Source of the DNA: Acidobacteriota bacterium | GTDB lineage: Bacteria; Acidobacteriota; UBA6911 | DNA length: 64,000 nucleotides | Reading direction: 5' to 3' | Assembly: GCA_963664705.1 (NCBI GenBank) | Contig: OY761556.1 | Location: 1,248,001-1,312,000 of the forward strand | Shown here: one piece after another, positions 1 to 64,000 of the stretch | Numbering within the stretch: the stretch's first letter is position 1 | Layout: every line of letters begins with the position of its first letter | Notes under the pieces: model-generated | The model's database searches: none | The model's input: only the letters and a program-made list of their open reading frames with translations | Told to the model about the DNA's origin: nothing | Translations under genes and position numbers: made by a program

Positions 1-2908
1 ATCCACTAATCGTCAATTGCAAATATTTACCCGTGTGTGATTCCGGGCACTGGACCAGATCTTCCGGCGTGCCTTCAAACACGACCCTTCCACCCGCTTC
101 GCCTCCCTCCGGACCCAGGTCGATCACCCAGTCCGCCGTTTTGATCACGTCGAGGTTGTGTTCGATGACCAGAAGGGAATTCCCGGCGCTGATCAGCTTG
201 TCAAAGGCGGAGAGAAGCTTTCGGATGTCATCGAAATGAAGGCCGGTGGTTGGTTCGTCAAAAACGTACAGCGTGTTTTTGGTGCTGGACTTGGATATAT
301 AGGAAGCCAGTTTGATGCGCTGAGCTTCTCCTCCCGAAAGCGTGGTCGCGGACTGACCGAGACGCAGGTATCCCAGCCCGATCTCATCGAGCAGTTTCAG
401 TTTTCGAATCAGCGACGGATGACCTGCAAAGAAGTCCATGGCTTCGCGGATGGTCAGGTCAAGTACTTCCGCGATGTTTTTCGATTTGTACTGAACCTCC
501 AGAACCGCATTTTTGAAGCGCTTGCCTTTGCAGTCTTCGCACGTCAGTTCCACGTCGGCGAGAAACTGCATTTCTACCGTAACGGTTCCATTGCCCTGGC
601 ATGTTTCGCAGCGTCCGGCTTCGAGGTTGAACGAAAAATGGCCCGGCCCAAAACCGCGGCCATAGGCATCCCGTGTATCCGCAAAGATATGCCGAATGTC
701 GTCAAAAGCTTTGGTATAGGTGGCCGGGTTGGATCGAGGGGTCCTTCCGATCGGCGACTGGTCCACAAGAATCACATCCGAGACATGTTCCGCTCCCCGG
801 AGCGCTTGGAATCCGGGCGGTGATTCCTTGAGTTCACCCTTCGCCTTCTTGATGGCTTGATACAGCACATCATGGACAAGCGTCGATTTACCGCTGCCGC
901 TGACTCCCGTGATGCAAACCAGCATGCCAAGCGGAATCCGGACATCGATGTTTTTCAGATTGTGTGCGTAGGCATTCCGGATTTCGATCTTTTTGACATT
1001 GGGCTTGCGACGGAACATCGGAATCGGAATCCTGAGTTCTCCCTGGAGGTATCGGCTGGTCAACGACTGCGTATCCTTCAAAAGCGCTGGGAAATTCCCC
1101 TGGAATACGACTTCGCCTCCAAGCTCACCGGCCCTCGGACCCAGATCGACAATGTAGTCGGCGGAACGCATGATCTCCTGATCGTGTTCTACGACCAGTA
1201 CCGTATTGCCGAGCGATTGGAGGCTCTTGAGAATGTCCACCAGTCTGCGGCTGTCTCTCGGATGCAGCCCGATGCTGGGTTCGTCGAGAACATAGAGAGC
1301 GCCTACGAGCGTGGATCCCAGCGATGTTGCCAGTTGAATGCGCTGGGATTCGCCGCCGGACAGGGTGGAGGAAAGACGATCCAGGGCAATGTAGTCCAAG
1401 CCTACACGGACCAGGAGATCGAGCCGGTGCCTGATTTCCGCCAGAATTCGTTCCGCAATGGAGGACTGTTGTGCCGTGAGCGGGAGGCTTGCAAAAAAAA
1501 CGGCTGCCTGTGCGATGGTCATGTGCGTTACATCGGTGATCGATTTGCCGCCAATTCTCACATCGCGTGCCTCCTGGCGCAGGCGCTCGCCGCGGCACGA
1601 CAGACAGGTCGCATACCCGCGGTAGCGGCTGATAAAAATGCGGACATGCATCTTGTATTTCTTCTGTTCCAGGTAAGCGAAAAAGCCGAGGACGCCCGGG
1701 AACCGGCCGTGACCCTGGATAATTTTTTCCCGGTCGCTCTCCGGCAGTTCCTGCCATGGAGTGTCGACGGAGATATCCTCCTGGGCCGCAAACTGCAGCA
1801 GCCTGCTGTGAAAGCTGCGATAGCGAGGTTTGGTCCAGGGATTGATGGCGCCGGCTGTCAGGCTTTTGGATTTGTCGGGGATGATCAGATCCAGATCGAT
1901 CGTGAGCGTATTCCCAAAGCCCTGGCATTCGGGGCAGGCTCCGAACGGATTATTGAAGGAGAAGAGCCGCGGTTCCGGTTCCTGGTAGGAGACATGGCAC
2001 AACTGACATTCGAACGCCTCGCTGAATTTAACCAGCGTTCCGGCCGGGTGGGGAAGCCAGCGGATATCCGGATGATCCGCCGCAATCATGCGCTCGGTTT
2101 CCGACGCGTCATCCGCCAGGAGAATCAACTCGATATGCCCCTCGGAGTCGCGACTGCATACTTCAATGGAATCCACGAGTCGCTTGCGAATGTCCGGCTG
2201 AACAACAAGGCGGTCGACAACGACGTGCGCTTCCTTGTTGCTGCTCTTTGCCATCGTCTCAACCGCTTCTGAAAGATCGACCAGTTCACGGCCGATGAGC
2301 AGCCGGACATATCCCTGCTGCTGTAGTCCTGGAAGAATTACAGCCAGTCGATCCTCCGGCTGGGAGGATGTGGAAGAGCTCTTCGCGCGACGGGAATGGC
2401 CATCGGCGGCAGGGACGGGCATATCCAGCTGCAGCTTCATGCAGAGATAGATCTTCTGCCCTGCGGGCAGTGACATGACGAAGTCTGCAATGCTTTCCGG
2501 CGAATCTTTCCCGACAACGCGTCCACAAACATGGCAGTAGGTAATGCCGATGCGGGCGTAGAGAAGCCTTAGATAATCGTTGATTTCCGTTACCGTTCCG
2601 ACGGTAGAGCGGGGATTTCGCGAGTAATTTCTTTGGCGGATTGCAAGCGCCGGGCAAATGCCCTCGATGTCGTCTACATCCGGCCGGTCGATCCTCTCCA
2701 GAAACTGACGCGCGTAGGCCGAGAGGGAAGCAATGTATCTCCGCTGGCCTTCAGCGTAGAGCGTATCAAAAGCAAAGCTGCTTTTGCCGCTTCCAGATAC
2801 ACCGGTGACGACGGTCAGAGAATTCAGCGGGATCTCGACCGTTACGTTCTTGAGATTGTGAACCCTGGCTCCTTTAACGACGATGGCTTCTTTTTGATCT
2901 GCGCTCAA
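1..2908 (-). CDS. uvrA: Excinuclease ABC subunit A (stop codon lies just outside the window)
   Basis: Not in the ORF track because no stop falls inside the window. Manual translation from TTG 2908 gives ..IVVKGARVHNLKNVTVEIPLNSLTVVTGVSGSGKSSFAFDTLYAEGQRRY..; the same frame near position 1 reads ..VIEHNLDVIKTADWVIDLGPEGGEAGGRVVFEGTPE.., the typical UvrA termini. Confidence 0.95.
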   Translation of the reverse strand, partial: MSADQKEAIVVKGARVHNLKNVTVEIPLNSLTVVTGVSGSGKSSFAFDTLYAEGQRRYIASLSAYARQFLERIDRPDVDDIEGICPALAIRQRNYSRNPRSTVGTVTEINDYLRLLYARIGITYCHVCGRVVGKDSPESIADFVMSLPAGQKIYLCMKLQLDMPVPAADGHSRRAKSSSTSSQPEDRLAVILPGLQQQGYVRLLIGRELVDLSEAVETMAKSSNKEAHVVVDRLVVQPDIRKRLVDSIEVCSRDSEGHIELILLADDASETERMIAADHPDIRWLPHPAGTLVKFSEAFECQLCHVSYQEPEPRLFSFNNPFGACPECQGFGNTLTIDLDLIIPDKSKSLTAGAINPWTKPRYRSFHSRLLQFAAQEDISVDTPWQELPESDREKIIQGHGRFPGVLGFFAYLEQKKYKMHVRIFISRYRGYATCLSCRGERLRQEARDVRIGGKSITDVTHMTIAQAAVFFASLPLTAQQSSIAERILAEIRHRLDLLVRVGLDYIALDRLSSTLSGGESQRIQLATSLGSTLVGALYVLDEPSIGLHPRDSRRLVDILKSLQSLGNTVLVVEHDQEIMRSADYIVDLGPRAGELGGEVVFQGNFPALLKDTQSLTSRYLQGELRIPIPMFRRKPNVKKIEIRNAYAHNLKNIDVRIPLGMLVCITGVSGSGKSTLVHDVLYQAIKKAKGELKESPPGFQALRGAEHVSDVILVDQSPIGRTPRSNPATYTKAFDDIRHIFADTRDAYGRGFGPGHFSFNLEAGRCETCQGNGTVTVEMQFLADVELTCEDCKGKRFKNAVLEVQYKSKNIAEVLDLTIREAMDFFAGHPSLIRKLKLLDEIGLGYLRLGQSATTLSGGEAQRIKLASYISKSSTKNTLYVFDEPTTGLHFDDIRKLLSAFDKLISAGNSLLVIEHNLDVIKTADWVIDLGPEGGEAGGRVVFEGTPEDLVQCPESHTGKYLQLTISG

Positions 2909-2984
2909 TGGCAAAACCCCAGTTAGAGAACGATGTATGTTATGGAGCCCTGCGATCCTTGTCAATTGTCCGCGCGGGAGCAGT

Positions 2985-3082
2985 TTGGAGATTGCCGGTA
3001 TGCAGGGTCTCCGGCGAGGCAATTCGCAATCTCCAATCTCCAATCCGAAACCGGCCATCCTCGATCCAAAAACCGAAATCTG
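2985..3082. repeat. Degenerate heptamer array with inverted partner (divergent intergenic region)
   Basis: CAATTCG CAATCTC CAATCTC CAATCCG.. with 7-bp periodicity; TTGGAGATTGC (2985-2995) is the reverse complement of GCAATCTCCAA (3026-3036). Confidence 0.6.
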
Positions 3083-3124
3083 GGACTAACAATAACTGCC
3101 GATCATTGGTACAATTCGCCCCCG

Positions 3125-4135
3125 ATGCCACCGAGAATTGTATCTATCCTGGAAGTCACTCCTCCTGCCGGGGTTCCCGGGGGGGAACTTGTCATGAAAT
3201 GCCGCGGCTTCAAGCCGGATGTTACCTCCAGAGTTCTGTTTGGGAATGTGGAGGCGCTCATTCTCTCCGCATCCGCCGACCGGATTTTTGCGCGGCTTCC
3301 GGAAAGTCCGCAAAGTCTGGGCGTTTCTCTGAAAGTTGGAAATGCAGTCTCGCCGGTTTTCGCCTTCAGCCTCGCCTCCAGACTTGCCTCCGATCTCCAC
3401 CCGGTGGCCAATCCGGTGGTGGCCCCGGATGGATCCATCATTACCACCATCAGCGGAGGCCGGGGCGAGCACGTTTCCCAGCCACTGGTCCGCGTTACCC
3501 GGCATGGAGATAAGATACCGTACAATTGCGATGTTACGAATCCAACCGGCCTTGCCTTTTCGCCGGATGGCCAGCTGTATATTTCGAGCCGCCATGACGG
3601 GACGGTCCTCCGATATACCGACTACGATCGGATCGAGGTTGTGGCGGACGACCTGGGAATTCCATGCGGAATTGCCTTTGATTCCAACGGCCTGTTGTAT
3701 GTCGGGGATCGAACCGGAAGGATTTACCGGGTCGACTCTGCCGGGAACAAAGAGGAATTTGCCCAACTGGAGCCGAGTATCGCCGCTTACCATCTGGCCA
3801 TAGACTCCGAGGATCGCGTCTATGTTACGGGTCCCACTTTTTCGATGCGCGACCGCCTGATCCGCCTTTCGCGTGAAGGGAAAAGTGAAACCGTGGCGGA
3901 GGGCCTGGCTCGGCCACAGGGTATGGCATTTCTGCCGGACGGGGATCTGCTCGTATGTGCCGGCTACCAGGGGAGGAAAGGCGTATTCCGATACTCGCCC
4001 GGGAATGGTTCGTTCACGCACTTTATTACCGCGCCCATCCTCATCGGACTCGCGGTTGCGGGGAAAGAGCTTTTCCTGGCAACAAAGGATGCCATCTACT
4101 GGACGTCTCTTCCCGGCAATCCTTCCGTAAACTAG
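3125..4135 (+). CDS. IPT/TIG domain + SMP-30/gluconolactonase (NHL-like) beta-propeller protein
   Basis: N-terminal IPT-like segment (VTPPAGVPGGELVMKCRGF..VLFG) and repeated PTGLAFSPDGQLYIS / PCGIAFDSNGLLYVG / PQGMAFLPDGDLLV blades. Start placed at ATG 3125 because the upstream part of the ORF is heptamer repeat. Confidence 0.75.
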   Translation: MPPRIVSILEVTPPAGVPGGELVMKCRGFKPDVTSRVLFGNVEALILSASADRIFARLPESPQSLGVSLKVGNAVSPVFAFSLASRLASDLHPVANPVVAPDGSIITTISGGRGEHVSQPLVRVTRHGDKIPYNCDVTNPTGLAFSPDGQLYISSRHDGTVLRYTDYDRIEVVADDLGIPCGIAFDSNGLLYVGDRTGRIYRVDSAGNKEEFAQLEPSIAAYHLAIDSEDRVYVTGPTFSMRDRLIRLSREGKSETVAEGLARPQGMAFLPDGDLLVCAGYQGRKGVFRYSPGNGSFTHFITAPILIGLAVAGKELFLATKDAIYWTSLPGNPSVN

Positions 4136-4189
4136 GCGCTTGTTCGAGTTTGCGGAATACCTTCGCATTGGTTGCTTCTCCGGATAAAC

Positions 4190-5353
4190 ATGAGAATCGG
4201 TGTCGTGGGTGCACGGGCGGCTGGAGCTTATGCTGCGCAGCTAATGGCGCAGCAGGGGCACGAGGTTTTTCTTTTCGACCACAGCGCCGGTCGTGAAAAG
4301 CCCTGCGGAGGAGGAGTGACCGCAAAAGCGCTCCGCCGGATGCCCTGGTTCCATGTGCAACCGCTCCCGCGCACAGTGATTGAAAAGGTCCGGCTTGTTA
4401 CGCATGACGGCTATGCTGCCGATCTTCCCCTGCCGCATCCGATCCATGTTTTTTCGCGACCCAGCCTGGATAAGCACCTACTGCAATGGGCGGTCGATTC
4501 CGGAGTTCAGTTTCTTCCAGAGCGCGTCCTGAATCTGCATCACGATGGGATGGGTTGGTCTATTGAAACCCATTCCGGTGAAAAGGGCGTGGATTACCTG
4601 GTGGGCGCGGATGGAGTGAACAGCATTGTCCGAGCAAAAATGATCGGGCACTTTCCTGCCTGCGACCTGTCCCTGGCTATCGGATATCACCTGTCCGGTC
4701 TTTTTGATCCGAGAATGCTGCTGATTCATTTTCAGGAGAGCGGATTTCGGGGCTACTTGTGGTCTTTTCCCCGCGTTAATCACTCGACGGTCGGAATACT
4801 CCAATCGCTTGCGGGAACAAAGGTGGCGGATTTGAAGCAGCGGGTGGAGAACCTTATCGACGCAAGGTACCCCAATTCCGACTCTCAGCGGACATTCTAC
4901 GCAGCCAGGATCCCATGTCTGAGCCGTAAATCCCTGGCTCGACAGCGTGTGTGTGGAGACAATTGGGCCCTTTTGGGCGATGCTGCAGGATTCAATGATG
5001 CCATCACCGCCGAGGGAATCTATTATGCATTGCGCTCCGCCGAGCTTTTGTCTGAATCGCTGAGACGTCGGGATCCGCGAAGCTACGAAACAGCCTGGCG
5101 AGAGGATTTCGGCGCCGAATTGCAGAGCGCGGCAGCCTGGAGAGATCGGTTTTATGGCGGCATGGTGTTATCCCGCACCTTCATCCGCCGGGCGCTGCAA
5201 ACGGTCCGATACAGCGAAATTGTACGCAGATTGCTGGATAACCTCATTGCGGGGAATATTTCCTATAATTCCCTGTTTCGCCGCCTCGCCTTCCAATCGC
5301 CCCTCATCATCCGGCAAGGCTTTCGCAATAAGTCCCAAATTTCAAAGGCATAG
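4190..5353 (+). CDS. Geranylgeranyl-reductase-family FAD-dependent oxidoreductase
   Basis: N-terminal Rossmann strand (IGVVGARAAG), KPCGGG, LVGADGVNS, GYLWSFP and LLGDAAG..AEGIYYALRS motifs. Confidence 0.8.
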   Translation: MRIGVVGARAAGAYAAQLMAQQGHEVFLFDHSAGREKPCGGGVTAKALRRMPWFHVQPLPRTVIEKVRLVTHDGYAADLPLPHPIHVFSRPSLDKHLLQWAVDSGVQFLPERVLNLHHDGMGWSIETHSGEKGVDYLVGADGVNSIVRAKMIGHFPACDLSLAIGYHLSGLFDPRMLLIHFQESGFRGYLWSFPRVNHSTVGILQSLAGTKVADLKQRVENLIDARYPNSDSQRTFYAARIPCLSRKSLARQRVCGDNWALLGDAAGFNDAITAEGIYYALRSAELLSESLRRRDPRSYETAWREDFGAELQSAAAWRDRFYGGMVLSRTFIRRALQTVRYSEIVRRLLDNLIAGNISYNSLFRRLAFQSPLIIRQGFRNKSQISKA

Positions 5354-5448
5354 CGGAACAATCTCCCCAATTTGCGAAATCCCCGGCTGGATGCCGGGTT
5401 CGTTTGCCTTCACGAATTTTGGGCCGCTTCATACTTGAACGAGCTTGA

Positions 5449-6600
<1,152 letters not shown>

Positions 6601-6692
6601 GTCCCATGTTCTCCGGTCTCGGTCGTGCAGTTCCAGCCCATTTAAATTTTCCTCCCGAATTGCACTGAGGGATAAAAAAAGAAAAGGTATAA

Positions 6693-7001
6693 ATGGAACA
6701 ACCTATTCTGATGTTGCAGACTCAAGCTCAGAATCCGTTGATTTCTTTTCTGCCGATTCTGATCGTCGGCGTTATCTTTTACCTCCTGATCTTCATGCCT
6801 ATGAGAAAGAGGCAGAAGAAGATGGAGACGATGATTTCCGAAATCAAGAACGGTGACAGAGTAATCACGAGTTCGGGCATTTACGGTGTTGTGGCGGGCG
6901 TTAAGGACAAAACCTTCATTCTCAAGATTGCCGACCAGGTGAAGATTGAGATTGCCAAGAGCGCCGTTGCAGGTCTCCAAGGTCCCGAGGAGACCCAGTA
7001 G
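6693..7001 (+). CDS. yajC: Preprotein translocase subunit YajC
   Basis: Single TM (IFYLLIFMPMRKRQKK), GDRVITSSGIYGVV; tgt-yajC-secD synteny. Confidence 0.95.
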   Translation: MEQPILMLQTQAQNPLISFLPILIVGVIFYLLIFMPMRKRQKKMETMISEIKNGDRVITSSGIYGVVAGVKDKTFILKIADQVKIEIAKSAVAGLQGPEETQ

Positions 7002-7111
7002 CCACATAGAGCGGGCAGATCCCAACAGGATCCGGGATTATTGCTTTTGTGAATCCGGCATCCTGCCTCGGGCGTCTTCCCCTAAATTGCGAACCACTGC
7101 TTAGGTGACTT

Positions 7112-8722
7112 ATGCAGAAGAATTTGAAATGGAAGCTCATCCTGGTGCTTGTGTTGATGGCGATCTGCATCTATTTCTTCGTTAGTCCGAAGGAAAAAGG
7201 TGCTCCGCTTTTGTCCAGGATTAATTTGGGTCTCGATCTGAAGGGTGGAATTCACCTTGTCCTGCGGGTAATGACGGATGACGCGCTGAATCGCGAGCTT
7301 CTACAGGATTCCGATCGGATTGCGCAGGAAATGAAGTCCAAGAATATTGCCTACACCAGCTCCAAAAAGGGGAATGGTTATACCGTCGAAGTGGCGGGAG
7401 TCGATTCCACCAGGGAAAACGAAGTGCGGGCATATCTCGATACGACCTATGGTCGGAAATATGCGGTACGCAGCTCTGTCTCGGAAGGCAAAACGAATTT
7501 CAGCCTGAGCATGGCGGCGTCCTATATCCGCGAAACCAAGGAATCCACCGTGCGGCAGGCGCTTGAAACGATTCGACGCAGAGTGGATGCACTGGGAGTC
7601 GCGGAGCCAAGCCTCCAGATTTACGGCGGAAGCGGCGACGAAGTTCAGGATCAGATTATTGTGGAACTTCCGGGAATTGATGATCCCGACCGCGTAAAAG
7701 GACTTTTGGAGAACACCGCTCAGCTCGAGCTTCGCCTGGTTAAAAAAGATCAGGGCGGCCCATTCTCCAGCATCGAGTCGGCGGTTCAGGCCAATGGCGG
7801 AACCATCTCCGATGAATACTCGATCCTTCCCTATCGCGAAGACAAAAGCGATCAGAGCCAACTGGAATACCTGGTCATCAGCAAAGTCCCGGTCATTACC
7901 GGAAAGGATCTGAAAACCGCACGCCAGAGCACCGATTCCAATGGCGCGCCGGCCGTCAGCTTCTTCCTGACATCGGATGGAGCCCAGCTGTTTTCGAGAG
8001 CAACCGAGCAGCACATCGGCGAAAGGCTGGCGATCGTTCTGGATAACGTCGTCAGTTCCGCTCCCACGATTCAGGACCGGATCAGTGCCGAGGGTATCAT
8101 TCATGGCCGCTTCACCATGCAACAGGCCAATGACCTTGCCCTGCTGCTGCGATCGGGTGCGCTGCCGGCATCGCTCCGCATTGAGCATGATCAGAGCGTC
8201 GGTGCTTCATTAGGAAATGACTCGATCCGTTCCGGCATTATGGCCTCTATGATCGGGTTTGGCCTGGTTGTGATCATCATGATCGTGTACTACAAGCACT
8301 CCGGTTTGAACGCGATCTGGTGCCTCCTGGGCAATCTGATTATCCTGATGGGGTTCATGGGCGTGGTCGGTGCAACCCTGACATTGCCCGGTATTGCCGG
8401 AGTCATTCTGACAATCGGTATGGCGGTAGACTCCAACATCCTCATTTTTGAGAGGATCCGTGAAGAGCTGAGAGCCGGCAAAACCGTGCGGGCCGCCATC
8501 GATACAGGTTTCAGCAAAGTGTTCTGGACGATTCTCGACACCCACCTTACGACGCTGATTTCTGCCGCATTCCTGTTCCAATTCGGGACCGGTCCGATCC
8601 GAGGGTTTGCAGTTACCCTGACCGTTGGGCTTCTGGCGAATGTGTTTACGGCTGTCTGGGTATCGCATCGACTGTTTGAATCGATGCTGGGTAATCGCAG
8701 AGTTGAGGCATTGTCAATTTAG
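7112..8722 (+). CDS. secD: Protein translocase subunit SecD
   Basis: LGLDLKGG, IRRRVDALGVAEP, LRSGALPA, TLPGIAGVILTIGMAVDSNILIFERIREE. Confidence 0.97.
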   Translation: MQKNLKWKLILVLVLMAICIYFFVSPKEKGAPLLSRINLGLDLKGGIHLVLRVMTDDALNRELLQDSDRIAQEMKSKNIAYTSSKKGNGYTVEVAGVDSTRENEVRAYLDTTYGRKYAVRSSVSEGKTNFSLSMAASYIRETKESTVRQALETIRRRVDALGVAEPSLQIYGGSGDEVQDQIIVELPGIDDPDRVKGLLENTAQLELRLVKKDQGGPFSSIESAVQANGGTISDEYSILPYREDKSDQSQLEYLVISKVPVITGKDLKTARQSTDSNGAPAVSFFLTSDGAQLFSRATEQHIGERLAIVLDNVVSSAPTIQDRISAEGIIHGRFTMQQANDLALLLRSGALPASLRIEHDQSVGASLGNDSIRSGIMASMIGFGLVVIIMIVYYKHSGLNAIWCLLGNLIILMGFMGVVGATLTLPGIAGVILTIGMAVDSNILIFERIREELRAGKTVRAAIDTGFSKVFWTILDTHLTTLISAAFLFQFGTGPIRGFAVTLTVGLLANVFTAVWVSHRLFESMLGNRRVEALSI

Positions 8723-8792
8723 GGGAACTTTAGGGCGCCGGATGGTGTCCATATGAAGGACAAAATCCGGTAAGTCCATCCGAGGGATTTTT

Positions 8793-9989
8793 GTGGAAAT
8801 CTTTAAACAGATCTCGATCGATTGGTTGAGCAAGAAATGGTGGTTCTTCGGTCTCTCCTGGTTGCTGATTGCGCTGGGAGCTATCGGATATGTCACGCAT
8901 GGCGGTTTGAGCTACGGAATTGATTTCACAGGCGGAACGGTCATTCAGGCTAAATTCGCAGAAAAGCCAGATTTGGATGCGCTCCGGAGTGCATTGAAAA
9001 CCGAGGCGAAATCGCCGCCATTGATTCAAAGCTATGGCGACCCGGCAGCGAATGAAGTGCAGATCCGGATGCAGATGATTCCAGGCTCTGAGAAGGGGAC
9101 AGAATCTGGACGCGGAGCCGTTCTGGCCTTGATGCGGAAGGCATTCGATAAGGATCACGTGAACAGCAGCCAGGCCGACTTCAACAACATTGGCGCGGAT
9201 GCGCTGTACAAGACTCTGCTGGGAGCGGATCCGGACAACCTGCGCAACCAGGGAAAGACGACGCAGGAAATCGATACGTATTACGGCAACCTGGCGAAAT
9301 CCCTGAAAAATTTCCGGGATACGACGCGAGGCGGGCTGGTCCAGTCTCTGGATGATTTGAAAAATGCTCCCGGGGTTACGGATGCCGTGATTGCCAAGCT
9401 GAAGGCTGACTTTTTTGCAGGCCGACTGGCAATTAAAGCCTATGAAAATGTAAGCGCCGTGGTTGGGTCGGATTTGAGACGCCGGGCAATGCTTGCCGTG
9501 GGGCTTTCGTTCCTGGGTATGCTTGTGTATGTGGGATTCCGGTTCAAGCCGATTTACGGCGTGGCCGCGGTAGTTGCGCTGTTCCATGACTTGGCTGTAA
9601 CACTAGGTTTGTTTGCGCTTACGCAGAAGGAAATATCCCTGACGGTAATTGCGGCGCTATTGACCCTTGTCGGTTATTCCATGAACGATACCATCGTCGT
9701 GTTTGACCGTGTTCGTGAAAATCTCAGGGTTGTTCGCAAGGAATCTCTATTCAAGATTCTGAATATGAGTATTAACCAGACTTTTGCCCGGACATTGCTG
9801 ACATCGCTTACGACGTTTGTCTCTGTCTGTGCTTTGTTTCTGTTTGGTGGAGAGGTCCTCAACGGTTTTTCATTTGCATTGACCGTCGGGATCCTGATCG
9901 GCACCTATTCCTCGATTGCTATTGCATCTCCCATCGTGGAATGGTGGTATCGCTCTATTGACCAGAAGTCAAAAAATAAGGCCGCATAG
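8793..9989 (+). CDS. secF: Protein translocase subunit SecF (with periplasmic insertion)
   Basis: GIDFTGG, ALFHD, LTLVGYSMNDTIVVFDRVRE, GTYSSIAIASP; at 398 aa it is longer than typical SecF. Confidence 0.95.
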   Translation: MEIFKQISIDWLSKKWWFFGLSWLLIALGAIGYVTHGGLSYGIDFTGGTVIQAKFAEKPDLDALRSALKTEAKSPPLIQSYGDPAANEVQIRMQMIPGSEKGTESGRGAVLALMRKAFDKDHVNSSQADFNNIGADALYKTLLGADPDNLRNQGKTTQEIDTYYGNLAKSLKNFRDTTRGGLVQSLDDLKNAPGVTDAVIAKLKADFFAGRLAIKAYENVSAVVGSDLRRRAMLAVGLSFLGMLVYVGFRFKPIYGVAAVVALFHDLAVTLGLFALTQKEISLTVIAALLTLVGYSMNDTIVVFDRVRENLRVVRKESLFKILNMSINQTFARTLLTSLTTFVSVCALFLFGGEVLNGFSFALTVGILIGTYSSIAIASPIVEWWYRSIDQKSKNKAA

Positions 9990-10070
9990 TGAAACTTATG
10001 TGGATGATGTTGTTGGTGAGAACTGCTCAAAGGTTTGAGAATCTTGGGAATGCGGGCAGCGAGAATTGTC

Positions 10071-10107
10071 TTGACAGTTTTTTGGACCCGATATTAAGAT
10101 CGGGTCC
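10071..10107 (+). promoter_or_regulatory. Putative sigma70 promoter of the tonB operon with overlapping palindrome
   Basis: TTGACA (10071-10076)-N18-TAAGAT (10095-10100); perfect inverted repeat GGACCCGAT-N6-ATCGGGTCC (10084-10107). Confidence 0.55.
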
Positions 10108-10173
10108 TCATTTTGTCACCGCAGCAGGCCCAGCCCAATTCTCAGGACCACGGGCAGTTTACGAGGGGGACAC

Positions 10174-10926
10174 ATGTTTGAAGATGTAGACCAAATGAAT
10201 CAATCGGATGGCTTAAAGCGAGTTTCTTCGCTAGTCGTTTCGATCATACTGCATTTCGTGCTGATCATAACCGTGATCATCATGCCGCTCGTTTTTTTCA
10301 ATGTGTTACCGGAAAGCGAGCTCCTCACGTTTTTGATTGCGCCACCGCCGCCACCACCACCGCCCCCACCGCCACCGCCACCGCCGACTAATGTGAGAAC
10401 ACAGCCGAAGGTTGCCGTGGTTGATCCAAACCAGTTCGTCGCCCCCACCGAAATTCCGAAAGAAATTCCACCTCCAGTTGATGAAGCGCCCGTTATCGGG
10501 GTCAGCAATATCGTCGGTGGAATTCCGGGCGGAGTTGCCGGAGGAGTGACAGGAGGGGTCCCGGGTGGAATCGTAGGCAATTTACTTTCAGGCGCAGCGC
10601 CGGTCGCGCCGCCACCACCACCGAAGCCGGTGAAACGTGATCCGATCAAAGTCGGTGGCAACGTACAGGAATCCAAACTTATCAGGAAAGTCGAACCGAT
10701 TTATCCTGAACTTGCAAAACGCGCACGTGTTCAGGGCAGAGTCGTTCTCGTCGTAACTGTTGACGAAGAAGGCAACGTTTCTGATATCAAGGTTTCCAAT
10801 GGTCATCCTTTACTGGATGAGGCTGCGATTACTGCCGTGAAACAGTGGAAGTACTCTCCGACACTGCTGAATGGAGAGCCGGTCCCTGTGATCGCTACCG
10901 TGACTGTAATTTTTAACTTGAAATAG
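10174..10926 (+). CDS. tonB: Energy transducer TonB family protein
   Basis: N-terminal TM with SxxxH, 15-Pro run, TonB_C domain (PIYPELAKRARVQGRVVL..AVKQWKYSP). Confidence 0.9.
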   Translation: MFEDVDQMNQSDGLKRVSSLVVSIILHFVLIITVIIMPLVFFNVLPESELLTFLIAPPPPPPPPPPPPPPPTNVRTQPKVAVVDPNQFVAPTEIPKEIPPPVDEAPVIGVSNIVGGIPGGVAGGVTGGVPGGIVGNLLSGAAPVAPPPPPKPVKRDPIKVGGNVQESKLIRKVEPIYPELAKRARVQGRVVLVVTVDEEGNVSDIKVSNGHPLLDEAAITAVKQWKYSPTLLNGEPVPVIATVTVIFNLK

Positions 10927-10962
10927 TTTTCCCCAAATATCAAATCGGAGGTTAGAAATTCG

Positions 10963-11643
10963 ATGGGACAAATCAATATCGTAGAGCTGTGGAGTTCAAT
11001 GGGCGGGATCGCCAAGGGTGTTGTGATCCTTCTTCTCATTCTGTCGGCCTACTCGATCAGTGTCATGGTTGAGCGGTGGCTTACATTTCGTCAGGCTCGC
11101 AAACAATCCAGACTGTTCACCCCGGCAGTAGCAGAATGCTTGAAAGATGGAAAACTGGACGAAGCCATTTCTCTCGGCGAACAATACAACAAAAGCCATC
11201 TGGCCAAGGTTCTCGTGTCCGGATTGCATGAACTCCAGGCTCACAAAAAGAGCAATGACATTCCTGGTGAAACCATTGAGGCTTCCCGGCGCGCTCTTGA
11301 GAGAGCAACCGCAGTCTGCATCGAAGACCTGAAGAGAGGTCTTGGCGGATTGGCAACAATCGGTTCGACGGCTCCTTTCGTGGGTCTGTTCGGAACCACC
11401 ATCGGTATCATCAACGCGTTCACCGGTATGAAGACTGAAGAAACAGCCGGTATCGCAGCGGTCGCCGGCGGTATCGCTGAAGCGCTCGTCACCACCGCAT
11501 TCGGTCTGCTCGTCGCGGTCCCCGCAGTGTGGGCGTACAACGCATTTACAAACAGAGTGGAAACATTCACGGTTGAGATGGATAACTCTTCTTCAGAGCT
11601 GATCGATTATTTCTTGAAGAAACGGAGCGATGCTCGTGGCTAA
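10963..11643 (+). CDS. exbB: MotA/TolQ/ExbB proton channel protein
   Basis: LATIGSTAPFVGLFGTTIGII..GGIAEALVTTAFGLLVAVPA. Confidence 0.92.
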   Translation: MGQINIVELWSSMGGIAKGVVILLLILSAYSISVMVERWLTFRQARKQSRLFTPAVAECLKDGKLDEAISLGEQYNKSHLAKVLVSGLHELQAHKKSNDIPGETIEASRRALERATAVCIEDLKRGLGGLATIGSTAPFVGLFGTTIGIINAFTGMKTEETAGIAAVAGGIAEALVTTAFGLLVAVPAVWAYNAFTNRVETFTVEMDNSSSELIDYFLKKRSDARG

Positions 11644-12055
11644 ACACAGATCAAAAAGCAGTGTGGTCGCTGACATCAACGTCACGCCAATGGCGGATGT
11701 CATGCTGGTGCTGCTGATCATCTTCATGATCACGACACCCCTACTGCAGAGCGGTATCACCGTGAACCTTCCCAAGGCTAAGAACCCTCTGGATGCTCCA
11801 GAGGCGGATAGCAAGGAAGCGGTGGTCGTTGCCATGAATCGCGAGGGGAGACTCTTTCTCGCAAAGAAGCAGATCAGTGAACAGGATCTGTACGAATTTC
11901 TCCTCAAGAAGTTTTCAAGTGGCGAGATTAACCGTACCATTTTCCTGAAAGCGGATACGGCTTTGGCCTATGGCCGCGTCGTGGAAATTGTCAACGGTTG
12001 CCGCAGGTCGGGAGTCGAACGCATCGGCTTGATGGCTGAAAAAGAAAAGGAATAG
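11630..12055 (+). CDS. exbD: ExbD/TolR family protein
   Basis: DINVTPMADVMLVLLIIFMITTP; KAD..YG.V motif. Confidence 0.92.
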   Translation: MLVAKHRSKSSVVADINVTPMADVMLVLLIIFMITTPLLQSGITVNLPKAKNPLDAPEADSKEAVVVAMNREGRLFLAKKQISEQDLYEFLLKKFSSGEINRTIFLKADTALAYGRVVEIVNGCRRSGVERIGLMAEKEKE

Positions 12056-12057
12056 AA

Positions 12058-12230
12058 AGTAAACACCTCTGATTCGTCAGGGGTGTTTACTGCAGTTGTC
12101 GGCAGTTCAGGACTTTGCCTTCTGTAATAATCGACAATCCGGCTGTCGGGCTGGCAGTGCCGAGTAGATCGGTCTGCTGGCACAATAGCCGGCGGTGTCC
12201 GGGGCGGTATCAGAAATAGCGCTCCGCCTG
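12058..12230 (+). other. Structured intergenic region (multi-hairpin, candidate cis-RNA)
   Basis: 15-bp stem AGTAAACACCTCTGA-TTCG-TCAGGGGTGTTTACT (12058-12091), a long interrupted stem at 12139-12192, and further stems. Confidence 0.5.
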
Positions 12231-12302
12231 CGTCGACCAATCAGAACAGCAATAAGGAAAAGTTGATAAGCCTGACTGTTGTAAACGAGAGAGGGATCCA
12301 CT

Positions 12303-12722
12303 ATGTCAATGCAAGTTGGTACCAAGGGAGGGCCCAAGTCGGATATCAATATTACCCCATATATTGATATTCTGCTCGTGCTCCTCATCATTTTCATGGT
12401 CATCACGCCCGTTCGTCAGATGGACTTGGACGTTAAAGTGCCTCAGACTTCTGATGACTCTGCTAACAAGAATACTGCTATTGATCCCAGCGTGATTGTC
12501 GTTTCAGTCGGTGAATCCGCGCAGATCGCGATCAACAACGAACAAACGACGATCTCCCAATTGGGATCTAAGCTCCAGGAGATCTACAGCAAGCGGGCGA
12601 ACAAGAATATGTTCATCAGCGCTAGTGCAAAGTTGCCTTATGGTGATGTGGTCCGAGTGATCGATATCGCCAAAGGGGCCGGTGTGGGAGATGTCGGTTT
12701 GCTAACGGAAGAAATCCGTTAG
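12303..12722 (+). CDS. exbD: Second ExbD/TolR family protein
   Basis: SDINITPYIDILLVLLIIFMVITP; YGDVVRVIDIAKGAGV. Confidence 0.9.
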   Translation: MSMQVGTKGGPKSDINITPYIDILLVLLIIFMVITPVRQMDLDVKVPQTSDDSANKNTAIDPSVIVVSVGESAQIAINNEQTTISQLGSKLQEIYSKRANKNMFISASAKLPYGDVVRVIDIAKGAGVGDVGLLTEEIR

Positions 12723-12768
12723 GACGCCCAAACTCGCACTCAATTTAACTTATAGAATGGAGGCCACA

Positions 12769-13575
12769 ATGAGGCTCAATTCGAAGTGGCTAGCCGTCCT
12801 GCTTATTCTGGCAATGGTTCCTTTGGCGGGTTGCAGTTTTATGAACAAACTGCAGGCCAGGGACAAGCTGAATAAGGGAGTCAAGGCGTTTACCGATCAG
12901 AAGTACGATGCCGCCGCCCAATTCTTCGAACAGGCTGTAGAATTGGACCCGGATTTCGAAACTTCCAGAATGTATCTGGCGACCTCTTATACGTCCCAGT
13001 TCATTCCCGGTTCCTCCGATCCTAAAAGCGAAGAGATGGCCAAAAAAGGCATCGAAACCTTTAAACAGGTGGTAGAGAACGCCAAGGATCCGGCTAACCC
13101 CAACAAAAAGACTGCGATGCTCAGCATCGCCAGCCTTTATTACCAGTTGAAGAAGTACCCCGAATCCAAGGAATGGTGCAATAACGTTCTTAAAATCGAT
13201 CCTCAGAATGCGGAAGCTTACTACCGCATCGCTGTTATCGATTTTGACGATTCTTTGGAGAAGACGGGTGTCCAGGGCGAATTGGTTGAGATGATGACAC
13301 CGGAAGAGAGAACAAGGGTCGTAACCGGTATCGATGAAGGTGTTGCCAGCCTCGCCAAGGCGCTTGAAATACGCCCGACGTACTTCGACGCAATGGAATA
13401 TCAGAACCTTCTCTGGAGAGAAAAAGCCAAGTTTGAAAAAGATGAGGCCAAGAAGGCTGATCTGATCCGCCAGGCAGATCTGGTTTCGCAGAAGGCTCTT
13501 GCTCTGAAGCTGAAAGCTCAGCAGGAAGAGGCTGCGGCACCGAAAAAGCTCGGTGGGCTGGGCAAAAAGCAGTAA
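12769..13575 (+). CDS. TPR-repeat lipoprotein
   Basis: GGAGG RBS, signal peptide with lipobox LAGC, TPR-like repeats (AAQFFEQAVELDP, VLKIDPQNAEAYY, LAKALEIRP). Confidence 0.8.
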   Translation: MRLNSKWLAVLLILAMVPLAGCSFMNKLQARDKLNKGVKAFTDQKYDAAAQFFEQAVELDPDFETSRMYLATSYTSQFIPGSSDPKSEEMAKKGIETFKQVVENAKDPANPNKKTAMLSIASLYYQLKKYPESKEWCNNVLKIDPQNAEAYYRIAVIDFDDSLEKTGVQGELVEMMTPEERTRVVTGIDEGVASLAKALEIRPTYFDAMEYQNLLWREKAKFEKDEAKKADLIRQADLVSQKALALKLKAQQEEAAAPKKLGGLGKKQ

Positions 13576-13598
13576 CAACTCCAGAATATCTGAATATG

Positions 13599-13632
13599 AA
13601 AAGGGGCGGGAATTTTTTCGCCCCTTTTTTTA
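13599..13632 (+). terminator. Rho-independent terminator
   Basis: AAAAGGGGCG..CGCCCCTTTTTTT directly after the TPR gene. Confidence 0.8.
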
Positions 13633-13791
13633 TGCGTGGACCATCGGACGTGCCCGTGCCCTCTCCCATGGGAGATGGCGATTGTGCGGCGCGCCATCTC
13701 AAATCGTGGCCGTCCAGGACTTCCTGTCGGTCAATGGCCCTTTCGCGATTCGCCCGATGTATCCTATAATCATCGTGAGCACACGATTTCA

Positions 13792-15957
13792 ATGATACGT
13801 TACGAGGACCTGGCAGAAAAAGTTGCCCGCTATCATCCCGGTGCCCCAATCGAACTGATTCAGCGGGGCTACGTGGTGTCCGCCAAATACCATAAAGGGC
13901 AGCTGCGGATGAACGGAGAACCGTATCTGACCCATCCGCTCGAAGTCGCAAATATCCTCGCCGAACTCAAGCTCGACGCCATTACGGTCACCGCCGGGCT
14001 CCTGCATGACGTACTCGAAGATACCCTGATGACTCCCGAAGAACTTCGGAAGCAATTTGGAGACGAAGTCTTCCTTCTTGTCGATGGAGTCACCAAGATT
14101 GCCCAGGTTTCGCTTACCTCCAGACAACAGAAACAGGCGGAGAATTTCCGTAAAATGTTGCTCGCCATGGTTGGCGACATCCGCGTCCTCTTCGTAAAGC
14201 TCGCGGACCGGCTGCACAACATGCGCACCCTGCAGTACCTCCGACCTGATAAGAGAGAGCGCATTTCACTCGAAACGCTCGATATCTATGCGCCGCTGGC
14301 CCATCGACTGGGCATGGCCAAGATTCGCGGCGAACTGGAGGACCTTTCCTTCAGTTTCCTGGAACCGGAGGCCTATCAGAATACGGTCGCGCTCATCGAA
14401 GCCCGCAGAGCCGTTAATCAGGATTTTGTGCTGGAGGCGGAGCGGACCATCGCCAGGGAACTGGCGGAACATAAAATCCCGGCCAAACTGGAGAGCCGCA
14501 CAAAACGCATTTACGGCGTCTACAGCAAAATGAAACGGCAGAAGATATCAATCGATGAGGTCTTCGATTTTATCGCCATCCGGGTGATCACAGACAGTGT
14601 GAGGAACTGCTACAGCATCCTGGGCATTCTCCACACCCTCTGGAAGCCGGTCCCTGGACGAATCAAGGATTACATCGCAATCCCTCGCCCCAACCTCTAT
14701 CAGTCGCTCCATACCTCCGTGATCGGACGAAACGGCCAGCCCTTTGAAATTCAGATCCGTACCCAGGAAATGCACCGGATCGCCGAAGAGGGGATCGCCG
14801 CACACTGGAAGTATAAGGAAGGCAGACTCGGGACGGCGGAAGGGGAGGAGCAATTCCGTTGGCTCCGCCAGTTGATCGAATCCCAGCGGGATATCAGCGA
14901 TCCGCGGGAGTTTCTCAGCAATCTCAAGGTCGATCTTTACCCGGACGAAGTCTATTGCTTTACGCCCAAGGGCGAAGTCATCACGCTGCCGCGCGATGCA
15001 ACGCCGGTCGATTTTGCCTACGAGATTCATACCGAGGTGGGGCACCACTGCATTGGCGCCAAAGTCAATGCGCGCATCGTCCCGCTCCGGCATAAGCTGC
15101 GGAATGGTGAGATTGTCGAGGTCGTCACATCCAAGGATGCATTTCCCAGCCGCGAATGGCTGTCCTTTGTGAAAACAGCCAGAGCCCGGGGGAAAATCAA
15201 ACATTGGATTAACCAGCGCGAAAAGGAAGATGCCTCCGAACTGGGCCTCAAACTCATGGCAAAAGAGGCACGCCGGTTCAAAACAAGCTGGCGCAAAGTT
15301 TTGTGCATGAGCGAACTCCCGCAAGTCTTGGCCAAATGCGGCTTGCAGAAGCCCGAGGATATCTACCCGGCAGTGGGTTTCGGCACCCTGGCCCCGCGCC
15401 AGATCCTTTCCTTCCTTTTCCCCGATATTTCCCCCGCCTCGGAGATGGAAGCGAAATCCTCCGTAATTCCTGCAGTCGTGCGCAGGGTGCTTAAGCAGGG
15501 CGAATCGCCCATCACCATCAAAGGGCAGGACGGGCTTCTTGTCTATCGAGCCAAATGCTGCAACCCGATCCGCGGAGACGAAATCGTCGGCTATATCACC
15601 CGGGGCAAAGGCATTGCCGTGCACACAAATTCGTGCCCATACCTGGCCAATTTCCTTGGGTCGGATCGAATCACCGATGTGGAGTGGGTCAGCTCATCCG
15701 AAGATGAAATATTTGTAGTTCGACTCGAAATTGAAGTGGAAGACCGGCAGGGAATTCTCGCCGATATCGTGTCGGTGATCTCAAACCTGAAGACAAATAT
15801 CCGGGATTCCCGTTCCACCAGCGACTCCGGGTCCGGGAAGGGAACCGTCGAAATCACGGTCGATGTTGCCGATACGCGGCAGCTGCAGAAAGTCATCCAT
15901 GAACTCAAATCCATTCGCGGCATTCAAAACGTCGAGCGCGTGAATCAAATACCGTAG
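13792..15957 (+). CDS. rel: Bifunctional (p)ppGpp synthetase/hydrolase (long RSH)
   Basis: GEPYLTHP, LLHDVLEDT hydrolase, KLADRLHNMRTL, RIKDY (RxKD), YQSLHT, TGS, CC zinc-finger and ACT domains; start at ATG 13792. Confidence 0.95.
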   Translation: MIRYEDLAEKVARYHPGAPIELIQRGYVVSAKYHKGQLRMNGEPYLTHPLEVANILAELKLDAITVTAGLLHDVLEDTLMTPEELRKQFGDEVFLLVDGVTKIAQVSLTSRQQKQAENFRKMLLAMVGDIRVLFVKLADRLHNMRTLQYLRPDKRERISLETLDIYAPLAHRLGMAKIRGELEDLSFSFLEPEAYQNTVALIEARRAVNQDFVLEAERTIARELAEHKIPAKLESRTKRIYGVYSKMKRQKISIDEVFDFIAIRVITDSVRNCYSILGILHTLWKPVPGRIKDYIAIPRPNLYQSLHTSVIGRNGQPFEIQIRTQEMHRIAEEGIAAHWKYKEGRLGTAEGEEQFRWLRQLIESQRDISDPREFLSNLKVDLYPDEVYCFTPKGEVITLPRDATPVDFAYEIHTEVGHHCIGAKVNARIVPLRHKLRNGEIVEVVTSKDAFPSREWLSFVKTARARGKIKHWINQREKEDASELGLKLMAKEARRFKTSWRKVLCMSELPQVLAKCGLQKPEDIYPAVGFGTLAPRQILSFLFPDISPASEMEAKSSVIPAVVRRVLKQGESPITIKGQDGLLVYRAKCCNPIRGDEIVGYITRGKGIAVHTNSCPYLANFLGSDRITDVEWVSSSEDEIFVVRLEIEVEDRQGILADIVSVISNLKTNIRDSRSTSDSGSGKGTVEITVDVADTRQLQKVIHELKSIRGIQNVERVNQIP

Positions 15958-16034
15958 GATTTCGGATTCCAGATTTCAGATTCCAGATTCCAGATTTCGG
16001 ATTTCAGATTTCAGATTTCAGATTTTAGATTGGA
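15958..16034. repeat. Tandem heptamer array (GATTYCR)n, about 11 units
   Basis: GATTTCG GATTCCA GATTTCA GATTCCA GATTCCA GATTTCG GATTTCA GATTTCA GATTTCA GATTTTA GATTGGA, starting right after the rel stop codon. Confidence 0.9.
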
Positions 16035-16048
16035 ATTGCGGGGTACCC

Positions 16049-16426
16049 ATGAAAGAAAGTATTGAAACAAAAAACGCGCCGGCACCGATCGGGCCGTATT
16101 CGCAGGCTATGCGGGTGAATGGTTTGGTTTTCGTTTCAGGCCAGATCCCCCTGAATCCCGAGACCGGGCAGATCGTTGATGGAGGCATTATTCCACAGAC
16201 GCACCAGGTGATCCGGAATCTTGCCGCCATTCTGGAGGCGTCGGGAACAGGCCTTCACAATGTAGTGAAGACAACAGTCTTCCTCACCAATCTTGATGAT
16301 TTTTCCGAGTTCAACCGTGTATACGGGGAATACTTCGCGGAATCAAAACCCGCCCGCGCAACCGTTCAGGTTGCGCGTTTGCCCAGGGAAGCTCTGGTGG
16401 AAGTAGAAGCTATCGCGGCGAGCTAG
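16049..16426 (+). CDS. ridA: RidA/YjgF family enamine deaminase
   Basis: APAPIGPYSQA, VSGQIP, VVKTTVFL, PARATVQVARLP, VEVEAIA. Confidence 0.93.
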   Translation: MKESIETKNAPAPIGPYSQAMRVNGLVFVSGQIPLNPETGQIVDGGIIPQTHQVIRNLAAILEASGTGLHNVVKTTVFLTNLDDFSEFNRVYGEYFAESKPARATVQVARLPREALVEVEAIAAS

Positions 16427-16614
16427 ATGGCCTTCTGGACCTTGCCGGACCGCAGGCATCGCGTACAGACGCGCACGCGCTTTACCGAGCCATTCTCCAC
16501 AATACGGATGCTCTGGAGATTTGGATAGAACTTCCGCGGACGTACGTTATGGGCATGGGAGATCGTACGGCCAAAAATAGGACTCTTTGCACAAACATGA
16601 CACTGCATCGGCAT
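16423..16614 (-). CDS. rpmB: 50S ribosomal protein L28 (Zn-binding form)
   Basis: MPMQCHVCAKSPIFGRTISHAHNVRPRKFYPNLQ..RVCTRCLRSGKV. Confidence 0.93.
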   Translation of the reverse strand: MPMQCHVCAKSPIFGRTISHAHNVRPRKFYPNLQSIRIVENGSVKRVRVCTRCLRSGKVQKAI

Positions 16615-16736
16615 AAAATTCACTCCCGTTAAAGCCGCAAATACTATCAATCATTGGGCCTATAGTCAATAGTCGTCAGCAGCCAGTATTCAGTATTCGA
16701 CATTTTTTCTTCCGGATGCCTGCCGGCTGCCGCCGA

Positions 16737-17537
16737 CTAAACAATATCTTCTCCGCCGTCGACTCGAATGATGTTTCCCGTAACCCATGTCGAATCACAC
16801 ATCGCCAGGGAAACCAGGACCTCCGCCACATCCTCTGGCACCGTAAGTCTTTTCCCCGGATTGGATTCCAGGGCCCGGGCGAACATCTGTTCACTTCCCG
16901 GAATCCGCCGGGCGGCAGGAGTGTCGGTGACGCCGGCCTGGATGGCATTCACCGAGATTCCCAAACCAGACAATTCCACCGCCAGCTGCCGGACATGCGA
17001 CTCCAGTGCGGCTTTGGCGGCGGAAACGGCTCCATAAGTGGGCCAGACGCGGTGGCTGCCGGCGCTGGTCATGGCAAATATTTTGGCGCCCTTTTTAAGC
17101 AGCCCTGCCTGCATCAGATCCTGCGTCCAGTACAACAGGCTGTTTGCCATGACATCCAGCGTCATGGTCATATCGGCCGGCTTGATCGCTGAATTGGAAT
17201 CCTGGGCGATATACGGCTTCAGGGTGCCAAAAGCGAGCGAATGCAGCATCAGGGCAATCCCGCTGTCCGAGGCAGCGCTCAAGGCAGGCTTACAGGCGGA
17301 GATGATTTCGGCCCGCCGTTCCGGGTCGGCTGCATTGGCGTTGAAAAAAAGCGCTTCCTGTCCCCGGGCACGTATCTCGGCGATGGTTTTTTCGGCGTTA
17401 GGCATGGTTGCCCTTCGATCCAGATGAACTCCGATGATATCGAAACCGCTTCGAGCCAGCGCTATTGCCGTAGCCGCTCCGAACCCGCTCGATACGCCCA
17501 GGATCAATGCCCATTTTCTTGAGGTGCTTTCCGTCAC
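16737..17537 (-). CDS. SDR oxidoreductase, FabL/FabI-like enoyl-ACP reductase
   Basis: LILGVSSGFG Rossmann motif, Y-x6-K (YGAVSAAK) spacing typical of enoyl reductases, C-terminal VDGG. Confidence 0.7.
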   Translation of the reverse strand: MTESTSRKWALILGVSSGFGAATAIALARSGFDIIGVHLDRRATMPNAEKTIAEIRARGQEALFFNANAADPERRAEIISACKPALSAASDSGIALMLHSLAFGTLKPYIAQDSNSAIKPADMTMTLDVMANSLLYWTQDLMQAGLLKKGAKIFAMTSAGSHRVWPTYGAVSAAKAALESHVRQLAVELSGLGISVNAIQAGVTDTPAARRIPGSEQMFARALESNPGKRLTVPEDVAEVLVSLAMCDSTWVTGNIIRVDGGEDIV

Positions 17538-17812
17538 AGAATCCTCCGTCAGGTTTGGTTGCAGAATACAGGATACAAGATACGGGCCGCGGGGCCAAAG
17601 CCATCACGACAGCCGAAGCTGATTTTTCTGTACCCCGAAGATTGTTGGCCGACGACTCCCTGCTGACTCCGGGCGCCCTCCGTGGTAGGATAGCCACTCG
17701 AAAAAATAAAACATGGCTTTGATACATTTTGTTGCTCAAATCCGCATTCCCCGATTAGATACATTGCGGGGAAGCCGGGAAATTACACCACAATCGGAAG
17801 GGAAATAGCGTG

Positions 17813-18853
17813 ATGGCAGACGAGCGGGTCAGTAAAAATAAAGCAATCGATATGGCTCTGACGCAGATAGAAAAGCAGTTCGGGAAGGGCTCCATCATGC
17901 GTCTCGGCGATCGCGTCGATACGGTTGGCATCCAATCCATTCCCACCGGGTGCATTTCCTTCGATGCAGCGCTCGGAGTGGGTGGTTTTCCCAAAGGGCG
18001 CGTGGTGGAAATCTACGGCCCGGAATCGGGCGGAAAAACGACGATTGCCCTGCATGCCATTGCACAGGCGCAAAAGATCGGAGGAACCGCCGCATTCATC
18101 GACGCCGAGCACGCTATGGATTCCAATTATGCCAAGATGCTGGGCGTGGATACCGATGAGTTGCTGGTTTCGCAGCCCGACAGCGGCGAGCAGGCGCTCG
18201 AGATAGCCGAGGTCCTGGTGCGAAGCGGCGCGATCGATATCCTTGTGGTGGACTCGGTGGCCGCCCTGGTCCCCAAAGCTGAACTGGAAGGGGAAATGGG
18301 CGATTCGCTCCCTGGCCTGCAGGCGCGCCTGATGTCGCAAGCCTTGCGCAAACTGACGGCCATCGTTGCCAAATCGAATACCTGCATGGTCTTCATCAAT
18401 CAGATCCGTGAGAAGATCGGCGTCATGTTCGGTAACCCCGAAACCACCACCGGCGGTCGCGCCCTCAAATTTTATTCATCCATCCGTGTGGATATCCGGC
18501 GTATCGGTTCGATCAAAGAAGGCGATGTGGTAGTCGGCAGCCGGACGCGAGTGAAGATAGTGAAAAACAAAATGGCGCCGCCATTCCGCGAGGCCGAGTT
18601 CGACATCATGTATAACCAGGGCATTTCCTATGAAGGAGATCTGATCGATCAGGCTGTGGACAAAAAGCTGGTTGAAAAGAGCGGTGCATGGTTTTCCTAC
18701 AAGGGCGAACGGCTCGGGCAGGGACGGGAAAATGCCAAGCAGTTCATTCGCGAGCATCCCGATATCGCCGAAACCTTGAATACAAAACTGCGTGAACTGC
18801 TCGGTTTGATCAAACCCGCGGTGGCAGCCGCGGCAGAGAAGCCTAAATCCTAG
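17813..18853 (+). CDS. recA: Recombinase A
   Basis: [15 protein letters not shown], Walker [31 protein letters not shown]. Confidence 0.98.
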
Positions 18854-18879
18854 ATTTTTAACCGGGCACGCCAGGTTTC

Positions 18880-19050
18880 CGCCTAATGCCGCATACTCTA
18901 AGCCTGCGACGCGAGTGAAGCAGCCGGTCCAGAGGGCCGAAAGCGAGTAGCCGGGGGTGAAGCGCAGCGAACCCCCGGATTGGGTTAGACCAGTAACAAG
19001 CCCCAAAGGGGCGGCAGAAGGCCCGATCTTTCGCTCCTGCCGGGGCTGGA
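18880..19050 (+). repeat. Dispersed REP/MITE-like element, copy 1
   Basis: CTAATGCCGCATA..GCGAGTGAAGCA..GAAAGCGAGTAGCCGGGGGTGA..ACCCCCGGATTGG..CCAGTAACAAGCCCC..GGCGGCAGAA; similar to the copies at 30800, 34701 and 52064. Confidence 0.85.
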
Positions 19051-19218
19051 TCGGGTTCGACCCAACGCAGGAATGATTGTCAACCTTTCTGATCGCCCTG
19101 GGGGTTGATATACATTGGCCAACCAGTCTGCTTTGACAAATAAGATGCAGCATTAGGGGATTCGTCGAGGCCTGGCTTTTAGCGCTGGAAAGTGGATTTG
19201 TCGTAGCCTACAATGAGT

Positions 19219-19595
19219 GCGCTGGAGCCGGCCAGGCAATCGCGGCCTGAAAAGGTCGAGGAAAGTCCGAACTCCACAGGGCAGTGTGCCTCGTAACGCG
19301 AGGGAGGGGCGACCCTACGGAAAGTGCCACAGAAAATATACCGCCTTGCATTTGCAGGGTAAGGGTGAAAAGGTGCGGTAAGAGCGCACCGCGTCCCTGG
19401 CAACAGGGATGGCAGGGCAAACCCCACACGGAGCAAGGTCAAATAGAAAAGCGATCCCGCAAGGGATTTAAGGGCGGCCCGTCCGACGCTTTTGGGTAGA
19501 CCGCTAGATCCCCGGAGTGATCCTGGGACAAGATGAATGATTGCCGTCCCTGCCATGCAGGGAAACAGAATTCGGCTTACGGGCGGCTCCAGCGC
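19219..19595 (+). ncRNA. rnpB: RNase P RNA (type A)
   Basis: GAGGAAAGTCCGAACTC, GGAAAGTGCCACAGAAA, GGTAAGAGCGCACC, ACAGAATTCGGCTTAC; P1 pairing GCGCTGGAGCCG/CGGCTCCAGCGC. Confidence 0.97.
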
Positions 19596-19644
19596 TTGCA
19601 ATTCCCGATTGGCGATTGCAGGTTCCAGTGATCCTCGCCGTGTG

Positions 19645-20457
19645 TCATTCGGCAGATTTGAGTTTGCCGAGAACCCGCCCGAATCGGACCCTGGCTTCAA
19701 ACTGAAGCGGTACTTTTTTGTCATCCGCCGAGAGCCAGATTTTGAACTGGCCACCCTCTTTGAATAGTCCACCCATCAGAGCCGCGGTGCTGACCTGCCA
19801 TGCCTCCCTTTTTCCGGACTGCGACTCGATTGTTTCCTTCTTTTCAACCAGGCTTCGAACTTCGCGGATCTTATCGTCATTGGCGAGGATATAGGTCTGG
19901 GTAAATTGATTGCGGAGCGGGAGTTGTCTGAACATGAACAATGCAGACAACGGGTCATGGACACACTCGGGAATGTTGTTTTTGGTCTCGTCCTTCCGCA
20001 CCTTCGGCGGCACGGTCGATTCGTCGACTTCCCGAATATGCAGCCGACCGGAGGATCGCAAATACTGTACGTCAATCTGACGTTTTCGTTTTCCTTCGCG
20101 TACCTTTTCCGAAGCGCTTAAAGTACAAAAAGTACCCGGCTCCGTGTGGAAGACGAATTCATCCTCGATCTTCATCCCCGAGATTTTCGCCAGGGTGCCG
20201 CTCGAGTTCGCCTTCAGACTCATCCTCGCAACTTGCCTTCCTTCCAGCTCCACATTTGCCGAATACTCGAGGGTCACTTCTCCCGCCTCCACCTTGGGCA
20301 TAAAGAAGAGATACCATGGAGGGTCCCATTGGATTTTGTAAACCAGCCGCTCCTCATCAGGCGCATTTGCATTGCTCTCCTGGCTTTGAAGGATCGTTGC
20401 CGGGGCGGAAGCAAGAAACAGAAAGCAGATCGCCCAGAGGATCTTAGATGCGTTCAT
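19645..20457 (-). CDS. DUF3108-like exported protein
   Basis: Signal peptide, ERLVYKIQW..AGEVTL, HDPLSALF, IWLSADDKKVPLQF; last gene of the LPS operon. Confidence 0.65.
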   Translation of the reverse strand: MNASKILWAICFLFLASAPATILQSQESNANAPDEERLVYKIQWDPPWYLFFMPKVEAGEVTLEYSANVELEGRQVARMSLKANSSGTLAKISGMKIEDEFVFHTEPGTFCTLSASEKVREGKRKRQIDVQYLRSSGRLHIREVDESTVPPKVRKDETKNNIPECVHDPLSALFMFRQLPLRNQFTQTYILANDDKIREVRSLVEKKETIESQSGKREAWQVSTAALMGGLFKEGGQFKIWLSADDKKVPLQFEARVRFGRVLGKLKSAE

Positions 20458-21508
20458 CCGCAGAATCCTCCCGAAGGCCTATGCGCCGGACTACGGCGGC
20501 AAAGACCTCGTCGACATCAATGTCCATACATTCGTTTGCTGTCGGGCATTTCCTGCCATAGCAGTTGCTGCAGGGCAGAGGATGCTGCAGCACTTCGTCC
20601 GTTTTTTTCCACGGCCCGTTTCGCACCGGTGACGTTGGACCGAAAATCCCAACCACCGGCGTCTCCAGTGCACAGGCAAGGTGAAATGGCCCTGTATCTC
20701 CTCCGATAAAAAGGCGGGCCTTTTTGTACAGGGGAATCAGCTGCATAAAAGTGACGGGGAAATGGCATGGGTGCGTGTTGCCACAGGCCTCTGTGATTTT
20801 CCGGTAGAGCGCTTCCTCTCCCGGCCCCGTTGTAACAATTACCGGCAGTGCCAGTTCTTCCTGAATGCGCCGGGCCAGCCGTCCGTATCGATCCGGGGAC
20901 CAGCATTTGGTCGCCCATCCTCCACCGGGATTAATGACGATGTAGTCATGGATATTCGCACGATGCAACAGGGAATCGATAAGAAGGGAATCGGCATCAG
21001 CAACAGCCAGGTCCACGGACGCCGCAACCGGTTCGGCTCCCGCCAATGCTGCCAGCATCTGATTTTGCACCACAATGTGGACAGGCCTTTCCGGCTTGGC
21101 CAGCTTTCGGTGGTAAAACCAGTGGGACGGTTTTTCCCTTACAAGCTCCCTGGAAAAACCCAGCCGTGTATTCGACCCGCTAAAAAAGCAGATCAGCGCA
21201 GTTTTTATGAGCCCCTGAAAATCAATCGCAATATCGAAGCGCTCCGCGCGCAACTGCCGGATCACCGTCCAGACCCGACCCCAGGCTGCCCGGCTGAAGG
21301 GGCTTTGGGCCAATGCATCGGTGTCGAGAATATGAACCGCATCAATTCCCCGGATGGATCGTGCCAGGAACTCGCTTTTTCTGGAGGCAAGCCAGTGAAT
21401 GGTCGCGTCGGGGAATTTCCTTCTCAGAGCCGCGGAGGCGGGTACGACATGCAGGATATCCCCAAGAGAGCTGAGCCGTAGAATCAGGATCTTGGGAGAT
21501 GAACTCAT
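20444..21508 (-). CDS. waaC: GT9 lipopolysaccharide heptosyltransferase I-like
   Basis: ILILRLSSLGDILH, IDFQGLIKT, GGDTGPFHLA. Confidence 0.75.
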   Translation of the reverse strand: MSSSPKILILRLSSLGDILHVVPASAALRRKFPDATIHWLASRKSEFLARSIRGIDAVHILDTDALAQSPFSRAAWGRVWTVIRQLRAERFDIAIDFQGLIKTALICFFSGSNTRLGFSRELVREKPSHWFYHRKLAKPERPVHIVVQNQMLAALAGAEPVAASVDLAVADADSLLIDSLLHRANIHDYIVINPGGGWATKCWSPDRYGRLARRIQEELALPVIVTTGPGEEALYRKITEACGNTHPCHFPVTFMQLIPLYKKARLFIGGDTGPFHLACALETPVVGIFGPTSPVRNGPWKKTDEVLQHPLPCSNCYGRKCPTANECMDIDVDEVFAAVVRRIGLREDSADERI

Positions 21509-22005
21509 GGGGTGAACTTGGACAATATTGTCTGTATCAGGTCTCTCGACGAGTGATCTTTCGGATCACCAACAATGGCGACCCGTCCGCCGTAACCGAT
21601 CACCGTATTTCGCTCCGGAACGCTTTCCTCGGTATAATCCGTCCCCTTCGCATGCACGTCCGGCTTGAGTTCCCTTAGAATACCATCGACGGTAGGCTCC
21701 TCAAACAGAAGAACATAGTCGACACAGCCGATGGAGGCGATTATTTCCGCGCGGTCCGCCTCGTTCTGCAGCGGGCGCCCCGCACCCTTCAGCGCCTGAA
21801 CGCAGGCATCGCTGTTGAGCCCGACAATCAGAAGGTCGCCCAATTGCCTGGCCGCTTCCAGATAGCGGATATGTCCCGCATGCAGCAGGTCGAAGCAGCC
21901 GTTGGCAAAGACAATCCTCTGTCCATGGGATCGCCTCTCGGCAACAATTGTTCGCAATTCCTCAATCGACCTTATCTTGTCCTTCGGGTCATTCCACATT
22001 CCCAT
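21505..22005 (-). CDS. hldC: D-glycero-beta-D-manno-heptose 1-phosphate adenylyltransferase (RfaE domain II)
   Basis: VFANGCFDLLHAGHIRYL, VGLNSD, KGAGRP, KGTDY. Confidence 0.88.
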   Translation of the reverse strand: MGMWNDPKDKIRSIEELRTIVAERRSHGQRIVFANGCFDLLHAGHIRYLEAARQLGDLLIVGLNSDACVQALKGAGRPLQNEADRAEIIASIGCVDYVLLFEEPTVDGILRELKPDVHAKGTDYTEESVPERNTVIGYGGRVAIVGDPKDHSSRDLIQTILSKFTP

Positions 22006-22011
22006 CCCCCA

Positions 22012-22995
22012 CTACCCACTGACCGCTGCCCTTATCTCTTCCCGGGTAACCGTTGCCGTGCCTCGTTTCATAACAACGATCCCCCCGGCATAATTTGCAA
22101 GCCGGGCCGCATATTCCGCAGAGGCTCCGCAGGCAAGCGCGAGAGTGAACACGGCGATCACGGTATCTCCGGCACCGGTAACATCCGCAACCTCGTCTGT
22201 CCCATGGATGGGGATATGCAGAGGTTCCTTGCGAGGCTCAAACAGGGTCATTCCAAAACGCCCTTGCGTGACGAGCAGGCATTCCAGTCGCTGGCTGCGC
22301 AAAACATGTCGCCCCACCTTGTGGAGCAGCTTCTCGTCGGACCCGATCGACATCCCGACGGAGGCTTCGAGTTCGGTAATATTGGGTGTAATGGATGTGA
22401 CATCCCGGAAATCGCCCATCCGGAACCTGGAATCCACCACGACAGGTATCCTTCTCGATGCCGCGGCCTGGCGCAATTGGTCGACAAGCGCGGGTTGGAC
22501 CGCTCCATACCCGTAATCGCTGATGATAATGCCGTCGGCCATGCCTACGCTTCGTTCCAGGGCCGTCCAGGGCAATTCCTGTTCCGCACCAGCGTTTCGG
22601 AGCCGATCGACGCGAACTACCTGTTGCGGCGCGGAGTGATGGGCGCCGGCAAGAATGCGCGTCTTTACCGGCGTGAAGTATGAACGGCTTTTCCTGACGG
22701 GACGAACGTCCGCGCCTTTCAGGCGCAGGCGGGAAACCATGTCCGTTCCCGGTTCATCCTGTCCAACCATGCCGGCAATCGTGACTTTCGCGTCGAGATC
22801 GAGAAGGTTATTCGCGGCATTCGCCGCACCTCCAGGCACGCGGACGAGATCGCGGTATTCCAGCACCAGCACGGGTGCTTCGCGCGATACCCTGGCGATC
22901 TGTCCGTAAAGAAACTCGTCGGCGATCAGATCGCCGACCACCACGATCTTTCGGCCCTGAAACCGGTCAACGATTTGTATCAGTTGTTTGCTCAT
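22012..22995 (-). CDS. hldA: D-glycero-beta-D-manno-heptose 7-phosphate kinase (RfaE domain I)
   Basis: RVSREAPV, PGGAANAA, ISDYGYG, DVTGAGDTV (PfkB family). Confidence 0.88.
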   Translation of the reverse strand: MSKQLIQIVDRFQGRKIVVVGDLIADEFLYGQIARVSREAPVLVLEYRDLVRVPGGAANAANNLLDLDAKVTIAGMVGQDEPGTDMVSRLRLKGADVRPVRKSRSYFTPVKTRILAGAHHSAPQQVVRVDRLRNAGAEQELPWTALERSVGMADGIIISDYGYGAVQPALVDQLRQAAASRRIPVVVDSRFRMGDFRDVTSITPNITELEASVGMSIGSDEKLLHKVGRHVLRSQRLECLLVTQGRFGMTLFEPRKEPLHIPIHGTDEVADVTGAGDTVIAVFTLALACGASAEYAARLANYAGGIVVMKRGTATVTREEIRAAVSG

Positions 22996-23183
22996 CAGGA
23001 GCGTGAATTTAGCAGAAAAAGCAGGGACAGTCATCAAAATCCACCAGCTGCCCCCGCGGGATCCTTTTTGCTATTTTCTATTTTGTGATCCTGGTCACTT
23101 CTTACGGCGTATGGGTGCAGTATGATCGCTGTCATCCGTGGCCGGGATGCAGATGCAGCGTCGCAAACCGGGGGATGTCGAGC

Positions 23184-24272
23184 TCATTTGCATGCGGCCG
23201 CGGGCCCTTTCTCAAGAACCTCCCGGGCTTTCCCCAGTACCTGCTGGACCGAAATTCCCTCCATGCATCGAAAGTCCGTCGGGCATTCCCGCAAAAAACA
23301 GGGATTGCAATCGACCTGGTTTTTGATGATCACAGCATTGGCACTCAGAGGGCCGGTGGCAATTTCGCTCGTGGACCCGAAAATCGCCAGTTGGGGCACA
23401 TCCAGTGCCGCGGCCAGATGCATCGGTCCCGAATCATTGGTGATGAGCAGCCGGCATTGACTGATCAATCCCATCAGTTGGCCCAGCGTCGTCCGGCCTG
23501 CCAGGATGACAGGCTTTCTTTTCATGTTGCCCGCAACCTGCTCCACGACCGGCAAGTCGCTCGACGAACCCAAAACGACAATCCGCGCATTGTATTCCTC
23601 CGCCACGCTATCGGCGACGGCCGCATACCGGTCCGGAAACCAGCGCTTGGCCGGACCATAAAATGCGCCGGGATTTAGGCCAACGAAAACTTCGTTGTCG
23701 CCAATCCCTTCCTTCCGCAAAATTTCCCTGGCTTCGCGGATATCCGAATCCTGCGCGTGGATCCGGATGGTGGGCTGATAGTCCGGTTGCTCCCATAGTC
23801 GTTTCGGCAGCCAGCCCATTTCGGCGAGCAGGTTCAGGTAATAATAGGCCTGGTGCACCTTTTTCACTTCGGTGCCGATCTGGCAGGGATGCGTCAACAG
23901 AAATGCGCGGCCGTCCCGGGCGTAGCCTACTCTTTGGGGAATGCGGGCCCACCATGCCAGCAGCGCCGCTTCGAAGGCATTTTGAAACAGAATGGCGAGG
24001 TCAAACCTGCGGGCTCGCAGTTCGGATGCCAGTTTTACAAAACCGCGCCATCCGGCATGCGCGCGTTCTTTGTCATACTCGAGGATCTCGTCGATGAATT
24101 CTCTGTCCGCGTAAATGTCACGAACCCACGGTCGCACGAGCAGGGAAATCCGCGCCTGCGGAAACAGCCTCCGGATTTCCCGCATTGCCGGGATGGCAAT
24201 GACGGAATCGCCGACCCAATTCGTTCCACGGATCAAGATCGATCGGATTTTTGCTGGATCCAATGCCTTCAC
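23184..24272 (-). CDS. waaF: Lipopolysaccharide heptosyltransferase II
   Basis: NWVGDSVIAIP, NPGAFYGPAKRW, TNDSGPMHLAAAL. Confidence 0.9.
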   Translation of the reverse strand: MKALDPAKIRSILIRGTNWVGDSVIAIPAMREIRRLFPQARISLLVRPWVRDIYADREFIDEILEYDKERAHAGWRGFVKLASELRARRFDLAILFQNAFEAALLAWWARIPQRVGYARDGRAFLLTHPCQIGTEVKKVHQAYYYLNLLAEMGWLPKRLWEQPDYQPTIRIHAQDSDIREAREILRKEGIGDNEVFVGLNPGAFYGPAKRWFPDRYAAVADSVAEEYNARIVVLGSSSDLPVVEQVAGNMKRKPVILAGRTTLGQLMGLISQCRLLITNDSGPMHLAAALDVPQLAIFGSTSEIATGPLSANAVIIKNQVDCNPCFLRECPTDFRCMEGISVQQVLGKAREVLEKGPAAACK

Positions 24273-25348
24273 CGAAACTCCTCTACCGTCTTCTTCAATA
24301 TGGTCACGAACGCCTCCGCTTCCGCGATTGTTGTGGACTGAACGGCCACCAGCAGCGGGAAATCCGGCGGTTCATCGATTTTGATGGCATCCTTCTCCGT
24401 AACGATCAAACTCGCTGCTCCCGTTTTTTGGGCCAGATCCCGGCAGCGCCGCCAGTCCTTTAGCCCCAGCCGATGATGATCCGTGAAAAAGGATGATCCC
24501 GTCAATGGGATCCCGATCTGCTCGACGTCACGCCGGAATCTTTCCGGATTTCCGAGTGCGCCGACCAGGTAAGCTGAGCGAAGGCCGGTGCTCTTTGCCT
24601 GAAATTCCATCCCGGAGGGGACACCCTTCAATCCGCGCCACCGTTCAAATGGAACAAGCCATTGAATCGATTGAGTGCAGTGGAAAATCGTTGCGCTGAC
24701 TCCTAGGCGCCTGATTTCCGCTTCCAGGCCCGCGCTCGCGGCTGATCCGACCGGACCGTTCAGGACAATAATATCGCTTCGGCGCAATCCCTGGATGGGT
24801 TCGCGCAGAGTTCCCCGGGGGAATACTCGATCGGCTGCCAGCGGACGGCTCCCGTCAATTACCGCGATGTTCAGATCCCGGCGCAGCTTTCTGTGCTGGA
24901 ATCCATCGTCGAGCAGAAAAATAACGCCAGGGTGCATTCGGGCGATCCGGCTGCCCGCCGTGAAACGGTCTTTGCATATCCCCATCCAGGAGGAGACGGC
25001 GTGGCGTCGAATAAGAGCCGGTTCATCCCCGATCCCCAGCGCCGCGGAAGGGATGGCCTCTCCCGGCCGCAGGATATGCAGGCTGCCGGGCTTCCTTCTT
25101 CCATGGCCGCGCGTGAGAATGGCCGGATCTAATCCCAGACTGGAGAGCAGCCCGGCAATGTGGATGACCAGCGGAGTTTTTCCCGTGCCTCCCAGCGTCA
25201 TGTTCCCGACACTGATGACAGGCCGGGGTAAACGGTTTTGCGCCAGGAGGGCTGATGAATACAGCCGGTTTCTCGCGCGGATGATTGCCTCGTACAGCAG
25301 GCCTGGAATGTAAACTGCCGGCGCAAGCGCCGTCGGGACTCTATACAT
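24269..25348 (-). CDS. lpxK: Tetraacyldisaccharide 4'-kinase
   Basis: PVISVGNMTLGGTGKTP, GDEP, LLDDGFQH, PRGTLRE, TEKDAIK. Confidence 0.93.
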   Translation of the reverse strand: MYRVPTALAPAVYIPGLLYEAIIRARNRLYSSALLAQNRLPRPVISVGNMTLGGTGKTPLVIHIAGLLSSLGLDPAILTRGHGRRKPGSLHILRPGEAIPSAALGIGDEPALIRRHAVSSWMGICKDRFTAGSRIARMHPGVIFLLDDGFQHRKLRRDLNIAVIDGSRPLAADRVFPRGTLREPIQGLRRSDIIVLNGPVGSAASAGLEAEIRRLGVSATIFHCTQSIQWLVPFERWRGLKGVPSGMEFQAKSTGLRSAYLVGALGNPERFRRDVEQIGIPLTGSSFFTDHHRLGLKDWRRCRDLAQKTGAASLIVTEKDAIKIDEPPDFPLLVAVQSTTIAEAEAFVTILKKTVEEFR

Positions 25349-25408
25349 GACGGAACAGGGTATCACAAAATCACGGCAAAACCTGCACGGCAAACCTGCA
25401 ACTTATAT

Positions 25409-25446
25409 ATTGTATATTTAGTCTTTTCTCTGCATAATTATCGACT
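25409..25446 (+). promoter_or_regulatory. Putative tandem ARG boxes upstream of argR
   Basis: AT-rich TGTATATTTAGTCT (25411) and TGCATAATTATCGA (25431), 20 bp apart, resembling the TGMAT-wwww-ATKCA consensus. Confidence 0.5.
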
Positions 25447-25448
25447 CT

Positions 25449-25895
25449 ATGATATCGAAAAAGGCAAGACAGGGAAGAATTCTGGAGATTATACGAAAAC
25501 GCCTGGTGCGCAGCCAGGAAGAACTCTCATCTCTTTTGAAAAAGGAGGGGGCGGAAGTTACGCAATCCACCCTTTCCAGGGATATCCGGGAATTGGGATT
25601 GGTTAAAGTACGCGGCAGCTACCAGACGTCGGGAGAGCTCCAGTCGGTGCCCCCTGCCGACGACGTGCTGCGACGCGCTTTCGGGCAGTATGTGATCCGC
25701 ACGGATGTTTCCGGGAACATGGTGGTGCTCAGAACCTCCCCCGGGAATGCGCATTCCGTCGGAGTGGTGCTGGATGCCGCACAGTGGCCGGAGGTTCTGG
25801 GGACGGTTGCGGGAGATGACACTATCTTTGTTCTTTTGCGCAGCGATCGTTTGGGGAAAAAGGTGTTGGGAAGAATTCGGGGGTTATCGGAATGA
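25449..25895 (+). CDS. argR: Arginine repressor
   Basis: SQEEL, VTQSTLSRDIRELG, RTSPGNA, GTVAGDDTIF. Confidence 0.95.
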   Translation: MISKKARQGRILEIIRKRLVRSQEELSSLLKKEGAEVTQSTLSRDIRELGLVKVRGSYQTSGELQSVPPADDVLRRAFGQYVIRTDVSGNMVVLRTSPGNAHSVGVVLDAAQWPEVLGTVAGDDTIFVLLRSDRLGKKVLGRIRGLSE

Positions 25896-26917
25896 AAAAG
25901 CGGGTTGGAGTTGTCGGGGTTAGCGGATATGCGGGGCTGGAGCTCATCAAGTTCCTCCTGCAGCATCCGGGAGTTGAGTTTGCTGCGGCCATGGATGCGA
26001 GCGAAATCGGAGAGAAGCCGCTGCACGAAGTGCATCCGCGCCTGCGCGGGTTCAGCAGTCTGATTACCTTTGCCCCCGATCCGGAGCGCGTTGCGGATCT
26101 CGGGCTGGACACCGTTTTTCTCTGTACCCCGGACAAGGTCTCCTATGATCTGGTTCCCAAGTTTATGCAGCTGGGCATCCGTGTCATCGATTTCAGCGGA
26201 GCTTTTCGCCTCAAAGAAGCCGAGAGCTACCCTTCGTGGTACGGGTTCCAGCACGCAAACCCCGAGATGCTGAATGCAGCCGTCTACGGTCTTGCCGAGT
26301 GGAATACCAAGGCGATCGCTTCCGCAAAGCTGATTGCTAATCCGGGATGCTATCCTACTTCCGTGACACTGGCGCTGCTGCCGCTGGCAAAGGCCGGAAT
26401 GCTGGAAGTGGGATCCGACATTTATTGCGACTCGAAGTCCGGAGTGACCGGCGCCGGGCGCGGGGCCAAGACAGAGCTCATGTTCTCCGAAGTTTCGGAC
26501 AACTTCCGACCCTATAACCCGATCAAGCATCGCCATGCTCCCGAGATGTGCCAGGAACTGCAGTGGGATCTGAATAATTTTACTTTTGTTCCGCACCTGC
26601 TCCCCACGAATCGCGGAATTATTTCCACGATGTATGTGCGGCTGCAGAATCCAACGAGCTCGGCTGAGATTGAGGCCGAATATGTCAAGCGATATGCCGG
26701 CCGGCCCTTTGTCCGGATCCTCGGCAATACGCAGTTGCCGGAATTGCGCTCGGTCGCGCACACCAATTTCTGCGATGTCGCCTGGCGCCTGACCCAGGGT
26801 GGACGGCGGGCCGTCATTTTTTCGGCCATTGACAATCTCGGGAAGGGAGCCGCCGGGCAAGCCCTGCAAAATTTCAATATCATGCACGGCCTTAAAGAAA
26901 CCACGGGCCTGATTTGA
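25892..26917 (+). CDS. argC: N-acetyl-gamma-glutamyl-phosphate reductase
   Basis: GVSGYAG, IANPGCYPT, SGVTGAG, IDNLGKGAAGQA. Confidence 0.95.
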   Translation: MKKRVGVVGVSGYAGLELIKFLLQHPGVEFAAAMDASEIGEKPLHEVHPRLRGFSSLITFAPDPERVADLGLDTVFLCTPDKVSYDLVPKFMQLGIRVIDFSGAFRLKEAESYPSWYGFQHANPEMLNAAVYGLAEWNTKAIASAKLIANPGCYPTSVTLALLPLAKAGMLEVGSDIYCDSKSGVTGAGRGAKTELMFSEVSDNFRPYNPIKHRHAPEMCQELQWDLNNFTFVPHLLPTNRGIISTMYVRLQNPTSSAEIEAEYVKRYAGRPFVRILGNTQLPELRSVAHTNFCDVAWRLTQGGRRAVIFSAIDNLGKGAAGQALQNFNIMHGLKETTGLI

Positions 26918-26997
26918 AGAGCAGTGGCAGTGGGCAGCGGGCGACGTTTGATCGCACCAACCTACTGCCCGCTGCCCTGCTGCCGGAAGGAGTAGAC

Positions 26998-27792
26998 GTG
27001 AGACTTACAGTCAAATTGGGCGGAAGCATTCTGGAGGATATAGGCATCCGGAGGCATATCCTGACGCAGATCGCGAAAATTGCGGCCGAGGGACATGAGG
27101 TCATTCTGGTGCATGGCGGCGGAAAGAGCCTGAATCGACGGCTTTCCCAGATGCAAATGACTTCGCAGTTCGTCGAGGGATTGCGGGTAACGGACGCGGA
27201 GACGCTGGGCGTTGCCGTCATGGTGCTGGCGGGAGAAGTGAACAAGAAAATTGTCGCCGAACTGGGCAGCCTTGGAACCAAGGCTCTCGGGATCTGCGGC
27301 GCGGACGCCAATGCCGTCCGTTGTATTTCGGTGGATGGTTTGCCGGGTTTTCCCGCCGGAATCGGTTATGTCGGAAAACCGGTCGAGGTGAATGCCGGCT
27401 TCTTTGAACTGCTTTTCGGCTATGGACTGGTGCCTGTCGTATCCAGCATCGCGGTGGGCCCGGATTCCCAGATGTACAATATCAACGCCGATCAGATGGC
27501 CTCGGCCTGTGCTGCCGGTACCCGATGTACCTCCCTGATCTATCTTACCGACGTGCCGGGTGTCAGGGACGAGCAGGGAAAGGTGATGGATGAGCTCGGA
27601 GAATCCGAGATCATGGACATGCGTTCCAAGGGGATTTTGTCCGGAGGAATGCTGCCGAAGACGTCATCCTGCCTGGAAGCCCTGAAAACCGGAGTCGGCT
27701 CTGTATTGATTTTGCCCGGTTCCAGTCCGGATATATTAACCAGATTTGCGGGTGGAAACCTTAAGGAAGGAACAAAAATCCATGCACATTAG
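26998..27792 (+). CDS. argB: Acetylglutamate kinase
   Basis: GTG start after AAGGAG; KLGGS, VHGGG, GLRVTD, NINAD, GGMLPK. Confidence 0.93.
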   Translation: MRLTVKLGGSILEDIGIRRHILTQIAKIAAEGHEVILVHGGGKSLNRRLSQMQMTSQFVEGLRVTDAETLGVAVMVLAGEVNKKIVAELGSLGTKALGICGADANAVRCISVDGLPGFPAGIGYVGKPVEVNAGFFELLFGYGLVPVVSSIAVGPDSQMYNINADQMASACAAGTRCTSLIYLTDVPGVRDEQGKVMDELGESEIMDMRSKGILSGGMLPKTSSCLEALKTGVGSVLILPGSSPDILTRFAGGNLKEGTKIHAH

Positions 27793-29005
27793 CTATGACG
27801 TGCCCAAACCGGAAGAGATCCAGTCTCTGGAAGAACAATACCTCTTTGCCACTTATAAACGAGCCGAGCTGTATTGCGAGCGCGGCTCCGGACCCTATGT
27901 TTATGATCTGAACGGCAAAAGGTACCTCGATTTTCTCGGCGGCATTTCGGTAAATTCCTTGGGATACAACCACCCCCGCCTGATGAAGGTCCTGCTTGAA
28001 CAGGGGCAGCGCATGATCCACTGCTCCAATCTTTTCTACAACCCGTACCAGGGAATGCTGGCGAAGCGGCTTGTCGAGAAGTCCGGATTGTCCCGGGCGT
28101 TCTTTACGAACAGCGGCACGGAAGCGATTGAAGCAGCGCTCAAAGTGTCGCGCGCCTACGGGCGTGCCAAAGGAGGCGACGGTAAGTCCGTGCTCCTGAC
28201 TCTCAAAAATTCCTTTCACGGCAGAACGTTTGGAGCACTCAGCATCACGACGCAGGAGAAGTACCAGGCGCCCTTCCGGCCACTGGTCCCGGATGTCGAA
28301 ATCGTGGAGGCTCTGACCGTATCGGCCCTGGAAAAGGCGTTTTCCGATCGCGTGTGCGCGCTTGTCCTGGAACCGATCCAGGGCGAAGGCGGCATTGTCC
28401 CGCTCCCGCTGGAGTTCATGAAAGCCGCACGAAGCCTGTGCGACAAATATGATGCGGTGCTGGTTGTGGACGAAATTCAGTCCGGGCTTGGACGCACGGG
28501 AAAATTTTTCGCTTTCGAGCACTTCGATATCAAGCCGGATGTCATGACGCTGGCCAAATCGCTGGCTGCAGGATATCCGCTCGGCGCCATGCTGGGCAGC
28601 GCCCGGGTCGCGGAATGCTTGAAGCCGGGAGATCATGGCACAACGTTCGGCGGCGGTCCTCTCGCCTGCAGGCTGGCACTGGAAGTTTTGGATATTATTG
28701 ATGATGAGAAGCTGCTCGCCCGGGTTGAACAGATGGGCGACTATCTCATGGAAGGGCTCCAGAAACTGGCGTCGCGCTATCCCGTGATCACCGAGGTTCG
28801 AGGCATGGGGTTGATGATTGGCGCGGAACTCGGAAGCATTGCCAAGGATGTCGTGGAAAGACTGCTGAAGAAAGGATTCATCGCAAACGCGGCGCATGAT
28901 ACCGTATTGAGATTGCTGCCTCCGTTCATCATCGGTGTACAGGACGTCGATGATTTCCTGGCCGCCTTGGGCCAGATCCTGAAAGAGATTACTCAGAAGA
29001 ACTGA
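27782..29005 (+). CDS. argD: Acetylornithine aminotransferase
   Basis: NSGTEAIEAA, SFHGRT, EPIQGEGG, DEIQSGLGRTG, TLAKSL, HGTTFGG; located in the arg operon. Confidence 0.92.
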   Translation: MHISYDVPKPEEIQSLEEQYLFATYKRAELYCERGSGPYVYDLNGKRYLDFLGGISVNSLGYNHPRLMKVLLEQGQRMIHCSNLFYNPYQGMLAKRLVEKSGLSRAFFTNSGTEAIEAALKVSRAYGRAKGGDGKSVLLTLKNSFHGRTFGALSITTQEKYQAPFRPLVPDVEIVEALTVSALEKAFSDRVCALVLEPIQGEGGIVPLPLEFMKAARSLCDKYDAVLVVDEIQSGLGRTGKFFAFEHFDIKPDVMTLAKSLAAGYPLGAMLGSARVAECLKPGDHGTTFGGGPLACRLALEVLDIIDDEKLLARVEQMGDYLMEGLQKLASRYPVITEVRGMGLMIGAELGSIAKDVVERLLKKGFIANAAHDTVLRLLPPFIIGVQDVDDFLAALGQILKEITQKN

Positions 29006-29019
29006 TTGAGAGGGGCGCC

Positions 29020-29532
29020 ATGTCCGACCAAGCCTCGCTGCATTCCATCGATCCGGCACCGTGCACAGAGCCTGTGGTCCGAAAGGCCCGGCTGTCGGAT
29101 GTCAATGACATGTTCCGTATTATCAATCACTATGCGGAAATGCAGTTGATGCTCCCGAAAACGCAGCTGCAGCTTTACGAAAACCTGCGTGATTACAGCA
29201 TCGTGACGGAATCTTCGGATCCGACGCGCGTGTTGGCATGTGGCGCCCTTCATATTTACTGGGAGAATCTTGCGGAAGTCCGCGCAGTCGCCGTGGCTCC
29301 CGGGATAACCCGCAAAGGCATTGGAACCCTTCTCGTGGAACAGCTTCTCGAAGAGGCGCGCGAACTCGAGATCGAACAGGTTTTTGTGTTTACGTATGAA
29401 CCCAGGTTTTTCGGGCGTTTCGGTTTTATCCAGGTGGAGCACCGGACCATGCCGTTGAAGGTATACAACGAGTGCTTCCACTGTCCCAAGTTCAACAAAT
29501 GCGATGAACTCGCTATGGTATTGCACCTATGA
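29020..29532 (+). CDS. argA: Short GNAT N-acetylglutamate synthase-like acetyltransferase
   Basis: VRKARLSDV, LAEVRAVAV, RKGIGTLLV, C-terminal ECFHCPKFNKCDE; arg operon context. Confidence 0.75.
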   Translation: MSDQASLHSIDPAPCTEPVVRKARLSDVNDMFRIINHYAEMQLMLPKTQLQLYENLRDYSIVTESSDPTRVLACGALHIYWENLAEVRAVAVAPGITRKGIGTLLVEQLLEEARELEIEQVFVFTYEPRFFGRFGFIQVEHRTMPLKVYNECFHCPKFNKCDELAMVLHL

Positions 29533-30773
29533 AATCTCAGAAGAGCCGTTCGAAGACATCCTCCAGCACCGGTTGGCGTATCGTGGAAGGAGGAATCACC
29601 GCACCCCAGGGTTATCTCGCATCCGGAGTATCGGCAGGAGTCAAAAAGAAAGGGTTGGACCTGGCGGTTATTTTTTCCTCCCAGCCGGCTTCTGCTGCCG
29701 GCGTTTTTACTCTGAACCAGGTACAGGCTGCCCCGGTCCTGCTGAGCAAGGAGAATCTGAAACTGTCTCGCGGCCGCGCCCGTGCCATCCTGATCAATGC
29801 CGGGTGCGCGAATGCCTGCACCGGCGAACAGGGAATGAAGGATGCCGTGATCACCACGCGGTGCCTCGCCTCCCACCTCGAAGTGGATCCGGCGCAGATT
29901 CTCGTAGCCAGCACAGGCGTTATTGGAGCCTTTCTCCCCGTTCCGAAAGTCATGAAAGGAATCGCCAGTGCCGTTTCCGCTCTGAACTCGCAGGGCAGCG
30001 GCGCCGCAGTGCGCGCCATCATGACCACCGATACGCAGGAAAAATTTATCGCGGTTGAAGGGCGTATCGGGGGAAAGACCGTTCGGATTGGCGGGATTGC
30101 CAAAGGCTCCGGGATGATTCATCCCAACATGGCGACTATGCTCGGATTCATCACGACCGATGTTCAGCTGTCCCCGCGTGAACTGGGGAAGATGCTGCGC
30201 CGCGTCACCGACTATACCTTCAACTGCCTTACCGTTGACGGGGATACCTCCACGAATGACACCGTTTTTGCGATGGCCAATGGCGCCTCCGGCGCCTCCC
30301 TGGATGACAGCCGGTCCGCCTCCATGTTTGAAAAAGGACTGGCCATCGTCTGCGCGGAACTGGCCAAGAGTATTGCCAGGGACGGTGAGGGTGCGACCAA
30401 GTTTGTCGAGGTTCTTGTCAAAGGCGCTTCCGATTTCGAGTCGGCCCGCGTGATTGGAAAGACGATTGCCAATTCTCCCCTCGTGAAGACGGCATTATAT
30501 GGACAGGAGCTGAACTGGGGCCGGATCCTGTGCGCCGTGGGATACAGCGGTATTCCATTTGACCAGGAGCAGATCGTCCTCAGCCTCAACGGCATCCCTA
30601 TTTTTCGCAATGGTTCTCCCGTTGCCTCCACACGGGCTCGCGCGGAAGAGGCAATCCGGGACAAAGATCTGTTGATTGAGGTCGATCTGGGCGACGGAAA
30701 GGCTTCTGCGCGGATCTGGACCTGCGACCTGAGCCACAAATATGTGGATATTAACGCCAGCTATATTTCGTAA
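29529..30773 (+). CDS. argJ: Ornithine acetyltransferase ArgJ
   Basis: AGVFTLN, STGVIG, IMTTDT, KGSGMIHPNMATML (autocleavage Thr), DGDTSTND, DGEGATK. Confidence 0.96.
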   Translation: MKSQKSRSKTSSSTGWRIVEGGITAPQGYLASGVSAGVKKKGLDLAVIFSSQPASAAGVFTLNQVQAAPVLLSKENLKLSRGRARAILINAGCANACTGEQGMKDAVITTRCLASHLEVDPAQILVASTGVIGAFLPVPKVMKGIASAVSALNSQGSGAAVRAIMTTDTQEKFIAVEGRIGGKTVRIGGIAKGSGMIHPNMATMLGFITTDVQLSPRELGKMLRRVTDYTFNCLTVDGDTSTNDTVFAMANGASGASLDDSRSASMFEKGLAIVCAELAKSIARDGEGATKFVEVLVKGASDFESARVIGKTIANSPLVKTALYGQELNWGRILCAVGYSGIPFDQEQIVLSLNGIPIFRNGSPVASTRARAEEAIRDKDLLIEVDLGDGKASARIWTCDLSHKYVDINASYIS

Positions 30774-30799
30774 GCTGACGACTGAGACCGCCGGCCTCT

Positions 30800-30980
30800 C
30801 GCCTGATGCCGCATACTATTTGTTCTGAAATCGGCGATGCGAGCGAGGCACCAGGCCCGGAGGGCTGAAAGCGAGTAGCCGGGGGTGAGCGCTTTTTGCG
30901 ACCCCCCGGATTGGATTAGGCCAGTAACAAGCCCCGATGGGCGGCAGAATGCCGATCGTTCGCTCCCTTCGGAGCGGATA
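30800..30980 (+). repeat. Dispersed REP/MITE-like element, copy 2
   Basis: CCTGATGCCGCATAC..GAAAGCGAGTAGCCGGGGGTGA..ACCCCCCGGATTGG..CCAGTAACAAGCCCC..GGCGGCAGAA. Confidence 0.85.
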
Positions 30981-31049
30981 TGCATCGCGCCTCAAGTTCC
31001 TTGGCTAAATAGTATGTGACATTGGCCGGAACGGCGGCGCTCCCGGTGG

Positions 31050-31850
31050 CTACCGAATCAACAGCCTGTAGATGGGAATCAGCATCCGCAGAATCGCTCC
31101 AGCCTTCGCCGAGTAGTGCTTGGCATAAAAATACTGCAGGCTCGCGTAATAATGCTTCCGGCGCTCTTTCGAATCCTGCAGGCTCGCTCCTCCCAGATGC
31201 GTCACCGCAATGTGCGGCGCATACATAACCTCCCAACCCTCCTGCCTCAGCCGAAGACAAAGGTCGTTGTCTTCAAAATACATGAAGATCCGTTCATCGA
31301 AACCGCCGACCTGCTCGAATGCCGATCTTCGGACCAGGAGACAGGTACCGGAAACCCAGTCTACCGTCTGGCCGATAGATGTTTCCCAGTCGTGAAGAGG
31401 CTGACGCATGCCGGTGCGGGCGCAGGCGCGGGCGAAGAGATAGGAAAGAGTCGGGTCGTTACCAAAGGAAAAAGGCTGCGCCTTGCCGTCCGGTTGCAGC
31501 AGCCGGGGGCTGCATGCCGCGCGTCGGGAGGCGTCCTGCGACACGGCCCACAACCCGTCGATCGTATCGGCGCGGAGAATCGCGTCGCTGTTGAGAAACA
31601 GCAGGTAATTCCCGGTCGCAGCGCGCACGCCGGCATTGTTGGCACGGGCATATCCCTGGTTTTCAATCTGTCGGATGACCTGCACTTCCGGAAACTGAGC
31701 TTCTACCATGGCCATGCTTCCGTCCGTGGAACCATTGTCGACGACAATCACTTCGCAATGTGTCGCATGAGCCCTGACGGATGCCAGGCACTGCAGGAGC
31801 AAATCTCTGGTATTCCAATTCACGATAATGATGGAAATGCGAGGATTCAC
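31050..31850 (-). CDS. GT2 glycosyltransferase (WbbL-like)
   Basis: ISIIIVNWN, VVDNGSTDGS, GYARANN, LFLNSD, GGFDERIFMYFEDNDLC. Confidence 0.85.
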   Translation of the reverse strand: MNPRISIIIVNWNTRDLLLQCLASVRAHATHCEVIVVDNGSTDGSMAMVEAQFPEVQVIRQIENQGYARANNAGVRAATGNYLLFLNSDAILRADTIDGLWAVSQDASRRAACSPRLLQPDGKAQPFSFGNDPTLSYLFARACARTGMRQPLHDWETSIGQTVDWVSGTCLLVRRSAFEQVGGFDERIFMYFEDNDLCLRLRQEGWEVMYAPHIAVTHLGGASLQDSKERRKHYYASLQYFYAKHYSAKAGAILRMLIPIYRLLIR

Positions 31851-32022
31851 GTCGGCCGCCTTGAGCTGTCTGATGAATAGTCCTTACCATACTGAAGACC
31901 TGATTCAAAGGCAATGTCTTCGTGCTTAACCGGCAACATGAAGGCTTCCCGTGCACTGGGAAGCCTTGGAGAAAATGAGCCTCCGCCGCGCATCCATGGG
32001 ACGATGCGCCCCTCATTTTGTC

Positions 32023-32050
32023 TTGACAATGCCTCATGCCAGTTTAAGAT
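32023..32050 (+). promoter_or_regulatory. Putative sigma70 promoter of the leuA leader
   Basis: TTGACA (32023-32028)-N16-TAAGAT (32045-32050). Confidence 0.45.
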
Positions 32051-32089
32051 ACGGAATACGGTTACTTAAAACCAGCAGGGATATTTATT

Positions 32090-32152
32090 ATGAAACTGCA
32101 TAAGCCCACTCGTTGTGACGCGATCTTCTACCTTAGTATCCTCCTCCTTTAA
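32090..32152 (+). CDS. Putative leuA leader peptide MKLHKPTRCDAIFYLSILLL
   Basis: 20-codon ORF ending CTT AGT ATC CTC CTC CTT TAA, 82 nt upstream of the leuA ATG; too short for the ORF track. Confidence 0.65.
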   Translation: MKLHKPTRCDAIFYLSILLL

Positions 32153-32234
32153 GCCGCCTTTCTTCTGCCTTGACCCTTAATTTCAGGAACACCGGGTTCG
32201 AGGCAAAACCCCGAAGCAATTAGTGAAAGGATCC

Positions 32235-33776
32235 ATGATGACAGACCGAGTATTGGTTTTTGATACGACTTTGAGAGATGGAGAGCAATCTCCTGGGGCC
32301 AGCATGACCATTTCCGAAAAGCTGATGCTGGCGCGGCAACTGGAACGCTTGAGGGTGGATGTTATCGAAGCCGGCTTTCCTATTTCCTCGGAAGGGGATT
32401 TCGAGTCCGTTAAGAGAATAGCCGAGGAAATCAGAACCATCACCATCGCAGGACTGTCGAGAGCCAGCAAGGGCGATATTGATCGATGCTGGGAAGCGGT
32501 TCGCCATGCCGCAAAGCCCAGGATTCATACATTCCTGGCCACCTCGGATATTCACCTCGAGTATAAGCTGAAAAAGACCCGGGACGAGGTTCTGCAGATC
32601 GCGCGCGAAGCGGTGGCTTACGCGAAAACGCTCTGCCAGGATGTGGAATTCTCTGCCGAAGACTCAACGCGTTCCGACCTTCCTTTCCTGGCAAAAGTGG
32701 TGGAAGCGGTCATCGAAGCCGGTGCGAATGTCGTCAATATCCCCGATACAGTCGGGTATACCATTCCCGAGGAATACGCGCGGCGGATCAAGTATCTGTA
32801 TGATCACGTTCCGAACATCGGCAAAACCATCCTGTCCGTGCATTGCCACAACGATCTTGGCCTTGCGGTTGCGAATACCCTGACGGCTATTCAGAACGGC
32901 GTTCGGCAGGTGGAGTGCACCGTCAACGGGATCGGCGAACGCGCCGGCAATGCTTCGCTCGAAGAGATTGTCATGGCGCTGTATACGCGCAAGGACCTCT
33001 TCAAAATCGAAACCGGAATCAATACCCAGGAAATATGGTCCTCCAGCGCCATGGTCACGAACCTGACCGGCATGATGGTGCAGCCCAACAAGGCGATCGT
33101 GGGAAGAAATGCCTTTGCCCACGAAGCCGGCATCCACCAGGATGGCGTCATCAAATCCAAGCTGACCTATGAGATCATGCGTCCTGAGGATATCGGGATC
33201 AAGGAAAGCACGCTGGTCATGGGCAAACACATGGGCCGGCATGCGCTCAAGCAGAAATACCAGGAACTGGGCTTCGATTTAAGCGATGCCGAAATCGATA
33301 AGGCTTATGTGCTGCTGAAGAAGGTTGCGGACAAGAAGAAGGAAGTATTCGATGACGACTTGATCGTCACCGTTCGCGACGCCCTTCGAATCTCCACGCC
33401 GGTGTACAAGCTGAAATACATCCAGTCTACGGGCGGGAACCAGATCATCGCTACCGCAACCATCATGCTGGAGAAGGAAGGCCAGACGTTCAAGGATTCC
33501 GCTACCGGCGATGGGCCGGTCGATGCAGTCCTGCGCGCGATCGATCGAATCACCGGGCTTGAAGGCAAGCTTGTGGAATACGCTGTCCGCAGCGTAACCA
33601 AAGGCGCCGATGCCGTGGGCGAAGTTTTTATGAAAATCGATTTTGGTAAAGCTTCCTTCATCGGGAAAGCCGCCAGTCTCGATATCGTGGACGCCAGCGC
33701 CCGTGCTTATGTGGATGCCGTCAACAAGCTCATCAACTACCAGAGCGCACTGGTCGCACACCAGGCCAATAGCTGA
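32235..33776 (+). CDS. leuA: 2-isopropylmalate synthase
   Basis: FDTTLRDGEQSPG, HCHNDLGLA, NGIGERAGN, HEAGIHQDG, and C-terminal regulatory domain (GDGPVDA). Confidence 0.96.
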   Translation: MMTDRVLVFDTTLRDGEQSPGASMTISEKLMLARQLERLRVDVIEAGFPISSEGDFESVKRIAEEIRTITIAGLSRASKGDIDRCWEAVRHAAKPRIHTFLATSDIHLEYKLKKTRDEVLQIAREAVAYAKTLCQDVEFSAEDSTRSDLPFLAKVVEAVIEAGANVVNIPDTVGYTIPEEYARRIKYLYDHVPNIGKTILSVHCHNDLGLAVANTLTAIQNGVRQVECTVNGIGERAGNASLEEIVMALYTRKDLFKIETGINTQEIWSSSAMVTNLTGMMVQPNKAIVGRNAFAHEAGIHQDGVIKSKLTYEIMRPEDIGIKESTLVMGKHMGRHALKQKYQELGFDLSDAEIDKAYVLLKKVADKKKEVFDDDLIVTVRDALRISTPVYKLKYIQSTGGNQIIATATIMLEKEGQTFKDSATGDGPVDAVLRAIDRITGLEGKLVEYAVRSVTKGADAVGEVFMKIDFGKASFIGKAASLDIVDASARAYVDAVNKLINYQSALVAHQANS

Positions 33777-33831
33777 GATTGACGATTGACGATTGACGAT
33801 TGGAAGACCGAGCGTTTTCCAATCGTCAATC
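33777..33831. repeat. Heptamer array (GATTGAC)3 with inverted partner (hairpin)
   Basis: GATTGAC x3 + GATTGGAA (33777-33805) pairs with TTCCAATCGTCAATC (33817-33831), starting at the leuA stop. Confidence 0.8.
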
Positions 33832-33864
33832 ATTGCATGCCAACCATTACTCTGCGTGTTCAAA

Positions 33865-34707
33865 ATGACAAAACACCTGTCGGTACCGGATGGGACTCCC
33901 ATCGCTTTCCAGGGGGAACTCGGATCTTTCAGCCATCGGGCGGCCCTGAAAGTCTTTGGCTCTTCAATCGAGCCGTATCACTGCCATTCTTTTGATGATG
34001 TATTCAGCGCCGTTGCCCGGAAGAAGGCCGAATGCGCGGTCATCCCGATCGAAAATACCCTGGCAGGCAGCATTCACCAGAATTTTGATCTGCTCGCGCA
34101 TCATTCGCTGGAAGTCGTGGGAGAGACTTCATTGCGCGTGCAACACAATCTGATTGTTCATCCCGGCGCCAGCCTGCGGCAGATCCGCCAGATCTACTCG
34201 CATCCCGCAGCCCTCGAACAGTGCAAAAGCCTGCTGCGCCGCCTGAGATCGGTCGAGAAGGTGTCCTATTACGATACCGCCGGAAGCGTGAAGCATATCC
34301 GGGATCGGGAGCTTCGGAACGCTGCGGCCATTGCATCCGCGGACGCCGCCCAGATTTACGGGATGAAAATCCTTCGCCGCGACATAGAGGATGATCCGGA
34401 GAATTACACGCGGTTCCTGGCGTTGGCTCGCCACAAGCGATTCTCCCAGGGCGGGAAGAAAACCAGCATCGTTTTCGGACTGAAAAGCGAGCCGGGCGCG
34501 CTTTTCAAGGCGCTGTCCGTGTTTGCCCTGAGAAACATCGACCTGAGCAAGATTGAGTCGCGCCCGATTCGCGGCACGCCGTGGCAATACCTGTTTTACC
34601 TGGATCTTCAGATTGACGTTCACAGCCAGGAATGCACCAATGCTTTGCGGCACCTGCGCGAGCTGGCTCCGTATCTGAAAGTTCTTGGTTCCTACATGAC
34701 ATTCTGA
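33865..34707 (+). CDS. pheA: Prephenate dehydratase
   Basis: IAFQGELGSFS, IPIENTLAGSI, SHPAALEQC, NYTRF, ACT domain with KIESRP. Confidence 0.93.
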   Translation: MTKHLSVPDGTPIAFQGELGSFSHRAALKVFGSSIEPYHCHSFDDVFSAVARKKAECAVIPIENTLAGSIHQNFDLLAHHSLEVVGETSLRVQHNLIVHPGASLRQIRQIYSHPAALEQCKSLLRRLRSVEKVSYYDTAGSVKHIRDRELRNAAAIASADAAQIYGMKILRRDIEDDPENYTRFLALARHKRFSQGGKKTSIVFGLKSEPGALFKALSVFALRNIDLSKIESRPIRGTPWQYLFYLDLQIDVHSQECTNALRHLRELAPYLKVLGSYMTF

Positions 34708-34750
34708 GCCCTGCGACGCGAGTGAAGCACCAGGCCCTCGGGGGCTGGAT
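34701..34750 (+). repeat. Dispersed REP/MITE-like element, internally deleted copy 3
   Basis: ATTCTGAGCCCTGCGACGCGAGTGAAGCACCAGGCCC joined via TCG to GGGGCTGGAT, which matches the end of copy 1; overlaps the pheA TGA. Confidence 0.7.
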
Positions 34751-34814
34751 TTTTGTTCCGGATGCAGATTTGCTCTTGCCTGCGAGACTCCGGCGGTCCC
34801 AGCAGCTCCCAGTG

Positions 34815-36440
34815 CTATTTGCGGGAGTATTCGGAAGCAGGCTTCCATTTGGGGAAGTGGTCCGCGTTTGCAACTTCCCACCCCACCATCCACAGCAACT
34901 GAACATCCTCCACCATGCCGCTCAGATCCCAGTCCGGTTTGATCACGTCGGACGGGTTGTGATAGTCGTGCATCGTATATTCGTCCCGCACCTTTTGCGA
35001 AAACCCGGGCGATTTGCCGATGTAGTTGGTCCCCTCATCCGAATTGAGGGCCGGGATTCCTTTTTGGGCAAAGGGGAAATGATCCGACCGGTAATAGCCC
35101 CCTTTTTCCGGCTCCGGATCCGGCACGAGCACGCGTCCCTGCCGGCTTGCGACCTTTTGCGCGTAATCATCCAATTCCGAATTTCCCAGTCCTATGATGG
35201 TCAGGTCCCTGGTTCGGCCATAGGTGTTCATCCCATCCATATTAATTGCCGCGAGTGTTTTTGCCAGAGGGTAAACCGGATGGTCGGCGTAATACTGCGA
35301 CCCGAGTAATCCCTGTTCCTCGCCCGTGACCGATACAAATAGAATGGACCGCTCCGGCTGGACCGTCTGTTTCTTGAACGCCCTGGCGATCTCAATCAGC
35401 GCCGCTACGCCCGTTGCATTGTCCTTGGCTCCATGATAAATCCTGTCTCCATTCACAGGCTCGCCAATTCCAAGATGATCCCAGTGCGCAGTGTACAGAA
35501 CGTATTCCTCTTTCAGCTTCGGGTTTTTCCCCTCGAGCTTGGCCATAACATTGCGCGAATTGATTGTTCGTAAGCTGTTGTGAAAACTGATTGAAGCGGT
35601 GACATTCATCGGAACCGGACGGAAGGCGCGCGTGGTTGCCAGCTTCTTTAACGCATCATAGTTCTGCCCGGCCATGGCAAAAAGCTCGCGGGCTTTTTCC
35701 ACCGTAATCCAGGATTCCACTTTGGGTTTGCTCAGGTTTTTGTCCGGCGCGATCAGCTCGAACCTTTCGCCCCCAAATCCCTGAACCACCGACCACGGGT
35801 ATCCGGCCAGCGCGGTTTCGTGAACCAGGAGGACTCCCGCCGCCCCCTTTTCCCCGGCGATGTCGTATTTGTAAGTCCATCGGCCGTAGTAGGTCATAGC
35901 TTTGCCGCCAAATACCTTCGGATCGAGTTTTTCCGAGTTGGCAGGGTCGGGAACCGGCGGATCATTGACCAGCATGACAAGGACTTTTCCCCGGACATCC
36001 ACTCCCTTATAGTCGTCCCATTTGAACTCGGGAGCCTGTACGCCATAGCCAACGAAAACCAGGTCGGAGTTTTCCAGTTTCGTATCCGGTATAGCCTGCC
36101 GTGTCCAGGCGACAAAGTCCTTTAGATATTTCAGCCGGAGGTTTCTGGCTCCCCGCTGAAGAACCATAGACATGGTGGAATCAGGCGTTGTTCCGACCAT
36201 GGGCACCTTCTGAATGTAGGTGCCGTCGGTATTCCCGGGCTTCAGACCCAGTCCTTTGAACTGATCCTGGATATAGGCTACGGTCAGGTCTTCTCCGCGC
36301 GTTCCCGGCGCGCGCCCTTCAAATGCATCGGAGGACAGCGTCCGGATATGCTGCAGCAAAGCACGGGAGTCGATCTTTGGAAAGTCAACCGCCATTCCAT
36401 TCAATGCAAATAAGATACAGAATATTGCCCATCGAGTCAT
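34815..36440 (-). CDS. Secreted M28 family metallopeptidase with PA domain
   Basis: Signal peptide, FEGRAPGT, YYGRWTYK, AHWDHLG, GAKDNATG, GEEQGLLGS, RSDHFPF, DYH. Confidence 0.9.
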   Translation of the reverse strand: MTRWAIFCILFALNGMAVDFPKIDSRALLQHIRTLSSDAFEGRAPGTRGEDLTVAYIQDQFKGLGLKPGNTDGTYIQKVPMVGTTPDSTMSMVLQRGARNLRLKYLKDFVAWTRQAIPDTKLENSDLVFVGYGVQAPEFKWDDYKGVDVRGKVLVMLVNDPPVPDPANSEKLDPKVFGGKAMTYYGRWTYKYDIAGEKGAAGVLLVHETALAGYPWSVVQGFGGERFELIAPDKNLSKPKVESWITVEKARELFAMAGQNYDALKKLATTRAFRPVPMNVTASISFHNSLRTINSRNVMAKLEGKNPKLKEEYVLYTAHWDHLGIGEPVNGDRIYHGAKDNATGVAALIEIARAFKKQTVQPERSILFVSVTGEEQGLLGSQYYADHPVYPLAKTLAAINMDGMNTYGRTRDLTIIGLGNSELDDYAQKVASRQGRVLVPDPEPEKGGYYRSDHFPFAQKGIPALNSDEGTNYIGKSPGFSQKVRDEYTMHDYHNPSDVIKPDWDLSGMVEDVQLLWMVGWEVANADHFPKWKPASEYSRK

Positions 36441-36594
36441 AGCCCAAGTCCCCAAGGAAAAACCACCGGTCCCTAATTCCGAGTTTAACCCAAAAATTGG
36501 AGGACTCAAAGGTGGAAGCCCTTATTCAAAAACTTAATCTTCTGCCCCCAGGCGTGTTACAATCACCGTTCTGTTTTTCACGAAAGGGAGTTCT

Positions 36595-37659
36595 ATGCCT
36601 CGATCGGTTATCATTGGGAGCGGAACGTGTATTCCTCCCAACCTGGTTACCAATGACATGTTGTCCCGGATCATGGACGCTACCGACGAATGGATCCAGC
36701 AGCGGAGCGGGGTCGAGGCGCGGCACTTCGTTGATGAGGGGACGTCCACATCCGATCTCGGCCTGACGGCGGCTACCCAGGCTATCCAACTCGCCGGCAT
36801 TGACAAAAACGACCTGGACCTCATCGTCTTTGCCACCATGACTCCCGACTACTATTTCCCGGGATGCGGCGGATTGCTTCAATCCAAGCTGGGCATTAAA
36901 GATGTGCCCTGCTTCGATATCCGCCAGCAATGCGCTGGTTTCCTGTACGGCATGCAGTTGGCCGATGCACAGATCCGCGCCGGCGCGGCCAGGACCGTCC
37001 TGCTGGTCGGAGCCGAAACCCATACCGGCTTCATGCCCTGGACCAAGGACAATTACAACTATCTCTACGGCCGTATCGAAACTCCCCCGACCCCGGAGGA
37101 GTATGAATGGAATACTCGGTTCCGCAATGTGACGGTGCTGTTTGGAGATGCCGGCGCTGCCGTCGTCCTGAAAGCGGAAGAAACCGCCGATCGCGGCGTC
37201 ATCGACTGTATTCTTCGGACCAACGGGAGCGATTACGAACGGATTTATGTCCCGGGCGCCGGGTTCAAACATCGGCCATATATCGACATAGAACAGATTC
37301 AGCGGGGCGACCACATTCCTGTAATGAACGGGATGTATGTTTACCGGAATGCCACCCACGCGATGGTGAATGTCACCCGGGAAATCCTTGAACGCAATAA
37401 CCTGAAGCTCGAGGATATCTCCATGGTCCTGATGCATCAGGCCAATAAGCGCATCAATGAACGCGTCCAGAAAATGCTGGAGATCCCGGACGAAAAAGTA
37501 ATTTCCAATATCCATAAATACGGCAATACCACCGCCGCAACCATTCCACTGCTGTGGGATGAAGCGGTGCGCAGCGACCGGATCCATCCTGGAGATCTGG
37601 TTTTAATGGTTGCCTTTGGCGCCGGGATGAATTGGGGAGCCCTGCTGCTCCGGGCCTAG
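36595..37659 (+). CDS. fabH: 3-oxoacyl-ACP synthase III (FabH-like)
   Basis: Cys-His-Asn triad (QQCAGF, HQAN, YGNTTAA), LFGDAGAA, AFGAG; first gene of the PKS cluster. Confidence 0.85.
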   Translation: MPRSVIIGSGTCIPPNLVTNDMLSRIMDATDEWIQQRSGVEARHFVDEGTSTSDLGLTAATQAIQLAGIDKNDLDLIVFATMTPDYYFPGCGGLLQSKLGIKDVPCFDIRQQCAGFLYGMQLADAQIRAGAARTVLLVGAETHTGFMPWTKDNYNYLYGRIETPPTPEEYEWNTRFRNVTVLFGDAGAAVVLKAEETADRGVIDCILRTNGSDYERIYVPGAGFKHRPYIDIEQIQRGDHIPVMNGMYVYRNATHAMVNVTREILERNNLKLEDISMVLMHQANKRINERVQKMLEIPDEKVISNIHKYGNTTAATIPLLWDEAVRSDRIHPGDLVLMVAFGAGMNWGALLLRA

Positions 37660-37823
37660 CGGATGCCGGATCTAACAAGTCCGCCCCGGTGCATTAGAAT
37701 TATTGATTTGTAAACTCGGCCAATTTTAGGCAAAAAGAGGACTTTTATTTCTGGGGATAGTCTACGTAAAGGGTTGAATTGGTGATTCGTCACCTTCACT
37801 TTATTGGGTAACTACTGATAAAT

Positions 37824-39485
37824 ATGGAAAATAAAGGATTGGACAAGGAAGCACTCGATCTGACACTGGAAGCGTTGAAGGACTTCGCTGAAACCCATTT
37901 GCCGGAAAAAAAGATATTGGAGCTCGATGCGACGGAGGAATTCCCGGTCGAGATCGTCCGCGAAATGTGTAACCCGGGGGGACTGGGTATTCAGCTGCTC
38001 TTCATCCCAGAGGAGTTTGAGGGGATGGGTGGGGGAGCATTTGATGTTTACAGGGTTTGCGAGGAACTGGCCCGCATCGACCTTGGAGTTGCGACGGGCG
38101 TATTAGCCACTTTCCTTGGAAGCGACCCGATTATTTTCGGCGGCACCTACGAACAGAAGAAGCTCTGGATGACCCGCATTGGCCAGGAAGGTCTGTTGAT
38201 GGCCTATGGCGCCACCGAGCCGGAAGCCGGGAGCGACCTTGCGGCGCTGCGAACGGTAGCCGATCCCGTTATGGAAGACGGCAAGATCGTCGGATACAAA
38301 ATCACCGGAAACAAGCAATGGATCAGCAACGGCGGCTACGCGGATCTCTATTCCGTATTGGCCAAAACGCCTGGCGGTCCGACCTGGTTTATCGTCGAGC
38401 AGGGCGTTGATGGATTGAGCCATGGGAAGCCGGAGGACAAGCACGGCATACGCGCCAGCAATACTTCAACCGTGTCGCTCGAGGGAGTCCGGGTTGGCGT
38501 GGAAAGACTCATTGGCGGCGTGGAAGGCCAGGGCCTTATCCAGGCGCAGCTGGTGTTTGGCTATACGCGGCTGATGGTCGCCGCTTTCGGGTTGGGCGCC
38601 GGTTGGGCTGCCCTGGATCGCGCCATTCCCTACTCGATGGGCCGCATCGCCGGCGGAGCGCCGCTGTCGGAAAAGCAGGGATACACCCATAAGCTCATCA
38701 TTCCCAACGCCGTACTGCTGGAAGTCGGCCGTTCCTATATAGAAGAAACCGCTGAACGGATTGACAGCCAGGAAGGGAACCTCAATACGGAAGGCGCTAT
38801 TGCGAAATACCTGTCCACTGAAGCCGGAAATCTGGCCGCGGATGCTTCCATCCAGGCGCTGGGCGGATATGGCTATACCCGTGAATATATGGTTGAAAAG
38901 TACAAACGGGATGCCCGGATCACCCGAATCTATGAAGGGACGTCCGAAATCATGGAAATGACGATCTGCCGCGATCGTTGGCAGATACACCTGAAGACCC
39001 ACGGTCAGTTCTACCATGACATGGCTCGTCAGGCGGAGGAGCTTCATAAGCAGAACAACAAGCTGGGTGCCGATGTGGTGGCCTATTGCCTCCACGGTCT
39101 GGCCGATCTGCTCGAAGTGGCTCGGGCCCAGAGATTAACGCGGCATCAGCACATTCTTTTCCGGCTGGGCGAGTGGATTGCTCATGCCGAAGGCGTCTCC
39201 AGTCTTGCAAGGCGTGCCGGCAGAGCCGCCCAGGGGACCTTAAATCCAAAGTCTCACACCCGCTTCAATGCGGAAACGCTGGCTGCCCTCAGCCGGATTG
39301 CCGCCCGGGAAGCCGCCATGAAAGTGGTGAGCGAAGGGATGCGCTGGATCGGTGGTTTGATATCCGAAGCCGATGCGGCCGCCCTTGAGAAGAAATTGTT
39401 CATCCCGCAAATCCATCGCGCACAGGTTGGATTGCTCCAAGATATGGACTTCGTTGGAGACGTTTTATACGGAAGAAATAAATAG
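37824..39485 (+). CDS. Acyl-CoA/acyl-ACP dehydrogenase with C-terminal extension
   Basis: [40 protein letters not shown] (catalytic Glu); 553 aa. Confidence 0.9.
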
Positions 39486-39702
39486 GTTTCCCGTTTTGCG
39501 TTCCCCGTTTTCCCTGCAAAATTCGGCAGGGGACGCGGGGAACGGGAATCCTCATTCCTGAAACAAAGAAACAAGCAGGTGCAGCTATAGAATGTTTATG
39601 GTTGCCCGGTTTGCTTTTTCCGGTGCCGCGCATGGATTCATGCCGCGGGAGACGGAAACAAGGAACGGGAGACCTGCAGTTTAGTCCGGAGGCATTGCAC
39701 TA

Positions 39703-42700
39703 ATGAAAGTATCTGCAGCGGAAAGAGCAGTTGCAATAGTTGGCGTCGGAGCCCTGATGCCGGATGCGCCGAATGCGCCGAAATTCTGGCAGAACGTCCG
39801 AGGGGGCGTTTACAGCATCAAGGATGTCGTGCAAGAGCGTTGGGATCCCAATCTGTATTACGATGCGGATCCGAAGGCTCCAGATAAGACCTATTCCAAG
39901 ATCGGCGGATGGGTTCGTGACTGGGAGTGGGATCCGCTAAAATGGAAGCTCCCCATTCCTCCCCGAGTCAGTCTCGCAATGGACCTGACCCAAAAGTGGG
40001 CCGTTGTCACCGCGAGAGAAGCCTTGGCGGATTTCGGCTATCCCAGCCGCGCCCTGAACGCTGAACGCACCGCCGTCATTTATGGCAATGCAATGGCCGG
40101 AGATACGCATCTGTATTCCGCCGCCAGGATTCTCTTTCCGGAGTTTGCGGAAGAACTGATCAAATCCACCAGCTATTCGGCCCTGCCGCCCGCAGTGCGC
40201 GAGTCGATCATGGAACAGCTCCATGAAGGCGTCCGACGCAAGACTCCTCCAATCACGGAGGATACGATGCCCGGGGAACTGGCCAACATCGTGGCCGGCC
40301 GCATCGCGGCTCTGTATGATTTCAAAGGGCCGAACTATGTAGCCGATGCCGCCTGCGCATCTGCCATGGCCGCGATGAGCGCCGCAATCGAGGGATTGAA
40401 TGCCCACGATTACGATGCCGTCCTGACCGGCGGAATCGACACGAACATGAGCCCCTCCACCTTCGTAAAGTTCTGCAAAATCGGCGCCCTGTCCGCAACC
40501 GGGTCCCGCCCTTATGCGGAAGGCTCCGACGGGTTCGTCATGGGGGAAGGCGCCGTTACGTTCCTGCTGAAGCGGTTGGCCGATGCCGAGCGGGATGGCG
40601 ATAAGATTTATGCGGTTATCCGCGGGATGGGCGGATCGAGCGATGGCAAAGGGAAGGGAATCACAGCGCCCAACCCGGCCGGACAAAAGATCTGTGTCCG
40701 CCGGGCCTGGCAGAAGGCCGGCGTGCTGCCCACGGTTGGCGATCTGATTGAAGGGCACGGCACCTCGACCGCAGTCGGCGACGTCGCCGAGTTTGAGAGC
40801 ATTGCCGAAGTCTTCAATGATTTCGGGCTGCCCAAGCAATCGATTCCGCTGGGCTCCGTGAAGTCCAACATCGGACATCTCAAAGGCGCGGCCGGATCCG
40901 CAGGTATTTTGAAGGCAATGTTCGCGCTGCATGCCAGAGAACTGCCGCCCAGCCTGAATTTCAATGAGCCCAACCACAACATCAATTTCAAAGACTCGCC
41001 GTTCTATGTGAATACGCAGTTGAAGCCCTGGGATGTGGAACCGGGAAAGGCACGCCGCGCGGCGGTCAGTGCCTTTGGATTCGGCGGTACCAATTTCCAT
41101 ATTGTTCTTGAAGAATACATCCCCGGCCGGATTGCCGGAGAGATCAAGACAACCACTTCCGTCCCGGTCTCTGCCGTGGCCTCCGCCCCTGCGGAGTTGA
41201 AGACGCCGCTGCGCGGAGCCCTCGTTTTGGGCGCTGATAACGAAGCTGCGGTCGTTGCCCGGCTGCGCGACATAGTCAAGGACGCGGAAGCCGGCAAAGC
41301 CCCGGCACCTGCCGTTCCGATGGAATCGGATCTGCGCGCTTCCGTCCGCCTGGCCATCGATTATGGCAATGCGGCTGAGCTTGCCGACAAGGGCGCCAAG
41401 GCGCTCAAGGCATTCGAGGAAAATCAGGTCGGGCGTTGGAAGGCGCTGCGCGCCAAGGGCATTTTCCTCGGCAAAGGCCCGGCTCCCAAGGTAGCTTTCC
41501 TGTTCACCGGGCAGGGCTCGCAGTACGTCAACATGATTCAGCACCTGCGGGAAACAGAGCCAATCGTTACCCGGACATTTGAGGCCGCCGATCGCATTAT
41601 GGAACCGCTGCTCGGCAAACCGCTGACCGAATGCATCTACCTCGACAAGTCGGATGCGGCGGCATTGGCAGCAGCCGAGGAAGGCCTCAAGCAGACCGCA
41701 ATCACGCAGCCCGCGGTTCTGGCCACAGAGACGGCGCTGGCGCGCATGCTGGGCGCCTACGGTATTCAGCCTGATATGGTGATGGGCCACAGCCTTGGCG
41801 AATACGGCGCCCTGGTTGCCGCCGGCGCCATTTCGTTTGACGAGGCTCTGAAGGCCGTCAGCGCACGCGGCAACGAGATGACCAAGTGTGCCTTCGATGA
41901 CAACGGTATGATGGCCGCTGTCGGCGGGCCGATTGACGAGATCCAGAAAGTCCTGGAAACGATCGACGATTACGTGGTTGTCGCCAATATCAACAGCACC
42001 AAGGAAGCGGTCATCGGCGGTTCCACCCAGGGAATCGAAAAAGCGATCGCTGCCCTGGGCACCGCCGGATACACGGCAAAAGCGCTGCAGGTAAGCCACG
42101 CGTTCCACACCAAGATCGTCGCGCCTGCGGGCGATTCCCTGGCCCGGATTCTCGGCGGCATGAACCTCCGTCCGCCGCAAATCCCGATTGTGACGAATGT
42201 GACCGGCGAGTTTTATCCCATGGGACCGGGCGTGGTTCCGGAGATGATCGGTCTGCTCGGGAAACAGGTGTCGTCCCCGGTTCAGTTCATCAAGGGGCTC
42301 AATACGCTCTACAATGCCGGTGCTCGGATTTTTGTCGACATCGGTCCAAAGCGAATCCTGTATGGATTTGTGGATGATGTGCTTGGCGCCAAAGATGGTG
42401 TTGTCCCCCTGTTCGGGAATCACCCGAGAATCGGCGATGCGGCCTCTCTGAATCTCGCGCTGTGCGGTCTCTATGCCGCGGGCCTGGGATTTGGTGAACC
42501 GGCGAAAGCGGTGGCTGTCGTTCCGGCGGCTCCGGTGGTCGCGGTTCCCGCGGTGCAGGCTTCCCTCACGGCGGCTCCGTCTGCGCCATCCTATCGGATG
42601 GAAAAGCTCGATCAGCCGCAGCGCGTGGCTCCTGCGTCATCCGACCGGTATGTCGAATTGGGCAAACTGTTCACCGAATTCATGGACCGCGGCTTCCAGC

Positions 42701-45700
42701 TTTACTCCGGCGGCGGACAGCGTGGACAGGCTCCCGTGGACATTTGTATCACAGGGGCGGCTCTGGGCCTGCCGGGCGTGAATGGCGTTTTCGACGATAC
42801 GAACGTTGAAAAGATTCTCCGCGGCGATGTATTCATCGACAAGATCCCTGCGCATTTGCGCGAGGCGATGGTTGAAAAGAACATTACGCGGCTGGTGAAA
42901 TCCGAAGGGGGCGAAGGAAGATTCGAAACCATCGGAAGTACGGCGGATGTGATCAAGCTGGCGGCGCGCGCCAAGGAATTCGATATCGTTCGCGATTTCG
43001 GCTTCCCAGAGGACCGCATGCCTGCGCTGGACCGCGTGACGCAGCTGGCCATTGGCGCCGGTATCGATGCGCTGCGCGATGCCGGCATCCCGCTGGTTAT
43101 GCGCTACAAGACCACCACGAAAGGAACTTTGCTTCCCGATCGTTGGCAGCTGCCTGAAGAGATTCGTGATGACACGGGAATCCTCTTTACTTCGGCATTC
43201 CCGGGATACGATTCCTATGAAAAGATCATCGCCGATTTCTACAAGGACAAGAATCGTCGTCAGCGCCTGGAAGAACTCAGCAGCCTGCGCGAACTGGCCG
43301 CCAGAGCCGGTTCCGGCAACGGCGTTTCCCAGGAACTCGACAAGCGAATCAAAGACCTGACGGAGGAGATCGAAAAGAATGTATATCATTTCGATCGCCG
43401 TTTCCTGTTCCGCGTTCTTTCAATGGGCCATTCCCAGTTCGCCGAATACATCGGCGCCCGCGGGCCCAACACCTCGACCAACGGAGCCTGCGCAAGCGGC
43501 ACTCAGGCCGTCGGGCTCGCCAGCGACTGGATCCGTACCGGACGCTGCAAGCGCGTCATCATTGTTTCCGCGGACGATATCACTTCTGAAAACCTCATGG
43601 GCTGGTTCGGTTCCGGATTCCTGGCTTCCGGATCGGCTGCGACGGATGAGATCGTCGAAGATGCGGCCACTCCGTTCGATCGCCGGCGCCATGGCCTGAT
43701 CATTGGAATGGGCGCATCCGCCGTCGTGATCGAAAGTGTGGACTCGGCCCGCGAGCGCGGCGTCCGCCCGATCTGCCATGTGCTGGGATCGGTGGTGGCC
43801 AACAGTGCGTTCCACGGAACCCGTCTGGACACGAGCCACATCCGCCACGTGATGGAAAGACTGATTTCCACGGCGGAAAAGGAATGGGGTATCAATCGGT
43901 TCGAGATAGCTCCCGAGACGGTATTTGTTTCCCATGAAACATACACGCCGGCCCGCGGCGGCAGCGCATCGGCGGAAGTCTTCGCGCTGCGGCACGTGTT
44001 CAAGGATGCGACCGATCAGATTATCGTGGCCAATACCAAAGGTGCCACCGGGCACCCGATGGCCGTGGGTATTGAAGATGTCGTTTCGGTCAAAATCCTG
44101 GAAACCGGCATCGTTCCCGCTGTTCCCAATTTCAAGGAAGTGGACCCCGAACTTGGCCAGCTGAACCTCTCAAAAGGCGGACCGTACCCCGTGCGCTATG
44201 CGTTGAGACTGGGTGCCGGCTTCGGATCGCAGATTTGTATGACCCTGCTGCGCTGGGCGCCCACCCCCGATGGGAGACGTCCGGCTCCGACAGGGCTCGG
44301 TTACCAATACAGAATCGAAGATCAGACCGCCTGGAACAACTGGCTGAAGCGCCTTGCGGGCAATAATGCGGCGGAGCTGGAAGTGGTACAGCGCACGCTC
44401 CGGATCAAAGATCAGGGCGTTGCCGCAAGAATGGAAAACGGGAATGGATCGGCTGCCGCCACAATTCCTCAGATTGCCGCCCCGGCGGCTGCAATATCGG
44501 AACCGGCGCCGGCTGTTTCTGCTCCTGCTGCGACGGCTGTGCCTTCAGCGGTGGAGCCGGCTGCGTCCATCTCCGACCCGGTGAAAGATGCGGTCATGCG
44601 GATTATCGCCGAAAAGACCGGCTATCCCTCCGACATGCTCGATCCCGATCTTGATCTGGAAGCGGATCTCGGCATCGACACGGTAAAACAGGCGGAGATG
44701 TTTGCCGCCATTCGAGCGGAATATGACATCCCGCGCGAAGACAACCTGAAGCTGCGCGATTTCCCGACGCTGGCGCACATCATCCAGTTCGTGTATGACC
44801 GCCGGCCGGATATGAAGCGCGCGGCAGCCCCTGTTCAGGCTGCCAAAGTTTCCGAGCCTGCTCCTGCAGCAGCGGCGACAGCACCGGCTCCGGTGCAGGC
44901 CGCCGCGGCGCCGGCCGATTCCGGCGATGATGCCGTGAAGGAAATGGTCCTGAAGATCATCGCGGAAAAAACCGGGTATCCCTCCGACATGCTGGACCTG
45001 GATCTCGATCTCGAGGCAGACCTCGGGATTGACACGGTAAAGCAGGCCGAAATGTTTGCCTCAATCCGCGCGGCCTACGACATTCCGCGCGAGGACAATC
45101 TGAAGCTGCGCGATTTTCCGACGCTGGCGCACATCATTCAGTTTGTGTACGACCGGAAGCCCGATCTGAAACCGTCGGCCAAACCGGCCGCGGCGGCAGC
45201 ACCCGTTGCCGCACCGGCGGCAGTGGCTCCTGCGGCAGCCGCAACCGAAGATGATGGCGTTAAAGACATGGTCCTCAAGATCATTGCGGAAAAAACCGGC
45301 TATCCACCGGATATGCTGGATCTCGATCTCGATCTCGAAGCAGATCTTGGGATCGATACCGTAAAGCAGGCCGAGATGTTCGCGACCATCCGCGCGGCTT
45401 ATGACATCCCGCGCGAAGACAATTTGAAGCTGCGCGATTTCCCGACGCTGGCGCATATCATTCAGTTCGTGTACGACCGGAAGCCCGGGTTGAAGCAGTC
45501 CGATGCGACCGGGACTCCGGCCGAATCGAAGGCTGCGGAACCACCGGCAACGGCGGAAGCGCCCAAACCGGTAGCGGCCAGTTTTGATGCCGCCAACGCC
45601 GTGCCAAGGCGTCTGCCCGTTCCCAAACTTCGGCCGGCGCTGAGTGTCTGCAAGCCAACCGGCGTTGCTCTGAAACCGGGAAGCCGGGTCGTCGTGATGC

Positions 45701-48120
45701 CGGACCAGGGCGGAGTAGGAAAAGCTCTGATCGGAAGACTCGAGAAGCTCGGAGTCCAAGTCCTTGTGATCGACGGCGTGCCCGATGTGAAGTTCCTCGC
45801 GAAATACATCGAGGGATGGAAGGCCGAAGGCCCGATCCAGGGGATTTACTGGCTCCCCGCGCTTGATCAGGCCGGCGATGTTTCCTCCATGACTCTTGTT
45901 CAGTGGAAGGAAGCGACGCGGGTGCGGGCAAAGCTGCTGTTTGCCACGATCCAGAGTCTTTACGATCAGATCGGCGAGCCGGGAACTTTCCTGGTTTCCG
46001 CGACGCGATTGGGCGGCCAGCATGGATACGATGAAGCCGGCGCGGCCGATGCCCTGGGTGGATCGGTGTCCGGGTTCACCAAAGCCTTCAAACGTGAGAA
46101 GCCGAATGCAACCGTAAAGGTGATCGACTTCGAGCCGAGCCGCAAGACAAGCGCACTCGCGGATCTCCTGGTGGATGAAACGCTCCGGGATCCGGGAGCG
46201 GTGGAAATCGGCTACAAAGATGGCCAGCGTTTTACGGTTGGTCTGGTTGAAAGGCCGGTTGCGGAAGCGACACCGGTTCAGCTCAACAAAGATACGGTCT
46301 TTGTGGTAACCGGCGCGGCAGGAAGCATCGTTTCCGCCATCACCGCGGATCTTGCGGCCGCTTCGAGCGGAATCTTCTACCTGCTCGACCTCACGCCGGA
46401 GCCGGATGCGGCAAACAGCGACCTCGCTCGCCTGGTGACCGATAAAGAAGGCTTGAAGCGCGATATCTTCGAACGGTTCAAAGTGCGTGGCGAACGCGCG
46501 ACACCGGTCATGGTCGATCGCGAAATCGCCTCGCTCGAACGGTCCCGCGCTGCACTGGATGCCATCCTGGCCGTCAAGAACGCAGGCGGAACGGTTCACT
46601 ACTGCAGCCTCGATTTGACCGATCAGGGTGCGGTGGGCAAAGTCGTCAAGGATATCGCCGACCGGTATGGCCGCATCGATGTTTTGATGCACGCTGCCGG
46701 CCTCGAAATCAGCCACATGGTTCCCGACAAGAAGACGTCGGAATTCGACCTTGTCTTCGATGTGAAGAGCGATGGCTGGTTCAACCTTCTTTCCAGCATG
46801 GGAGAAATGCCGCTCGGCGCGGCGGTGGTATTCAGCTCCGTTGCCGGACGCTTCGGCAACTCCGGGCAGACCGATTACAGCTCGGCCAATGATCTGCTCT
46901 GCAAATGCATCTCGAATTTCCGCACGACGCGGCCACAGACAAGAGGTATCTCGATTGACTGGACGGCGTGGAGTGGAATCGGAATGGCATCCAGGGGCTC
47001 CATTCCTGTCATCATGAAACAGGCCGGCATCGATATGCTTCCTCCCGAGGCCGGTATCTCGATCGTGCGCCGCGAACTGCTGGCCGGCACGGGTGGAGAG
47101 CTTGTGATCGGGCAGAAGTTGGGAATCCTGGTTCAGGAATTTGATCCGCAGGGCGGACTGGATGTGACTGCTGGCGGAACGCTTGAAGCGTCGCTGAAGG
47201 ATCGCGGGATCATGATCGGAGCCGTCGAGGGCATGGGTCTGTACGGTGGATTGACGATTGAAACAACTCTCGATCCAACCCAGCAGCCGTTCCTCTTCGA
47301 CCACCAGATCAGTCAGACCCCGGTGCTTCCGGGCGTCATGGGTCTGGAAGCCATGGCGGAAGCCGCCAGGCTTCTCTTCCCGGACCGCTATGTCGGAGCC
47401 ATCACCGATGTCAGCTTCATGACTCCGTTCAAGTTCTATCGCAACCAGCCGCGCGCGATTAAGATCTACGTGGACTTCTTCGCGGACAACGAGGATATCG
47501 TCGCGGATTGCAGGCTTGTCGGTTCTCGCCTGCTGCACGGGCATGCGGAACCGGAAATCACGACGCATTTCACCGGTCGTGTGCGCCTGACAACGCAACC
47601 GCCCAAGGCTGCCAAGGAAAACGCCGTCTCCGCGCGAACGAGCGGTGCCAGGGCGGAAGCGGCGCAAATCTACAAGGTTTACTTCCATGGACCGGCGTAT
47701 CAGGTGATCGACAGCGCATGGCAGTCGGGCGGCAACATTGTCGCATCGTTTGCCAGGGAACTGCCGGTCAACCATGTGCCGGCCGAACTGCCGGTGCTGG
47801 CTTCGCCAAGGTATGTGGAACTCTGCTTCCAGGCGGCCAGCCTGTCCGGACTCGCCGGACAGTCGCGGCTTGGTTTGCCGAATTCCTTCAAGGAGCTGCG
47901 AGTCCTCTCGATGCCTGAGAAGGAGTCGGATGGAAACTTCTTCTCCGTGGTTGCCACCAACCCGGATGGGACCTATGATGCGAAGGTGCTGGACGGCAAG
48001 GGAAAGGTTTATCTGACCCTCCGCGGCTACCAGACCATGGATCTCCCGGATCCGGTTCAGGCGGATCTCATTCAGCCCATCAAGGCAGCGTTGCAGCCGG
48101 AGCTGTCGGAGAAAGCATAA
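39703..48120 (+). CDS. Iterative type I PKS/FAS: KS-AT-KS-ACP-ACP-ACP-KR-DH (PfaA-related), 2805 aa
   Basis: KS1 DAACAS/HGTST/GHLKGAAG; AT GQGSQ/GHSLG/HAFH; KS2 NGACAS/HETYT/GHPM; three ACP-like DLEADLGIDTVKQAEMF repeats; KR TGAAGSI..GQTDYSSAN; DH DHQISQTPVLPG..FHGPAYQ. Confidence 0.92.
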   Translation: MKVSAAERAVAIVGVGALMPDAPNAPKFWQNVRGGVYSIKDVVQERWDPNLYYDADPKAPDKTYSKIGGWVRDWEWDPLKWKLPIPPRVSLAMDLTQKWAVVTAREALADFGYPSRALNAERTAVIYGNAMAGDTHLYSAARILFPEFAEELIKSTSYSALPPAVRESIMEQLHEGVRRKTPPITEDTMPGELANIVAGRIAALYDFKGPNYVADAACASAMAAMSAAIEGLNAHDYDAVLTGGIDTNMSPSTFVKFCKIGALSATGSRPYAEGSDGFVMGEGAVTFLLKRLADAERDGDKIYAVIRGMGGSSDGKGKGITAPNPAGQKICVRRAWQKAGVLPTVGDLIEGHGTSTAVGDVAEFESIAEVFNDFGLPKQSIPLGSVKSNIGHLKGAAGSAGILKAMFALHARELPPSLNFNEPNHNINFKDSPFYVNTQLKPWDVEPGKARRAAVSAFGFGGTNFHIVLEEYIPGRIAGEIKTTTSVPVSAVASAPAELKTPLRGALVLGADNEAAVVARLRDIVKDAEAGKAPAPAVPMESDLRASVRLAIDYGNAAELADKGAKALKAFEENQVGRWKALRAKGIFLGKGPAPKVAFLFTGQGSQYVNMIQHLRETEPIVTRTFEAADRIMEPLLGKPLTECIYLDKSDAAALAAAEEGLKQTAITQPAVLATETALARMLGAYGIQPDMVMGHSLGEYGALVAAGAISFDEALKAVSARGNEMTKCAFDDNGMMAAVGGPIDEIQKVLETIDDYVVVANINSTKEAVIGGSTQGIEKAIAALGTAGYTAKALQVSHAFHTKIVAPAGDSLARILGGMNLRPPQIPIVTNVTGEFYPMGPGVVPEMIGLLGKQVSSPVQFIKGLNTLYNAGARIFVDIGPKRILYGFVDDVLGAKDGVVPLFGNHPRIGDAASLNLALCGLYAAGLGFGEPAKAVAVVPAAPVVAVPAVQASLTAAPSAPSYRMEKLDQPQRVAPASSDRYVELGKLFTEFMDRGFQLYSGGGQRGQAPVDICITGAALGLPGVNGVFDDTNVEKILRGDVFIDKIPAHLREAMVEKNITRLVKSEGGEGRFETIGSTADVIKLAARAKEFDIVRDFGFPEDRMPALDRVTQLAIGAGIDALRDAGIPLVMRYKTTTKGTLLPDRWQLPEEIRDDTGILFTSAFPGYDSYEKIIADFYKDKNRRQRLEELSSLRELAARAGSGNGVSQELDKRIKDLTEEIEKNVYHFDRRFLFRVLSMGHSQFAEYIGARGPNTSTNGACASGTQAVGLASDWIRTGRCKRVIIVSADDITSENLMGWFGSGFLASGSAATDEIVEDAATPFDRRRHGLIIGMGASAVVIESVDSARERGVRPICHVLGSVVANSAFHGTRLDTSHIRHVMERLISTAEKEWGINRFEIAPETVFVSHETYTPARGGSASAEVFALRHVFKDATDQIIVANTKGATGHPMAVGIEDVVSVKILETGIVPAVPNFKEVDPELGQLNLSKGGPYPVRYALRLGAGFGSQICMTLLRWAPTPDGRRPAPTGLGYQYRIEDQTAWNNWLKRLAGNNAAELEVVQRTLRIKDQGVAARMENGNGSAAATIPQIAAPAAAISEPAPAVSAPAATAVPSAVEPAASISDPVKDAVMRIIAEKTGYPSDMLDPDLDLEADLGIDTVKQAEMFAAIRAEYDIPREDNLKLRDFPTLAHIIQFVYDRRPDMKRAAAPVQAAKVSEPAPAAAATAPAPVQAAAAPADSGDDAVKEMVLKIIAEKTGYPSDMLDLDLDLEADLGIDTVKQAEMFASIRAAYDIPREDNLKLRDFPTLAHIIQFVYDRKPDLKPSAKPAAAAAPVAAPAAVAPAAAATEDDGVKDMVLKIIAEKTGYPPDMLDLDLDLEADLGIDTVKQAEMFATIRAAYDIPREDNLKLRDFPTLAHIIQFVYDRKPGLKQSDATGTPAESKAAEPPATAEAPKPVAASFDAANAVPRRLPVPKLRPALSVCKPTGVALKPGSRVVVMPDQGGVGKALIGRLEKLGVQVLVIDGVPDVKFLAKYIEGWKAEGPIQGIYWLPALDQAGDVSSMTLVQWKEATRVRAKLLFATIQSLYDQIGEPGTFLVSATRLGGQHGYDEAGAADALGGSVSGFTKAFKREKPNATVKVIDFEPSRKTSALADLLVDETLRDPGAVEIGYKDGQRFTVGLVERPVAEATPVQLNKDTVFVVTGAAGSIVSAITADLAAASSGIFYLLDLTPEPDAANSDLARLVTDKEGLKRDIFERFKVRGERATPVMVDREIASLERSRAALDAILAVKNAGGTVHYCSLDLTDQGAVGKVVKDIADRYGRIDVLMHAAGLEISHMVPDKKTSEFDLVFDVKSDGWFNLLSSMGEMPLGAAVVFSSVAGRFGNSGQTDYSSANDLLCKCISNFRTTRPQTRGISIDWTAWSGIGMASRGSIPVIMKQAGIDMLPPEAGISIVRRELLAGTGGELVIGQKLGILVQEFDPQGGLDVTAGGTLEASLKDRGIMIGAVEGMGLYGGLTIETTLDPTQQPFLFDHQISQTPVLPGVMGLEAMAEAARLLFPDRYVGAITDVSFMTPFKFYRNQPRAIKIYVDFFADNEDIVADCRLVGSRLLHGHAEPEITTHFTGRVRLTTQPPKAAKENAVSARTSGARAEAAQIYKVYFHGPAYQVIDSAWQSGGNIVASFARELPVNHVPAELPVLASPRYVELCFQAASLSGLAGQSRLGLPNSFKELRVLSMPEKESDGNFFSVVATNPDGTYDAKVLDGKGKVYLTLRGYQTMDLPDPVQADLIQPIKAALQPELSEKA
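44575..45490 (+). repeat. Three near-identical ACP-like domain repeats with Ala/Pro-rich linkers
   Basis: IIAEKTGYPxDMLDxDLDLEADLGIDTVKQAEMFAxIRAxYDIPREDNLKLRDFPTLAHIIQFVYDR at about 44575, 44929 and 45253. Confidence 0.92.
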
Positions 48121-48124
48121 CCTC

Positions 48125-48844
48125 ATGATTTCAGATGCCGGATTTCAGATTTCAGAATGTCCTGATGGACAGAGCTGGAATCTGAAATCCGGGGACTGGA
48201 ATCTCCTCTGCATTACCCGTACCTCGAAACAGATTCCCCTGGATGATAACTGGCTAAGCAAGGAAGAGCGTGAGGTGGTGTCGGCATTTCGCTTCCCAAA
48301 GCGAAGAACCGATTGGCGCCTGGGTCGCTGGACGGCAAAACAGACCATTTGTCTGCTTAAGAATTGGGGCGATTCCGCGCTTGCATCGCTGGAAATACGT
48401 TCGGATTCCAATGGAGCGCCGGAAGTTTTTTTTGAAGGAAAGCCGGCCGACGTCTCCATCTCGATCAGCCACAGCGGGGACCGGAGTTTTTGTCTGGCCG
48501 GCCCGCGAACCCTGGCCGCCGGGTGCGACCTCGAGTGGATAGAACCGCGCGAGAAAAATTTTGCGCCCGATTATTTTACGGATGAAGAACTTGCGTTTGT
48601 GCTGCAGGCGCAGGATAAACGCGAAATGGCCGAAACGCTTATCTGGAGTGCGAAGGAATCCGCCCTTAAAGTCATCCGCAAAGGATTGACGCTGGACACG
48701 CGCAGCGTTGGGATTCGGCCGGATTTCGCCGAGCCGAGTGAAGTCTGGCAGCGCTGGACCGGTAAGTCCCTGGATCCGCCAAGGATCTACCATGGCCTCT
48801 GGCGCGCAGCCGACAGTTTTATCTATACGCTGGCTGTAGCGTGA
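48125..48844 (+). CDS. Sfp-type 4'-phosphopantetheinyl transferase
   Basis: WRLGRWTAK, GAP, SISHS, GCDLE, WSAKESALK; begins 4 nt after the PKS stop. Confidence 0.9.
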   Translation: MISDAGFQISECPDGQSWNLKSGDWNLLCITRTSKQIPLDDNWLSKEEREVVSAFRFPKRRTDWRLGRWTAKQTICLLKNWGDSALASLEIRSDSNGAPEVFFEGKPADVSISISHSGDRSFCLAGPRTLAAGCDLEWIEPREKNFAPDYFTDEELAFVLQAQDKREMAETLIWSAKESALKVIRKGLTLDTRSVGIRPDFAEPSEVWQRWTGKSLDPPRIYHGLWRAADSFIYTLAVA

Positions 48845-48885
48845 GCTTTCCCTGAAAGCGCCGCCGTCTCGTTCTCCAGCCTTGG

Positions 48886-48927
48886 TCTGGAATCTGGAAT
48901 CCGGAATCTGAAATCTGGAATCTGGAA
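48886..48927. repeat. Tandem heptamer array (TCTGGAA)6, degenerate
   Basis: TCTGGAA TCTGGAA TCCGGAA TCTGAAA TCTGGAA TCTGGAA; reverse complement of the GATTCCA family at 15958. A related array lies at about 48127-48203. Confidence 0.85.
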
Positions 48928-48994
48928 TTCTATCCAGTGTTCTTTCAGGAAAGAGGCTCCTGACTTCCAGTCCCTTTTTCGTTACTATCACTTC

Positions 48995-49927
48995 ATGAAA
49001 ACAAGGAATCTTGGCAAATCTGGACTAGTTGTTTCCGAAGTCGGGTTGGGCTGCAATAACTTCGGCATGCGCATTGACTTGGAAGAATCGCGTGCGGTGA
49101 TCGATAAGGCGATTGAATTAGGCATCACGCTCTTCGATACGGCCGACGTATACGGAAAGCGTGGCGGCTCCGAAACCATCCTGGGTCAAGTGCTCGGATC
49201 CCGTCGAAAGGACATCGTCCTGGCGACGAAATTCGGAATGATCATGGATGGGGCCGAGACCAAAAAAGGAGCGTCGCGACGCTATATCCTGTCGGCGGTC
49301 GAATCCAGCCTTCGCCGTCTGAATACCGACTGGATTGATTTATACCAGGTCCATACCCCCGATCCCAAAACCCCGCTGGACGAAACCCTGCGTACCTTGG
49401 ACGATCTCGTGCGCCAGGGCAAAATTCGTTATTTTGGCTGCTCCAATTATCCCGCCTGGCAGGTGGTTGAAGCGTGCTGGATCAGCCGGGACCTCGGCAT
49501 CAATTCCTTCGTGTCCTGTCAGGACGAATACAACCTCCTCGTGCGTACGGTGGAACGCGATCAAATCCCGGTGATGGCGAAATACGGGCTCGGGCTGCTC
49601 CCCTATTTCCCGCTGGCGAGCGGCATGCTGACCGGCAAGTACAAAAAGGGAGAAATGCCTGCAGCCGGCACCCGTTTCTCGGCCTGGAAGTCGGTTTCAC
49701 AGCGGTATATCAGTGATCAGAATTGGACGGTGGTGGAATCGTTGGATAAATTCGCCGTTCATCGAGGGCATACGCTTCTGGATCTGGCTTTTGGCTGGCT
49801 GCTCGCCAAACCGGTGGTGTCGAGCGTTATCGCCGGTGCTACGCGCCCGGAGCAGGTGGAGCGGAATGTAGCTGCCGCAAGTTGGGAGCTGTCGAGCGAG
49901 GATCTCGCGGAAATCGACAAAATCTGA
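48995..49927 (+). CDS. Aldo/keto reductase
   Basis: GLGCNNFG, FDTADVYG, LATKFG, IDLYQVH, GCSN, PYFPLASG. Confidence 0.92.
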   Translation: MKTRNLGKSGLVVSEVGLGCNNFGMRIDLEESRAVIDKAIELGITLFDTADVYGKRGGSETILGQVLGSRRKDIVLATKFGMIMDGAETKKGASRRYILSAVESSLRRLNTDWIDLYQVHTPDPKTPLDETLRTLDDLVRQGKIRYFGCSNYPAWQVVEACWISRDLGINSFVSCQDEYNLLVRTVERDQIPVMAKYGLGLLPYFPLASGMLTGKYKKGEMPAAGTRFSAWKSVSQRYISDQNWTVVESLDKFAVHRGHTLLDLAFGWLLAKPVVSSVIAGATRPEQVERNVAAASWELSSEDLAEIDKI

Positions 49928-50007
49928 ATGGCTCGGCCTCCGCGGATGGAATCTTAACCGAGCTTTTTGCGGCCATCCTGCGCCGGAAAATGATATCCTA
50001 AGCTCCT

Positions 50008-50730
50008 ATGGCCAAGGAATTTCAGCCGGCGCAACCGTTCCCGCGCACGGCAATAGGTTTTCTGCCGGAATACCTCGATTTTGAGCGGGGCATCCATGTG
50101 GGGAACCTTGAAGAAAATCAGCGCATCACCCGCATCCTGAAACTGGCGCTTGAAGCGCGCTACCGGGAGCCGTTTGTGACGGAACGCTTCGGACGCGGGG
50201 TCTACTGGCAGTGGATTGGTTTTCTGCCGCGCGCCAATCGGAGTGCCAAACCGATCTCCTCAAAGGTCAGTTTCGGGTGCTCCAAGTTTTATTTAACGGT
50301 TGATACGGAGACCAAGGTTTTCAAGTGCGGATTCTCCGTGGAGCGCGGATTCCTCGAGTCCCCGGATTTTCCCGCGATTGAACTGAAGTCCGATTTTGAC
50401 TGGCATCGGCTGACGGCCGCATTGAAGCCTTCGGGCGCAATGGAGCGTGAGTTGAAACGGCTGGTGGTTCGCGAGGGATTCAGAGTCGATGCCGGCAGCT
50501 GGGAGCGTCCGTTTTCGGCGACGAAGAGCCGGTTCCCCAGTATGGCCAAGCTGAAAAGCGCCCTCGATGAGGCCCCGGGCGCATCATGGGCAGGTTTTCA
50601 GGTATACTACCCGATGCCGGAAAAAGATGTGCGCGGCTCATCCGGAGTCGATTTGATTGAATCGATGATGGCCATTTTTGACGAGGTCACTCCGGCGATG
50701 AATTTGTGCATGCAGATCCGGCTCGAGTAA
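50008..50730 (+). CDS. Hypothetical protein
   Basis: 240-aa ORF with globular composition filling the gap between the AKR gene and serA; family not recognised. Confidence 0.7.
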   Translation: MAKEFQPAQPFPRTAIGFLPEYLDFERGIHVGNLEENQRITRILKLALEARYREPFVTERFGRGVYWQWIGFLPRANRSAKPISSKVSFGCSKFYLTVDTETKVFKCGFSVERGFLESPDFPAIELKSDFDWHRLTAALKPSGAMERELKRLVVREGFRVDAGSWERPFSATKSRFPSMAKLKSALDEAPGASWAGFQVYYPMPEKDVRGSSGVDLIESMMAIFDEVTPAMNLCMQIRLE

Positions 50731-50774
50731 GCGCGCGTTTAATCATCCAACTTTCTATTTGCAGGTGTTTCGAA

Positions 50775-52037
50775 ATGAATCAGTCGATATCAGAGTCCGC
50801 ATCGATGGCGGCCGGCGAGCCGCTTACCAGGGAGGAACCCAAAATTCTGCTGCTGGAGAACATTCATGCAGCGGCCGAAGAGAATTTTCGCAGCGGCGGA
50901 TTCAGCCGGATCGAAAGGATGTCGAGCTCTCCGGTAGAGGATAAACTGGTCGGTATGATCGGCGATGTGCATGTCCTGGGTATTCGTTCGAAGACCGAAA
51001 TCAACGAGCGGGTTCTGGCCGCTGCCCCCAATCTGGTGGCTGTCGGGTGCTTCTGTATTGGAACCGACCAGGTCGATATCGAGGCCGCGACGCGGAGAGG
51101 CGTCGCCGTTTTCAACGCACCCTTTTCCAATACGCGCAGCGTCGCGGAATTGACCATTGCCGAAGTGGTGATGCTGGCACGGCGCGCCGCGCAGCGATCG
51201 ATGGAACTGCATTCCGGTCGGTGGGAAAAGTCGGCAAAAGGCTGCGTGGAAGTGAGGCGCAAGACGATCGGGATCATCGGATATGGCCATATCGGTCCCC
51301 AGGTCGGATTGCTGGCTGAAGCCCTTGGAATGAAGGTTGTATTCCATGACATCGTCAAAAAGCTGGCGCTGGGCAATGCGCGCCAGGTATCCGGACTCGA
51401 GGAATTGCTGAAGGTGTCCGATTTTGTCACGCTGCATGTGCCGGATACGGCGCTGACTAAAAACATGATCGGCCGGGAACAGCTTGCCATGATGCCGCAG
51501 GGAAGCTACCTGCTGAATCTGAGCCGGGGCTCGGTCGTGGATATCGCCGCGCTTCACCAGGCCCTGGTCGGCGGACACCTGGCTGGTGCCGCCCTGGATG
51601 TATTCCCGCGCGAGCCGCATTCCGGCAAAGATCCGTTCCAGTCGGAGTTGAGAGGACTCGAGAATGTCATCCTGACACCGCATATCGGAGGCAGCACGGA
51701 AGAGGCCCAGCGAAATATCGGTCTGGAAGTGTCGGAATCGTTGATGGCCTATGCGCAGACAGGAAGTTCGATCGGCTGCGCCAACGTCCCGGAGGTGCAG
51801 CTTTCAGCGATTGAAGACAGCTATCGCGTGCTCAATATTCACCGGGATATGCCCGGCGTCCTCAGCCGCATCAACGGACTGGTCGCGGCTATGAGCGTGA
51901 ATATCAAGGCGCAGTCCTACAACACGCGGGGCGGCATAGGTTATTTGATCATGGATGTGGAGAGAAGCCTGTCCCGCGCGGTTCAGCAGCAGATCCAGGC
52001 GCTCGACAGCAGCATTCGCACCCGCCTGCTATTTTAA
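50775..52037 (+). CDS. serA: D-3-phosphoglycerate dehydrogenase (E. coli-type with ACT domain)
   Basis: LGIRSKT, GCFCIGTDQVD, NAPFSNTRSVAE, GYGHIG, TPHIGGSTEEAQ, ACT domain. Confidence 0.93.
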   Translation: MNQSISESASMAAGEPLTREEPKILLLENIHAAAEENFRSGGFSRIERMSSSPVEDKLVGMIGDVHVLGIRSKTEINERVLAAAPNLVAVGCFCIGTDQVDIEAATRRGVAVFNAPFSNTRSVAELTIAEVVMLARRAAQRSMELHSGRWEKSAKGCVEVRRKTIGIIGYGHIGPQVGLLAEALGMKVVFHDIVKKLALGNARQVSGLEELLKVSDFVTLHVPDTALTKNMIGREQLAMMPQGSYLLNLSRGSVVDIAALHQALVGGHLAGAALDVFPREPHSGKDPFQSELRGLENVILTPHIGGSTEEAQRNIGLEVSESLMAYAQTGSSIGCANVPEVQLSAIEDSYRVLNIHRDMPGVLSRINGLVAAMSVNIKAQSYNTRGGIGYLIMDVERSLSRAVQQQIQALDSSIRTRLLF

Positions 52038-52063
52038 CGGCTCACTGGGAGCGCCGCGTCCCG

Positions 52064-52210
52064 GCTAATGCCGCATATTATTTATTCTGAGCCCTGCGAT
52101 GCGAAAGAAGCATCAGGCCCGGAGAGCCGAAAGTGAGTTGCCAGGGGTGAAGCGGAGCGAACCCCTGGTAAATAGCGAAAAAGCAGGAACCCTGAGGGGC
52201 GAAAGATCGG
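52064..52210 (+). repeat. Dispersed REP/MITE-like element, copy 4
   Basis: GCTAATGCCGCATA..TTCTGAGCCCTGCGATGCGA..CAGGCCCGGAGAGCCGAAAGTGAGTTGCCAGGGGTGAAGCGGAGCGAACCCCTGG. Confidence 0.8.
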
Positions 52211-52245
52211 CAATTGATAAGCCGTCCCCGTCTGAAATCCGCGCT

Positions 52246-54687
52246 CTATCCCACCAGGCGAATGCGTCCCGTAAAAGATCTCCTCTGTCCGCCGAGGTAC
52301 CTCAAAAAATCGGGTGAATCGATATTATTGATGACTCCATCCGGGTGATGGTGGTTGGTCAGATTCATAATCGAAATGCGAATGGCCCAGTCCCGAGTAA
52401 AGAGGTGCAGACGCTTTTCGAATCCCACGTTCAGACTCAGATAATTGGGCAGTCGTTTTTGATTGGCCGGGCCAACAAGCTGCTGCTGTTCGTTGACAAT
52501 GCTGAACGGGAACCCCGACCGATACTCCAGAAAGTAGCTGAGGAACAGCTTCCAAACCGGAGTCGGCGTCCAGCCGGAGCAGATGAACCGATCCGGCGCG
52601 TCCCAGTCCAGCGGGCCGGCCTGCTGCGGAGTGAATACCAGTGTTTTTAATGCATAATCAAAAACATGATTGCTGCGTGAGCTGGACCGCGTATAGCTGG
52701 CGGACATGGAGGCCTTGTCCGAGAAGGCGTGCTTTAATGAAACCTGGAACGACCGGTAGTGATCCCGCCGGTTGTTCTGCAGCTGGAAAATGTTTTCGAG
52801 CGGATTGACCGGGCTCTCCCGAAGCTTGTCATAAGCCAGCCCGAAGCGTCCCCTCCTGTTTGTGAGATTCAACTCGAGCTGAGTTTTAGCGCTCAGCGCC
52901 TGTTCGAGCCCGAAACTGATGGTATAGAATCGCGGCTGCTTCAATGACTCTTCCACCTGGATGAATCGACTCACCACGGGGCCGATTGCCGGTTGTCCGG
53001 GCAGCTTGCCGTAAAACAGATCGGAGCGTTGTTGATCGTACGCTGGGCCGAGATTCGAAAGTGTCACCGGCTGCAGGAAAACGCCCCACGCGGCGGTGAA
53101 CTTGGTCTTGTCGTTTTTGAAAGGAAGGATGTTCACCGCTATGCGCGGGGATGGGGTCGTTCGGCCGATTATCCGGTTCCAATCCGCTCTTAATCCGAAC
53201 TGAAGCACCATGGCGCGGGATACGCGCCACACATCGTGTCCATACACTCCGACGGAGGCATCCGTGAGATTGAAGTTGGCGGGTCCTGAAAACGTGGTGC
53301 GCTGCGCGATGGATCCGTCCGCCCTGATTACTTCCATCGCCGCCCGCTGGGCCGATTGATCCCATTCCAGACCCGAGGCATTGAATCCGACCTGGAGATC
53401 GTGCGTCCCGTTCCAGTGACGCGTCGGCATGCTTGCGTTTCCGAGGCTTTGCCATCGGTGCCTCTTTTGCCACAGAGCCTCAAAATAATTCCCGGAGGAT
53501 CCGTCGGGCGTGACCTGGTAGGTATCAAATCCATGCGGCAGGCTCTCGTTATGAGAAAAATCGGCAGCAAAACCGAGTTCGTAAAAGGTCCTGCCACTCC
53601 ACATCTGATCCTTTACGGAGAAAAAGGATCGATAAGCGCGCGTGCGCCGCGTGGTTGAAATCGGCGAAAGAGGCGCAAGCCCGATGTTGGAAGCCTGCAG
53701 CTGATTGTACAGGAAGCTCCCCTGCAGCAGGTTCTTGGGCGTCAGCTTCAGCTGCGTCCGCAGCATATTGTCCCCGGACCATTGCGTAACGGAATCTTCG
53801 TCGGCTGGAAGGTCTTCGATCAGGCTGACCGTGCGCTGAATGCTGAGCGCCTCCGAGAACCACGCCCGCTCCTTGCGGATCGGGCCCGAAAGAGTGAACC
53901 GCGGATACCAGCTGGTCAGATGCAGGCCACGCTGCAGGCTGAGCCCCGGAAAAAAGTTGTTGGCGCTTGCTCGCAGTCGGTCGTCGCCCACAGCGGTATC
54001 CATGGACAGCACGCCTGCCCCGGCGTTCCCATACTGAGCGCTGTAGCGGCCCGACTCCACTTGGGCAGAATGGAGACTGTCCACGTTGACCCGGACGGAA
54101 AGGTTTCCCGTCACCGGATCTCCGATGTCAAACCCATCCAGCAGGTACTGCGTTTCTCCTGTTCGTCCGCCTGCGATGTGAAGCTGTCCGTTGCCGTCCC
54201 GGACTACCTCCGGAAGAACCTGCAGGCTGTTTCTGAGGTCGTGAGTGGACTGTACGGGAATATCGCGGATCTCGCGCGCAATCAGCCCCTCCTGGTGCGA
54301 CGTCACCGTTGGTTGGATGTTTTCCGAGGAGGAATAAACCTCGACTTCTTCGTGGATTTCGGTTTCATGGGCGGCGGTGAAGGTGATTTCGTTGTGGCCC
54401 GGCTTCAGAACAAAGGGCTGCCGGGAGACGCGGAAGAAGCCGATCTTGTTCAGGCTCACTCGATATTCGCCGTCACGGTCCGCGGAAAACTCGAATATCC
54501 CCGCGGCATCGGTGTGCATCGTGCGCGATTGATTGTCCGGAGTGTGGATCGTCACTTCGATATTGGCTACAGGCTTGCCGTCCTCATCTACCACACTGCC
54601 GCGCAGCCTTGCCGCATCGGCGGCAGGGAAGGCAAATAAAGCGGAATAGATCAGGGCAACAAAGGCCCAGGCTGTTTTTAGTCGCAT
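52246..54687 (-). CDS. TonB-dependent receptor with N-terminal carboxypeptidase-regulatory-like domain
   Basis: Signal peptide, LRGSVVDEDGKPV..TDAAG.F, plug motifs YLLDGFDIGDP and YSAQYG, amphipathic beta-strands. Confidence 0.85.
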   Translation of the reverse strand: MRLKTAWAFVALIYSALFAFPAADAARLRGSVVDEDGKPVANIEVTIHTPDNQSRTMHTDAAGIFEFSADRDGEYRVSLNKIGFFRVSRQPFVLKPGHNEITFTAAHETEIHEEVEVYSSSENIQPTVTSHQEGLIAREIRDIPVQSTHDLRNSLQVLPEVVRDGNGQLHIAGGRTGETQYLLDGFDIGDPVTGNLSVRVNVDSLHSAQVESGRYSAQYGNAGAGVLSMDTAVGDDRLRASANNFFPGLSLQRGLHLTSWYPRFTLSGPIRKERAWFSEALSIQRTVSLIEDLPADEDSVTQWSGDNMLRTQLKLTPKNLLQGSFLYNQLQASNIGLAPLSPISTTRRTRAYRSFFSVKDQMWSGRTFYELGFAADFSHNESLPHGFDTYQVTPDGSSGNYFEALWQKRHRWQSLGNASMPTRHWNGTHDLQVGFNASGLEWDQSAQRAAMEVIRADGSIAQRTTFSGPANFNLTDASVGVYGHDVWRVSRAMVLQFGLRADWNRIIGRTTPSPRIAVNILPFKNDKTKFTAAWGVFLQPVTLSNLGPAYDQQRSDLFYGKLPGQPAIGPVVSRFIQVEESLKQPRFYTISFGLEQALSAKTQLELNLTNRRGRFGLAYDKLRESPVNPLENIFQLQNNRRDHYRSFQVSLKHAFSDKASMSASYTRSSSRSNHVFDYALKTLVFTPQQAGPLDWDAPDRFICSGWTPTPVWKLFLSYFLEYRSGFPFSIVNEQQQLVGPANQKRLPNYLSLNVGFEKRLHLFTRDWAIRISIMNLTNHHHPDGVINNIDSPDFLRYLGGQRRSFTGRIRLVG

Positions 54688-54835
54688 CTCCGGTGTGTCC
54701 TTTTTATCCCAAAACCCCGAGTGTGTCAGGTCCAAAATAGCCGCTTTAGTAAGAAATAATGATCCACATTGACCGCGCAAAAAAATGGATTTTTATCCCC
54801 CACAGCTCTTACACTAGCCGCGGAGGAACTTGGGG

Positions 54836-55957
54836 ATGACCAAACAGGTTGGCGTGTTGACTGCGGGCGGCGACAGCCCCGGATTGAATGCCGTTCTTCG
54901 CGGCATCGGTAAAGCGGCACAGGAGCAATTCCGCATGGAAGTAATGGGCTTTCGCGACGGCTTCCGCGGGCTGATGGAAAACCGGGCAATCGAGCTGAAT
55001 GAGAACGCCCTGTCCGGAATTCTAACCCTGGGTGGCACCATCCTGGGAACCAGCCGCGAGAAACCCCATCGGATGCGCGTTGGCCGCCGCTTCATGGATA
55101 TGACGGATGCCATCGTGGAAAATTACCGAAGAAATCACCTGGATGTGCTCGTATGCATAGGCGGGGGAGGGACACAAAAAAACGCCTACCGGCTGATGCA
55201 GAAGGGGCTGAACGTCATCACACTGCCGAAAACCATCGACAACGACGTTGTCGGAACGGATGTCTCTTTCGGTTTCGATACGGCGCTCGGGATCGCGACC
55301 GAGGCCATCGACCGGCTGCACAGCACCGCGCATAGCCACCACCGGATCATTCTGGTTGAAACTATGGGGCATCGGGCGGGATGGCTCGCTCTGGGCGCCG
55401 GCGTGGCCAGCGGCGCCGATGTGATCCTGATTCCGGAAATTCCCTATAGCATCGAAAAGGTGGCAAAAGCTATTTTGAGCCGCCGCCGCGGCGGAAAACA
55501 CGCCAGTATTATCGCGGTTGCCGAAGGAGCGCAGTCCCTGGAGGATGTTGCGGCCATTCAAAAGGCTGAAAAAAGGAAAAAGAACAAGGGACCGAAGAAC
55601 AGCAAAGGCAAACCTGGCGAAGAAGCATTGTCGAATGAAATGGGGCATGGAGGCAATACGCTGCATCTGGCGCGCCAACTGGAAGAACTCACCGGGCTGG
55701 AATCGCGCGTGACAATCCTTGGATACCTCCAGCGCGGTGGGACGCCGTCGGCAAACGACCGGATCCTGGCAACGCGCCTTGGGACGGCCTGTACCAGCCT
55801 GATCAACGAGGGCATCAGCGGTGTAATGCTGGCCGCACGGGGAGATAGGGCAGAGCCGGTCCCTCTGGAGGAAATCGTCGGGAAAATCAAAACGGTGCCG
55901 CTCGACCATTCCTGGATCGAAAGCGCACGGCGCGTCGGCACAGGCTTTGGCGATTGA
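54836..55957 (+). CDS. pfkA: 6-phosphofructokinase (group III-like)
   Basis: [43 protein letters not shown]. Confidence 0.92.
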
Positions 55958-56094
55958 ACGGAAGCTCCATCGGCTCCCGGTAGAACCCTACAGAACTGCC
56001 TTTGAAAGTGCTCGCTGAAATGCTACATTATCGGGCGAAGCATCAAGCGCTTGCTGTGGTTTTTTGCGATGGAATGCTTTTCTGCAGTGACAGT

Positions 56095-56171
56095 GCGCCC
56101 ATAGCTCAGGTGGATAGAGCATCTGCCTTCTAAGCAGAGGGTCGCAGGTTCGAATCCTGCTGGGCGTACCA
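56095..56171 (+). tRNA. tRNA-Arg (anticodon UCU)
   Basis: GCGCCCA..TAGCTCAG..TCTGC-CTTCTAA-GCAGA..GGTTCGAATCC..TGGGCGT-ACCA; 77 nt with encoded CCA. Confidence 0.96.
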
Positions 56172-56225
56172 GAAAAAACAAGCCATATCAACCACTTAGC
56201 CATCCTGCCATTTTTAGCCAATTCC

Positions 56226-57807
56226 GGAAAACCTGAAGAAAACCTGAGGAAAACCTGAAACCGAAAACCTGGACACCCACGAAAAAGGAAAAACCTGGAC
56301 ACCCATGAAAACCTTTGAGGGAATTGAGGAAAAACCTGGACACCCACGATTTGTTCGTCTGACCGAATGAGGAGTTTCGGAAAGGTCTTGGCGGAAATTC
56401 CCGACCGATGATTCATGTTGCTGAGGAATACGGGAAGAAAGCTTGTAATGGGCTTAGCTGTTACTGCTTGAGGCGAGTAAACAAGCCTGTTGCGAGGAGA
56501 GATGCGAAGTCTGAAGGGGCGCGTAGTTTAGATCCGGAATAGATCCTATTGATCTGGAATGCAATTGGCCTTGAGGCTATGTAAAAGCAGACCGAGCGGC
56601 CGACAAGCCCTTTATCCAATGCCGGTTGAGCCGTCCCGCGAATTCACGCATGTGCGTCAGGCTGCCGGCGGCCACCTGGAATGCGGAACCAAAATGCGAC
56701 ACTGTTTCAATCCATTCCTTGGGAATAACTCCAATGCGATTCAGGATCGGGGCAAGACGGCTATCAATGAACCCGCGCTTGTCAGAGCGAATCATGCGTC
56801 CCGATCGGTCGACCAAATCAAAATACTCGGCTGTGGATGTGTCGAGGATACCACGCCGGCTCGGGGTTGATTGAATTGGGGCCAACCAACAGTCTGCAGA
56901 ATCCCGAAGAGAAGAGCTCGAAGCAGTTCCGGGTGTTGAGGGAGCATTAATCGTGTCATCAGTTTGACAAGGAGAACAATCGAAAGCCGGGCCCGAATCA
57001 CTGGGTTGAGGGGCTGGTTGCTGGGACAAGGATTGGCGATGCCAGGCGCGGATACGCTCCTGAATGCTGGTGAAGTCGCTGTCTTCGGGAGTGGAGGCAG
57101 CGCCGGCCCGAACCATATTCAGATCCACATAGACCAAGCAAGCTGTAATGGCAGAAGCATCCAGAAGCACCAGGCATTTAAAGCGAGATTCCCAGAAGCG
57201 GCCCTTGACCTTATCTTCCTTGTTAGCCTTGCGAGCGATGAATTCACTGAGTTTGGCCACGAACCAGCTCAGGCTGCCCAGCCGCTTGCGCAGAACAGTA
57301 ATGTGTTCCGGACAATCTGCTAATGCCTGGATCTGTTCGACCCTAGGAGGAAGAGGCTTTTTGCTGGTGCGCGGTTTTCGGGGGCAGAGTTCTAGCCATC
57401 GGGCGGCGACGTCGAGATCGGACCAGGACTCAAGAATGTCGGGTCGGGTTCGCAAGATGGAATGCACGTGGTTTTCCATGATGGCATAACCGCACACGTC
57501 AATGGCGAAGATGCCGGCAAGTTGTTTCAAACGATCGAGAATCCATTTTTTGCGATGGGAGAAATCCCGGCCGCTAAGAGGGTCATACCCGCAAAGAAAA
57601 GATCTGCGGACACATCGACTGATGCAATGATAAACGCCTTCCTCACCTTCGATGACATAGATGTTTCTTGCCAATCCCATGGTTTGCCTCCTTGCATAGT
57701 TACTAATGGCGAACCTTGGGAATTGAGCGAAGAAAAATTGGAGGCAATGGAACAAAACAGTGGGTGTCCAGGTTTTTTCCAGGTTTTTCAGGTTTCCCAG
57801 GTTTTTC
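56226..57807. mobile_element. Y1/RAYT-like element with 18-bp inverted repeats and stuttered end arrays
   Basis: AAAAACCTGGACACCCAC (56330-56347) / GTGGGTGTCCAGGTTTTT (57760-57777) flank the transposase; extra copies at 56227-56315 and 57779-57807. Confidence 0.8.
56577..57680 (-). CDS. HUH/Y1 transposase (REP-associated tyrosine transposase-like)
   Basis: YHCISRCVRR, YAIMENHVH (HUH), GRFWESRFK, VYVDLNMVRAG (catalytic Tyr); AAGGAGG RBS before ATG 57680. Confidence 0.88.
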   Translation of the reverse strand: MGLARNIYVIEGEEGVYHCISRCVRRSFLCGYDPLSGRDFSHRKKWILDRLKQLAGIFAIDVCGYAIMENHVHSILRTRPDILESWSDLDVAARWLELCPRKPRTSKKPLPPRVEQIQALADCPEHITVLRKRLGSLSWFVAKLSEFIARKANKEDKVKGRFWESRFKCLVLLDASAITACLVYVDLNMVRAGAASTPEDSDFTSIQERIRAWHRQSLSQQPAPQPSDSGPAFDCSPCQTDDTINAPSTPGTASSSSLRDSADCWLAPIQSTPSRRGILDTSTAEYFDLVDRSGRMIRSDKRGFIDSRLAPILNRIGVIPKEWIETVSHFGSAFQVAAGSLTHMREFAGRLNRHWIKGLSAARSAFT

Positions 57808-58645
57808 TACCGGGGCTGATTTTTCCGGCGAAGAAAGCCCAGGCCAAAATTGCCAGAAGGGCTCCCGCGAGGACATCGGTTACATAATGTTCGCCAATAT
57901 GAACCAGCGAATAGCCCATCAGGACGGCATAAATCCATCCATAACGGCCCATTCCTAAGCCTACAACCGTGGCTACCGCCATATGCACGCTGGGCATGGC
58001 CGCCACATCATTAGCTCCTGAAACCGCCATTCCGTAGGTATAGAGTTCAGGAAACAGAAGGGAAAAAAGCTGCCGCTGGATGCCGGCTGCGTGCCCCTGT
58101 TCTGCTGCAAGCCATGGGGGCGCGGTGGGCACAAGGGCATGAATAACAAGCGCGACTGCATATACGGATACAAGGGAGAAGACAAATCGTGAAAAGCACT
58201 CTTTCCTGCGCCAGATGTAAAAGCCAGCCAACGGGGGAGCAAAGTAGTATGTCATGTGGACCACAACCCCCAACCAGTCAAGAAACGGCAGGTGCAGAGC
58301 CTGCAGCCGAACCGTCGGAAGCGTCCCAAAACCAATAATCCGGTCCACGATCATTGGATAGTGCACCCTGACCGGTTGGCCAAGGTTGTCAAGCATCGGA
58401 CGCGTAAGCGCGAATGCGACAAAACTGAGCGCATAGATAGTCCACAATTTGAAGTCGCCGGACTCTCTTTCCCGAACCGCAACCCAAGCCAGTGGCAGAG
58501 CAAAAAGCAACGCATAGGAGCCGGGCGCAAGCCTCGTTTTAGGGAATAGTAATGCGCAAAGTGTCAAAAGTATTATGGCGGGGCGCCAGAGCTTTTGAGC
58601 AACAGAGCTCAGGCTGTTCAGAGTGGTCGCTGCGTGGCCGTTCAC
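57788..58645 (-). CDS. PAP2-superfamily membrane protein (AUR1/IPC-synthase-like)
   Basis: Multiple TMs, PTAPPW, AAMPSVH, GEHYVTDVLAG. Confidence 0.8.
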   Translation of the reverse strand: MNGHAATTLNSLSSVAQKLWRPAIILLTLCALLFPKTRLAPGSYALLFALPLAWVAVRERESGDFKLWTIYALSFVAFALTRPMLDNLGQPVRVHYPMIVDRIIGFGTLPTVRLQALHLPFLDWLGVVVHMTYYFAPPLAGFYIWRRKECFSRFVFSLVSVYAVALVIHALVPTAPPWLAAEQGHAAGIQRQLFSLLFPELYTYGMAVSGANDVAAMPSVHMAVATVVGLGMGRYGWIYAVLMGYSLVHIGEHYVTDVLAGALLAILAWAFFAGKISPGRKTWET

Positions 58646-58734
58646 AATCCTCCAATCACGATGTGCCAGCAGTATTTATCGACTCGAGATTATGATTTAT
58701 TAGCGGAATATAATAAAGATCCTATCATACGAAT

Positions 58735-59445
58735 TCAGAACTTGACGCCAAGCAGGAATTCGAGCTGGTTTTGACCCGATCGAAGCCCGGCACGCATCCC
58801 GGGGAGTTCAGCAAAATTCCCGTTGATCCATCGCGTGTAACGCAGTTCAGGTGAAATACCCAGGATCCCCCGGCGTAACTCGCAGCCGCCTCCCACCGCG
58901 ATTCCGCCCGTGCTCACCCGGCGCAGTTCCACGGGATTCCCGGTCAATGTCTGTCTGGATCTGAAATCAATGACATAATGCTGCTCGATTGTCTCAATCG
59001 ATTGCGACCCGCTGACATAATTCAGGCTGGGTCCTGCCGATACATAAAGGATGCGCTGCTTCACCGGCAGCCGGTATTTCAGCAGCAAAGGAAATTCCCA
59101 TCGGTCCAGGGAGTTCTGCCTGAAACTCAGCAACGATTTGGGCGCATAAACATAAACGCTCGTATAGTCATAGTTCAGGTGCTTGTATAAAGCATCGAGC
59201 TCGATCGACAGATGCCACGGCAATCCAAACTCAAGGGATGGCCCCACCGTATATCGACTGGTTTTGGAGAAATAATTCTGGCTTCCCGTTGCCGGGTAAA
59301 TGTCGGGCACGATAGTATAGCCTGAAAACTGAAAGGCATCCGTCAAGGGAACCCCACCCTTGAAGCCAAACCGCAGCGTCTCCGCAGATAATGTCTGAAC
59401 CGTCAGAAATAGCAGCAATGCACCGATTACATTTCTTTTTCGCAT
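58735..59445 (-). CDS. Outer-membrane beta-barrel protein (PorT-like)
   Basis: Signal peptide, FGFKGG, WEFPLLLKY, PELRYTRW, C-terminal LLGVKF. Confidence 0.75.
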   Translation of the reverse strand: MRKRNVIGALLLFLTVQTLSAETLRFGFKGGVPLTDAFQFSGYTIVPDIYPATGSQNYFSKTSRYTVGPSLEFGLPWHLSIELDALYKHLNYDYTSVYVYAPKSLLSFRQNSLDRWEFPLLLKYRLPVKQRILYVSAGPSLNYVSGSQSIETIEQHYVIDFRSRQTLTGNPVELRRVSTGGIAVGGGCELRRGILGISPELRYTRWINGNFAELPGMRAGLRSGQNQLEFLLGVKF

Positions 59446-59580
59446 AGGCCCATACTAAAAGCAAAAACGCCTGAACTCAATACCGCCAATCGCATGGATC
59501 CATACACTTTCACGATGCTTTTCCGCTTTTTGTCCGATATGGGCACTGGTCGTGAACGCTTTTAAAAAAGTGAGAGATAT

Positions 59581-61221
59581 ATGCGCAAATTCCCGGTGCC
59601 CGCAATTACAAAAGTTATTCTGTTTATCCTATTAGCCCTATCGATGCCATTGCCCCGTAACCTAGCGGCCCAATCACAGAGAGAACAAATTCGCATTATC
59701 GGCGCCATCAGCAAATACCTCGAACGTGTGGGCGAGGTTCAGGCAGCCCAGCGGCTGCGAAGGATGTTGCAGGAGGGAACGATTCAGGTCGTGCCTCAGA
59801 TCAAAGACGACGCCGGCGGCCAGATTTTTGGAGAACTGGACAACCGGGTCATCCGCCTGAACAAAAGCATGTTCGGCAATATCTTCGATCCCGATACGAC
59901 GGGGGGAGCGGTCTTCTCCGATACGGTCAAAGCCGCCCAGACTCTATATCATGAGATGCTCCATGCCGAGCAATCGACCCTGACCCTCATGAACACAACC
60001 AAGAAGGAAACCGAAGCGTGGACCCAAACCGCGGATGCATCGGCCCTCTGGGTCAGCAGACTGCGGGCCAAATATGAGGCGGCCAGCGACCCGGAGGAGC
60101 GCAAACGACTCCTGCTCCTCCTGCGCGATACGGTGTCGGCATGGGCCGATTATCTGGCGACCATTGCAAATGACAAAATTCCAAGCAAGGAAGTCAACGA
60201 CAACGGAAAATGGCTCGGTTTGGATGGGAATCGCGGCACCATCAAAGAAGTAACCAGTGCCGCCAGGAAATACCGGGACAGCCTGAATGCCGAGGTGCGG
60301 AGCTATTGGCCCGGCCGCTCCGGTCCGACGGCGAAAGGCCCTGCGCCCAAACGCTATGTGGACGACCTCGAGGCTCCGGAGCTTCAAAGTATCCTGGATT
60401 GTGCCTGTCGCCTCTCCACTTCCTGCACGGCCACGGCAAAGTACGACACTCGCCCGATGGATGCTTCGGGTTCCTGCCGGGAAACCGCTAACGGCCCCTG
60501 CTACTGCATGGGTTTTGGCTGCCTGCGTTCACCCCTGAATCCAGATCATCTCTCCCGATGCCTCCAGGATGCCTCCGTTGTCTCCGACTCGGATGTGGTC
60601 AACAGATTGCTCAAAACAATGCAGGCCGATACTGCAAAGAATGGCCGCAAGCCGGACGGTTCCTGGAAAGCAACGAATGGAGATACCACTGCCCGGATGA
60701 ATGTTTTCGGACAGTCCTGGACGCTGAAGCAGGCCCATGCGGCCAATGACAAACCCGCAACCACCGTCTACACGGTCCTGAAGACCGGGAATGTTACCTC
60801 TGCCGGAACCTATGTACACACCGATGTCAAAGGAAACTGGACCGGGTCATGGGAAGCAACGATGGTTTCCAATAACGAATTGAGCCTGGCCTGGCACGAC
60901 GATGCCTCCGGTGCCAACGGCATCGTGGTCTTTGCGCGCGATGGCGCCGCCGCCCCCCCTGAGCCTGCTCAAAGCACCGGAAACCGGTGGCAGTGCAGCG
61001 GAAAAAACTATGGATTTGAGAAACGCAATGGTTCCTGGGTGGAGTTTATGGAAAACGGTTCCGTTCGGTTTCGCCTGGTTGAGGTGAGCCGCAACAGCCA
61101 ATACCTCGAATTGCTGGATCAAGGCCGAAACGTTTCTGTCCGCATCTTTTCGGATCGCTTTGCCTGGTCTGACGACCGGAAAAACTGGACCGATGAATGC
61201 AAAGGCGGCGGCTGGAAATAA
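59581..61221 (+). CDS. Secreted multidomain hypothetical protein with HExxH motif
   Basis: Signal peptide, LYHEMLHAEQ..ETEAW, 8-Cys segment, Trp-rich beta domains. Confidence 0.7.
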   Translation: MRKFPVPAITKVILFILLALSMPLPRNLAAQSQREQIRIIGAISKYLERVGEVQAAQRLRRMLQEGTIQVVPQIKDDAGGQIFGELDNRVIRLNKSMFGNIFDPDTTGGAVFSDTVKAAQTLYHEMLHAEQSTLTLMNTTKKETEAWTQTADASALWVSRLRAKYEAASDPEERKRLLLLLRDTVSAWADYLATIANDKIPSKEVNDNGKWLGLDGNRGTIKEVTSAARKYRDSLNAEVRSYWPGRSGPTAKGPAPKRYVDDLEAPELQSILDCACRLSTSCTATAKYDTRPMDASGSCRETANGPCYCMGFGCLRSPLNPDHLSRCLQDASVVSDSDVVNRLLKTMQADTAKNGRKPDGSWKATNGDTTARMNVFGQSWTLKQAHAANDKPATTVYTVLKTGNVTSAGTYVHTDVKGNWTGSWEATMVSNNELSLAWHDDASGANGIVVFARDGAAAPPEPAQSTGNRWQCSGKNYGFEKRNGSWVEFMENGSVRFRLVEVSRNSQYLELLDQGRNVSVRIFSDRFAWSDDRKNWTDECKGGGWK

Positions 61222-61420
61222 GACCTACTCACGGAATGGGTGGCGTTTCAGGAGGCTCTGCCCCCTTTTCCCGCCCATTCCAAAAATTGTAAAAACTCCC
61301 CCTCAAAAAACAATCCAGGTTTGACTATAATCTCCTCACCCCCTTCGTCGCGGGAAGTTCTCCCGCAGCTATACCAGCAAATCGACATAAAAGTTTTTCC
61401 AGCTTTGCGGCGAGGAATGT

Positions 61421-62542
61421 ATGAAATCAGCGCAGGTGTTGAAGAGAATGCTGTCTGTTGTGAAACTCACCATGGTGGTCCTGATCCTGTCCATTTGCGT
61501 CTTCGGAGGGCAGTTGCCGGACCAGGCCCTGAACTCGGCCAGTCCGCGCATTCGGGAAATCATGAATGCCCAGGAGGAAGCTACTCCGGAATTGATGGCG
61601 ATCGAGGATGTGATCGGCACGGCGATCGGCCAGGATGACGACGGCGAACCGACCATCCTGGTTTTTGTCAATCTGGAGGGGAAAAATCCTTCGGCCAACA
61701 GCCGCAAGATTCCCAAGGCCATCAAGGGCGAACGCGTTACGGTCTCAATTACCGAGCCTTTTCGCGCATTTGCCGGGAAGAACAGTCCCACCACCACGGT
61801 ATCCCATACGGCAAAACAGGCGCTTCCGATCAAACTTGGAACTTCCGGCGGATGGCGCAACGATCTTGCCAACGGCTACTGCTGCGGTGGAACCCTGGGC
61901 GCGCTGATTCAGGTCAATGGCCAACAATATATTCTGAGCAACTATCACGTGTTCGAAGCCGATATCGTTCCCGGAGGGAATGGAGTTGTTGCCACCAACG
62001 GGAGCTATGCCATTCAACCGGGGTTGATCGATGTGGGATGTGGGGCCCCAAGCGCGCAAAATGTGGCGACTCTCCAGATACTCAAGTCCCTGCCCAACAG
62101 CAATGTGGATGCCTCCATCGCCCAGGTGCTTAGCGGAGCCGTCAGCGCCGAGATCCTGGAAATTGGCCCCATCTCCTCACAAACTGTTCCCGCTGCCCTG
62201 AATCAGAAGGTCAAAAAGAGCGGCCGGACCACCGGATTGACGCGCAGCTCTGTGAGCGGACTGAATGCCACAATATCCGTGACGTATGAGAACGAATGCG
62301 CCGGAGGTACGGCATTTACCAAAATCTTCACGGGGCAGATCGTCCTGGCCAATCGGAGCAGCCGGTTCCTCAACAGCGGCGATTCCGGATCGCTGCTGGT
62401 TGAGGATTACACCACCAATCCGCGCGCGATCGGACTGTTGTTTGCCGGCAGCAGCTCGCTCGCCATTGCCAATCCAATCAACCAGGTGCTTGCGTTTGTG
62501 GGAAACGCACTGGGGGGATCCGCGACGATGGTTGGCAACTGA
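61421..62542 (+). CDS. Secreted trypsin-like (Nal1-like) serine protease
   Basis: GGTLGA, LSNYHV (His), NVDASIA (Asp), KSGRTTGLT, GDSGS (Ser), GLLFAG. Confidence 0.82.
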   Translation: MKSAQVLKRMLSVVKLTMVVLILSICVFGGQLPDQALNSASPRIREIMNAQEEATPELMAIEDVIGTAIGQDDDGEPTILVFVNLEGKNPSANSRKIPKAIKGERVTVSITEPFRAFAGKNSPTTTVSHTAKQALPIKLGTSGGWRNDLANGYCCGGTLGALIQVNGQQYILSNYHVFEADIVPGGNGVVATNGSYAIQPGLIDVGCGAPSAQNVATLQILKSLPNSNVDASIAQVLSGAVSAEILEIGPISSQTVPAALNQKVKKSGRTTGLTRSSVSGLNATISVTYENECAGGTAFTKIFTGQIVLANRSSRFLNSGDSGSLLVEDYTTNPRAIGLLFAGSSSLAIANPINQVLAFVGNALGGSATMVGN

Positions 62543-62588
62543 GTTTGTCGGAAAGATTTCAGGTTTGATTCCAGATTCGAGCGCACTA

Positions 62589-62615
62589 GGAGTGCCGGCA
62601 AGAGGCCGGCACTCC
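62589..62615. terminator. Perfect GC-rich hairpin between convergent genes (terminator or REP)
   Basis: GGAGTGCCGGC-AAGAG-GCCGGCACTCC; no U-tract. Confidence 0.5.
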
Positions 62616-62622
62616 CGGTAAG

Positions 62623-64000
62623 CTATTCTCCAATCAGCCTGGGAAGCCGCAGGAATTCCTGGATGCGCGCGAGCAGCGGCCGCTGCGCCTCGGTTGAAGC
62701 GGGCTGCCCTGCCACCGCTACCGCCCTATGCCTCTCAATCGCTGCCTGGCGCGCCGATACCACGGAGCCGATTCGTTGCACAACGTCCGGGTTTGCGAGC
62801 GCGATGTCCCGCAGCGCTTCCGAGGTCAGTTCCACCAGTTCGCATTCTTCCAGCGCTTCCACCGTGGCGGATCGCGGCTGGCCGGTCAGCAGCGACATCT
62901 CCCCGATATAGCCTCCCGCCTCCACCACCGCCAGTTCACCCGCAGCGTTCTCCACAACCCGGACGCGGCCGCATCGGATCACAAACATCGATCCTCCCGC
63001 ATCCCCCTGGCGGACGATCCGCTCTCCCTTTCCATAAATTCTCTCAAGGGCTCCCGCCGCCAGCGCATGCCGCTGCTCCTCTGTCAGGGGCGCAAACAGC
63101 TCCAGCGGCGCGAGGATGCTGTCGATCCTGCGTGTGCGGCTTGAAGCGCTCTCCGGTGCCTCCTGCCTCGGAATTTCCACCTGGATCGGGAACGGAATTT
63201 CATAACCGTGGCGCCGCAGCGCATAATAAATGGCCGATTGCATCTGATCCCGCGCCGCCGCATCACGACCGAAATCTTCCACCCAGAAACGCACGCGATA
63301 GACAATGGCTGAGGGGCCGAAGCTGACCAGCACCGCGTCCGGAGAAGGTTCTCTCAATGCCATCGACACATTGCCGGCAGCTTCGAGAAGAGCCGACTTG
63401 ACGCGGTCCGGGGATACCGAATAGCTGACCCCGACTTCCACCTCCAGCCGCGTCGGCACCGCCGGCTGCGAGTAATTGACGATGGCTTCCTTGGAAAGCA
63501 TGGAGTTCGGCAGGATCACCATATTCCCGGTCTTGGTCCGCAGCCGCGTGGCCCTCCAGGTGACTTCACTGACCTGCCCCTCGTGGCTCGCCACCCGGAT
63601 CCAATGGCCTACCCGAAAAGGCTTTTCGACCTGGATTGCCAGCCCCGCAAAAGTGTTGCCCAGCGTATCCTGCAGCGCAAAACCGATGACAACGGCGCCC
63701 ACCGCCGAAGTGGTGAGAAATTTCTCCTGCATGACCAGCGTGGCTACGACAAAAAACAATCCGATGATGATCGTGTCCTGAAGAATATTGGGGAAGCGCT
63801 CCGGGACCCGATCCTCCCGCAGCGGATTGATAGCCGTGATCACCACGATATTGATCACCGCGAGCGCAAAGCACAGCTCGATCACGGACTGAATGCGTAC
63901 CGCATTGGCCGCAGACAACCCTGTATAGTGCAGTACCGCCGTTCCCAGCACATAAACGGCCGCGAGCAGGAAGGATATCCGCAGTTTGCGCCGGATAAGC
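62623..64000 (-). CDS. MscS-family mechanosensitive channel with C-terminal cNMP-binding domain (5' end outside window)
   Basis: IGFALQDTLGNTFAG, PFRVGHWI, TWRATRL, IPFP, followed by RQGDAGGSMFVI..GEMSLLTGQPRSATV; the frame stays open to position 64000. Confidence 0.9.
   Translation of the reverse strand, partial: LIRRKLRISFLLAAVYVLGTAVLHYTGLSAANAVRIQSVIELCFALAVINIVVITAINPLREDRVPERFPNILQDTIIIGLFFVVATLVMQEKFLTTSAVGAVVIGFALQDTLGNTFAGLAIQVEKPFRVGHWIRVASHEGQVSEVTWRATRLRTKTGNMVILPNSMLSKEAIVNYSQPAVPTRLEVEVGVSYSVSPDRVKSALLEAAGNVSMALREPSPDAVLVSFGPSAIVYRVRFWVEDFGRDAAARDQMQSAIYYALRRHGYEIPFPIQVEIPRQEAPESASSRTRRIDSILAPLELFAPLTEEQRHALAAGALERIYGKGERIVRQGDAGGSMFVIRCGRVRVVENAAGELAVVEAGGYIGEMSLLTGQPRSATVEALEECELVELTSEALRDIALANPDVVQRIGSVVSARQAAIERHRAVAVAGQPASTEAQRPLLARIQEFLRLPRLIGE

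Follow-up and report, generated by a model that had tools for sequence, protein, structure and literature searches.

A megasynthase gene in a window of 64,000 nucleotides (the whole stretch of Acidobacteriota DNA that was analysed) encodes two ketosynthase domains in a single chain, which raises the question of whether the second of these (KS2) is catalytically active and, if so, what it does for the cell. The layout is that of the Type R secondary lipid synthases described in Koribacter, Solibacter, Elusimicrobium minutum and Roseiflexus, with the product given as unknown in the article text (Shulse and Allen, 2011; PMC3098273). In a first-pass annotation KS2 had been taken for an active ketosynthase with altered chemistry, such as non-decarboxylative head-to-head condensation, transacylation or chain release. 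The observation itself is confirmed and its interpretation is partly supported. KS2 does lie between the AT and the ACPs, the motifs quoted for it are present (NGACASG at residues 1260–1266, with Cys1263; VSHETYTP at 1409–1416; KGATGHPMAVG at 1446–1456), Cys218 was correctly assigned to KS1, and the helical insertion (stretches 1185–1200 and 1212–1225) was modelled as two long helices at domain residues 158–191 and 195–214. The features of the locus are collected in Table 1.

Table 1. Features of the synthase locus and of the unlinked FabL-like gene, in window coordinates.
Feature	Position	Strand	Basis or remark
FabL-like SDR, likely stand-alone enoyl-ACP reductase of the lineage	16737..17537	-	best solved relative 3oic (NADPH enoyl-ACP reductase); unlinked to synthase
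fabH (KAS III), likely primer-forming	36595..37659	+	TIGR00747 310 bits, cut-off 292
Acyl-CoA dehydrogenase (ACAD), 553 aa; candidate trans enoyl reductase or desaturase	37824..39485	+	Pfam ACAD; best NCBIfam matches below cut-off
Type R megasynthase KS1-AT-KS2-ACP3-KR-DH, 2805 aa	39703..48120	+	Pfam and motif positions
KS1, PfaA-like type I ketosynthase (Cys218, His352, His392)	39724..41118	+	Pfam, motifs, tree
AT, malonyl transferase, GHS motif	41488..42378	+	Pfam, residues 599-889
KS2, FabF-fold second ketosynthase	42736..44262	+	residues 1012-1520; motifs, homology, model, tree
Phe1166, aligned to FabF Ile108 (acyl-pocket back gate)	43198..43200	+	alignment
Helical-hairpin insertion of KS2	43207..43377	+	AlphaFold model; family-variable
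Catalytic Cys1263	43489..43491	+	alignment
HETYT motif: His1411 (FabF His303), family-specific Glu1412 (FabF Gly304)	43933..43947	+	alignment
Lys1446 and His1451 (FabF Lys335, His340)	44038..44055	+	alignment
Three tandem ACP domains (44578-44802, 44932-45156, 45256-45480)	44578..45480	+	first ACP at residue 1630
Ketoreductase (KR), Tyr2392 invariant	46288..47037	+	Pfam, alignment
PKS-type dehydratase (DH), His2534 invariant	47200..48072	+	Pfam, alignment; absent from 2011 Type R description
4'-phosphopantetheinyl transferase (PPTase)	48125..48844	+	Pfam; in 43/88 loci

The complete protein matched the PfaA model TIGR02813 with 970.9 bits, under the cut-off of 1010.1, and Pfam identified neither an ER nor a TE over its 2805 aa, which bears out the missing TE reported earlier. 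The GC3 of the synthase gene (0.69) equals that of its neighbours (0.65–0.69), which gives no hint that the gene was acquired recently. Scanning for promoters and terminators gave counts close to shuffled levels.

Alignment of KS2 with 150 diverse relatives found Cys1263, His1411, Lys1446 and His1451 to be kept in 96–99% of them. The cysteine is present in 148/150 (and in 185/185 close homologs), His1411 and Glu1412 each in 144 of 147 aligned relatives, Lys1446 in 143/148 and His1451 in 146/148, and the catalytic residues remain near-invariant down to approximately 35% identity. FabF C163, H303, K335, H340, F400, T305, T307, H268, T270, E314 and E349 all have conserved counterparts; the available text of 10.1101/2021.02.13.431092 assigns the two histidines of FabF to decarboxylation and reports H268/T270 to matter for activity. 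Of the 150 diverse relatives, 7 have the Gly of 'GAC' and 60 have the Pro of 'GHP', and the insertion takes a long form in 116 and a short form in 34; across the sequences compared, these three traits do not characterise the family. Since the decarboxylation residues are kept, and these motifs and the insertion are not conserved, the head-to-head condensation offered at first pass is not supported; the genome also holds a separate oleABCD-like cluster. These alignments suggest that KS2 probably performs decarboxylative elongation.

In a homology search KS2 matched solved FabF far above chance, with a phmmer E of 1e-24; its identity is 26% with FabF over 246 residues and 20% with KS1 over 101 residues. 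At least 4031 proteins are homologs of the domain, and the ESM Atlas returned generic KS clusters only. With the FabF model TIGR03150 it scored 144.3 bits against a cut-off of 493.75, KS2 being a domain of a 2805-aa chain and not a stand-alone enzyme. An AlphaFold model (mean pLDDT 94.5) was compared with known structures using Foldseek, and the best 50 rows were FabF/KAS II, mitochondrial KAS or type II KS-alpha. OleA was not among the 50 rows of the VIA ranking, which does not by itself exclude a likeness. The model gave VIA Z 46.9 with E. coli FabF (rmsd 2.2 over 400 residues), 46.3 with type II PKS KS-alpha, ~36–43 with modular PKS KS, 39.0 with the Pks13 KS, 34.3 with PfaC, and 34.1 and 32.7 with the mycobacterial and fungal FAS-I KS, in a ranking where Z depends on chain size and where the FAS-I and Pks13 domains were compared by structure alone, outside the tree. 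The likeness to FabF that had been read from the GAC and GHP motifs therefore holds at the level of the fold, and the likeness to FAS-I does not, as the FAS-I scores lie below those of modular PKS KS and the letters are not conserved.

A KS tree, built by quick search with a long KS2 stem and hand-set Pfa domain borders, united the 19 KS2 rows in a single clade (SH-aLRT 100), sided it with FabF/FabB/type II (99) and put KS1 with the type I KS, with type II CLF, PfaC CLF and the CLFs of relatives all outside the KS2 clade; the row PfaC_CLF_Nostoc, which was mis-cut, is not a KS and forms a very long branch, was left in. A grouping with inactive CLFs, named beforehand as refuting an active KS2, was thus not seen. 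Three relatives (P0252, P0256 and P0258) carry a His-less CLF after KS1 together with an intact KS2. With the near-invariant catalytic set, the FabF-like fold of the model and the coexistence of a true CLF with intact KS2, it is very likely that the domain is an active ketosynthase rather than a CLF, as had been proposed.

At the back gate of the acyl pocket, the position of FabF Ile108 is Phe in 138/148 aligned relatives and Tyr or Trp in 9 more, and there are further pocket changes (G107A, A193V/I, G198L/M). As FabF I108F elongates mainly C6 to C8 (available text of PMC9006962), Phe at this gate predicts a preference for short acyl chains, to which we give an even chance. FabF F398 is Ala in 141/144 KS2 relatives, a change that could widen the pocket again and so cancel the prediction of short chains. 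The gate network of FabF is altered as well (D265 to S, N404 to I/L/V, and G402 to S, making GFGS of GFGG), and since mutants of this network cripple FabF (available text of 10.1101/2021.02.13.431092), the mode of KS2 would not be exactly that of FabF. Position D311 is Ala/Ser in 141/147 relatives, and the pairing of this loss with the gain of Glu1412 looks like a structural carboxylate that has moved. The basic patch of FabF (R64, K65, R68, K69), which has a role in AcpP interaction, and R206 are not kept; the net charge of AcpP is -15 and that of the built-in ACPs -6 or -7.

Type R loci numbered at least 435, in hundreds of genomes. The neighbours of the synthase here are FabH, ACAD, PPTase and an aldo-keto reductase, and genes for PfaB, PfaC or PfaD were not found beside it. 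An ortholog of fabH is present in 29/30 genus genomes, and fabH is upstream of the dehydrogenase-synthase pair in 12/88 loci. The ACAD gene adjoins the synthase in 73/88, many loci being cut by contig ends; an Fe-S oxidoreductase-ETF-ACAD neighbourhood was seen in 43–44 of the 88, a single-chain biotin carboxylase gene 3' of the synthase in 29 and a WS/DGAT (wax-ester) gene in 8. Records titled Candidatus Korobacteraceae have the same layout (KS2 identity 67–68%). A FabK-type ER is fused in 11/62 long representatives, and relatives with this fused ER and a PPTase are one-chain synthases with every fatty-acid step; the complete form ER-KS-AT-KS-ACPn-KR-DH-PPTase occurs in bacteria of other groups and in one record that bears the name of an Asgard archaeon. 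Among cultured organisms, Nonomuraea gerenzanensis is a carrier of the cluster. A metagenome scan with relative P0154 as query gave five loci, their downstream sides cut off, with no fused ER and no upstream ACAD. No thioesterase was found in 13 long relatives scanned or in the precomputed domains of 120 homologs, nor was one recognised among the conserved neighbours, which makes transacylation or chain release the main rival to an elongating role for KS2.

The KS2 domain by itself is an already known feature; what appears new here is the loss of fabD and fabF in a synthase-bearing Acidobacteriota genus. In a literature search that covered mainly openly accessible papers, none was found that deals with what Type R synthases make, with the activity of KS2 or with this loss. 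The AT is the sole PF00698/FabD-like sequence found in the genome (one contig, 98% complete). Neither FabD nor FabF was over cut-off in any of the 30 genus genomes, versus FabF in 31/31 other genomes, and the synthase was present, whole or in part, in 29/30. The gene orders plsX-fabD-acpP-fabF-etfB (n=4 genomes), plsX-acpP-fabF-etfB (n=3) and plsX-acpP-etfB (n=6) indicate that fabD and then fabF were deleted stepwise from the plsX-acpP operon, and the losses form a single chain of events passed on by descent rather than several independent cases. A FabF-like gene below cut-off occurs in this genome and in 5 others of the genus; the copy here belongs to an ACP-KS-type III PKS cluster and scores above the broader KAS II subfamily cut-off. 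At E<=1e-60 no other FabF-like gene was found in 24/30 genus genomes, and one was found in this genome.

The remainder of the type II pathway is largely kept, with FabG over cut-off in 24/30 genus genomes and FabZ, AcpP, PlsX and PlsC present in this one. AccA was over cut-off in 22/30, the 8 genomes without it including some that are 97–99% complete. The FabL-like SDR was found in 30/30 genus genomes and never alongside FabI among 61 genomes, which speaks against ACAD as the only enoyl reductase. That idea had come from FabI, which is missing from all 34 genomes of the family that carry the synthase or belong to the genus and is found in the three that lack the synthase; FabK was over cut-off in 0/61 genomes, with weaker matches in 16/30 of the genus. 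Two ligase-ACP-acyltransferase fusions are encoded in this genome and could scavenge fatty acids. In a phylum sample, the synthase was found in 17/301 genomes, and 10 of these 17 carriers keep FabD; FabD is likewise kept in 4/5 carriers belonging to other groups. In the phylum sample FabD is also below threshold in 14/284 non-carriers. Judged by these counts, the synthase appears accessory outside this family. According to the available text of a review (PMC9702510), E. coli fabB/fabF and fabD mutants can be rescued by KS and MAT domains taken from PUFA synthases. As fabD and fabF are lost here and could be replaced by the synthase, it is the likely source of membrane fatty acids, and we consider it quite likely that it is the primary fatty-acid source in the genus.

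Based on these results, the reading that we prefer, at even confidence, is that KS2 acts as a FabF-like decarboxylative extender of short chains in a synthase that would take over from fabD and fabF in supplying membrane fatty acids. In this scheme the AT, beside which no second malonyl transferase was found in the genome, would load malonyl on the three ACPs of the chain and probably on AcpP in free form as well; FabH or KS2 would prime; KS2, whose pocket the Phe at the Ile108 gate is predicted to close, would carry out the early cycles; and the PfaA-like KS1 would take over the later ones. In PUFA synthases, too, two active KS domains share the work according to chain length (available text of PMC11962503). 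Intermediates may be processed by the built-in KR and DH or by the retained FabG and FabZ, and enoyl reduction may fall to the FabL-like SDR or to the neighbouring acyl-CoA dehydrogenase with ETF. Because no release domain was found, some domain must offload, KS2 being a candidate, and chains may be moved to AcpP or CoA for PlsX, PlsC and LpxA via transacylation at a KS cysteine or the AT. More tentatively, Type R could represent a third, unrecognised prokaryotic design of primary fatty-acid synthase, with a PfaA-like and a FabF-like active KS per chain, which stepwise displaced FabD and then FabF in this family and which uses ACAD-ETF-quinol enoyl reduction where an ER is not fused.

Offloading could also be the principal task of KS2, with the finished chain held on Cys1263 and passed to free AcpP or CoA in place of a thioesterase. 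The lack of a thioesterase in the protein, its relatives and its neighbours favours this, as do the retention of KS2 even where KS1 has its own CLF, the need of the genus for acyl-AcpP for PlsX and LpxA, the wax-ester/DGAT gene in 8/88 loci (these enzymes use acyl-CoA) and the remodelled gate residues. HETY and GH(P/A) also resemble the NEAF and GHP fingerprints of thiolases, as judged from the one genome thiolase compared. We nevertheless regard this as unlikely, as conservation of the two histidines, the lysine and F400 stands at 94–99% although none of them should be required for pure transacylation, the bulky residues at 107, 108, 193 and 198 predict a shallow pocket, and the basic residues of FabF are not kept. 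That KS2 joins two long chains, either head-to-head as in OleA with Glu1412 as base or decarboxylatively as in Pks13 with a carboxylated acyl-CoA, is improbable: the near-invariant Glu beside the first His, the room that F398 to Ala could make for a second chain and the biotin carboxylase gene in 29/88 loci would fit, but the Glu appears to be the moved carboxylate of D311, the decarboxylation residues are intact, an oleABCD-like cluster is encoded elsewhere, the Pks13 KS has a lower Z than FabF, and the disappearance of fabD and fabF would have no explanation. A direct FabF stand-in working on free AcpP, completing with the AT a type II cycle of FabG, FabZ and the FabL-like reductase, would explain why exactly fabD and fabF are lost while the reductive enzymes and AcpP are kept, and it agrees with the FabF fold and with PUFA-synthase domains acting in trans (available text of PMC9702510). 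It is quite improbable given that KS2 is equally conserved in carriers keeping FabD, that three sister genomes retain FabF beside it, that it is without the basic residues of FabF while AcpP is strongly acidic, that Phe at 108 predicts short products and that the in-trans domain could be KS1.

A further alternative concerns the role of the synthase in the cell, not the chemistry of KS2: the genus may scavenge its membrane fatty acids, with the synthase making a special or storage lipid, perhaps as a low-oxygen electron sink, as it probably does in carriers keeping FAS II. This is consistent with the ligase-ACP-acyltransferase fusions, with AccA not being found in 8/30 genus genomes, with the complete beta-oxidation reported for genus UBA6911 (available text of 10.1101/2021.04.09.439258), and with the Fe-S oxidoreductase-ETF-ACAD and WS/DGAT neighbours, which recall the wax-ester fermentation of Euglena (available text of PMC6587861). 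It is somewhat unlikely, as FabG, the FabL-like SDR and FabH are kept genus-wide, with fabH next to the synthase; these enzymes would have no evident use absent malonyl-ACP, for which the synthase AT is the sole source found; and the synthase is near-universal in the genus (29/30) and rare in the phylum (17/301). Very remote is the reading of KS2 as a chain-length factor with an unused cysteine. The second KS was so labelled in 2011 (section 7 of PMC3098273) and it diverges strongly from KS1, but its Cys, His, Lys and His are near-invariant, and true CLFs are found alongside KS2 and sit apart from its clade in the tree.

Since 2011, Type R synthases have stood under a CLF label that appears to hide an active site. 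A genus without fabD and fabF yet with the synthase is the first functional handle on Type R, and it predicts ordinary membrane fatty acids as the product. If the preferred reading of KS2 as an extender in a membrane-lipid synthase is true, a 'secondary lipid' synthase is seen taking over primary metabolism stepwise, a multidomain design joins type II FAS and mycobacterial FAS-I, and genome-based pathway calls would wrongly mark such lineages as fatty-acid auxotrophs.

Compared with Type R as given in the text of PMC3098273, the synthase shares KS-MAT-second KS-ACP(3-6)-KR in one gene with a PPTase gene downstream, some members having a carboxylase gene between synthase and PPTase. The second KS was labelled a CLF there, whereas here it appears catalytically intact from its residues; the C-terminal DH and the upstream ACAD/ETF module are outside that description, and a core fatty-acid role was suggested in that text for Types M and S only, not for Type R. 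With the PUFA synthases (PfaABCD) it shares a PfaA-like KS1, AT, tandem ACPs, KR, DH and the presence of two KS domains, but both KS are on one chain and the second is FabF-like, not PfaC-like. Like mycobacterial and fungal FAS-I, which are multidomain primary lipid synthases of the order AT-ER-DH-MPT-ACP-KR-KS, it is multidomain, without thioesterase and with a primary lipid role, here a proposed one, and it differs in its order KS-AT-KS-ACP3-KR-DH, its two KS domains and its several ACPs. A search for FAS-I KS by PF18314 gave no match in 61 Actinomycetota genomes, the control being equally empty, PF08354 gave none in 5 genomes, and a search of plasmids listed none. OleA and Pks13 are, like KS2, thiolase-superfamily condensing enzymes. 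The invariant Glu1412 recalls the glutamate base of OleA, but OleA is of KAS III type with a Cys-His-Asn active site and KS2 has Cys-His-His with Lys and GFG. Pks13 combines one type I KS with an AT, an ACP and a thioesterase, and differs from the present protein, which scores 378.7 bits with NF040607 (cut-off 2100) and has no thioesterase. KS2 shares its fold, its side of the tree and the Cys-His-His-Lys-Phe set (in FabF Cys163, His303, Lys335, His340 and Phe400) with FabF/KAS II and with type II PKS KS-alpha; unlike FabF, it is embedded in a type I chain, carries three insertions and differs by I108F, F398A, G304E, D311A, D265S, N404I/L and G402S.

The acyltransferase of the Type R megasynthase (KS1-AT-KS2-ACP3-KR-DH) was found to be the sole PF00698 match in its genome, G000, a single contig rated 98% complete, and loose searches of this genome with two FabD queries revealed no further FabD. 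Across the 61-genome comparison set FabD scored over the cut-off in 28 genomes, with none in the 30 genomes of the genus or in G031–G033, and FabF was over the cut-off in 31/31 genomes outside the genus compared with 0/30 inside, a weaker FabF-like gene being present in six of the latter, G000 among them. Gene order shows a clean stepwise loss of fabD and fabF: plsX-fabD-acpP-fabF-etfB occurs in G030, G034, G035, and G036, plsX-acpP-fabF-etfB in G031–G033, and plsX-acpP-etfB in all six genus genomes inspected. The synthase is missing from G030, G035, and G036, and G034 holds both systems. Within the genus, the second ketosynthase of the synthase (KS2) gave a strong match in 27 of the 30 genomes, with synthase pieces at contig ends in two more; G007 (800 contigs) is missing AT, KS2, and fabH.

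Kept in the genus are FabG (24/30 over cut-off), FabH (29/30), AccA (22/30), and a FabL-like short-chain dehydrogenase (SDR; 30/30), with FabZ, AcpP, PlsX, and PlsC also kept in G000. Both of the lost activities are ones for which the synthase could stand in; a review reports that KS and MAT domains of PUFA synthases complement the matching E. coli mutants (PMC9702510). A phylum sample, whose tallies take in the unpublished genome G146 (the sole basis of no claim made here), had KS2 in 17 of 301 genomes, seven of this family without FabD and the other ten with it. Of five carriers belonging to other groups, four likewise kept FabD. In most carriers the synthase is thus accessory, and the takeover is the history of one lineage. 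No FabD was over threshold in 14 of the 284 non-carriers (G211, G289, G298, G306, and G369 of one genus, plus nine others), which may have a divergent FabD, gaps in their assemblies, or some other replacement. G000 also has an accessory cluster of an ACP, a FabF-like KS, and a type III PKS-like gene (L100).

The synthase lies in a same-strand run of fabH, acyl-CoA dehydrogenase (ACAD), synthase, and phosphopantetheinyl transferase (PPTase) genes. Pfam assigned it KS, AT, three ACPs, KR, and a PKS-type DH, and found neither an enoyl reductase (ER) nor a thioesterase in its 2805 residues. The family comprises 4031 of 7988 scored proteins, a count taking in distant KS matches, and species genomes contain at least 435 of its loci; among records that carry a name, the nearest come from Acidobacteriota, one of them under the title UBA6911. 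Of the other genes in the window, a protein of 240 aa that neither Pfam nor NCBIfam matched lies 3' of the synthase at 10 of 82 loci, and an ORF adjoining the tRNA, with no Pfam match, may be a transposase.

Coordinates of the synthase and of other features in the window and in G000
Feature	Position	Strand	Size
Synthase ORF	window 39703-48120		2805 aa
KS2	residues 1012-1520 of synthase		
FabL-like SDR	window 16737-17537	-	
RNase P RNA class A	window 19224-19594	+	
tRNA (one)	window 56095-56168	+	
Protein 3' of synthase	window 50008-50730	+	240 aa
ORF adjoining tRNA	window 56577-57755	-	392 aa
AMP-ligase-ACP-acyltransferase fusion	L135:3459-5981	-	840 aa
AMP-ligase-ACP-acyltransferase fusion	L136:3931-6645	-	904 aa
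Acyl-AMP ligase-like and ACP-aminotransferase genes	L134:2698-6105 (G000:C1:946697-950104)	-	
oleABCD-like cluster	L120 (G000:C1:5052874-5057675)		
ACP, FabF-like KS, type III PKS-like cluster	L100 (G000:C1:6266931-6269665)		

Sharing only 20% identity with it over 101 residues, KS2 is no recent duplicate of KS1. The best solved relatives of KS2 were FabF enzymes (E 1e-24), and its AlphaFold model (71 sequences, mean pLDDT 94.5) also matched FabF best in Foldseek. A wide structural search with this model gave Z scores, which vary with chain size, of 46.9 for FabF, 46.3 for actinorhodin KS, 43.9 for FabB, about 36-43 for modular and iterative type I KS, 39.0 for Pks13, 34.3 for PfaC, 34.1 for mycobacterial FAS, 32.7 for yeast FAS, and 32.1 for FabY. 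The first-pass annotation quoted KS2 motifs that were each found at the residue assigned to them, and it had drawn from GAC and GHP a likeness to FabF and FAS-I; FabF indeed ranks first by structure, but the two FAS enzymes fall below type I KS. Nor do these motifs serve as hallmarks, the Gly (7/150) and Pro (60/150) being unconserved among representatives of 150 clusters at 50% identity, taken among the matches listed; 34 of the 150 have a short version of the helical insertion.

In a quickly computed maximum-likelihood tree with 49 rows, one of them mis-cut and none from FAS-I or Pks13, the 19 KS2 rows formed one clade on a long stem (SH-aLRT 100), on the FabF/FabB/type II side (99) and separate from KS1, PfaA, PfaC, and type I chain-length factors (CLFs); the grouping with inactive CLFs that the annotation had named as counting against an active KS2 was thus not seen. 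Close homologs, a set picked by KS2 similarity, have the Cys in 185/185 and the His, Glu, Lys, and His in 186/186, and the diverse representatives retain Cys (148/150), His1411 (144/147), Lys1446 (143/148), His1451 (146/148), and Phe1507 (135/143). Three relatives have a post-KS1 domain from which both histidines are gone, plus an intact KS2, and two others a second post-KS1 domain retaining Cys and His. On this evidence the active site of KS2 is intact and the domain no CLF; we regard an inactive CLF as very improbable. P0218 and P0259 have three ketosynthase domains each, every one with its cysteine.

The KS2 family signature, in E. coli FabF numbering, consists of I108F (138/148), G107A, F398A, G304E, D311A/S, D265S, N404I/L/V, G402S, and R206G. 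As FabF I108F is reported to elongate chiefly C6 to C8 (PMC9006962), this substitution points to a short-chain enzyme, an effect which F398A may counteract. The FabF gate is described as D265, N404, and G402, where mutants lose most activity, with H268 and T270 also important (10.1101/2021.02.13.431092); since the former three are changed but counterparts of the latter two are retained, the gate of KS2 is rebuilt rather than lost. Gain of the Glu (G304E) accompanies loss of the neighbouring Asp311, and it may be a relocated structural carboxylate.

We hold with middling confidence that KS2 is a second decarboxylative elongating KS, likely short-chain, and that the synthase is likely the primary fatty-acid source of the genus. 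KS2 and KS1 would share chain elongation, much as PUFA synthases are reported to split the work between their two KS domains (PMC11962503). The altered chemistry proposed by the annotation fares less well: its strongest form, offloading of chains by transacylation, accords with there being no known release domain and is still unlikely, and the joining of two long chains is more doubtful again. Slightly less probable than such joining is that KS2 replaces FabF directly on AcpP, as FabF's basic residues are missing from KS2. G000 also has an oleABCD-like cluster (L120) for head-to-head hydrocarbon synthesis, with scores near, mostly under, Ole cut-offs.

Scavenging of fatty acids by the genus is a separate question from KS2 chemistry, and we rate it as improbable, if a little less so than offloading. 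In its favour are the two AMP-ligase fusions in G000, which could bring outside fatty acids into lipids, AccA not found over cut-off in 8/30 genus genomes, and a preprint on family UBA6911 reporting beta-oxidation in one genus. At L134, a fatty acyl-AMP ligase-like gene precedes one for an ACP joined to a class I/II aminotransferase, and a reductase gene lies upstream; the set looks like an amino-lipid or sphingolipid-type pathway.

Neighbours in 88 loci, many ending at contig ends, included ACAD (73), ETF (43-44), Fe-S/CCG oxidoreductase (43), PPTase (43), one-chain biotin carboxylase (29), FabH (12), and WS/DGAT (8). Across the bacterial family, etfB-etfA lies directly 3' of the acpP/fabF genes, even in genomes without the synthase (L101-L105, L126-L133). 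Because ACAD with ETF can serve as enoyl reductase in Euglena wax-ester fermentation, as reported in PMC6587861, the ACAD is a candidate for the missing ER, as is, with equal merit in G000, the FabL-like SDR. This SDR is under every NCBIfam cut-off, occurs in 38/61 genomes and in 0/16 with FabI (seven have neither), and is likely an undescribed Acidobacteriota enoyl-ACP reductase subtype. Of 62 long representatives, 11 (P0154, P0155, P0173, P0181, P0189, P0215, P0225, P0236, P0252, P0256, and P0258) carry a FabK-type ER at the N terminus, in most cases together with a PPTase at the C terminus, with source names including Bradymonadaceae bacterium, Desulfobacterales bacterium, and Asgard-group archaeon (P0154, by source name only, on a 19.5 kb contig). 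These one-chain forms are predicted to cover every saturated fatty-acid synthesis step, release domain excepted; several other relatives have a roughly 300-residue remnant of the ER region. In the cultured actinomycete Nonomuraea gerenzanensis (L111, NZ_LT559118.1) the order WS/DGAT ... ACAD - synthase - one-chain carboxylase - PPTase ... glycerol-3-phosphate dehydrogenase-like gene suggests storage lipid there.

Neither the corrected reading of KS2 nor the stepwise disappearance of fabD and fabF across the genus was found in the literature searched, and these, the loss above all, make an orphan synthase testable. The architecture itself is already known, as the 2805-aa synthase matches the layout described for the Type R cluster of Koribacter, Solibacter, Elusimicrobium, and Roseiflexus, KS-MAT-CLF-ACP(3-6)-KR plus a PPTase, reported there with product unknown (Shulse and Allen, 2011, PMC3098273).
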